Assembly (NCBI GenBank): GCA_036386615.1
Contig: DASVVH010000213.1
Coordinates: forward strand, 1-35,922
DNA from: Ardenticatenaceae bacterium
GTDB lineage: Bacteria; Chloroflexota; Anaerolineae; Ardenticatenales; Ardenticatenaceae
Reading direction: 5' to 3'
Length of the DNA: 35,922 nt
The position numbers were made by a program, and so were the translations under genes. Below the pieces are notes generated by a model. It was not told where the DNA came from and searched no databases. It saw nothing but the letters and a program-made list of their open reading frames with translations. How positions within the stretch are numbered: the first letter of the stretch is position 1; each line of letters starts with the position of its first letter. Shown one piece after another: positions 1 to 35,922 of this stretch.

Positions 1-160
1 ACCCTACATTGATTTCCGGCGCTATCCCCTGTTGCGAGCGACGGAATATTATGGCTGCCATCTTTACGGCGAAAGCACGCAGCGCTGGGAGCCATAGCAA
101 GGAAACCCATGTCAGACACTTAGCCCTGGGAAACGCCCTCCAAAAATAATGAGGACCGGG

Positions 161-212
161 AACGAGGCGACTTCTGCTTTGCCGAGAAGCAGAAGTCGCC
201 TCGTTTATTTTG
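161..212. terminator. Intrinsic-terminator-like hairpin between the window-start region and the 3' end of the PA14 gene
   Basis: Perfect 19-bp stem: aacgaggcgacttctgctt (161-179) pairs with aagcagaagtcgcctcgtt (187-205), with a 7-nt loop. On the plus strand it is followed by tattttg. An open plus-strand frame runs from the window edge to TAG at 95-97, so the hairpin may serve convergent genes. Confidence 0.6.
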
Positions 213-249
213 CCCCTTGTAGATGGTCTCGCTGCGCCGCGTCCGAGGT

Positions 250-3102
250 TTACTCCGGTAGCGGTTCGCCCGGCAGGGGTCCGGCGGGAACGAGCGCGGT
301 GTTGGGCGCGTTCGGGCTGGGGCTTCCCCCTGCCCATCCACCTGCCTGGTTGCGGTTGTAGGTGACGTTGGCATTGAGCACCGGGTAAGTAACGGTGTCC
401 ACAACAGCCCCGGCTGCATTCAGCAGGGATAGCGTGCCGCCCGTATCGCTCAGCACCAGCCCCGTCTGCTTGCCATAGAGGACCAGGAACTCGCCGCGCT
501 TCAGGTTCGTGCCCTGCGTGAAGCGGTAGATTGGCCCGTTCGCGCCCACTCGCAGTGCCCAGCCGTTCAGATTCACGTTGGATGTGCCTGCGTTGTGCAG
601 TTCGAGCCACTGGTCGCCCTGGTCCACAACACCGTCCTTGTTCCAGTCGTTCGCGCCCACGACGGTCAGCAGTTCGTTGAGCCGCGCGCCTGCTGGTTGC
701 GGCGCGACCGTGCTGGTCGGCGTCGCGGTGGGTGGCACCTGCGTGGGCGTGCTCGTAGGTGGTATAGGCGTGCTCGTCGGCGTGCTGGTCGGCGTGCTCG
801 TCGGCGGCACGGGCGTGCTGGTCGGCGTATTGGTTGGCGGCACAGGTGTGTTGGTTGGTGTGTTCGTCGGCGGCACGCGGGTTGGCGTGCTGGTGGATGG
901 AACCCGTGTAGGCGTGAGCGTGTTGGTCGCGGTGGGCGTGGGCGTCGCCATCAGCTCCCACCCCATTCTGATTCTCGCGTCGCCTACGTGGTCGTAATAT
1001 AGGACTGTTATCCTGTGATTGCCATTCAGCGACAGGTCCACGTAGTCGAAGTTGTTCTCGCTGTTGAACCAGCGCTTGAGCACTTCACGGTCGTCCACGA
1101 AGAGCCAGAAGCCGTCGTCGCCGTGTAGGGTGAGGCGGTAGGTGCCCGGCGCGAAGGAGAGTTCTCGCGTCCAGCGTGCCGAGAAGCCATCGGCAGGTAG
1201 GCCCGCCGCCGGTGCGTTGGTGCCCCAGTTGAAGTTAATCTCCCTGTCGTTCCGCACCAGCGCGGGGCTGCCGCTCAGGTTCCCGTTCGTCCAGTACTCG
1301 CCCTTCCACTCGCGGATGGTTGGCCCGGCCAGCTTCTCCCAGGCGAGGCGCACGCGGGCGTCACCCGTGCGCTCGTAGTATTCCAGGCGCAGGCTGTGCG
1401 TGCCCGTCGTCAGCGCGACTTCATTCGAGAGGTCGCGGGAGCCGCCATCGGACCACTCGTTGACCACCTGCACATCGTCTATCCAGAGGCGAACCCCGTC
1501 ATCGGCGGCGACGGTGAAGCGATAGCTGCCGCCGTCGAAGTGGAGGCTGCGCGTCCAGCGCGCCGAGAAGTTGTCGGCGGGAATGGCGCTCGCGGGCGAG
1601 CCGCCGCCCCAGTTGAAGTCGAGGTTAGTGTCATTGCGAACCAGCGCGGGGGTGCCGGAGAGCGAGAGGTTGTTCCAGTACTCGCCCTTCCATTCGGGGT
1701 AGGCGGCCAGCCGCTCCCACCAGGCGCGAACCTGCGCAGTGCCCTCGTTCTCGTAGTACTCCACGCGGACGCTGTGCGTGCCCGCCGTCAGCCGAACGTC
1801 GCCCTGCATGTCGCGGCTCGGCCCGTTCTGCCAGGCGTCAATTACCAGCGCGCCGTCCACGTAGAGCCGCATCCCATCGTCCACCCTCCCCCGGAAGCGG
1901 TACAGCCCCTCCTCGAAGGTTAGCTCACGGCTCCAACGGGCGGAGAAGCCATCGGCGGGCAGCCCGGCGGCAGGCGCGACGGTGCCCCAGTTGAAGTTGA
2001 CCTCGTTGTCGTTCCGCACCAGCGCGGGTGCTCCCGCCAGCGTGCGGTTGCCGTAGTATTCGCCGCGCCACGCCGTAATCGCGGGCGTCGCGGTCTGTGT
2101 TGGGTTCGGCGTGTTCGTCGGGTTGGGCCGCGTCGCCGTCGCGGCTGCGGGTACGGTCGTCGTTGTTGGGTTCGGGCGCGTGGCTGTCGCCGTCGCGGCG
2201 GGAGCGGGCGGTGTGTTGGTGGGGGCGGGCGGCGCGGGCGTGGCGACCACCGGGGCCGCGCCCGTGAAGTCCGTCAAAGCGCGCGAGACCCAGCCAATCG
2301 TGCCGTTGGGCAGCGCCACCTGGAGCCAGTCGCCCTCGCTATTCTGGCCGAGCACGGTCAGTTCCGTGCCCGACCCGCCGACGGTAATAATGGCGTAGCT
2401 CGTCCCCGGCCCGCGCCGCACGTTGGCGTCGCTGGTCAGGGTAGCGGCATCATCCGGCCCCGCCGCGCCGCCTTCCGGCAGCGTCGCGGTGGGCGGAACG
2501 GTTGCAGGCACCGCCTCTGTCGGAACCGCCGTCGCAGGCTCGCTGCTCGGCGGGGGAGTGGTCGGTTCAGCCGTCGCCGTTGTTTCGGGGGTCGTTCCGG
2601 TGGTCGGCGTCTCATCTACATTCGGGGTCTCCGTCACGGGTGCCGCCACGCTGACCACCTGGAAGGTCGCAGAGGTCGTGGCGCTGCCGGATGTCGCTTG
2701 CAGCACCACCAGGGCTGACGGCAGCGCCGTCCATCGTTCCTCCACAGGGTAAACAAACGTGCCGCTGACCTCGCCGCGCTCGTTCGCCTCTAAAATCAGC
2801 ACGGCGGCACCGTCAAGCTGGCCCGTCTGCGGGTCGCCGAGGCGCACCAGTATCGTCTCGCCCGATTGCCACCCCGCGCTCGCAAGCGTGACTGTCGTGC
2901 CCGGCGCGCCGCTCGTGGGCGAGAGCAGCATCGTAGGCTGGACGATGACGATGGCGGTGCTCCCCGGCGTCGGCTGGCGGTCCATTGCCCCCGCCGTGAA
3001 GCCGCCCAGCGCTATACCCAGTGCAACCGTAATCATCACGAAGAAGACGACGGTGAGAATCACCAGCCAGGAGTTTCTTTTTAGCGTATCCATCACGTTC
3101 AT
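250..3102 (-). CDS. Large membrane-anchored or secreted multidomain protein: N-terminal TM helix, Ig-like region, Pro/Thr linkers, bacterial SH3 domain, three tandem PA14 domains, C-terminal lamin-tail (LTD) domain
   Basis: The ORF 250..3141 has three ~125-aa repeats with the PA14 signature (W+GEYaxN..LsG.P...R.D..hNFNWG....PADxFSARWTR...F..G.YRF....DDG.RLahD). An SH3b-like segment reads ANVRRGPGTSYAIITV...GDWLQVALPNGTIGWV. An LTD-like C-terminus reads LNELL...QWLELHN.G...VNLNGWAL. I place the start at ATG 3102 (MNVMDTLKRNSW...), which has AGAGGGA 8 nt upstream; the longest ORF starts at 3141. Confidence 0.85.
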   Translation of the reverse strand: MNVMDTLKRNSWLVILTVVFFVMITVALGIALGGFTAGAMDRQPTPGSTAIVIVQPTMLLSPTSGAPGTTVTLASAGWQSGETILVRLGDPQTGQLDGAAVLILEANERGEVSGTFVYPVEERWTALPSALVVLQATSGSATTSATFQVVSVAAPVTETPNVDETPTTGTTPETTATAEPTTPPPSSEPATAVPTEAVPATVPPTATLPEGGAAGPDDAATLTSDANVRRGPGTSYAIITVGGSGTELTVLGQNSEGDWLQVALPNGTIGWVSRALTDFTGAAPVVATPAPPAPTNTPPAPAATATATRPNPTTTTVPAAATATRPNPTNTPNPTQTATPAITAWRGEYYGNRTLAGAPALVRNDNEVNFNWGTVAPAAGLPADGFSARWSRELTFEEGLYRFRGRVDDGMRLYVDGALVIDAWQNGPSRDMQGDVRLTAGTHSVRVEYYENEGTAQVRAWWERLAAYPEWKGEYWNNLSLSGTPALVRNDTNLDFNWGGGSPASAIPADNFSARWTRSLHFDGGSYRFTVAADDGVRLWIDDVQVVNEWSDGGSRDLSNEVALTTGTHSLRLEYYERTGDARVRLAWEKLAGPTIREWKGEYWTNGNLSGSPALVRNDREINFNWGTNAPAAGLPADGFSARWTRELSFAPGTYRLTLHGDDGFWLFVDDREVLKRWFNSENNFDYVDLSLNGNHRITVLYYDHVGDARIRMGWELMATPTPTATNTLTPTRVPSTSTPTRVPPTNTPTNTPVPPTNTPTSTPVPPTSTPTSTPTSTPIPPTSTPTQVPPTATPTSTVAPQPAGARLNELLTVVGANDWNKDGVVDQGDQWLELHNAGTSNVNLNGWALRVGANGPIYRFTQGTNLKRGEFLVLYGKQTGLVLSDTGGTLSLLNAAGAVVDTVTYPVLNANVTYNRNQAGGWAGGSPSPNAPNTALVPAGPLPGEPLPE

Positions 3103-3210
3103 TTCTATGGTCCCTCTACTCTCCAAGAGCAGCGCGAGCATCAGAACAATACAGTGCTCGACTTTCCTTAAGAGTACCGGATTCGGGTTCGTGTTACATC
3201 AGCTTGATAG

Positions 3211-3249
3211 ACGGTTTTTCCCCTCCGCACAATGGAGCGGAAAAACCGT
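3211..3249. promoter_or_regulatory. Strong palindromic hairpin upstream of the PA14 gene
   Basis: acggtttttcc (3211-3221) is the exact reverse complement of ggaaaaaccgt (3239-3249). An inner ctcc/ggag pairing adds to the stem. Its function is unknown. Confidence 0.4.
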
Positions 3250-3301
3250 TATAAGCCGTGTGAACCTACGAGCCTCCTACGCGGTTCGGCGTAGCCCCGC
3301 C

Positions 3302-3423
3302 GAATGCGGAATGCGGAATGAACGGAGGACGACCAACGACCGACGACCGACGACCGACGACCGCCAACGGCTCAACGGCATAATGCAAAGACGCAAAGGC
3401 GCAAGGACGCAAGGACGCAAGGG
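3302..3423. repeat. Mosaic intergenic repeat, module F1: GAATGCG x2, GACGACC heptamer x5, aacggcataa core, GCAAGGAC octamer x4-5
   Basis: The tandem tracts are read directly. The same module order recurs at 12009-12128 (same orientation) and, reverse-complemented, at about 10305-10379 and 12975-13087. Confidence 0.85.
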
Positions 3424-3431
3424 AATTTCAT

Positions 3432-3618
3432 CAGGGTTGTGTCTAAGGCGGTGAGGAGGGGGAGGGAGCGAGGGTGAAGTGGGGCTGAAGAGGACAAGAC
3501 CAGTATAGGCCAGTAACGGCCAGTACTGGCGAGAGGAAAAGGCCAGTGTAGCGGTAGGTAGTTTCCAGGCAGTGCAGAGATATATTACAATGGACCACGC
3601 AACTATGACACAGCACTG
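3432..3618. mobile_element. MITE-like element, older copy of the family seen at 24922-25104
   Basis: The ends cagggttgtgtctaa (3432-3446) and tatgacacagcactg (3604-3618) are imperfect inverted repeats. They match the TIRs of the 24922-25104 copy in 13/15 and 12/15 positions. The two copies share an identical internal 34-nt stretch, ccagtataggccagtaacggccagtactggcgag. No target duplication is visible here. Confidence 0.6.
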
Positions 3619-3642
3619 CTAAAGAACCTCCATAAATCGTAT

Positions 3643-3686
3643 CGCCGTTATCCCGCATCTCGCATCCCGTATCCCGCATCCCGCAC
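3643..3686. repeat. Heptamer tandem tract ATCCCGC x5, the reverse complement of the GCGGGAT tract of module F2, with the ccgttatc junction
   Basis: cgccgttatcccgcatctcgcatcccgtatcccgcatcccgcacc is the reverse complement of the GCGGGAT...gataacgg tract seen at 10188-10234 and 12861-12893. Confidence 0.85.
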
Positions 3687-3751
3687 CTCTTTCTCCTTTT
3701 TCCTTTTTCCCTTATTCTTCCCTCCGCACAATGACGTGACAGGAGAGCACC

Positions 3752-5242
3752 TTGTTCGACAAAATCCTCATCGCCAATCGTGGCGAGATTGCCGTTCGCG
3801 TTGCGCGGACCTGCCGCCGCCTCGGCATCGCCACCGTAGCCGTCTATTCCGAAGCCGACGCGGGAGCCTATCACACCCGCGAGGCCGACGAGACCGTCCT
3901 CATCGGCCCGGCATCCCCCGCCCAGAGCTACCTTCGCGGCGACCGCATCATCGAGGCGGCGCTGGAACGCGGCGCGCAGGCCATCCACCCCGGCTACGGC
4001 TTCCTCTCGGAGAACGCCGACTTCGCTCAGGCCGTGCGCGAGGCCGGGCTGGTCTTTATCGGCCCGGACGCCGAGGCCATCGCGCAGATGGGGTCCAAGA
4101 CGGCGGCGCGGGCACTGATGGAGGCGGCAGGCGTGCCCGTCGTGCCGGGCTACCAGGCGGGGGGAAGCGAAGTGGAGTTCGCGGATGCCGCCGCGAGCAT
4201 CGGCTATCCCGTGCTCGTCAAGGCGGCGGCAGGCGGCGGCGGGAAGGGGATGCGCGTCGTCGAGCAGCCATCGGAGTTAGGGGACGCGCTCGGCTCGGCC
4301 CGGCGCGAGGCGCGCAATGCCTTTGGCGACGATACGGTTTTCCTCGAAAAGTACGTCACCGAGCCGCGCCACGTCGAGTTCCAGGTGCTCGCCGACGCGC
4401 AGGGCAACACCGTTCACCTCTTCGAGCGCGACTGCTCCATCCAGCGCCGCCACCAGAAAGTCATCGAGGAGACACCCTCCCCCATCGTGACGCCCGCCCT
4501 ACGCGCCCGCATGGGCGAGGCGGCGGTGGCGGCGGCACGCGCCGTCAACTACCGGAACGCCGGAACCGTCGAGTTCATCGTGGACGCGCAGGGCAACTTC
4601 TACTTTCTGGAGATGAACACGCGCCTCCAGGTGGAGCACCCCGTCACGGAGATGGTCACGGGGCTGGACCTCGTGGAACTGCAACTGCGCGTCGCGGCGG
4701 GCGAGCCGCTGCCCTGGACGCAGGACGACCTCGCGCAGCACGGCCACGCTATCGAGTGCCGTGTCTACGCCGAAGACCCCGCCAACAACTTCCTCCCCTC
4801 CACTGGCCCCGTCCTGCTGGCCGACGAGCCTGTGGGCGCGCGCGTGGACGCGGGCGTGAGGACGGGCGACGAGGTGACGATTCACTACGACCCGATGATT
4901 TCCAAGGTCATCGTCCACGCCGACACCCGCGACGACGCCATTCGCCGGATGCAGTGGGCGCTCGGTCACTACACCCTCCTCGGCCTCACCACCAACCTCG
5001 CCTTCCTGCGTGCCCTGCTCGACCACCCCGCCTTCCAGCGCGGCGAGGCGACCACCCACTTCATTGACCAGCATATGGGCAACCTGGAGGCACCACCCAG
5101 CCCGCCGCCGGACGACGCGCTCATCGCCCTGGCGCTCCACGACCTGCTGGCCCAGCGCCGCGCCGACGAGCCTCTGCGCCTGGCGAGTGGCGACCCCTAC
5201 AACCCCTGGCAACTCGCCGATGGCTTCAGGATGGGAGAGTAA
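3752..5242 (+). CDS. Biotin carboxylase (BC domain plus N-terminal part of the BT domain) of a methylcrotonyl-/propionyl-/acetyl-CoA carboxylase alpha chain
   Basis: MFDKILIANRGEIAVRVARTCRRLGI... followed by ATP-grasp motifs (GYPVLVKAAAGGGGKGMR, EMNTRLQVEHPVTE). The start is TTG with AGGAGAG 5 nt upstream. The protein ends ...DPYNPWQLADGFRMGE, which corresponds to the BC/BT junction of fused MCC/PCC alpha chains. Confidence 0.93.
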   Translation: MFDKILIANRGEIAVRVARTCRRLGIATVAVYSEADAGAYHTREADETVLIGPASPAQSYLRGDRIIEAALERGAQAIHPGYGFLSENADFAQAVREAGLVFIGPDAEAIAQMGSKTAARALMEAAGVPVVPGYQAGGSEVEFADAAASIGYPVLVKAAAGGGGKGMRVVEQPSELGDALGSARREARNAFGDDTVFLEKYVTEPRHVEFQVLADAQGNTVHLFERDCSIQRRHQKVIEETPSPIVTPALRARMGEAAVAAARAVNYRNAGTVEFIVDAQGNFYFLEMNTRLQVEHPVTEMVTGLDLVELQLRVAAGEPLPWTQDDLAQHGHAIECRVYAEDPANNFLPSTGPVLLADEPVGARVDAGVRTGDEVTIHYDPMISKVIVHADTRDDAIRRMQWALGHYTLLGLTTNLAFLRALLDHPAFQRGEATTHFIDQHMGNLEAPPSPPPDDALIALALHDLLAQRRADEPLRLASGDPYNPWQLADGFRMGE

Positions 5243-5244
5243 CT

Positions 5245-5730
5245 ATGGAGTTCCGCTACCAGCACGGGGAGGAAAGCTACGTCGTTCGCGTCACGGAGCG
5301 GCCCGGCGGCTTTGAGGTCCGCATTGGCGACCAAACCTATGAGGTGCGTGCCCAGGAGATAGACGCTTCTACGCTCGACCTGTGGATAGAGGGGCGCTAC
5401 CAGCGCGCCCGCCTCGCCACGCGCGAGGAGGAGCGTTGGGTCGCGCTCGATGGCGAGAGCCACCACCTGACCCGCGCCCGCCGACGCCGCAAACGCGGCT
5501 CGGCTGGGGAGGGCGAAGAGACCCTCGCCGCCTCCATGCCCGGCCAGATTGTCGCCGTCCTCGTCTCCTCCGGCGATACGGTTGAGCGCGGCCAGCCCCT
5601 CGTCATCATGGAGGCGATGAAGATGGAGCTTCGTGTCGCCGCGCCGCACGACGGCACCGTTGCCCGCGTCCTCGTCTCCGAGGGGGAAGCCGTCGAGCGC
5701 GGCCAGACGCTGATTGAGATGGGAAAATAG
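5245..5730 (+). CDS. Biotin carboxyl carrier protein: C-terminal part of the BT domain plus the biotinyl domain
   Basis: The biotinylation motif EAMKME is present and the C-terminal ~70 aa are typical of biotinyl/lipoyl domains. The ATG lies 2 nt after the upstream TAA, with GGGAGAG upstream, which indicates translational coupling. Confidence 0.9.
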   Translation: MEFRYQHGEESYVVRVTERPGGFEVRIGDQTYEVRAQEIDASTLDLWIEGRYQRARLATREEERWVALDGESHHLTRARRRRKRGSAGEGEETLAASMPGQIVAVLVSSGDTVERGQPLVIMEAMKMELRVAAPHDGTVARVLVSEGEAVERGQTLIEMGK

Positions 5731-5786
5731 ATTGTTCGCTGCCGAGGTCTATAGTTGTTCCTCACGAGGATGCTAATTCAACTTGC

Positions 5787-6554
5787 TTAACTGCTTAACT
5801 GTTGATATATGTATCCATAACTAGCGTAGTGGTCAAGGTCCTGCATAAGAAGAATCACCTTAAAGAAGAACGCGAATTCTTCAGGATTATCCATAGTGGC
5901 AGTCATCTCCTCTTTCACCTCTTCTTGAGATTCGAGTGCGTACTTGTGCCAGCCGATTCTTATCTCTGGTATTTCTTTTCGATAATCAATCTGCAAATAT
6001 CCATCACGGTAATGGAGGGTTGTGTCATCCTTGCCAAGTCCAGTATTTATATACATCTCGCTGCGTGTGGTTGAGGAAATGACTCTTTGTAGTACGGCAA
6101 TAAAAGCTGCTACTAAATCACAGTACACTTCAATGTCCTCTATTTGCGGCACTTCATAAGAATGTTCCATCGAGTTGCGGAGAGTATTTAAACGTACTAG
6201 AGACCGTGAGTTAAATATGTCGCACGCTTTCAGGAACTCAAGTTTCTTTTCAAACTTCAAGTTTTTCTTGTGAAATATCTGGTAAAGGTTATAGGCGTAG
6301 AAGAAAGTATCTAACTGACAATCCATAGCCCTCTTGAGATTGGTCACACAGTTAGTCAAATGCCGTATTCTCGCTTGGTCACTCGTTGCTTCTAGGTGCA
6401 AAGCGAGTTCCTGCTCTGCAAAGTTGAGGTAGTCACGGGCGTAGAGGTCGAAGTCTGGCGAGTCTGGATAGTGGCCGCCTGAACTATCAACCTCCATTGA
6501 ATCAATATTGTCCAGCAGGAAGCTACGAAGCTTCTCAATCTTTTCGGTTGACAT
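5787..6554 (-). CDS. Orphan hypothetical protein with a HEPN-type RNxxxH motif (Abi-like putative RNase) in a low-GC island
   Basis: A 255-aa ORF with GAGG upstream of its ATG. The local G+C is far lower than in the neighbouring genes. LRNSMEH (R126-H131, nt 6162-6179) sits in a helix-rich N-terminal ~160 aa, as does the Rx4-6H motif of HEPN nucleases. The C-terminal ~95 aa are of unknown function. Confidence 0.75.
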   Translation of the reverse strand: MSTEKIEKLRSFLLDNIDSMEVDSSGGHYPDSPDFDLYARDYLNFAEQELALHLEATSDQARIRHLTNCVTNLKRAMDCQLDTFFYAYNLYQIFHKKNLKFEKKLEFLKACDIFNSRSLVRLNTLRNSMEHSYEVPQIEDIEVYCDLVAAFIAVLQRVISSTTRSEMYINTGLGKDDTTLHYRDGYLQIDYRKEIPEIRIGWHKYALESQEEVKEEMTATMDNPEEFAFFFKVILLMQDLDHYASYGYIYQQLSS

Positions 6555-6765
6555 CTCTTCCTCTTTGATTGACTCTGTACCCTGAAAGTGCCGTAGACTG
6601 CAAGCAACTTCTTGTTAGATATTGATACATAAAGTGACTAAGGGCAAAGTCAGTACATGGTTGAGCATGGTCAGACGCTTTGATTCCTCCAACTGCATGG
6701 CGTCACGAATGGTCTGCTGCAATGGAAACATTGCCAAGAAGATAATTACTAGAGGTTGCTGATCT

Positions 6766-7572
6766 ATGAACACCATGAAATCAGATGACGACTGGCAGAT
6801 GCCCAGCCTCCGCCTCGATGGGCGCGTCGCGCTCGTCACGGGCGGCAGCCGGGGCCTGGGGTCGGGCATGGCCCTCACCCTCGCTCATGCCGGGGCGAAC
6901 CTCGCCCTCGCCGCGCGCACCCCCTCCGAACTCGAAGAGGCCGCCGCGCAGCTTCGCGCCCTTGGACGAGAGGTGATAACTATCCCCACCGACGTGTCCA
7001 ACGTCCCCGCCGTGCGAGAGATGGTCCACACCGTCGCCGACCACTACGGGCGGCTGGACATCCTCGTCAACGCGGCGGGCATCAACATCCGCCAGCCCGC
7101 CGCCACCTTCACCGAAGAGGACTGGGACCGCCTCATGGCCGTCAACCTCAAGGGAGCCTTCTTCGCCTCGCAGGAGGCCGCGCCCATCATGCGCCGCCAG
7201 GGCAAGGGCAAAATCATCAACGTTAGCTCCCTCTCCTCCGAGATTGTCCTGCCCAACATCGCCCTCTACGCCATCAGCAAGGGGGGTATGCGCCAGATGA
7301 CCCGCGCCCTCGCCGTCGAGTGGGCCGCCGATAACATCATGGTCAACGCCATCGCGCCGGGCCGCTTCTGGACCGCCATGACCAACGCCGTCTTCTCCAA
7401 CCCCGACCTGTACGCCAGCGCCGTCAGTGTTATCCCGCTGGGACGGCCCGGCGTTGCCAGCGACCTCGCGGGCGTCACCCTCCTCCTCGCCTCCGACGCC
7501 TCCGACTACATCACCGGGCAAACCCTCATCGTGGATGGCGGCTGGTCCGTCAGCGCGGGCGCGAAGGCATAG
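6766..7572 (+). CDS. SDR-family oxidoreductase (gluconate 5-dehydrogenase / KduD / FabG-like)
   Basis: It has the TGGSRGLG cofactor motif, an NAAG motif and the catalytic YAISKGG (YxxxK). Confidence 0.9.
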   Translation: MNTMKSDDDWQMPSLRLDGRVALVTGGSRGLGSGMALTLAHAGANLALAARTPSELEEAAAQLRALGREVITIPTDVSNVPAVREMVHTVADHYGRLDILVNAAGINIRQPAATFTEEDWDRLMAVNLKGAFFASQEAAPIMRRQGKGKIINVSSLSSEIVLPNIALYAISKGGMRQMTRALAVEWAADNIMVNAIAPGRFWTAMTNAVFSNPDLYASAVSVIPLGRPGVASDLAGVTLLLASDASDYITGQTLIVDGGWSVSAGAKA

Positions 7573-7597
7573 CCGGGATAGATAATTGGCTACACGC

Positions 7598-7636
7598 AAA
7601 GCGCCTGCGGTCACTGGACCGCAGGCGCTTTATCGT
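7598..7636 (+). terminator. Rho-independent terminator after the SDR gene, probably shared with the convergent gene
   Basis: Perfect 12-bp stem: gcgcctgcggtc (7601-7612) pairs with gaccgcaggcgc (7617-7628), with loop actg. It is followed by tttatcgtt and preceded by aaa. Confidence 0.75.
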
Positions 7637-7650
7637 TCTACGCGTGGTCT

Positions 7651-9207
7651 CTAGGGCTGCCCCAGCGTGGCGAAGCGCGACCAGGAGAGATTGGTATGCT
7701 TCGCTGGCTCGTCCGTGATGCAGATGTTCTCGGCATCGTAGACCATGTGGGGGTTGCCGTCCGGGCCAAGGGCTAGCGAAACATCGTCACCCAGCGACCA
7801 GTGAGGGTCGGTCTCGCATATATCGTTAGGCAGAGGGGGGTCCGTCTGGTCCAGTTCCGCTTCAGAGTCAATGGGGAGGCTGAACCAGGTGGCGCTCGCA
7901 GTGTCGCAGTTGGCTTCACACCAGGCATAGTCCATCCCGACCTCGCTTGGATAGATGAAGCGCGGGCGATTCTGGCTGTCCAGAGCAAGGGCCACTCTCT
8001 TGAAGTTGTCCCCGCTCAGGCCAGCCAGATTGTACCAGTCCCAGTTGCTGGCCGAGGCGCAGTTGCTGTTGCAGGAGAAGTAGTAGGTCTGCTCCCACTC
8101 CAGTTCGCTCTCGTAATCCTCGGTTGGGCCGCTGTAGAGTACGACGCGGGGCAGGCCGTTCGCGGTGAGCCGCAGCGAGTAGCTGCCGTAGGAGCTGGCT
8201 ATCTCAGGCAGCAGCACCCGCTTCCAACTCGCCGTGTTCTGGCAGTTCGCGTCGCAGGCCATGTAGCCGAAGTTGGTCCGCCAGCCATCAGGCGTTTCGC
8301 GGGTGAACTGGAAGGCGAAGCGCGGGCGACCATCGCTCGTGACGGAGAGCGAGGGGAACTCCAGCGAGTCGTTCGAGACCCTGACCTCGGTCCAGTTGCC
8401 GGTATCGGTGCATTCGGCGTCGCAGAAGAGGTAGAAGGTGCCATGATGCTCCCCGTCCTGAATGGGGTCGTTGAAGACGAGGTGGGCGCGTCCGCTCGCG
8501 TCAATCGCAAACATGCGGTTGGAGCCGTAAGTAAGGTCGTCCACGCGCCCGATAGGCGCGACGGTAATGGTCCAGTTGTCGGGGTCAGTGCAGCCACCGT
8601 CACACTCGGCGTAGCGGAAGCCATCCAGCGTCTCCCACATGAGGCGGGGCCGTCCCTGCGGGTCGAGCGCGATATTGCCGTAGCGGGCGAACTCGTCCTC
8701 GTTGGCGGCGGGGAGGGCAATCGCGGTGAAGTCTTCCTGGCTGGCACACTCGCCCGCGCAGTAGGCGTAGTAGATGGACTGCGGCTCAAAGAGCCAGCTT
8801 TGGAAAGGCTCGTAGACGACGTGCATCCCACCTTCAGCGTCCACCGCGAGCGCGGGGTCCTTGATATTCTCCGGCGCATCGGCTGTTCCCAGGGGGAGCC
8901 AGTCGGCAACCGCCGCTTCGGGGGTTGGTTCTTCCGTAGGCGTAGCGGTAACGGTAGGGGTGACAGTAGGCTCTGACCCCGGCTCGGTGGCGGTAGCGGT
9001 GGCGGTGGGTGTCGCAGGCGGTGTAGTCACCCCCCCACCGCTCACGCGCATGACGAGCGGCACGTAGAGTGGGTTGCCCCCGGTGGGTATCGCCGGGCTT
9101 GCCATGACCTGCGCGGCCAGGGCCTGCAAGACGAGCAGCGCGAGAAGCAGCGTGAGTCCGAAAAAGAGGCCACTGTGAAATTTACGGTTCATCCTCAATC
9201 CTTTCAT
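7651..9207 (-). CDS. Secreted protein: signal peptide, Pro/Thr linker and six to seven tandem ~55-aa repeats carrying a Y-x-x-C-x3-C-x4-6-W motif (beta-propeller-like)
   Basis: The N-terminus is a signal peptide (..LLLALLVLQALAAQVMA). Six copies of the motif are present: YAYCAGECASQEDF, YAECDGGCTDPDNW, LFCDAECTDTGNW, YMACDANCQNTASW, YFSCNSNCASASNW and YAWCEANCDTASATW. Each follows a D..G+P+ strand motif. ATG 9192 (MNRKF...) is an alternative start with AAGGA upstream. Confidence 0.8.
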   Translation of the reverse strand: MKGLRMNRKFHSGLFFGLTLLLALLVLQALAAQVMASPAIPTGGNPLYVPLVMRVSGGGVTTPPATPTATATATEPGSEPTVTPTVTATPTEEPTPEAAVADWLPLGTADAPENIKDPALAVDAEGGMHVVYEPFQSWLFEPQSIYYAYCAGECASQEDFTAIALPAANEDEFARYGNIALDPQGRPRLMWETLDGFRYAECDGGCTDPDNWTITVAPIGRVDDLTYGSNRMFAIDASGRAHLVFNDPIQDGEHHGTFYLFCDAECTDTGNWTEVRVSNDSLEFPSLSVTSDGRPRFAFQFTRETPDGWRTNFGYMACDANCQNTASWKRVLLPEIASSYGSYSLRLTANGLPRVVLYSGPTEDYESELEWEQTYYFSCNSNCASASNWDWYNLAGLSGDNFKRVALALDSQNRPRFIYPSEVGMDYAWCEANCDTASATWFSLPIDSEAELDQTDPPLPNDICETDPHWSLGDDVSLALGPDGNPHMVYDAENICITDEPAKHTNLSWSRFATLGQP

Positions 9208-9375
9208 TCGCGGGGGGAGCGCTGGCGCGGGAGCCGTTGTAAGGGCACCACCAGCTTATGCAGACACTGTAGCAAAGCCTGCGTTTGAAAGGTGTGAGAA
9301 GGGGCGTTTGAAATGCCGTTTGATGCGCGTCTTTTGGACGAAAGCTGAAAGACGCACTTCGCGCCCTGAATAGGC

Positions 9376-10185
9376 TTATCGGGTGGGGAGGGCGCGCCAC
9401 TGGCGGCGCACCTCGTAGAGGAGGAGGGCCGTCGCTATGCCGAGGTTCAGCGAGTCGGCAGTGCCGTGCATGGGGATACTTACGGTTCGGGGAAGGGCAT
9501 CGAGGAGGTCGTGGGGCAGGCCGTGCGCCTCGGACCCCATGAGGACGAGCACGGCTTGGGGATAGCTCGCGGCCCAGTACTCCTGCTCGGCCCGGTCTGA
9601 GGTGCCGACGACAGCAACGCCTGCGCCCCGGCACCAGTCGAGCAGCGTTTCCACCTGCGGCACGGGCACGAGGGGCATGGAAAAGATGGTGCTCGCGCTG
9701 GCCTTGACGGCGCTGGGATGAAAAGGGTCCACCGTCTGCCCGACGAGGAAGATGGCCGTGCCACCAACGGCGTCCATCGTGCGGATGATGGTGCCGAGGT
9801 TGCCGGGGTCGCTCACGCCGTGCAGGGCTAGATAGAGGCCGCTCGGTTCGGGGTGCAGGGTGTCGAGCGCCAGCAGCCGCCGCTCGACGAGCGCCAGGAG
9901 GCCCACCGGGTTGTCACGCTCGGATAGCGTTTCAAAGAGCGAGGCCGAAACAGCCTCGCAGCGCACCCCGCGCCCCTCCGCCGCGCGAACCGCGTCAAGG
10001 GCAAGCTCGCTCGTCAGCAAGTCTGGGGCATAAACGATGACGTTTATCGCCGCGCCCGATTCTACAGCCTCCACCACGCCCTGAATACCCTCGACCACGA
10101 AGAGGCCGCTCTCCTCCCGCGCCCGTTTATCTAGCCTCAAACGTAGAATCTCTTTGATGAGTGGGTTCTGCGCGCTGGTAATCAT
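9376..10185 (-). CDS. TrmH/SpoU-family RNA 2'-O-methyltransferase (group 3, RlmB-like)
   Basis: MITSAQNPLIKEILRLRLDKRAREESGLFVVEG..., then SpoU motifs (GVSDPGNLGTIIRTMDAVG, LVLMGSEAHGL, IPMHG.ADSLNLGIATALLLYE). The N-terminal 30 codons of the longest ORF (to 10275) translate the intergenic repeat and are rejected. Confidence 0.88.
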   Translation of the reverse strand: MITSAQNPLIKEILRLRLDKRAREESGLFVVEGIQGVVEAVESGAAINVIVYAPDLLTSELALDAVRAAEGRGVRCEAVSASLFETLSERDNPVGLLALVERRLLALDTLHPEPSGLYLALHGVSDPGNLGTIIRTMDAVGGTAIFLVGQTVDPFHPSAVKASASTIFSMPLVPVPQVETLLDWCRGAGVAVVGTSDRAEQEYWAASYPQAVLVLMGSEAHGLPHDLLDALPRTVSIPMHGTADSLNLGIATALLLYEVRRQWRALPTR

Positions 10186-10383
<198 letters not shown>

Positions 10384-11055
10384 TCAGAGCGCTTCCGGCT
10401 CAACCTCCAGCAGTGCCTGAAGGCCCCAGTTGGGGTCGAGGGTGGCGCGGGCGAAGAGATTATTGGCGACGATGAAGGTCTCCTTGCTCTCCTTGCGCGT
10501 GGCGTCGGGGTCGAAGGCGGTGACGCGGCGAAAGTAGCGTTTCGAGAGGGCAAGCAGCATGTCGAAGTCCTCACCCCCGAAGACCTTGGTGACGAAGTTC
10601 CCGCCCTTGCGGAGCAGTTGCAGGGCGAGGGTGAGCGCGAAGAGGCTCAGTTCGACGGAGCGGGCGTGGTCCGTCACCTGCACCCCTGTCGTGCTGGGCG
10701 CGATGTCGGAGATGACAGTGTTGAAGAGGTCAGCGCCCGCCGCCTCCTCGATTTGGGCGCGGACGACAGCCTCGCGGATGTCTCCCTTGATGATGGTGAC
10801 GCCGGGAAGGGGCTGAATCGCCTGAAGGTCCACCGCGACCACGAGGCCCCTGTCACCCACCAACTCCCGCGTCACCTGGCTCCAACTGCCCGGAGCCGCG
10901 CCGATGTCCAGCACCCTATCACCCGACCGGATAACGCGGTACTTGTCGTTTATCTCCTGGAGCTTGTACGCCGAGCGCGCCCGGTAGCCCTCGGCCTTCG
11001 CCTGCCGGAAATAGCGGTCCTGCCCCTGGTTGCGCCGCCATTGCTTGTTAGCCAT
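10384..11055 (-). CDS. rlmE: 23S rRNA (uridine-2'-O)-methyltransferase RlmE/FtsJ
   Basis: The N-terminus DRYFRQAKAEGYRARSAYKLQEINDKYRVIRSGDRVLDIGAAPGSWSQV is the canonical FtsJ/RlmE N-terminus with its SAM motif. Confidence 0.92.
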   Translation of the reverse strand: MANKQWRRNQGQDRYFRQAKAEGYRARSAYKLQEINDKYRVIRSGDRVLDIGAAPGSWSQVTRELVGDRGLVVAVDLQAIQPLPGVTIIKGDIREAVVRAQIEEAAGADLFNTVISDIAPSTTGVQVTDHARSVELSLFALTLALQLLRKGGNFVTKVFGGEDFDMLLALSKRYFRRVTAFDPDATRKESKETFIVANNLFARATLDPNWGLQALLEVEPEAL

Positions 11056-11058
11056 TCC

Positions 11059-11958
11059 TCAATCCCTGCTGCGCCAGCGCGCGAAGATGGAAGTCGAGAG
11101 GAGCCGCCCGCCGCTCTGCTCCTTCAGGGCCAACTCGCCCGCCTCCAACTCGCCGCCGAACGGCCCCGTAATCTCCGCTAGCATGTTGTAGAGCACGGTG
11201 GCGCTATCCGAAACAGCGTAGGCGTTGATGAGCACGAAGAGGGGGCGGGGAGTGAGAATCTTCGCCACTTCAGCCAGAATTTCCGGCGTGGCCTCGCTGA
11301 AGCGCCAGATTTCGCCCTTCGGCCCGCGCCCGAAGGCCGGGGGGTCGAGGATAACGCCATCGTACTGGGAGCCGCGCCGCACCTCGCGCCTGACGAATTT
11401 CATTGCGTCCTCGATGAGCCAGCGAATCGGCTTATCGTCCAGGTTGGAGAGGCGCTGGTTCTCGCGCGCCCACGTCATCGCCGGGCGGGAGGCGTCTACG
11501 TGCGTCACCTGCGCGCCCGCCGCCGCCGCCGAGAGCGTGGCGAGGCCCGTGTAGCCGAAGAGGTTGAGCACGCGCGGGGTGCCGCGCCGCCGGATGAGGT
11601 CGGCGCACCACTCCCAGTTCACCGCCTGCTCCGGGAAGAGGCCCGTGTGCTTGAAAGGCGTCAGGCGGGCATGGAACCGCAGGTCGCCATAGCGCATCGT
11701 CCAGGGTTCTTCGATAGGCCGCTCCTTGAGCCACTGGCCCTGCCCTTCCGGCAGGTCGCTGAAGCGCTCGAAGCGGGCGTGCGCCTTCTGCCACTCGCGC
11801 TCCGGCAAGGCGCGCCGCCAGAGGGCGTGCGGCTCCGGGCGGGCAACGGTATAGGGGCCGAAGCGTTCCAGCCGCGACCCGTCGCCCGAATCGAGCAGGG
11901 CGTACTCTTCCCATGTGGTCGGCCACGCGAGGGCCAGCCGTGCTTGCATCGCTCTCAT
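11059..11958 (-). CDS. Class I SAM-dependent methyltransferase of the RlmI/RlmK C-terminal type (PF10672-like)
   Basis: YALLDSGDGSRLERFGPY..., VLNLFGYTGLATLSAA and ILDPPAFGRG are characteristic of the family. I place the start at ATG 11958, with 11949 as an alternative. The longer ORF to 12186 translates repeat DNA. The stop lies 3 nt from the rlmE start. Confidence 0.85.
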   Translation of the reverse strand: MRAMQARLALAWPTTWEEYALLDSGDGSRLERFGPYTVARPEPHALWRRALPEREWQKAHARFERFSDLPEGQGQWLKERPIEEPWTMRYGDLRFHARLTPFKHTGLFPEQAVNWEWCADLIRRRGTPRVLNLFGYTGLATLSAAAAGAQVTHVDASRPAMTWARENQRLSNLDDKPIRWLIEDAMKFVRREVRRGSQYDGVILDPPAFGRGPKGEIWRFSEATPEILAEVAKILTPRPLFVLINAYAVSDSATVLYNMLAEITGPFGGELEAGELALKEQSGGRLLSTSIFARWRSRD

Positions 11959-12008
11959 CCTGAATCGTGAGGTGTCGCGCCGCCTCCAAGCAATTGCTAT
12001 TCCAGATA

Positions 12009-12128
12009 GCGACGACCGACGGACGACGACCGACGACCGACGACCGACGACCGCTAACGGCTTACGGAAAACGGCATAACGCACCAACAGTAGGCGCTCC
12101 AGGCGAAGGCGCAAGGACGCAAAGGGGG
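12009..12128. repeat. Mosaic intergenic repeat, module F1 alone
   Basis: GACGACC heptamer x6, then gctaacgg...aacggcataacgcaccaacagtaggcgct, then GCAAGGAC-type octamers. A 28-nt block is identical to the reverse complement of 13012-13039. Confidence 0.88.
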
Positions 12129-12218
12129 TATGACGTGAACTCCCCGGAGGGGAGTGGCGAAAGTGGTAGCCGGGGTGGAGCCGCATGCCGTTCGCGGCGC
12201 AACCCCCGGTGGCTGGCG

Positions 12219-12782
12219 TTATAGGAGCGCCGCGCGGCGGACCAGCAGTTCGCCAAAGAGGGCGCGGGCCGCCTCCGTCTCGAAGGAGGCGAGGGTGACG
12301 CTCTCCCAGAACTCGTTGAGGTTGCGCTGTCCCGCCTGCTCGTAGTGGAACGCCTGAAGCATCATGTCGAGCCTGTCGGCCTCCTTGACCAGTCGGGCCT
12401 CGTCGCTCGTGCCGTCGTTGTAAGCCTCCCAGGAGGCTAGATAGTCGGCGGCAAGCGGGAAATCCGCCACAATCGCTTCCATCGCCGCCCGCTCCGCCGC
12501 GTGCTTGTACTCCGTCGGCAGAAAGCGGCTCAGGGGTGCGGGCAGGTCGCCAACGAGGCTCTCCGCGAGGTCGTGCAGGGTAGCGAGACGCAGGGCGGCG
12601 AGTTTGTCCAGGGGGCGCGGGTCGAGGTCGAGGAGGAGCATCGTGAGAAAGACGACGCCGTAGCTGTGCGCGGCGACGTTCTCGGCCTGCCCGCCGAGGG
12701 GAGCGCCGCGCATCTGCCAGCCAGAGCGCGGCACCCGTTTTAATTGTGTGGCGGAGAGGGCAACGTCGAGAAGATGGGGCAT
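12219..12782 (-). CDS. HD-domain phosphohydrolase (YfbR-like 5'-deoxynucleotidase family)
   Basis: LKRVPRSGW...ENVAAHSYGV...ATLHDLAESLVGDLP shows the H...HD...D metal-binding pattern. The start is ATG 12782, with GAAAGG 8 nt upstream. The longest ORF (to 12956) runs into repeat DNA. Confidence 0.85.
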   Translation of the reverse strand: MPHLLDVALSATQLKRVPRSGWQMRGAPLGGQAENVAAHSYGVVFLTMLLLDLDPRPLDKLAALRLATLHDLAESLVGDLPAPLSRFLPTEYKHAAERAAMEAIVADFPLAADYLASWEAYNDGTSDEARLVKEADRLDMMLQAFHYEQAGQRNLNEFWESVTLASFETEAARALFGELLVRRAALL

Positions 12783-12860
12783 AAATCGAACCTTTCGTAT
12801 CGCCAGAGGATAATAGAATGCAACGCGCAATCCCGAAAATGGCTCGGCTGACGAAGGGTG

Positions 12861-13087
12861 AACGGATGCGAGATGTGAGATGCGGGATAACGGATTTTCA
12901 CCACAAAGACACAAAGAACACAGCCAACGGTAGGCGCTTGAGGCGAGTACGGCCACAAAGCATTATTTCGTTCTTCAAACAATTCCCTTTGCGTCCTTGC
13001 GTCCTCGCCTCAAGCGCCTACTGTTGGTGCGTTATGCCGTTATCCGCAAGTCGTTAACGGTCGTCGGTCGTCCGTCGGTCGTCGTCC
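12861..13087. repeat. Composite mosaic repeat (F2 plus reverse-complemented F1) with an internal 24-nt inverted repeat
   Basis: It has the same module order as 10186-10383. In addition, ccaacggtaggcgcttgaggcgag (12924-12947) pairs with ctcgcctcaagcgcctactgttgg (13004-13027) at 23 of 24 positions, and gataacgg is mirrored by ccgttatc. Confidence 0.9.
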
Positions 13088-13189
13088 TTTTCAGAGACGT
13101 GGGCACATATCCTGCAAGCGATTTCCGTGTTAAACTAGGCACAAGACCCACCATTGTGTAGTGGCGACCATCCGAGAGGAGGCACGGTC

Positions 13190-13759
13190 ATGTCAGATGT
13201 GACGGACAGAACCAGCAACGAGGGCGACGAGGGGACGAACCTCGCCAGTCTGGCTGCGGCGGCGCATGAAGACCCGCAGAAACAGGGATGGCTGCAAGGC
13301 GAAGTGCGAGTTCACCAGATGGAAGCAGGTGAGGTACTGGTGGAGACGGACCAGCCACCGCCCGAATACAAGCCCACGCGTGGTGAGCAAGAGGCTGACC
13401 TCACGGACACCAGCGTGCAGCAGTATCCATCTGTCGTGACGGCCCACTTCCCCGACCAGGCGAGCGGTGAGCGGGCGCTGGCGCAGCTACAGCAGATGAC
13501 CTTCGAGCGGACCCAGGCCATCCAGTTCTTCGGGAAGGAAAGCCCCGACGCGCCCGGTGACACGCAACAGGACCCGGGGCTTGCGCCGGGCGAGACGGCT
13601 ATCATCGTGCAGTTGGACAGCGAGGAGCAGGGGCCGGAGGTACTGCGAATCTTCGAGTCGGTGGGCGCGAAACATGCCCGCCACTACCCAGCCGAAACGC
13701 TGGGCACGGCCCACCGCAACCTGACGGAGAACGACCCCGACGAATTGACGGCGGTATAA
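13190..13759 (+). CDS. Acidic hypothetical protein
   Basis: ATG 13190 has GAGAGGAGG 7 nt upstream. Third-position GC is high. I recognise no family. Confidence 0.6.
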   Translation: MSDVTDRTSNEGDEGTNLASLAAAAHEDPQKQGWLQGEVRVHQMEAGEVLVETDQPPPEYKPTRGEQEADLTDTSVQQYPSVVTAHFPDQASGERALAQLQQMTFERTQAIQFFGKESPDAPGDTQQDPGLAPGETAIIVQLDSEEQGPEVLRIFESVGAKHARHYPAETLGTAHRNLTENDPDELTAV

Positions 13760-13778
13760 AGAGGCGGCTCAAGACGAG

Positions 13779-13815
13779 AAGACCCCTTCCACACTATGGA
13801 AGGGGTCTTTTGCTG
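13779..13815. terminator. Hairpin terminator between convergent genes
   Basis: aagaccccttcc (13779-13790) pairs with ggaaggggtctt (13798-13809), with a 7-nt loop. It is followed by ttgctgt. Confidence 0.65.
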
Positions 13816-13837
13816 TCGCAGGGGCCAGAGTCCAGGC

Positions 13838-14197
13838 TCAGGCGCTGAAACGTTCGACGGCATTCAGAAGGTCGAAGATGTCAAAGGGTTTCGCCAGGAA
13901 CCCTTCCGCCTCGATCTCCTGCGACCACCGGAAGGCATCCTGCGCGGCAGTCATGACGAGGATGGGCAGCTTGATGCCCCGCTCCTGCAAGGCCCGCGCG
14001 AAGCCCCACCCGTCGAGGATGGGCATTCGCATATCCAGGAGGATGAGCGAGGGTTCCGTGTGTTCAAGCACGAGCAGCCCTTCGAGGCCGTTGCTGGCCG
14101 TCTCGACAGGGTAGCCCTCGAATTTAAGGATTTCCGCGACGGTTTCGAGGATAGAAGGATCGTCGTCTATGATGAGGATAGGCCCATCAGCCCCCAT
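13838..14197 (-). CDS. Single-domain CheY-like response regulator (receiver only)
   Basis: ILIIDDDPSILETVAEILKFEGY...LILLDMRMPILDGWGF...LPILVMTA...AKPF shows the DD...D...T...K receiver pattern. The start ATG 14197 overlaps the kinase stop by 11 nt. Confidence 0.9.
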   Translation of the reverse strand: MGADGPILIIDDDPSILETVAEILKFEGYPVETASNGLEGLLVLEHTEPSLILLDMRMPILDGWGFARALQERGIKLPILVMTAAQDAFRWSQEIEAEGFLAKPFDIFDLLNAVERFSA

Positions 14198-16043
14198 GCT
14201 CGCCTCCGTTGGCAGAAAGGGGTAATTCAACGTGGAAGGTACTCCCCTGGTTCGGGTTACTGCTGGCCCAGATTCGCCCGCCGTGCTGCTCCGCGATGCC
14301 CTGACAGATGAAGAGGCCCAGCCCCATCCCCGCGAACTGGCGGTCATCCACGTTTCCGCCCCGGTAGAAGCGGTCGAAGAGGTGGGGCACGTCGGTTGCC
14401 GGGATGCCAATGCCGCTATCACTCACCGTCAGGCACGCCATCCGGCCATCTTCATTCGGCCAGACCTTCACCTCAATCGGCCCACCCTCAGGGCTGTACT
14501 TGACGGCGTTCTCCACGAGATTTTCCAGTAGCTGTTCGATGCGCGTGCGGTCCCACTCCCCGACGACAGCGGCCCCATTGGTTTCAAGTTGGTAGGGGTG
14601 TCGCCGCGAATCGTGCCGCTGACCGACTTGTTGCGCCAGCGCGGCCAGGTCAACCCGCTCACGCGTGCCGACGAGCCGCCCCTGCTCGGCGCGGGAGGCG
14701 TCGAGTAGCTCCAGCACGAGATTCTTGAGCCGAATCGCCTCGCGCTCCATCCGTTGCAGGGCCGCCACATCTGCCGGGGCGTCAGGCATGCGCGTGGCGC
14801 GGCGCAGCATGAGCTGCGTCTGCGCGACCAGCGTCGTCAGCGGCGTCTTCAGGTCGTGGGCCGCCGCCGAGAGGAAATCGTCCTTCAGGCGCGCCGCCTC
14901 CTCGCGGCCCCGCACGCGCGCCGCCTCATCTATGAGGGCGCGGCTTTCCAGAATGACGGCGGCCTGATCGGCGAGGAGCTTGACCAGTTCCAGGTCGTCC
15001 TCGGCGAAGATGGGGGCGCGGGGCGAGTAGGCGGAGAGAACGCCCAACCGTCTCTCTCCGGCAGTGATGGGCGCGGAGAGGGTCGCCTGACTGCGGTAGT
15101 TACTAACCACCTCGGCGTAATCAGGGTTGTCCCGTAAAGTGTTGGCGCTGAACGCGGGCTGCTGCGTGATCCATGCTCGCCCTGCTGGCAGCTTCGGGTC
15201 AGGCTTGTAGTCAAGCGGGGTGCCATCCGGCATTTCGAAGCGCAACACCTCTTTTTCCTCGTCCCACAGCCCAATGCTGGCGTTAGGTGCCCCGGTAGAG
15301 GCGGCAGCCCCACGCTCCAGTTCGGTGATAATCGCTTCCGTCGTAGGCAGGCGGGGCAGGCTGGCGGCACGGCTGAGGAAGGCACGCAGTTCCGGCTCCT
15401 GCCACGCGCGGCGCAAAAATGCAGGTGGCGCAAAGCCAATAAAGTAGCTGATGCCGGAGGCGAGACCCAGTGTCTGACTGAGCACGTCCCACAGAGGTTC
15501 CAGACCAGGCATTGCCGTTCTGGGAGCAATCACGAGGATGTTGAGTCCAAGTAAGAGCGACCCTGCCGCGATGGCCCACATGCGGCGTTGGGTCACGCCC
15601 GATGTGCGGCGCGCCTCCCGCACGAACATGAGCGCGCCGTATAGCTGGAAGCCAACGAGATAGAGAATTTGCAGCAGAGTGAGCCAGCCTGGGGACTCAT
15701 CCCACAGGAACAGTCCCAGGCTCAACACCAGCCAACCTGCCCCTGCCACGTAGACGAGATAGCGGGGAATCTCCGCGAAGTCGTCCAGCAGGCGGATCAG
15801 CAGGTAGGCAAGCCCCAGAATGAGCGTGCCGTTGACGGCAGCAATGAGCCGGGTGGAAGTAATGAGGTGAATAGCGGGCAAAGCCGCCGCGCTCAAGGCG
15901 ATAACAATTGTGGTCGCGGCGAAAAAGAGCGCGATATCTATGTTCGTGCGCTCAGGTCGGCGGATGGCCCTGGCCGCGACAGCCAGGAATATCAGGACGT
16001 AGACCACCCAGGTGAGATAGGTAACGAATTCCTCGGCGCTCAT
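14187..16043 (-). CDS. Sensor histidine kinase: about 7 TM helices, GAF-like domain, HisKA, HATPase_c
   Basis: Seven hydrophobic segments lie in the first ~210 aa. The H-box is SAAAHDLKTPL, and the N/G boxes include NAVKYSP and DSGIGIP...GMGLGLFI. Confidence 0.9.
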   Translation of the reverse strand: MSAEEFVTYLTWVVYVLIFLAVAARAIRRPERTNIDIALFFAATTIVIALSAAALPAIHLITSTRLIAAVNGTLILGLAYLLIRLLDDFAEIPRYLVYVAGAGWLVLSLGLFLWDESPGWLTLLQILYLVGFQLYGALMFVREARRTSGVTQRRMWAIAAGSLLLGLNILVIAPRTAMPGLEPLWDVLSQTLGLASGISYFIGFAPPAFLRRAWQEPELRAFLSRAASLPRLPTTEAIITELERGAAASTGAPNASIGLWDEEKEVLRFEMPDGTPLDYKPDPKLPAGRAWITQQPAFSANTLRDNPDYAEVVSNYRSQATLSAPITAGERRLGVLSAYSPRAPIFAEDDLELVKLLADQAAVILESRALIDEAARVRGREEAARLKDDFLSAAAHDLKTPLTTLVAQTQLMLRRATRMPDAPADVAALQRMEREAIRLKNLVLELLDASRAEQGRLVGTRERVDLAALAQQVGQRHDSRRHPYQLETNGAAVVGEWDRTRIEQLLENLVENAVKYSPEGGPIEVKVWPNEDGRMACLTVSDSGIGIPATDVPHLFDRFYRGGNVDDRQFAGMGLGLFICQGIAEQHGGRIWASSNPNQGSTFHVELPLSANGGEHGG

Positions 16044-16315
16044 AACCAGGAGTTCCTCATCTTACACCCTTTGTCGCTAGCAATATGTGCGCCTTCAATG
16101 TAGAAGATGCACGGGTCTCAGGTGAATGGAGCCATTCTACCAGCTTTGTACAGAGATTGCCACTACCCAATTGAACTAGCTGATAGTATTAATGATGAAG
16201 ACTCATCTATCAATCATCTGCGGAGAAGATGAAACGGCTGATGTGCCATGTAGGAATATCTCGGCAGGTTGTTTTTGAGCCGACTTGCACTTTCAGCTTG
16301 GCGCAATCACTTTAT

Positions 16316-16364
16316 GTCAACAAATGCCAACATCTATCGCCCTTCAATGTTGGCATTTGTTGGC
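16316..16364 (+). promoter_or_regulatory. Perfect 16-bp (extendable to 18-bp) hairpin in the long low-GC region upstream of mgtC
   Basis: caacaaatgccaacat (16318-16333) is the exact reverse complement of atgttggcatttgttg (16347-16362), with a 13-nt loop. A second GC hairpin, ggcgggc/gcccgcc, lies at 16497-16515. Confidence 0.45.
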
Positions 16365-16565
16365 TTTGCTTCACATAACTATGGCCTGCGCCTACCCCAG
16401 CACAGCAACCTGTTATAACTTGAAGGACGTGTAGCCTAGCTTGGTCGGTGAGATTGGCAGGGAATATGCTTACTGCTGTTGATGCTCCTGTTCCTTGGCG
16501 GGCACGCTGCCCGCCATTATGCCCTCACCTTTGAAGCGGTGTCGGCTCACCCTCTGGAGGACCGC

Positions 16566-17051
16566 ATGAGTGAGAACGAAATCGGCGCGCTCAGTTTGGA
16601 GATGATCCTCGTTCGGCTCCTCGCAGCCGCCGTAGTTGGAGGCATGATTGGATACGAGCGGCACCTGCACCGCAAATCTATAGGCATCATGGGCATGGTC
16701 CTCGTGGCGGTGGGCAGCGCGACCTACATGATGCTTGCCAAGCACATATCCGCTACGGACCCCTCGGCGTTGGGCCGCGCCCTTCAGGGAATCGTTGGTG
16801 GAATGGGTTTCCTCGGCGGGGCTGTCATCTTCAAGGGCGGAACCGACGTGAAGGGCATCAAGTCGGCGGCTGCCATCTGGATTACGGGCGCTATCGGGAT
16901 GGCGATTGGGACGTGGTTCTGGCTTCTGGGGGTCATCGTGGGGGTCGCCACCGCCGTCGCGCTGTTCGTCGCCGACCTCGTTCCCGTGCCGGTGCCGGAG
17001 GAAGTCAAAGAAGCGATGGAGGAGAAGGAAAAGAAGGAAGCGGGAGATTGA
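16566..17051 (+). CDS. MgtC/SapB-family membrane protein
   Basis: LVRLLAAAVVGGMIGYERHLHRKSIG... is typical of the MgtC N-terminal domain. ATG 16566 has GGAGGA upstream. The C-terminal tail is acidic. Confidence 0.88.
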   Translation: MSENEIGALSLEMILVRLLAAAVVGGMIGYERHLHRKSIGIMGMVLVAVGSATYMMLAKHISATDPSALGRALQGIVGGMGFLGGAVIFKGGTDVKGIKSAAAIWITGAIGMAIGTWFWLLGVIVGVATAVALFVADLVPVPVPEEVKEAMEEKEKKEAGD

Positions 17052-17054
17052 ATC

Positions 17055-17540
17055 CTACTTTTCCTCGTCCTCGCTGTCCGCCTCGTCGCCGTACCCATCC
17101 AGAGCCACGAGCGGGGTGAGCACCCTCAGCACGGCATAGTTCAACAGGCTGAGGATTATAGCGATTTCAATGTGCTCAAAGGCTACCGCCGCGCCGATAG
17201 CCCCTGTATTCCAGATGCTCGCCGCCGTCGCCAGACCGTAGACGCTCCCACCTTCCTTCAGGATGGTTCCGCCGCCGATAAAGCCGATACCACCCAATAG
17301 ACCCTGTAGCGCTCGCGCCATCACATCGGCGGTTGCCCCATCCATGTTCTTCACTATCAGCATGTAGCCGCAGCTAGCAATCGCCACGATGGGGAAGGTG
17401 CGAAGCCCCAGGCTGCGCGAGGCGTGGGCGCGCTCGTATCCGATAGGGAGCGCCAGAACGAAGGCAATAGCGACTCTTATGAAGTCGCTGATGACCACTG
17501 TCCAGTCTATGTTGACGGTTGAGAGAATGGTGTCCAGCAT
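17055..17540 (-). CDS. MgtC/SapB-family membrane protein, convergent paralogue
   Basis: RVAIAFVLALPIGYERAHASRSLGLRTFPIV... The C-terminal tail is acidic. Its stop lies 3 nt from the stop of the plus-strand paralogue. Confidence 0.88.
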   Translation of the reverse strand: MLDTILSTVNIDWTVVISDFIRVAIAFVLALPIGYERAHASRSLGLRTFPIVAIASCGYMLIVKNMDGATADVMARALQGLLGGIGFIGGGTILKEGGSVYGLATAASIWNTGAIGAAVAFEHIEIAIILSLLNYAVLRVLTPLVALDGYGDEADSEDEEK

Positions 17541-17626
17541 GGCGGTTGGTTCCTTGTAGTGGCGCGACGCGTCTTGCTGTTGAGGGTTATACTACGAGGG
17601 GTGAGCGCGAGGGGCAAAAGCGGCGG

Positions 17627-20089
17627 CTAGCGTGGCTCTTGGCGGGGGTCCAGTGGTAGCTCGACCGTAAAGGTGGAGCCAATACCAAGCTCGCTCGTGA
17701 CGGAGACCGTCCCGCCGTGCGCCTCGACGATGTGGCGAACGATGTAGAGGCCCAGCCCCAGCCCGCCTACGCTGAGTGGCTGGATGTTGGAGGCGCGGTA
17801 GAAGCGCGTGAAGAGGTGCGTGAGAGCTTCGGGTGGGATGCCGATGCCCTCGTCCGCGACAGCAAGCGAGATGCTGTCTCCTTTTTCTTGAATCTCGACA
17901 GTGATGCGCCCCCCCGCAGGGCTGTACTTGACCGCGTTTTGCAGCAGGTTCTGGATGACCTGCTCCAGCCGCAGCGCGTCACCCCAGAGAAGCACCGGCT
18001 CTTCGGGGCAGGCAAGCTCGATGATGTGCTGCTCCGCCATCGCCTGAACCACTGTTACCAATCGTCGTGCAAGCGCAGAGAGATCCACCTGCGAGCGCTC
18101 GATAACGAGTTGGCCGCGCTGGACGCGGGAAACGTCGAGCAACAATTCGACGAGGCGATTGAGGCGAGTCGCCTCATCCTGAATGATTTGGATGGCGCGC
18201 TGGTCACGGGGGTTGATAGCCTCGTTCTGCGCGGCGCGGCGGGCCAGAAGGTCCGCGTAGCCCTTGATGCTGGTGATGGGCGTCTTGAGGTCGTGCGAGG
18301 CGATGGAGATAAACTGGTCGCGCGTCAGAATCGCCTCCTGCGCCTGCTGGTAGAGGCGGGCATTCTCGACGGCAAGACCCGCGCGGCGGACCAACTCTTC
18401 CCCCAGAGCAACCTCCACGTCGGTGTACTGGCGGCCAGAGGTCGAGGAAATCAGCATCACCACGCCCAGGATGCGGTCACGGGCGACGAGGGGCACCGCA
18501 ACGTAGGCGCGGGGCGCGAGGGCGTTATAAATCTCCAACACCGCCTCGTCCTGTGTGAAGAGGTGGGGCGGCCTGCCGGACAGGTCGTTGTGCCACTCTG
18601 TCTTCGCAGAGTTTAGCACCCGTGCCACGATGCTGTCCGGGTTATTCACATCGTAGGGATAGAGGCGTTCCAACTCGCGTGTGAGGGCTTCCTGCTCCGG
18701 GTTGACGTGCGCGCTCGCTACCTGACGAAGCCGTCCATCCTCCAACACAATCACGAGGCAGTAGTCTGCCAGGGCAGTGACCGCCAGGCGCGCGAGGTTC
18801 CCCAGCGTCGTCTCGTAGTCGAGCGAGGCACTGAGCACGCGCCCCGCTTCCGACAGCAGGCTCAACGCCTCCTCGGCCCGCTTGCGCTTCGTGATGTTCA
18901 CCAGCAGCCCGCGCAGTTGCCAGATAGTGCCATCCTCGGCGCGCACCGGGCGGATGCTGGCGCGGAGCCAAACCGTACTCCCATTCGCGGCGAGGGCGCG
19001 ATACTCGAACTCCCGCTCGTGCTGCCCAGTCGCCGCGCCCTGCCACAGAACAGCCAACTGGTCTCGCTCGTCCGGGTGACTGTGCGCCCGCCAGAAGTCA
19101 GGCTCCGACAGCCACTGCTCCACCGGGTAACCCAGCATCTCCTCGGCGCGTTGGCTGACGAAGGTAAAGCTCAGGGTCCCGGCATCGGCCTCCCACACAA
19201 CCGCGTCCAACCCCTGCACGAGGTCACGGAAGCGCTGCTCGGAGCGCTCCGCCGCCACGCGCAGGTGCCGCTCGCGGTCGAACCCCTGCACATTCTCGAT
19301 AGCGATAGCGGCCAGGTTCGCTGCCATGCGGAGCGTGACGACGTGCTCCTGAGTGTAGGCGGCAGGTTCCACACTCTGCACCTCGAAGGCACCGATGATA
19401 CGCCCATGCACCGCCATCGGCACCGCGATGGAGGAGCGCGGCAGGCGCGGGTCTACCTCCAGACCCAGATTGACACGCGGCTGTCCCGCCAGAGCCGCGT
19501 CCAGGTCATCCGTGACGACGATTTGCCCCGTCCTGACGGCGCGGCTGTTCGGGCTGTCGGTCATGGGGAGCGGGGGAAGCGTCGAAACATCCTCCTCCAC
19601 CCCCTCGCTCCACGCGTAGACGCAGGTGCGTTCCTCGCGCTCAGGGTCGTACAAGGAGATGAAGAGACCGCTCGAGGGGACGGAGGCGGCGATGAATTGC
19701 TCAAGCGCGCGAAAGACGGTGGCGAGGTCGCGGGCGGTGCCCACCCGTTGCGCCAGCGTGCCCAGGCGGTCCAGCAGGTGCTGGTACTCGCCCGACGCGT
19801 CGCGCGGGGGTGGCGTAGAGGAGGTCGCGGGTGGCACGTCACCTGGCGGCTCATCGCTGCTGGCGGCATCTGCCGCGTGTGCGCGCCGCGCGCTCATCAA
19901 CAGGAAGCCAGAGAGGGCGAGGATGGCAGGGAGGAGGAGTGGCACCGGAGCGTTGAACCACAACACCAGCAGAGTGCTCAGTACCGTAAGCACCAGCAGT
20001 GCGAGTGATAGACGCCGGTATGAAAGCATGGCTGGGTCCGACAGTGCGCCCAGATAGATGTGAGCCTGATGGTCGCAGGGTTGGCTCAA
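17627..20089 (-). CDS. Sensor histidine kinase: 2 TM, GAF, PAS, GAF, HisKA, HATPase_c
   Basis: The H-box is SIASHDLKTPITSIKGY, and HATPase motifs are present (NAVKYSP, DEGIGIP, GLGLGLYIV). A PAS segment reads FRDLVQGLDAVVWEA. The start is uncertain: TTG 20089 or ATG 20029. Confidence 0.88.
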   Translation of the reverse strand: MSQPCDHQAHIYLGALSDPAMLSYRRLSLALLVLTVLSTLLVLWFNAPVPLLLPAILALSGFLLMSARRAHAADAASSDEPPGDVPPATSSTPPPRDASGEYQHLLDRLGTLAQRVGTARDLATVFRALEQFIAASVPSSGLFISLYDPEREERTCVYAWSEGVEEDVSTLPPLPMTDSPNSRAVRTGQIVVTDDLDAALAGQPRVNLGLEVDPRLPRSSIAVPMAVHGRIIGAFEVQSVEPAAYTQEHVVTLRMAANLAAIAIENVQGFDRERHLRVAAERSEQRFRDLVQGLDAVVWEADAGTLSFTFVSQRAEEMLGYPVEQWLSEPDFWRAHSHPDERDQLAVLWQGAATGQHEREFEYRALAANGSTVWLRASIRPVRAEDGTIWQLRGLLVNITKRKRAEEALSLLSEAGRVLSASLDYETTLGNLARLAVTALADYCLVIVLEDGRLRQVASAHVNPEQEALTRELERLYPYDVNNPDSIVARVLNSAKTEWHNDLSGRPPHLFTQDEAVLEIYNALAPRAYVAVPLVARDRILGVVMLISSTSGRQYTDVEVALGEELVRRAGLAVENARLYQQAQEAILTRDQFISIASHDLKTPITSIKGYADLLARRAAQNEAINPRDQRAIQIIQDEATRLNRLVELLLDVSRVQRGQLVIERSQVDLSALARRLVTVVQAMAEQHIIELACPEEPVLLWGDALRLEQVIQNLLQNAVKYSPAGGRITVEIQEKGDSISLAVADEGIGIPPEALTHLFTRFYRASNIQPLSVGGLGLGLYIVRHIVEAHGGTVSVTSELGIGSTFTVELPLDPRQEPR

Positions 20090-20208
20090 GTGTATCCCAC
20101 GAAAGGGCGCGCGGCAAGGCGGACTTTCGGCACAGCCGGGGCGGGACGAAAGTCCCGAACTGCCTTTGGCGACCCAACTGCTCCGGCGGGTGCTGTGAGC
20201 CGCGCGAC

Positions 20209-22929
20209 TCAGGCCGCACCTGTAGCTAGCGGCAGCGTAATCTCGAAGGTGGAGCCAACGCCTACCTCGCTCGTCACGCGGGTCGCGCCGCCGTGTGCCT
20301 GGACGATGTAATGGACGATGTAGAGGCCCAGGCCCATCCCGCCAATCTCGTACCCTTCCAGGTTGCGCGCGCGGTAGAAACGGTTGAATAGCTGCGGCAA
20401 CTCTTCTTCGGGAATGCCCAACCCCTGGTCCGAGACTGAGACGACGGCCTGCCCCTCCCGCTGCTCCACGCGGACGCGAATCTCGCCGCCGTTCGGGCTG
20501 TACTTGATGGCGTTGCTGAGAAGGTTCTGAAGCACCTGCTCCAGCCGCAACTCGTCCCCCTCTACGATGACTGGCTCCTCCGGCACCTGAAGGTGCAGGC
20601 GATGCTGCACCAGCGTGGGGCGCGTCACGTTCACCAGCCGGTCAGCCAGAACGACGAGATTGACGGGCGCGCGCTCGATGAGCAGTTGGCCGCTCTGCAC
20701 GCGCGAGGCATCCAGAAGCAGTTCGACCAGCCGCGCGAGCCGCGTGGCCTGCTCGTCCACGATGCGAAGCGCGCGGAGATAAGTTTCCGGCAGCGCCCCA
20801 TCCCGCGCGGCCCGCCGTTGCAGCAGGTTCGTATACCCCTTGATGGTCGTAATCGGCGTCTTGAGGTCGTGCGAGGCGATGGAGAGGAACTGGTCGCGAA
20901 CCCGAATCGCCTCCTGCGCCTCCAGGTAGAGGCGCGCGTTGTCAATGGCGAGCGCCGCGCGCCGCGCCAACTCTTCAGCCAGGGCCAGTTCCACGTTGGT
21001 ATATTGGCGGCCTGACACTGAAGTTGCCAGACTCATTACGCCGAGGGTGCGATTGCGCGCCGTGAGAGGAACCGCCATGTACGCCTTCGGGTCCAGGGCG
21101 CGGTAGATAGCCAACACCGTCTCATTGGCGGTGACACTCTGGGGAATCTCCTCCGTCAACTCGTTGCTCCACTCCGGCTTCCCTGACCGTATCACGCGCC
21201 CGATAACGCTCTCCGGGCGCTCCACATCGTAGGTGTAGAGGTGTTCCAGGTCGCGCAGCATGGATTCGCGCTCCGGGTCAACGTGCGCGCTCGCCGCCTG
21301 GTGCAACTCCCCATCATCGTTCAGCATCACGATGATGGAATAGTCCGCCAGCGCCGGAACGACGAGCCGCGCGAGGCTTTGCAGCGTCGTCTCGTAATCC
21401 AGGGAGGTAGTCAGCGCCGTCCCCGCCTCGGCCAGCAGCCGCAGCGCCTCCTCGGCCTGCTTCCGTTCCGTAATGTCGAGCAGGAAGGCCACCGTCTGCT
21501 CCTCGCTCCCGCCGAGATAGGCCGCCCCGGCAAGGATGGGCACGCGCCTCCCGTCCTTACGAAGGTACTCTTTCTCGTAGGTAGGGTGCGCCCCCGTGCG
21601 CCGCAGTTCGTCCAGCGCCCAATGGTCCAGGTGGCGGTATTCGGGTGGAGTGAGGTCCAGCCAATTGACGGCACCGGAAAGAACCTCTTCCCGCGTGTAG
21701 CCCACGATGTCCAGAAAGGCGTCATTCGCCTCGAAAATGCTGCCTTGGAGGTCCGCGATGATAATGCCGATGATGTTGGCATCCACGAGCCGCCGCAGCC
21801 GGAGCTCGTTCGCCCGCAGCGCCGCCTGGGAGCGCTGCAAGTCGGCGGCTAACTCCTCGGCGGAGGTGCGCGCCCGCACCTGGGCGCGAGTAACCGCGAA
21901 GAGCGCGAGGCTGGTCAGCAGCCCCCCCGCGAGAATGAAGGGCGTCAGGTCAACGCCCGCGCCTTCCGCGAAAGCAGGCCCCGGCACAAAGCGCAGCGTC
22001 CAGGGGCGGCCCGCCACCTCTATTGTATCAACAGCCTCGAAGCGTGGAGATGGTTCAGGGGTCGCCCCACGCGCGCGGGCCGAGTCGTGCAGCAGGTTGG
22101 CCTCGACAGACTCCGTGCCGTCGTACACCTGAAAATCTACCGCGTAGCTCTCGCTGGGGCCGAGAATGGCCGTCAGGAGGTCGCCCGCGCGGAATGGGCT
22201 GTAGACAAAGCCCATGATAGCCTCGCGCCGTGCCGCTTCCGTCTCCGGTACGATTCCACCTCGATAGACGGGCAGATAGAGGAGGAAGCCAGCCTGCCGA
22301 TTCTCCTCTGGCTCCTGTACCAGCGTCACCTTGCCTGTAGCCGCGACGATGCCCGTGTCCCGCGCCCGTTCCATCGCCTCGCGGCGAACCGCCTCAGAGA
22401 ACATGTCGAAGCCGATAGCAGCCCGGTTCCGCTCGTCCGGCGGTTCCAGATAGGCAACCGGGTAATAGAGCGGGCGCTCCTCCTCAAGCGGCCAGACGCG
22501 AAAACTTTCTATCCCCTGCGCCTGCATCGCCCCGCTGAATTCGTCCAGTTCCTCCGCCCGCACGCCGGGCGCAAAGCCGATTCCCTGAATGCCGGGATAG
22601 CGCCTCTCCAGTGGCAGGCGTTGGACAAAGCGCTGGAACTCCTCACTCGTCACCGCCTCGTTAGCCGCGAATAACCCGGCACCGCCGCGCAATAGAGTGA
22701 TGTAGGTTTCCAGACGGCTTCCGATATTATTCCGGGTCTCCTGGGTGGCGCTCTCAAAACGAAGCCGCTCCCGTGCCTCGGTCGTCACCCTGCCGTAGTA
22801 GGTCGTGGCAAGCGTAAGCAGAAGCGTGACAGCCAACACAAAGGATGGAATCCAGGCCCGCGATAGCGGGGGAGGTCGTATAGTTGAATCTTTTTGCATA
22901 ATGGCCTGAGAACCTTGCCATCCCAACAT
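20209..22929 (-). CDS. Sensor histidine kinase: TM, CHASE sensor domain, TM, PAS, GAF, HisKA, HATPase_c
   Basis: The periplasmic region between two TM helices has CHASE-like conservation (..YPGIQGIGFAP...YYPVAYLEP...NRAAIGFDM..EAMERARDTG). The H-box is SIASHDLKTPITTIKGY. The C-terminal ~430 aa are paralogous to the upstream kinase. Confidence 0.88.
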   Translation of the reverse strand: MLGWQGSQAIMQKDSTIRPPPLSRAWIPSFVLAVTLLLTLATTYYGRVTTEARERLRFESATQETRNNIGSRLETYITLLRGGAGLFAANEAVTSEEFQRFVQRLPLERRYPGIQGIGFAPGVRAEELDEFSGAMQAQGIESFRVWPLEEERPLYYPVAYLEPPDERNRAAIGFDMFSEAVRREAMERARDTGIVAATGKVTLVQEPEENRQAGFLLYLPVYRGGIVPETEAARREAIMGFVYSPFRAGDLLTAILGPSESYAVDFQVYDGTESVEANLLHDSARARGATPEPSPRFEAVDTIEVAGRPWTLRFVPGPAFAEGAGVDLTPFILAGGLLTSLALFAVTRAQVRARTSAEELAADLQRSQAALRANELRLRRLVDANIIGIIIADLQGSIFEANDAFLDIVGYTREEVLSGAVNWLDLTPPEYRHLDHWALDELRRTGAHPTYEKEYLRKDGRRVPILAGAAYLGGSEEQTVAFLLDITERKQAEEALRLLAEAGTALTTSLDYETTLQSLARLVVPALADYSIIVMLNDDGELHQAASAHVDPERESMLRDLEHLYTYDVERPESVIGRVIRSGKPEWSNELTEEIPQSVTANETVLAIYRALDPKAYMAVPLTARNRTLGVMSLATSVSGRQYTNVELALAEELARRAALAIDNARLYLEAQEAIRVRDQFLSIASHDLKTPITTIKGYTNLLQRRAARDGALPETYLRALRIVDEQATRLARLVELLLDASRVQSGQLLIERAPVNLVVLADRLVNVTRPTLVQHRLHLQVPEEPVIVEGDELRLEQVLQNLLSNAIKYSPNGGEIRVRVEQREGQAVVSVSDQGLGIPEEELPQLFNRFYRARNLEGYEIGGMGLGLYIVHYIVQAHGGATRVTSEVGVGSTFEITLPLATGAA

Positions 22930-23198
22930 ATCAAGAACAGGAAGCTGTACCGCTCACCCCGTTTTACACGTTTCGTGCCACCAGTGCCCTTGCCCCAATC
23001 GTAGCGTCCCGCGAATCCATCGTTGAGTGTCCATTTTCACCCTTAATGTTAGTAGGAGTTATGAAGCTAGCGGCGATTCCTGTCAGGTGCCGTTGGCCTC
23101 GTCGTTCAATCCACATTCGGTTGCTCACTTATAAGGTCATACAAAACAGAAGGACGAGTTCTGAAACCCGCCCCTCTCCCAGCCAACCAGCCCAGCGG

Positions 23199-24113
23199 TT
23201 AAGGCTTCTTGACCGCGTAGGTCGTCACGAGGTCGCCCAGATTGATGGGCACCGCCAGTTGGTCAACGTGCAATCTGCGAACCACCCCATCGCCCACCCG
23301 CCACAGGGTATCATTCACGGCCCGCAGCCGCGAGACGAGATAGCTCACCTTCTGGTAACGGCCCTGCGCCTCCGCCCGAATCACCTGGAAGCCAACTTCA
23401 GTGAGCAACGCCGCCAGCGTCCGGCGCGAGAAGTAGACGATGTGCATCTCCATTAACCAGGGCCAGCGCGGACCCATGATGCGGGCGAAGGGCGCGTCAA
23501 TGTCAATCGTGTGGACGGCCAGCACGCCACCCGGCTTCAACACGCGGTGAATCTCCCGGAGGTGCATCTTCGGGTCGTTCAGATGCTCCACCACGTCCCA
23601 GGAGGTCGCCACGTCAAAGAAGTCGTCGGGGAACGCCGCCTGCTCCAGCGTCCCCGTCTTCACATTCAAGCCGCGCTCCCGGCAGAGTTGGGCGGCCCAC
23701 TGAGATAGTTCCGTGCCGTAGGCATCCCAACCATGCTGCTGGGCAATCTCCACGAAGATGCCCGTGTACGCGCCCACGTCCAGAATGCGCTTGCCGCGAT
23801 GGTCGCCCATCATCTGCTCCAGGGGCTTCAGGTGGCGCTCGAAGGTGAGCACGCGGCCCTGGCGCTCCTGCTCGTAGAGCGGGTCCACCACCTGCTCGTA
23901 CTCCTCGATGAGGTCGCCCTGAGCAAAGCGTGGGTTGGCGTAGACGAGGCCGCACTGGCGGCACTTGACGATGGCGTGGTGGACGCCATAGCCGAAGTTG
24001 GTGCAGTTGTACGCCTCAACGGAGATGCGCTTCTGGTAATCTATCGTACTCGGAAAAAGCGGGGCCGTGTCATCGGCCCCACACATGTTGCAACTGACGT
24101 ATTCCAGGTCCAT
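23199..24113 (-). CDS. Class I SAM-dependent methyltransferase with an N-terminal Cys4 zinc ribbon
   Basis: CNMCG...CRQCG forms the zinc ribbon. The SAM motif is ILDVGAYTGIF, and the region ATSWDVVEHLNDP...LKPGG follows. Confidence 0.85.
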   Translation of the reverse strand: MDLEYVSCNMCGADDTAPLFPSTIDYQKRISVEAYNCTNFGYGVHHAIVKCRQCGLVYANPRFAQGDLIEEYEQVVDPLYEQERQGRVLTFERHLKPLEQMMGDHRGKRILDVGAYTGIFVEIAQQHGWDAYGTELSQWAAQLCRERGLNVKTGTLEQAAFPDDFFDVATSWDVVEHLNDPKMHLREIHRVLKPGGVLAVHTIDIDAPFARIMGPRWPWLMEMHIVYFSRRTLAALLTEVGFQVIRAEAQGRYQKVSYLVSRLRAVNDTLWRVGDGVVRRLHVDQLAVPINLGDLVTTYAVKKP

Positions 24114-24190
24114 TACGCTTGGGTTCCTTGAAGCCAGCAGCGCCGCGCGGCACTGCCAAAGTCCGCCATTCTACCGCACGCGGCGTGGGC

Positions 24191-24222
24191 AACAAAAAGC
24201 CTCGCCGCGACAGCGAGGCTTC
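24191..24222 (-). terminator. Rho-independent terminator after the Yip1 gene
   Basis: On the minus strand the stem agcctcgc/gcgaggct is followed by tttttgtt. Confidence 0.7.
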
Positions 24223-24240
24223 TGGAGAGTCCGGATACGT

Positions 24241-24801
24241 TTAGCTACCGCCGGTCAAGGCACCAAGCCCCGCCGCGCCAACGCCCAGGACCGTGCCGAT
24301 GAGGGCGAAGATGATGAACTGCACAACGAAGGCGGCTCCCGCTGTCATAAGCGCCTTACCCGTGTCGAAGTCCAGTGCCTGGCGCACCGCGACAACACCG
24401 AGGTAGAGCGACCAGAGGGCCGGGATGATGCCCAGGCACGCGCCGAGAACAGGGATGAACCCCAGGAGGCCAGAAAGAATCTGCGGCGTCATGGAGTAGC
24501 CCAGGGTACGCTGCAATTCGCCTACGTCGGCTGTACCGTTAAAGACGCGGGTGCCGATAATCCACGTCAGGTAGGACCATATCAGGTAGCCCACGAAGAC
24601 GCTGACGCCGGAGAAGATTGCGCCAAGCAAGGCAGCCCCAATGTCGCCGGAGAAGAGACCGTACAGCAGACCAACAACGACGTTGATGACGGCGACGATT
24701 GCGACGATTGTATACGCTTCCTGGGTGAGGGAGGGATTGGACTCCGCTTCCTCATACAATGCAACGTCACCCCGAAGGGCACGCATCATTCGGTCTACCA
24801 T
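24241..24801 (-). CDS. Yip1-family integral membrane protein
   Basis: MVDRMMRALRGDVALYEEAE... is followed by five hydrophobic helices and a Gly-rich C-terminus. ATG 24801 has GAGGAGAG upstream. Confidence 0.8.
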   Translation of the reverse strand: MVDRMMRALRGDVALYEEAESNPSLTQEAYTIVAIVAVINVVVGLLYGLFSGDIGAALLGAIFSGVSVFVGYLIWSYLTWIIGTRVFNGTADVGELQRTLGYSMTPQILSGLLGFIPVLGACLGIIPALWSLYLGVVAVRQALDFDTGKALMTAGAAFVVQFIIFALIGTVLGVGAAGLGALTGGS

Positions 24802-24912
24802 AGGTTTTACTCTCCTCGTGTAAGGTGATGGATAATGGATGGTGCTCGCCAGAGAAGGGCGGGACCATGACCATTGTAAGGGCACTACTCATAAGCTGTC
24901 AATCGGCACTTT

Positions 24913-25113
24913 TGAAGGATGCAGGGCTGTGTCAAAGTCGGAAAGGGGAAGGAGGGGGAGCGAGAAGGGGGCCGGAGGGCACAGAGGCCAGTATAGGCCA
25001 GTAACGGCCAGTACTGGCGAGCGATAAGCGGCCAGTATAGCCACAAGTAGCTGCTATATGGATGTTAGATACATCATAAGTCGCGCCAGTTTGACACAGC
25101 CCTATGAAGGATG
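24913..25113. mobile_element. MITE-like non-autonomous element (183 bp, 24922-25104) with 15-bp TIRs, flanked by a 9-bp direct duplication
   Basis: The left TIR is cagggctgtgtcaaa (24922-24936). The right end is tttgacacagcccta (25090-25104), giving 14 of 15 complementary positions. TGAAGGATG lies immediately outside both ends (24913-21 and 25105-13). The element has no coding capacity, and a second copy lies at 3432-3618. Confidence 0.75.
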
Positions 25114-25125
25114 AGGGATGAGTTT

Positions 25126-28100
25126 TCAATTTGCATTTTGAATGTTTGATGGCTGCATTCGCACGCCGTCGGCGAGGAAGGCGGTGGCCTGCTCGGCGGG
25201 CAGGGGCTTGCTGAAGAGATAGCCCTGCATCTCGTTGCAGGCGAGGGAGCGGAGGAAGGCTAGCTGCGCCTCGGTCTCCACGCCTTCCGCGACGACGCGG
25301 AGTTTCAGGCTGTGGGCCATCGCGACGACAGCGCGAACGATGGCGGCGTCGTTGGCATCCTCGTGAATGTCGCGGATGAAGGAGCGGTCAATCTTCAGGG
25401 TGTCCACCGCGAACCGCTTGAGGTAGTTCAGGGAGGAGTGGCCCGTGCCGAAGTCGTCAATGGAGAGGTGGACGCCAAGTTCTTTTAGGTTCCGCAGGTG
25501 GCTGGCCGTGCGGTCCAGGTCGCGCATGATGGTGTTCTCGGTAATCTCCAACTCCAGGAAGGCGGGTTGGAGGCCAGTGTCGAGCAGGATTTCGGCGATG
25601 CACTGGTCAAGGTCCGCCTGCTGGAACTGCCGCGCCGAGAGGTTGACCGCCACGCGCAGGGTCGAGTAGCCCGCCGCCTGCCAGGCGCGGTGCTGCTCGC
25701 AGGCGGCCCGGAGCACCCACTCGCCGATGGGCACAATCAGGCCCGTCTCCTCGGCGAGGCCAATCCACTGGTTAGGCGTCAGGAAGCCCAGCTCCGGGTG
25801 CTGCCAGCGTAGCAGCGCCTCCATGCCAAGAATCTCGCCCGTCTCGGCGTGAACCTGCGGCTGGTAGTAGACCTGGAACTCGCCACGCTCCAGCGCGCGG
25901 CGCATGGCGTTCTCCAGCGTGAGGCGGCGGACAGCGGTGGCGTTCATGGCAGGCGCGTAGAGTTGGTAGGCGTTCCGCCCCTGCTCTTTGGCGCGGTACA
26001 TGGCAAGCTCGGCGTTGCGCGTCAATATCTCCGGGTCGCGCCCATCCGCCGGGTGAACGCTGATGCCGATGCTAGGCGTGACGTAGAGTTCGTGGCCGCC
26101 AATCGAGAAGAGAGGGGCCAGGGCGTTCAGGATTTTCTGGGCGACCTTGGTGGAGGCTTGAGCATCTTCGAGGTCGAGCAGGACGACACCGAACTCGTCG
26201 CCGCCGAGGCGCGCGATGGTATCGCCCTCGCGGACGCAGGTGGCGAGGCGCTGGGCAACCGCTTTGAGCAGTTCGTCGCCGACGCCGTGCCCCAGAGTGT
26301 CGTTGATGATTTTGAAGCGGTCCAGGTCCATGTAGAAGACGGCGACCATCGAGCCGCGCCGCCGGGCCTGCGGCAGCGCCTGCGCCAGCCGGTCCTGGAA
26401 GAGAAGGCGATTGGGGAGGTCGGTCAGGGGGTCATGGTACGCCTGATGTTGAATCCTCGCCTCGGCCTCGCGCTGCCGCGTCACGTCGCGCACGATGGTG
26501 AGGACTTCTTCCGGCCCACTGGCGACGACGCGCGCCTCGTATTGATGCGTGCCGGACGGTTCCGGCAGTTCGTACTCCACCGCCTGCATCTCGCCCGTAT
26601 CGAGCGCGCGCCGGATGGCGGAAAGCGCGGTGGCGGCAATCTCCGGCGGCATAATGTCGCTGAGATGCCGCCCCGCGAGGTCCACGCCCTCGCCTGGGGT
26701 TCTGGAGTCCAGATAGACACCATCCTGCGTCAGGCGGAACATGAGGTCGGGCGTGGCCTCCAGCATCGCCCGATTGCGCCCCTCGCTCTGCTGCAACTCC
26801 GCGAGTGCCCGCTCACGTTGGACGGCCCCGCCAATCGTAGCGGCCACCGCGACGAGGATGGACTCTTCGTACGGACTCCAGACACGCTCCTCGTGGCAAT
26901 CGTCAAAGCCGATGAAACCCCATGTCTCGCCCTCGATGCGGATAGGCGCGCCCAGGATTGAGAGAATCTTCTGCGGCTCCAGAAGCACGCGCTCGCTGGG
27001 GGGGAGGTCGCGCACGAGGCCGCTGATGGGCTTGCCCGCGTCGAAGGTCTCCGCCCAGCGCATCAGGCCAAGGTCCTCGATGTCGAGGTTTTGCAGGTCG
27101 GGATTGTTGATTTGCGCCTCGACGGAGTCGCTCGCCCACTCGAAGCGTTGGCTGGCAGCAGGCTTGCCCGACAGGGGGTGAGGATGGAGTTGGAAGAGGT
27201 AAACGCGGTCCACTCGCGCGGCCTGACCCAGTGTTGCCAGGGCGCGTTCCATCGCCTGCTCGAAGTTGTGGTTCGTCAGGAGGGCACGCGTGGCGGTGGC
27301 GACCCCTTGCAGAAGGCTTTCCTGCGCCTGAAGCTCGACCTCGGCCTGCTTGCGCGCGGTCACATCGCTGACGACGCCGTAGACTGTGCAGATGCCGGTC
27401 TGGCCGTCACGCTCCACGCGGGCACTGTCGCGCACCCAGATGAGCCGCCCGTCCGCGTGGCGCATCCGGTACTCTATCTCGCCGCTCTCGCCCCGGCCAA
27501 GCCGCTCCAGTTGGGCGTCCGCGAGGGCACGGTCGTCGGGGTGAACGAGGGAGGGCCAGAACGCCCAGTCCTCTATGAACCTCTCGACCGGATAGCCAAT
27601 TAGCTCTTTAGTGTGTGGCGAAAGGTAGAGCTTGGTCCACTCACCGCCGGGACCGCGCCGCGTGACGTAGATGTAATCGGTAATCGAAGAGACAATCTGG
27701 TCGAGCCGTTCCTGACTGTCGTGAAGCGCTCGTTCGGTGGCTCTGTGCTGGGTGGTGTCCTCGACAATGACTACGAAGTATTCGGGTTCGCCGGAGAGCG
27801 TCCGCGCGAGGGAGAGGGTTACGGCCCCATAGACGATGTGGCCCTGTTTATGGACGTACCGTTTCTCCCAGACGCGGGTCTCCACGTCGCCCGCGAGAAC
27901 GGAGCCGATGATGGCGAAGGAGCTCTTCAAATCCTGCTCCGGGGTTAGCTCCTGAAAGGAGCGGCCCAGGAGTTCTTCGGAGCTGTAGCCTACGAAGTCG
28001 CAGAAATACTGGTTGACGTGCAGGTAGCGCCCATCCAGGCTGAGGCGGGCGAGGCCAACCGCCGCGTGCTCGAAGGTCTCCTCAAGCTGGTGCTCACTCT

Positions 28101-28362
28101 TACTGAGCGCCCGCGAGGAGCTTTGCAGCCGCCAGGTGTAGCGGGAGAGAACGACGTGTAGCAGAAGGGCGGTGACGAGGACAAAGAGCCAGCCCTTGAT
28201 GGTTTGCAGCCGCGCGAAGGTGGCGGGGTCGGTGGTGAAACGCGCCAGCAGCCTGTCGGAGAAGAGAATCCAGAGAAGGCCAGCCAGCACGTAATAGAGG
28301 GTGGTAATCCCGAAAGCGGAGTGCAGGATGGATTTCCCATTGGGTTGGGTCTGCTTGTTCAT
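25126..28362 (-). CDS. Membrane-anchored c-di-GMP signalling protein: TM, PAS, PAS, GAF, PAS, GGDEF, EAL
   Basis: An intact GGDEF motif (ARLGGDEFGVV) has an RxxD (REGD) five residues upstream. EAL motifs are intact (EALLRW, DDFGTGHSSL). GGGGA lies upstream of the ATG. Confidence 0.93.
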   Translation of the reverse strand: MNKQTQPNGKSILHSAFGITTLYYVLAGLLWILFSDRLLARFTTDPATFARLQTIKGWLFVLVTALLLHVVLSRYTWRLQSSSRALSKSEHQLEETFEHAAVGLARLSLDGRYLHVNQYFCDFVGYSSEELLGRSFQELTPEQDLKSSFAIIGSVLAGDVETRVWEKRYVHKQGHIVYGAVTLSLARTLSGEPEYFVVIVEDTTQHRATERALHDSQERLDQIVSSITDYIYVTRRGPGGEWTKLYLSPHTKELIGYPVERFIEDWAFWPSLVHPDDRALADAQLERLGRGESGEIEYRMRHADGRLIWVRDSARVERDGQTGICTVYGVVSDVTARKQAEVELQAQESLLQGVATATRALLTNHNFEQAMERALATLGQAARVDRVYLFQLHPHPLSGKPAASQRFEWASDSVEAQINNPDLQNLDIEDLGLMRWAETFDAGKPISGLVRDLPPSERVLLEPQKILSILGAPIRIEGETWGFIGFDDCHEERVWSPYEESILVAVAATIGGAVQRERALAELQQSEGRNRAMLEATPDLMFRLTQDGVYLDSRTPGEGVDLAGRHLSDIMPPEIAATALSAIRRALDTGEMQAVEYELPEPSGTHQYEARVVASGPEEVLTIVRDVTRQREAEARIQHQAYHDPLTDLPNRLLFQDRLAQALPQARRRGSMVAVFYMDLDRFKIINDTLGHGVGDELLKAVAQRLATCVREGDTIARLGGDEFGVVLLDLEDAQASTKVAQKILNALAPLFSIGGHELYVTPSIGISVHPADGRDPEILTRNAELAMYRAKEQGRNAYQLYAPAMNATAVRRLTLENAMRRALERGEFQVYYQPQVHAETGEILGMEALLRWQHPELGFLTPNQWIGLAEETGLIVPIGEWVLRAACEQHRAWQAAGYSTLRVAVNLSARQFQQADLDQCIAEILLDTGLQPAFLELEITENTIMRDLDRTASHLRNLKELGVHLSIDDFGTGHSSLNYLKRFAVDTLKIDRSFIRDIHEDANDAAIVRAVVAMAHSLKLRVVAEGVETEAQLAFLRSLACNEMQGYLFSKPLPAEQATAFLADGVRMQPSNIQNAN

Positions 28363-28740
28363 CTCTCATCCCCGACTGACCAGCTAGAATGTTAAAGTAA
28401 GGTGCCTAAAAGTGACGGAAGCTCACCTGTACATCAATGGGCCTAAAGTACTACCGGAGCGGCGAAGGTGGTCGGTAATGGCTCTATATGAAGCTGGAAA
28501 TCGCTTATTTCAGCACGCTGGCGAGAGGGCGAAGCAGGCGGTGTTCAGAGTAAAGGCGGGCCAGAGCGCCGGAAAATATGTACATTTCTTGACATTGATT
28601 TTATGGGTTCAGATGGGGCAGGTTGGAGTAAGGGACGATGGATTGCCCGGCTGCTTTAAAGCTGGCATCTTCTACATCTACAGGAAGCATAACCCGTGCC
28701 ATCTTATTAGAAGATTGAATAGGGGAGTCGGGGGTGTTGG

Positions 28741-28779
28741 ACAAAATAGAGCGCCCACGCTTAACCAGCGTGGACGCTC
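28741..28779 (-). terminator. Terminator-like hairpin downstream of brnA
   Basis: gagcgcccacgc (28749-28760) pairs with gcgtggacgctc (28768-28779), with one mismatch. On the minus strand it is followed by tattttgt. Confidence 0.55.
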
Positions 28780-28858
28780 CGATTAGCTACCGCGTGAGCG
28801 CAAGAAGCGCGTTCGCTACAATCCATTGTGCGGCGCAATCCGAGTCTGTTGAGACCCG

Positions 28859-29095
28859 TTATGATGCACCTGATGCGCTGGCTTCGCGGCGTGGAACCTG
28901 TGCAAGCTGAATAACGAGGCGTAATGCCTCGTTGACTGCTTCATCGTTCGGGAATGCCGCCGCCAATTCTGGCTCTAGCACAACTATATTCCGTCCCTGC
29001 CGCCGCGCGGGGTCGTATCGGCCTTTCGGCCTAATTGGTAGCTGCGAGAGATCATACTCTTCCCGCAGGTCATAGTTATCAGAGTCCTTCATCAT
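28859..29095 (-). CDS. brnA: BrnA-like antitoxin
   Basis: A 78-aa protein, MMKDSDNYDLREEYDLSQL...IVVLEPELAAAFPNDEAVNEALRLVIQ, which follows the pattern of antitoxins paired with DUF497 toxins. Its ATG overlaps the toxin 3' end by 17 nt. Confidence 0.75.
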   Translation of the reverse strand: MMKDSDNYDLREEYDLSQLPIRPKGRYDPARRQGRNIVVLEPELAAAFPNDEAVNEALRLVIQLAQVPRREASASGAS

Positions 29096-29360
29096 AAAAT
29101 CCTCGCTCCTGGCTGGTCGCCTTACGGGCACTGATAATTCGGATGCCTGTCTCATCATCAGTATGGGCGACAAGCAACAGTCGGTTACGGTCAGACATCC
29201 CGATTGTGATGAACCGCTCTTCGTCCGATGAATGTTCTTCATCATAGAATGAGATGAACAGTGGGTCATTGAAGACTGAGCGGGCTTCTTCAAAGCTTAT
29301 CTTGTGCTTCTGGAGATTTGCTGCTGCTTTACCTTCATCCCAATCGAAAGTCTGGTTCAT
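29079..29360 (-). CDS. brnT: BrnT-family (DUF497) ribonuclease toxin
   Basis: FDWDEGKAAANLQKHKISFEEARSVFNDP...EERFITIG...LLLVAHTD...IRIISARKATSQERGFY is the characteristic BrnT pattern. Confidence 0.88.
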   Translation of the reverse strand: MNQTFDWDEGKAAANLQKHKISFEEARSVFNDPLFISFYDEEHSSDEERFITIGMSDRNRLLLVAHTDDETGIRIISARKATSQERGFYDEGL

Positions 29361-29440
29361 AGAGTTGGCTCATTACGTTAGTGATTGAAGTGGGTAAATT
29401 GTACTCAAATATTTATGAGGAGTGAGCAGCTAACATCAGA

Positions 29441-29464
29441 CGCCCCGACCTATAGGCCGGGGCG
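29441..29464 (-). terminator. Hairpin downstream of korB
   Basis: cgccccgacc and ggccggggcg flank a tata loop, with one mismatch. The trailing T-tract on the minus strand is weak (tctgatgtt). Confidence 0.45.
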
Positions 29465-29487
29465 CTTCACTCGCTGTACAGGACACC

Positions 29488-30516
29488 CTACATCAACTCT
29501 TCCATCATGGCGTCGAAGCTGGCGCGGTTGGGCACCAGTTGCTCCTCCGGGAGGAGGGCGAGGGGCGTTTCCGGCAGGTCCAGCACGTCGTTCAGCGTCT
29601 GGCGGGACTCGTCGAAGTAGATGAGGCCCGTTACGAGGCGCTGCGCGGCGCGGGCGTCATCCAGCAACTTGAGGGCAGAGTGCTTGTTGGTGGGGTCGTA
29701 GCTCTCGTCCAGCTTCTGGAGGATGATGGTGGAGCCGTCGTGCATCGTCACCGGGAAAGTGGAGCCGGGATCGTACTCGACGGTGATTTCCTCAAAGCTG
29801 GGGACGAAGTGGATGTCGTGAATGGGGTGCTCGTTCTCTTTGCCGAAGGGGTAGGACTTGGTGCTGTCGGGCTGGTTGTTGAAGGTGACGCAGGGGCTGA
29901 TGATGTCGAGCACCGCCGTCCCCTCGTAGACCATCGCGGCCTTGAGCAGGGCGCGCACCTGCTTGGCGTCGCCCGCGAAGGAGCGCGCGACGAAGCCCGC
30001 CTCGGCGATGATGGCCTCCATGCAGAGGTCGATGGGCATGAACTCGTTGGTGCCCGCGTACTTCAGCTTCTGGTTCATGTCCGCCGTCGCGGAGAACTGC
30101 CCCTTGGTGAGGCCGTAGACACCGTTGTTCTCGATGATGTAGACCATGCGGACGTTGCGGCGCATGAGGTGCTTGAACTGGCCCAGGCCGATAGAGCCGG
30201 TGTCGCCGTCGCCGGAGACCGCGATGGGAAGCAGCGTGCGGTTCGCCACGCGCGCGCCCGTCGTGACGGAGGGCATGCGGCCATGCACGGAGTTGAAGCC
30301 GTGCGAGCGGCTCATGAAGTAGGCCGGACTCTTGGACGAGCAGCCGATGCCGCTCATCTTGATGACCTGATGCGGCGGCAGGGACATCTCGTAGGCGGCC
30401 ATGATGATGCCGCTCGTAATCGAGTCGTGGCCGCAGCCCTGGCAGAGCGTGGAGGGGTTGCCTTTGTACTCGGTGCGTTCGAGGCCAATCAGGTTGACGT
30501 TCGGGTTCGCCGCCAT
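29488..30516 (-). CDS. korB: 2-oxoacid (2-oxoglutarate):ferredoxin oxidoreductase beta subunit, TPP-binding
   Basis: The N-terminus reads CQGCGHDSI. The TPP motif is GDGDTGSIGLGQFKH...IENNGVYGLTKGQ. GGAG lies upstream of the ATG. Confidence 0.92.
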   Translation of the reverse strand: MAANPNVNLIGLERTEYKGNPSTLCQGCGHDSITSGIIMAAYEMSLPPHQVIKMSGIGCSSKSPAYFMSRSHGFNSVHGRMPSVTTGARVANRTLLPIAVSGDGDTGSIGLGQFKHLMRRNVRMVYIIENNGVYGLTKGQFSATADMNQKLKYAGTNEFMPIDLCMEAIIAEAGFVARSFAGDAKQVRALLKAAMVYEGTAVLDIISPCVTFNNQPDSTKSYPFGKENEHPIHDIHFVPSFEEITVEYDPGSTFPVTMHDGSTIILQKLDESYDPTNKHSALKLLDDARAAQRLVTGLIYFDESRQTLNDVLDLPETPLALLPEEQLVPNRASFDAMMEELM

Positions 30517-30517
30517 C

Positions 30518-32356
30518 TTACTGCTCCTTTTCCGTAAATGCTCTTACCACCCAGGCCGCCGTCAGGGGCAGGCCGTCGTTGTGATTCAGGGGAACGAAAC
30601 GGGTAGCCAGTTCGGGATGCTCCTGGCGCAGGAGGCCGCAGAGTTGGCCCGTGCTGTTCATCTCGACGACGTAGACGCGCTCGTACTGCTCGGCCCACTG
30701 GCTCACCTCCGGCGAGAGGGGGAGCGCGCGCACGCGCAGGTAGCCCGTCTGGACTCCCTCTTTCGCCAGCCTATCCTGCGCCTCGTGGACGGCGGCCTCG
30801 TTGGTGCCGACGGTGAGGAAGGCGACCCTTGCCCCTTCGGCGTGGTGGTCATTGATGATGGGCTTAGGAACGAAGGCGCGGGCGGTGTCGTGCTTGCGAA
30901 GCAGCCGCTCCATGTTCTGCTCCCAGTCGTCGGGCCGCTCGGAGTAGACGCCCCACTCGTTGTGCCCACTGCCGCGCGTGAAGTAGGCGGCCAGCGGGTG
31001 CTCCGTGCCGGGCAGCGTGCGGTAGGGCACGCCATCGCCATCCAAGTCCCGGTAGCGGCCCCAGCGCTGCTCCGCGAGACCGTCAAGGTCTTCCTTCGCC
31101 AGCACCTTGCCGCGCGCAAGCGGCTCCGTCGGGTAGTCGAACGGCTCGCTCATCCACTGGTTCATGCCCAGGTCCAGGTCGGAGAGGACGAGAACGAGGG
31201 TCTGGAACTGCTCGGAGAGGTCGAGCGCGGCGATGCCGAAGTCGAAACACTCCTTGATGTTGCCGGGGAAGAGGACGATGTGCTTGGTGTCGCCGTGGCT
31301 GAGCGTGTAGGCAAAGGTGATGTCGCCCTGCGAGACGCGGGTGGGGAGGCCCGTGCTCGGCCCCATGCGCTGGATGTCCCAGATGACGGCGGGCACCTCG
31401 GCGTAGAAGGAGAAGCCCGCGAACTCGGCCATAAGCGAGATGCCGGGGCCGGAGGTGCTGGTGATGGCGCGCGCGCCCGCCCAACTCGCGCCGAGCACCA
31501 TGCCGATGGCGGCCAGTTCGTCTTCCGCCTGAATGACGGCGTAGGTGGGCTTGCCGTCTTCGGTGTGGCGGAGCTTCGGCAGCCAGTCGTTCAGCCCGTC
31601 GGCGAAGGAGGTGGCGGGAGTGATGGGATACCACGCGACGACGCTCACGCCGCCGTAGATGGAGCCAATCGCGCCCGCCGTGTTGCCGTCGAGCAGCATC
31701 AGCCCCTCGGTGAGGTTGCGGCGCTCGACGCGGTAGGGGTCCTGCTTCTGAAGGTTCTCGCGCACCCAGGCGATTGCCATGTCCGCGACACCCATGTTCA
31801 ACTCGACAGGCTTCATCTTCCCGTTGAAGTGGCGGACCAGCGCGTTCTTCACCTCGTCGTACTCGATGCCCAGCAGTTCGATGAGCGCGCCGACGTAGGC
31901 CATGTTCGCCACGTAGTCACGAAGGTTGAAGGGCGCGCCCGACGCCTTGACGAACTCCTTGACGGGAATGCCGTAGTAGACAATATCCTCGCGCGACGCT
32001 TCAAAACCTTTCCAATCGAGAGGATAGATGCAGATGCCGCCGGAGGGCAGGGCCGCGATGTCCTCTTTCTGCGTCTTCTCGTTGTAGGCGACCAGAATCT
32101 CCACGCCCTCGCGCCGAGCGGTGTAGCCATCCTCGGAGATGCGGATGGTGTACCACGTCGGCAGGCCGGAGATGTTGGAGGGAAAGAGGTTCTTGCCCGT
32201 GACGGGAAGCCCCATCTTGAAGAGGGCGCGGATGATGGCGTTGTTCGCCGTCTGGCTGCCCGTGCCGTTGATGGTGGCAACGACGAGTGAGAAATCATTG
32301 ATGACTTCCTCACGGCTATGGATTAGCGGATTGCTCTGGAAGTCAATCACGCTCAT
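30518..32356 (-). CDS. korA: 2-oxoacid:ferredoxin oxidoreductase alpha subunit (fused gamma-alpha type)
   Basis: VVATINGTGSQTANNAIIRALFKMGLPVTGKNLFPSNISGLPTWY (gamma-like) is followed by GYPITPAT-type motifs (WYPITPATS). GGAGGAG lies upstream. The stop is 1 nt from the korB start. Confidence 0.92.
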   Translation of the reverse strand: MSVIDFQSNPLIHSREEVINDFSLVVATINGTGSQTANNAIIRALFKMGLPVTGKNLFPSNISGLPTWYTIRISEDGYTARREGVEILVAYNEKTQKEDIAALPSGGICIYPLDWKGFEASREDIVYYGIPVKEFVKASGAPFNLRDYVANMAYVGALIELLGIEYDEVKNALVRHFNGKMKPVELNMGVADMAIAWVRENLQKQDPYRVERRNLTEGLMLLDGNTAGAIGSIYGGVSVVAWYPITPATSFADGLNDWLPKLRHTEDGKPTYAVIQAEDELAAIGMVLGASWAGARAITSTSGPGISLMAEFAGFSFYAEVPAVIWDIQRMGPSTGLPTRVSQGDITFAYTLSHGDTKHIVLFPGNIKECFDFGIAALDLSEQFQTLVLVLSDLDLGMNQWMSEPFDYPTEPLARGKVLAKEDLDGLAEQRWGRYRDLDGDGVPYRTLPGTEHPLAAYFTRGSGHNEWGVYSERPDDWEQNMERLLRKHDTARAFVPKPIINDHHAEGARVAFLTVGTNEAAVHEAQDRLAKEGVQTGYLRVRALPLSPEVSQWAEQYERVYVVEMNSTGQLCGLLRQEHPELATRFVPLNHNDGLPLTAAWVVRAFTEKEQ

Positions 32357-32499
32357 ACGGTCTCCTCCTTCGTGGCGGCAGGTGGGTAGCGTGCCACCGT
32401 TTTCTAGTGAGCGGGTGGCTCCGCCGACAATGGGAAGCCACAGAGAATAGGGACAACCTTACATTGCTACTGGCCGGATTGGGTCCGGGCCGGGTGTAC

Positions 32500-32532
32500 A
32501 AAAAAGCCGGACGCCCTCGATTGGCGACCGGC
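32500..32532 (-). terminator. Intrinsic terminator or attenuator inside the korAB 5' leader
   Basis: The minus strand reads gccggtcgcc-aatcgag-ggcgtccggc followed by tttttt. The hairpin lies 143 nt upstream of the korA ATG. Confidence 0.6.
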
Positions 32533-32640
32533 CATGCAGTACAGCAGAGAGCAAGGGTTCAGGAATAGGTTTATTGCGAAACGAATTGGCTCGTATCTTC
32601 CCCAATCTACCCTCGTTGTGTGCATCCTTGCACTTTTGAC

Positions 32641-32669
32641 AGTATACCACGCGCCCCGCCTGCCGCCAA
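32641..32669 (-). promoter_or_regulatory. Sigma-70-like promoter with an extended -10 (TGgTATACT), directed toward korAB
   Basis: The minus strand reads TTGGCG, a 17-nt spacer ending in TGg, then TATACT. The -10 corresponds to plus-strand 32641-32646 and the -35 to 32664-32669. Confidence 0.5.
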
Positions 32670-32845
32670 TTTCTGGCCCCTTCCATCAAGAGGCCATGCA
32701 AAATCGGGGATTCATCTCCTTTCCAGAGCAAATGCCCTGCCAATGGCCCAAAGCTGTCGCGGCCCCATGATACAGTGGTCTCATAGAATGCGCTTTGTGT
32801 GCCTCAGCACCGTGCATGGTATTGAAGTAACCAGAAAATTGACTC

Positions 32846-32874
32846 TTCACATTATGTCTAATCCTTGGTATACT
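32846..32874 (+). promoter_or_regulatory. Sigma-70-like promoter with an extended -10 (TGgTATACT) for the 32941 gene and hpt
   Basis: TTCACA (32846-51), a 17-nt spacer ending in TGg, then TATACT (32869-74). It lies about 65 nt upstream of the GTG at 32941. Confidence 0.55.
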
Positions 32875-32940
32875 TTCTGCTAGGAAACTATGCAGGTTAC
32901 ACGTAGATAACGATACTGCTAGCTAGAAGGAGCGGGACGC

Positions 32941-33324
32941 GTGACCGAGAAACAGAACGCCCCACCCGACTTTGTGAACCCCGTCGAAGAAGAGTTCGCG
33001 CGACTCCTCGATTACTACGGAATCGAGTGGCAATACGAACCCCACACGTTCCCCCTCAGACGGAACGACGCAGGAGCCACTTTAGAAGCCTTCTCCCCCG
33101 ACTTTTTCCTCCCCCAGCAGAACCTCTACGTTGAACTGACCACCCTCCGCCCCCAACTCAACAGCCGCAAGAACCGCAAAATCCGCCTCATGAAAGAGCT
33201 TTACCCTGAGGTAAATGTGAAGCTCCTGAAGCGGCGCGAGGTGCGGAACCTGCTGTTGAAATACGGGCTGGACGACGCGGCGCAGGGCATTCTGGGCACC
33301 GAGGCCCAGACGAGCGAACCGTGA
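32941..33324 (+). CDS. Conserved-looking hypothetical protein with a possible PD-(D/E)xK-like nuclease-fold signature
   Basis: The GTG start has GGAG 8 nt upstream. The sequence EEEFARLLDYYGIEWQYEP...FSPDFFLP..NLYVELTT resembles the E...PD...ExK-type arrangement, although the third residue is T rather than K. Its stop overlaps the hpt start (GTGA). Confidence 0.6.
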   Translation: MTEKQNAPPDFVNPVEEEFARLLDYYGIEWQYEPHTFPLRRNDAGATLEAFSPDFFLPQQNLYVELTTLRPQLNSRKNRKIRLMKELYPEVNVKLLKRREVRNLLLKYGLDDAAQGILGTEAQTSEP

Positions 33325-33926
33325 AGTCATTCCCCCTTGAGGCTTACGACGAATACCGGGGGGACATCCGCGAGGTGCTTCTCACCGCCGAGGAGATAGA
33401 GCAGCGCGTCTGCGAGATAGGGGAGGCGATCTCGCGCGATTACGCGGGGCGCGTGCCGCTGCTGGTGGGGGTGCTGAAAGGGGTAGTGCCGTTCATGGCG
33501 GACCTGCTGCGGGCCATCACCATTCCCGTCGAGATGGATTTCATGGCCGTCGCCAGCTACTCGGCGGAGACGCGCAAGCACGGGGCGGTTCGCATCGAGA
33601 AAGACCTGGCAATCTCCGTCGCCGACCGCGACCTGCTCTTCGTGGAAGACGTGGTGGATACGGGGCTGACGCTGACCTACCTTCTGAACAACCTGCGGTC
33701 ACGCGGGCCTGCCAGCCTGGAGGTCTGCGCCCTCTTCGACCGCCCGCACCGTCGGCTGCTCGACATTCCGATGAAGTACCGGGGCTTCGAGCTACCTGAC
33801 CGCTTCGTGGTCGGCTACGGCCTGGACTACCGGGAACGGTACCGGAATCTCCCCTTCGTCGGCCTGCTCCAGCCTCACGTTCTACAGAATGGCAAGAACG
33901 GGAAGCATGGCTCGTCAAGTAACTGA
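33321..33926 (+). CDS. hpt: Hypoxanthine(-guanine) phosphoribosyltransferase
   Basis: The PRPP motif is LLFVEDVVDTGLTL, with VGVLKGVVPFMADL and FVVGYGLDY... also present. The start is GTG. Confidence 0.92.
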   Translation: MKSFPLEAYDEYRGDIREVLLTAEEIEQRVCEIGEAISRDYAGRVPLLVGVLKGVVPFMADLLRAITIPVEMDFMAVASYSAETRKHGAVRIEKDLAISVADRDLLFVEDVVDTGLTLTYLLNNLRSRGPASLEVCALFDRPHRRLLDIPMKYRGFELPDRFVVGYGLDYRERYRNLPFVGLLQPHVLQNGKNGKHGSSSN

Positions 33927-34181
33927 TAAGTAAGAAGGCACAGCTTCGCCCTTCGCGGGGAACATAAAAACGGGAGCCCCGACGAACCTTCCGGCAATCC
34001 ATCGTTTCGGATGAAAAGACCAGCAAATCCGTTGGGGCGTCCCTTACCTCTATGAAGAAGACTCCGAAGAGAACTTATTCCTAAAGGCTGATTACAGTAT
34101 AAGGGCTGAATCTCCGCCTGTCAACCCTTTTATGTCTACCTGAGCGGCCAATCTGGATGAAGATTTCTGCATCCCGGACAA

Positions 34182-34436
34182 TCAGCCGCCCGGTATCTCG
34201 TCGGCGGGGTCAATACCCATGTTCTCGTCCTCGCCCTCGGTGAGCAGGGTGGGGCCGCGCATGGGCGGCGTGACGAGGCTCGTCTCCGTGTCCACCGCGC
34301 CCAGATGGGCACTCATTTCCTCTTCTGGTTCCGCCACGCGCTCCGTGCCCTCGTGGGTCACGTCATGCTGGTGCAACTCCTCGCGCACGTCGGCGGGATA
34401 CTCTTCCGGCGAATTGGGGACGTTAAGGTCGGTCAT
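34182..34436 (-). CDS. Small acidic hypothetical protein
   Basis: An 84-aa ORF with GGAGAGAGGA 5 nt upstream of its ATG. I recognise no family. Confidence 0.5.
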   Translation of the reverse strand: MTDLNVPNSPEEYPADVREELHQHDVTHEGTERVAEPEEEMSAHLGAVDTETSLVTPPMRGPTLLTEGEDENMGIDPADEIPGG

Positions 34437-34507
34437 TGGGTTCCTCTCTCCATTGATAGCTCCAGCCCTGCGAGCAAGCTGAATACCTGAACCTTAGCGC
34501 GGAAGGC

Positions 34508-34903
34508 TCAACCCGTCCAGCCCTGCGGCAGGGCATTCACGCCCAGCACAATCAGCACGAGCACGCCCAGCAGCACGAAGAAGTTGTTGCGCGCCCGCAC
34601 CGCGACCTCGGCCTTCCTCCACCGCGCCGAGAGGTGCGCCACAAAAACCGCGACGAGCATTGTAATCGCGTGCTCGATTTGGTGCCGCGCGAAGCCCCCG
34701 CCCCTCACGCCCATCCACACAATCAGGATGATGCCGAGCAGCACCTGCGTGTCCAGCACGCCGAGGAAGACCGTCATCAGCCTGCGGTCCATGCCCGAAT
34801 CGCTGGGGCGCAGCCACGCCAGCAACAGCACGATAGCCGTTACGGCCATCACCGCGACGAGAACCCATCGTAAAAGCGAGTGTAGCGTCAGCAAAATATC
34901 CAT
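34508..34903 (-). CDS. Small integral membrane protein (4 predicted TM helices)
   Basis: MDILLTLHSLLRWVLV... is followed by four hydrophobic segments. ATG 34903 has AAGGA upstream. Confidence 0.65.
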   Translation of the reverse strand: MDILLTLHSLLRWVLVAVMAVTAIVLLLAWLRPSDSGMDRRLMTVFLGVLDTQVLLGIILIVWMGVRGGGFARHQIEHAITMLVAVFVAHLSARWRKAEVAVRARNNFFVLLGVLVLIVLGVNALPQGWTG

Positions 34904-35118
34904 TCGTTTGTCCTTTCGTTTGATGGTGCCGCGCAAGCGTACCCTAAACTACTCGCGGTGAAAAGGCGCGCAACCCCAGCCGCGCGGCCCGCGTAAGGAG
35001 AGTAGCGGCAACCGCTATGATGCGGTAAACTGTGGCTGCAACGTGCTCTCAAGGCACGTCCCTTGTCGTGTCCGTGTTACCAATCTTTCTAAACGGAAAA
35101 TCCTGAAAGGAGCGCGCC

Positions 35119-35841
35119 GTGCAAACTGAAATTCTCTATCGTCCCGCTTACTCCCTCACCCGCGTCCGCCTGGACCCCAACGAGGAAATTCGCGTCGAGG
35201 CAGGCTCGATGGTCAGCATGTCCACTGGCGTCACCGTCGAGACGGCGATGCAGGGTGGCCTGCTCAAATCCATAGCCCGCTCGATGTTCGGCGGCGAGTC
35301 CTTCTTCGTCAACACCTACCGGGCACCTGCCGAGGGCGGCGAGATTAACCTCGCGCCGCCGCTCCCCGGCGACATGGAGGTGCTGCACCTGGAAAACGAG
35401 ACGCTGATGGTCCAGTCGGGGGCCTTCGTCGCCTCCGCCAAGAGCATAACGACGGAGACGGGCTGGGGCGGGGCCAAGACCTTCTTCGCCTCCGAGGGCT
35501 TCATCATGCTCAAGGTGTCGGGAACGGGCGAACTGATGCTCTCCAGCTACGGGGCCATCCACGACATGAGCCTCGGCGCGGGCGAGCGCTACACGGTGGA
35601 CACAGGCCACCTCGTCGCCTTCACAGAGGGGATGGGCTTCGCGGTACGCCGCATCGGCGGCGTGAAATCCACGCTCTTCAGTGGCGAGGGGTTGGTGGTG
35701 GACCTCACGGGGCCGGGCCGCGTGCTGATGCAGACGCGCTCCGCCGACGCCTTCCTCTCGTGGCTGACGCCCAAGCTGCCGACGCAAGGCTCCGGCAGCA
35801 GCGGCAATCAGGGCGGCTTCAACATCAAGCTTGGCGGCTGA
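35119..35841 (+). CDS. AIM24/TIGR00266 (DUF124) family protein
   Basis: The sequence reads EAGSMVSM...GGESFFVNTY...GGEINLAPPLPGD...QSGAFVAS...GEGLVVDLTGPGRVLMQTRS. The GTG start has AAAGGAG upstream. Confidence 0.85.
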   Translation: MQTEILYRPAYSLTRVRLDPNEEIRVEAGSMVSMSTGVTVETAMQGGLLKSIARSMFGGESFFVNTYRAPAEGGEINLAPPLPGDMEVLHLENETLMVQSGAFVASAKSITTETGWGGAKTFFASEGFIMLKVSGTGELMLSSYGAIHDMSLGAGERYTVDTGHLVAFTEGMGFAVRRIGGVKSTLFSGEGLVVDLTGPGRVLMQTRSADAFLSWLTPKLPTQGSGSSGNQGGFNIKLGG

Positions 35842-35922
35842 CGCCAGGAGTAAAAGGGCAGGGGAGGCAGAGCGCTCTGCCTCCCCTGCCCTTTTACTCC
35901 TGGCGTCAGCCGCCAAGCTTGA
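35825..35922. repeat. Perfect 98-bp palindrome (49-bp arms, no loop) reaching the window end, with a terminator-like GC hairpin at its core
   Basis: Positions 35873-k and 35874+k are complementary for k=0..48. The left arm includes the last 17 nt of the AIM24 CDS. The core, aaaagggcaggggaggcagagc|gctctgcctcccctgcccttttac, looks like a bidirectional terminator. Confidence 0.9.

Follow-up and report, generated by a model that had tools for sequence, protein, structure and literature searches.

A low-GC cassette in an Ardenticatenaceae genome carries a gene for a predicted HEPN protein assignable to the Ishtar family

The closest described systems to the locus reported here belong to Ishtar, a one-gene anti-plasmid immunity family that was proposed in a July 2026 preprint, which is not peer-reviewed (bioRxiv 10.64898/2026.07.06.735840). 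Ishtar proteins were described to combine an N-terminal HEPN domain, labelled 'DUF4145 or DUF3644', with a module of 5–7 β-strands and 3 α-helices. Ist1 (XZW63086.1) and Ist2 (MGQ1310977.1) of Acinetobacter baumannii block the conjugative plasmid RP4, and the evidence for the phenotype comes from these two A. baumannii proteins and this one plasmid; cells with the tested proteins lost the plasmid, their viability falling only slightly and transiently, and the ist genes alone were sufficient once they had been moved to naive strains. The ist2 gene sits between core genes with shuffled neighbours, and Ishtar was also found in Vibrio integrons and P4 satellites (all bioRxiv 10.64898/2026.07.06.735840). 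RAZR (PD-T7-4), a single-gene zinc-finger plus DUF4145 HEPN RNase reported in Nature in 2026, is an abortive-infection (Abi) anti-phage system that is switched on by phage portal-like rings (PMC13017515). HEPN proteins in general were defined as metal-independent RNases with a dimeric composite active site, with an Rx4-6H motif that closes helix 3 or opens the H3–H4 loop and in which a polar N, D or H follows the R, and with a further acidic residue that is conserved in helix 2, usually as Ex3[KR] (Anantharaman et al. 2013, PMC3710099).

The window, the whole stretch of 35,922 nucleotides that was analysed (Ardenticatenaceae bacterium, contig DASVVH010000213.1), contains a low-GC island at 5731–6765 with a GC content of 0.429 compared to about 0.65–0.70 in the flanks. 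In 200-nt windows, GC was 0.375–0.495 across 5700–6800 and 0.61–0.75 on either side. The collapse in GC between the carboxylase operon and the short-chain dehydrogenase gene, which a sequence-only reading of this DNA had claimed, is therefore real (~43% versus ~65–70%). Clustering of the flanking proteins at 90% identity led to alternative alleles of the slot. The flanks are 93–94.5% identical at the nucleotide level to those of two relatives (L136 and L137), on the left up to the stop codon of the biotin-carrier (BCCP) gene (5730); there the homology ends, and it restarts at GACTGGCAG, about 6787–6790, with the first ~8 codons of the short-chain dehydrogenase gene lying inside the variable segment. 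In the relatives, these two genes enclose a UDG-family gene or a 64-aa ORF instead. Thus, swappable cargo is seen cleanly in nature here, as three alleles of one slot at ~94% flank identity. An empty site was sought in metagenome contigs with the 161-aa flank protein, the best relatives being only ~40% identical. Three further, independent assemblies encode an identical copy of the 255-aa protein of the island, likewise in this context.

There is no tRNA gene in the window, no integrase gene nearby and no significant flanking repeat around the island, as had been read before, and there is no tandem array. The best flank/island pair (5691–5711 and 6659–6679, 16 of 21 nt identical) was considered as an att-like duplication and rejected because, by estimate, chance alone would give ~2 matches of this quality in 1.7 kb. 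The horizontal acquisition put forward by the sequence-only reading gained support, since the island is foreign to the genome and its slot holds other cargo in relatives with ~94% identical flanks. Taken together, we consider it probable, if well short of certain, that the island came in laterally as a single-gene cassette, that it occupies a recombination-prone slot and that its cargo is an Ishtar-family HEPN gene. The features are listed in Table 1.

Table 1 Features of the low-GC cassette and its flanks, with positions in the window.
Feature	Position	Strand	Basis
Left conserved flank: 161-aa biotin-carrier gene (BT_MCC_alpha/Biotin_lipoyl)	5245..5730	+	Pfam
Variable low-GC cassette, slot between two conserved genes	5731..6789	.	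GC and flank homology breakpoints
Gene of the 255-aa protein assigned to the Ishtar family, HEPN type (stop codon included)	5787..6554	-	ATG-initiated ORF and homologues
C-terminal module (predicted), residues 161-255	5790..6074	-	AF2
HEPN domain (predicted), residues 28-160: H1 39-55, H2 59-87, H3 116-131, H4 138-159	6075..6473	-	AF2, Foldseek
Codons of R126-N127-S-M-E130-H131, predicted catalytic Rx4H motif, end of helix 3	6162..6179	-	Conservation and AF2
N-terminal arm (predicted), residues 1-27: helix 4-19, strand 20-23	6474..6554	-	AF2
RBS-like purine tract AAAGAGGAAGAG, directly upstream of ATG	6555..6566	-	Read from sequence
38-aa upstream ORF	6615..6731	-	Called by gene finders in L003-L005
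Right conserved flank: 268-aa short-chain dehydrogenase gene	6766..7572	+	Pfam

One convincing gene was found in the island, in agreement with the sequence-only reading: a minus-strand gene for 255 aa with an ATG start and AAAGAGGAAGAG ahead of it. A sigma-70-type promoter match was not found in the island. The remaining ORFs of the island are antisense or overlapping, among them the 38-aa ORF upstream of the gene, which has no homologue and no Pfam or family match, is not related to the small ORF found ahead of the family member P0008, and is probably neither a gene nor a partner. Upstream of the gene, tandem repeat finding (TRF) gave an 18-nt trivial repeat only, there was no Rfam match, and the fold of the upstream 211 nt was not more stable than that of shuffled sequence (z = 0.01); the upstream repeats or structured RNA of type III toxin–antitoxin (TA) or abiF-like, RNA-associated Abi systems are thus not seen. 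The island contains no ORF for an MNT nucleotidyltransferase. Across 46–47 loci of the family, no conserved ORF of at least 60 aa was found within 7 kb of the family gene, and none of at least 25 aa within 500 bp. The earlier statements that an MNT-type or other partner ORF is absent and that the gene stands alone therefore hold, there being no conserved neighbour, micro-ORF or RNA partner.

Structure models of the 255-aa protein were obtained by AF2 with a pLDDT of 88 for the full-length protein and 94.9 for the HEPN domain only. The central domain was predicted as a four-helix bundle, with additional insert helices at 91–96 and 101–110, and its topology is the four-helix topology of the published HEPN definition (PMC3710099). 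In Foldseek searches it matched 2hsb (AF_0298; TM 0.64/0.68, rmsd 3.1 Å, prob 0.99), 1jog (TM 0.52) and HepT chains (prob 0.9–0.98), with generic four-helix bundles also reaching TM values of 0.40–0.47. The best eight matches were all HEPN/HepT, but with weak E-values (0.06–0.3); the best PDB and BFVD matches of the full-length model were again HEPN-domain ones, with E of about 0.02–0.05. These models support the HEPN fold that had been claimed before. The C-terminal module was predicted to contain strands at 164–169, 185–192, 197–205 and 212–220 and helices at 224–242 and 246–254. As foreseen in the sequence-only reading, this part resembles nothing recognised: it gave no Pfam match and no structural match that ranked above the weak HEPN ones. 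The N-terminal arm is predicted to belong to a non-HEPN α/β module, in which it may pack with the C-terminal sheet. Mean pairwise identity in the family was 0.43 for the HEPN domain, 0.24 for the N-terminal arm, and 0.16 for the strands and 0.24 for the helices of the C-terminal module, which is, judged from the aligned sequences, fast-evolving.

The LRNSMEH motif begins at residue 125, with R126 at nt 6177–6179 and H131 at nt 6162–6164, exactly where it had been placed before. Its predicted position at the start of the last helix was not corroborated; instead, the motif closes the AF2 helix 116–131 and thus lies at the end of helix 3, the canonical HEPN position, with the polar N127 directly after R126 as in the published definition. 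A bare Rx4-6H pattern is no evidence by itself because it occurs ~1.0 times per 255 aa in the other proteins of the window and at least once in 14 of 21 genes. Here it is meaningful because of its position in the fold and its near-invariance in homologues: among 148 full-length members, R was conserved in 100%, N in 99%, E in 99% and H in 98%, and the R-N-E-H motif is invariant in the family alignment A1. The conservation of R126 and H131 on which the sequence-only reading depended is thus 98–100%. Models and alignments together make it very likely that the protein has a HEPN fold and, within it, a conserved RNxxEH motif of catalytic type.

Homology searches with the 255-aa protein, which had been taken for an orphan, retrieved 719 cluster representatives at E ≤ 1e-3 (27 in another search), so that it is not one. 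Two clade-mates of the 255-aa protein that are located on plasmids, WP_065845615.1 from Bacillus cereus (39.9% identity over 97% of the 255-aa protein) and WP_152472712.1 from Vibrio, were found independently and both are listed in Table S3 of the Ishtar preprint. The family HMM matched 20 of 20 sampled Table S3 sequences with E-values from 2e-81 to 7e-5, and RNxxEH is present in all 20. A 218-aa Acinetobacter protein was taken as Ist2-type because the primer used to clone ist2 encodes its C-terminus, HGYFWY-stop; hhalign aligned the family profile to it with 99.5% probability (E 3e-22), and BLASTP with the 255-aa protein gave 29% identity over 141 aa (E 3e-16). The authors of the preprint defined Ishtar homologues by an iterated HMM with E < 1e-5 and a coverage of more than 70%. 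With an HMM rebuilt from 14 Table S3 sequences outside the clade of the window protein, rather than the authors' own, the 255-aa protein was found with E 1.1e-27 and 86% coverage (Z = 49.3 million), which lies within this cut-off. The non-HEPN part of the AF2 model has five strands and three helices and fits the Ishtar architecture, and the family of the 255-aa protein shares the monogenic, patchy and variable-slot traits of Ishtar. The resemblance extends to size (about 210–260 aa), to the single gene without partner, and to the N-terminal HEPN domain with RNxxEH encoded between core genes in a shuffled slot. As far as can be judged from sequence, the 255-aa protein is therefore a member of the Ishtar family, known but barely characterised. 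Accordingly, the label 'undescribed' has been overtaken by the July 2026 preprint, which had already named the family Ishtar and reported anti-plasmid activity for two members, and the kind of system found at this locus is not new. What is gained is that an unannotated 'hypothetical protein' of a poorly sampled Chloroflexota lineage is now placed in a newly proposed anti-plasmid family, and that this family appears to be much larger than the RefSeq-based table of the preprint, with about 700 clusters at 50% identity.

Profile libraries gave little at their thresholds. The 255-aa protein had no match in Pfam, NCBIfam, PADLOC (E ≤ 10) or PHROGs, none of the curated HEPN-clan Pfam models reached threshold on it or its relatives, and neither the protein itself nor any of three profiles gave a meaningful match among PDB sequences. 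A profile of the N-terminal domain, used to search for annotated remote relatives, had 134 matches, all to the same unannotated family. The weak sub-threshold matches in relatives were all to HEPN-clan families: HepT-like (E 6e-4 in 2 of 74 members), HEPN_Cthe2314 (0.012), RiboL-PSP (0.039) and DUF4145 (0.085). DUF4145 (PF13643, clan CL0291) was matched in a Vibrio Ishtar relative across the motif region with 13.4 bits versus a cut-off of 23.1 bits. Family members from Pelosinus and Acetobacterium carry the UniProt label 'DUF4145 domain-containing protein', a label that was not reproduced for these members (P0027 and P0241) with the Pfam copy used; they and the 255-aa protein were unmatched by DUF4145 even at E ≤ 1 to 10.

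A survey of 185,579 species genomes gave 47 loci of the family, spread over at least 8 phyla. Of 46 loci compared, nearly all had a family gene with a GC content below that of its flanks, the mean difference being -9 points. Its distribution is patchy, AT-rich relative to the hosts and cargo-like. Most neighbours of the homologues are ordinary metabolic or transport genes, and the PADLOC matches among neighbours were mostly cross-matches to ABC-transporter ATPases; genuine defence genes were OLD/GajA/AriA, NsnB and PDC-M55A, two each. An association with defence islands, which the sequence-only reading had proposed to test, thus exists occasionally, at a handful of loci, but most neighbourhoods are not defence islands. 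A tblastn search of 50,697 phage records gave no match, and a phage origin of the gene is accordingly unsupported.

The anti-plasmid activity of Ist1 and Ist2 provides the model that we prefer. By analogy with other HEPN RNases, the 255-aa protein would be a metal-independent endoribonuclease whose active site would be formed by dimerisation of two HEPN domains. The fast-diverging α/β module, consisting of the N-terminal arm and the C-terminal sheet and helices, may set the timing or the target of the RNase, and the gene would guard the cell against invading mobile DNA. Following Ist1 and Ist2, the target would be conjugative plasmids, which would be lost without cell suicide, with phage defence as a further possibility. 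R126, N127, E130 and H131 are pinpointed for mutation, and the conservation contrast between the HEPN domain (43% identity) and the accessory module (16–24%) can be used as well; together they allow direct tests of the Ishtar model in two respects, catalysis by the RNase and what the accessory module does.

The 'toxin or abortive-infection module' of the sequence-only reading was not borne out: in the experiments on relatives the plasmid was lost at only a slight and passing cost in viability, and an antitoxin was not found. A stand-alone HEPN toxin acting as anti-phage Abi system, in which the C-terminal module would sense a phage protein and trigger indiscriminate RNA cleavage and death or arrest, after the models of RAZR/PD-T7-4, AbiV and ApeA, would account for the same HEPN motif and fold evidence. 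RAZR is a precedent for single-gene HEPN Abi activated by phage ring proteins; like the 255-aa protein it is a single-gene, divergent HEPN protein, its R and H are essential, its HEPN domain resembles classical HEPN proteins only to a degree ('structurally somewhat similar'), and it is activated via a non-catalytic domain. The fast evolution of the non-HEPN module would be expected of an arms-race sensor, and a few homologues adjoin OLD/Gabija-like, NsnB or PDC-M55A genes. However, in RAZR an N-terminal Cys4 zinc ribbon precedes the HEPN domain, which is C-terminal, whereas here the HEPN domain is N-terminal to central, there is no zinc ribbon and PADLOC gave no match. Given also that PHROGs and the phage records are without matches, that most neighbourhoods are not defence islands and that the only experiments in the family show plasmid loss at a limited, transient viability cost and no Abi-type death, we regard an Abi system as unlikely. 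Still less likely is a role outside immunity, as neutral or selfish cargo or as a niche RNA-processing or regulatory HEPN protein shuffled between genomes. The mostly metabolic or transport neighbours and the non-defence-looking cargo in the slot of relatives (the UDG-family gene and the 64-aa ORF) would agree with such a role, but the near-perfect conservation of the motif over hundreds of divergent members points to purifying selection on activity, a rare, patchy, AT-rich spread together with large plasmids, integrons and P4 satellites is typical of conflict genes, and an anti-plasmid phenotype has been demonstrated in relatives.

Many HEPN RNases are toxins of TA pairs, such as HepT/MntA, and the antitoxin of such a pair could have been missed here, whether a small protein, an RNA or the product of an unlinked gene. 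The best structural matches are indeed of the HepT/MntA type (DUF86, HEPN-T; AF_0298 and HI0074), which likewise have their Rx4H motif where helix 3 ends, and gene callers place the 38-aa ORF upstream on the same strand. In contrast to HepT/MntA, the 255-aa protein has no adjacent MNT or any other antitoxin and possesses an extra α/β module, and the sequence-profile similarity is sub-threshold. Since the 46–47 loci share no conserved small or large ORF, the 38-aa ORF is without relatives, tandem repeats, an Rfam match and RNA folding above shuffled sequence are lacking upstream, and the ist genes are sufficient alone in naive strains according to the Ishtar preprint, a TA pair is very improbable.

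The preferred reading, an Ishtar-type RNase, has to be qualified for the clade of the window protein. The 29% identity to the Ist2-type protein covers the HEPN domain only, and because the C-terminal modules barely align, the target specificity of the Ist2-type protein is not transferable; an anti-RP4-type activity cannot be assumed for this clade. The window protein forms part of a separate clade, with the signature INCVxxLKRAxDCQ...LNxIRNKxEHxY and two conserved cysteines, and comes from an uncultured, high-GC, Chloroflexota-like host. It is conceivable, albeit with a low probability, that trigger and target in this clade (less than 30% identity to Ist2, Cys69/Cys79, hypervariable module) differ from those of the Ist proteins. 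If so, for example with a module that senses a phage or plasmid protein, the Ishtar scaffold would be a general, reprogrammable one-gene RNase sensor, and such sensors would span phyla including Chloroflexota and archaea. The only conserved cysteines, C69 and C79, both lie inside helix 2, in which K74, R75, D78 and C79 are invariant in alignment A1 and form a KRAxDC pattern, not the Ex3[KR] that is typical of HEPN proteins.

The G+C content drops sharply between the BCCP gene and the SDR gene, from 0.61-0.75 on both sides to 0.375-0.495 over 5700-6800 (200-nt windows), and the interval 5731-6765 has a G+C content of 0.429, which bears out the low-GC island described in a sequence-only reading of this DNA. 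Its only credible gene is, as claimed there, an ORF of 255 aa, which is preceded by AAAGAGGAAGAG. The motif LRNSMEH begins at residue 125, with R126 encoded by nt 6177-6179 and H131 by nt 6162-6164, in agreement with that reading. Searches of the window and the vicinity likewise agreed with it: no tRNA was found within the window, no integrase near the gene and no flanking repeat above chance level around the island. Nor was there a tandem array. An att-like repeat, 5691-5711 versus 6659-6679 (16/21 nt), was rejected as being at chance level (by estimate about two such pairs are expected per 1.7 kb), and it lies off the mapped cassette boundary; both copies, one in the BCCP gene at its 3' end and one inside the island, read in frame as VE[RH]GQTL.

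The protein had been taken for an orphan, but an exhaustive phmmer search matched 719 cluster representatives at E ≤ 1e-3, 86 of them at E ≤ 1e-30; most have a length of ~240-250 aa. A word-indexed search had yielded 27 homologues, with identities of 34-58%. The expected conservation of the catalytic-type residues was indeed observed: among 148 full-length members, R126 is present in 100%, N127, E130 and P136 in 99% each and H131 in 98%, and RN.[MILV]EH is carried by 167 of the 176 retrieved sequences. A bare Rx4-6H is common in the other window proteins (~1 per 255 aa, at least one in 14 of 21 genes) and says nothing by itself, so the weight of the evidence rests on conservation together with structural position. 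Mean pairwise identity is 43% in the HEPN-like core and 59% in helix 3; it is 16% in the C-terminal strands and 24% in the N-terminal arm, as it is in the terminal helices. Two cysteines of HEPN helix 2, C69 and C79 (window ~6318-6350, minus strand), lie within the signature INCVxxLKRAxDCQ and are invariant in a 28-sequence alignment and present in 85-89% of the 148 members; the more distant Ishtar clades, from Acinetobacter and Burkholderia, have neither. Four members (P0050, P0053, P0103 and P0152; 322-362 aa) carry 40-130 extra N-terminal residues before the conserved region and could be domain fusions or have mis-called starts. UniProt/UniRef100 names P0027 (Pelosinus baikalensis) and P0241 (Acetobacterium malicum) DUF4145 domain-containing proteins, and neither matched DUF4145 in the Pfam copy used, even at E ≤ 1 to 10.

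AlphaFold2 predicted the fold with a pLDDT of 88 and a pTM of 0.84 for the full-length protein and a pLDDT of 94.9 for the domain alone. RNSMEH terminates H3 in the model, slightly off the start of the last helix, where it had been anticipated, and the H3-H4 loop holds the invariant P136. In Foldseek searches against the PDB the top matches of both models were HEPN proteins, albeit with weak E-values (0.045-0.3): AF_0298 (2hsb) with TM 0.64/0.68, an rmsd of 3.1 Å and a probability of 0.99, HI0074 (1jog) with TM 0.52 and HepT chains with probabilities of 0.85-0.98, while generic four-helix bundles reached only TM 0.40-0.47. No curated HEPN-clan profile matched above threshold; the sub-threshold matches in relatives (HepT-like, HEPN_Cthe2314, RiboL-PSP-HEPN and DUF4145) all belong to the HEPN clan and cover the motif region where coordinates are visible.

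Features of the window, of the slot alleles at the relative loci L136 and L137, and of the predicted protein
Feature	Position	Strand	Remark
PA14-type protein, 963 aa	250-3141	-	secreted type; three PA14 stretches, SH3_3 and lamin-tail domains
Biotin carboxylase, 496 aa	3752-5242	+	
BT_MCC_alpha/biotinyl-carrier protein (BCCP), 161 aa	5245-5730	+	
ORF, 255 aa	5787..6554	-	ATG start
ORF-free stretch, ~430 bp	16050-16480		GC 0.47
MgtC-like membrane protein gene	16479-17051		
BrnA-antitoxin-like ORF	28859-29293	-	C-terminal 78 aa, by eye
BrnT-family RNase toxin, 93 aa	29079-29360	-	Pfam BrnT_toxin, E 2.3e-30
ORF-poor stretch, ~500 bp	32400-32900		GC 0.52
ORF, 127 aa	32941-33324	+	sub-threshold Phage_endo_I
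L136 slot			BCCP, UDG-superfamily gene, SDR
L136 cargo, 170-aa UDG-superfamily gene	8072-8584		Pfam UDG, E 5e-15
L137 slot			BCCP, 445-bp gap with 64-aa ORF, SDR
L137 cargo, 64-aa hydrophobic ORF	2630-2824		
N-terminal arm (AlphaFold2)	residues 4-19, 20-23		predicted helix, strand
HEPN helices H1, H2, H3, H4 (AlphaFold2)	residues 39-55, 59-87, 116-131, 138-159		predicted
Insert helices between H2 and H3 (AlphaFold2)	residues 91-96, 101-110		predicted, short
C-terminal part (AlphaFold2)	after H4		predicted four strands, two helices

The suggestion that the protein is undescribed did not hold, since Table S3 membership of relatives, HMM and hhalign place it in Ishtar, a family so far documented solely in one preprint (bioRxiv 10.64898/2026.07.06.735840, July 2026). 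There, two monogenic Acinetobacter baumannii genes, ist1 and ist2, cut RP4 conjugation >1000-fold, and their induction led to rapid plasmid loss with a slight and transient dip in viability. Ishtar proteins are described as an N-terminal HEPN domain ('DUF4145 or DUF3644') followed by a C-terminal domain of 5 or 7 strands and three helices, with a patchy distribution that includes Vibrio integrons and P4 satellites, and Table S3 lists homologues with sequences (10.64898/2026.07.06.735840). Two RefSeq plasmid members that we had found independently were then located in that table: WP_065845615.1 from B. cereus, which is 39.9% identical to the window protein over 97% of the latter, and WP_152472712.1 from Vibrio THAF strains. 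The family HMM matched 20 of 20 sampled Table S3 sequences (E 2e-81 to 7e-5), each of which has RNxxEH in the corresponding place. Read as its reverse complement, the ist2 cloning primer LP.138 specifies the C-terminus HGYFWY-stop of a 218-aa Acinetobacter protein in the table, which is therefore of the Ist2 type; hhalign aligned it with the family profile at 99.5% probability (E 3e-22, 167 columns, motifs aligned) and BLASTP with the window protein at 29% identity over 141 residues (E 3e-16). The authors' criterion (E<1e-5, >70% coverage) was emulated at their database size with an HMM built solely from Table S3 sequences outside the clade of the window protein, which scored E 1.1e-27 at 86% coverage. 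The non-HEPN part of the model is also predicted to have five strands and three helices, as the preprint describes. Judged by these comparisons, the window protein is a divergent new member of Ishtar; it widens the range of the family and offers clear mutational targets.

Three further independent assemblies encode the identical protein, likewise between the carboxylase genes and SDR, and the 90%-identity clusters of both flanking proteins hold members from other contigs, which revealed the two alternative arrangements in the table. The flanks are 93-94.5% identical to these relatives in nucleotide sequence; homology stops at the BCCP stop codon (5730) and resumes at ~6787-6790, roughly eight codons inside the SDR gene. 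The cargos have G+C contents of 0.43 (HEPN), 0.54 (L136, with 0.55 for the UDG-superfamily gene) and 0.49 (L137). Since three lower-GC cargos occupy one slot and none of the alleles contains a mobility gene, this points to exchange by recombination between the conserved flanks, a tidy natural example of a cargo swap. The host is probably an uncultured member of the Chloroflexota: among named matches of the flanking biotin carboxylase, those from Ardenticatenaceae rank first (73%), ahead of Chloroflexi, Anaerolineae and Caldilineales. The split of the carboxylase alpha subunit into two proteins is kept in L136 and L137, and in L136 a 976-aa protein similar to the 963-aa one adjoins the carboxylase genes.

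The family is rare and patchy: 47 loci were found among 185,579 species-representative genomes, in Bacillota, Bacteroidota, Acidobacteriota, Cyanobacteriota, Pseudomonadota, Planctomycetota, Verrucomicrobiota, Spirochaetota and Desulfobacterota, none in Chloroflexota. The gene is not at native G+C content: at nearly every one of 46 loci it lies below the flanking DNA (mean -9 points, beyond -5 points in 31), and it is found on eight large plasmids of Bacillus, Vibrio and Burkholderia. Overall, the core of the sequence-only reading is supported: the HEPN protein was acquired laterally, stands alone and has an accessory module that matches nothing known. That it plays no part in defence is difficult to square with the strong purifying selection on its motif, combined with a patchy, AT-rich distribution associated with plasmids and integrons.

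That the protein is an anti-phage abortive-infection toxin, as first proposed, is rather improbable. Genuine defence genes do occur near a few homologues (OLD/GajA/AriA, NsnB and PDC-M55A, two each) and serine recombinases in three neighbourhoods, but most neighbours are ordinary genes, and defence islands are only an occasional setting; none of 50,697 phage records contains the family, nothing in PADLOC or PHROGs connects with it, and strong toxicity was not seen in the relatives that were tested. A toxin whose antitoxin was missed is unlikely as well: there is no conserved neighbour within 7 kb either side, no conserved micro-ORF of at least 25 aa within 500 bp, no Rfam match or tandem repeat in the island and no unusual upstream RNA structure (z = 0.01), all of which agrees with a stand-alone gene.

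The analysis shows Ishtar membership, a predicted HEPN fold whose motif of catalytic type is conserved, and stand-alone, cargo-like behaviour in genomes. By analogy with HEPN biology (PMC3710099; RAZR, PMC13017515), the protein would cleave RNA independently of metals, with the histidine as general base and the arginine as transition-state stabiliser, and HEPN dimerisation would form a composite active site. The contrast in conservation suggests that the fast-evolving alpha/beta module may set activation or specificity, and by comparison with Ist1 and Ist2 the biological role would be the exclusion of invading mobile DNA. The preprint proposes that Ishtar degrades the RNA primer of plasmid replication (10.64898/2026.07.06.735840).

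Nowhere in the window did an Rfam family reach gathering score; the ORF-free stretch upstream of the MgtC-like gene, if a leader or riboswitch, is therefore not a described one, and no Rfam family was found in the ORF-poor stretch that adjoins the 127-aa ORF. The Phage_endo_I match of the latter (E 9e-5) scored 22.6 bits against a cut-off of 29.1. A second patch of low GC (0.49-0.54, at 28.5-29.5 kb) contains the BrnT gene, and the downstream ORF that overlaps it, without a Pfam match, resembles a BrnA antitoxin by eye in its C-terminal 78 aa.
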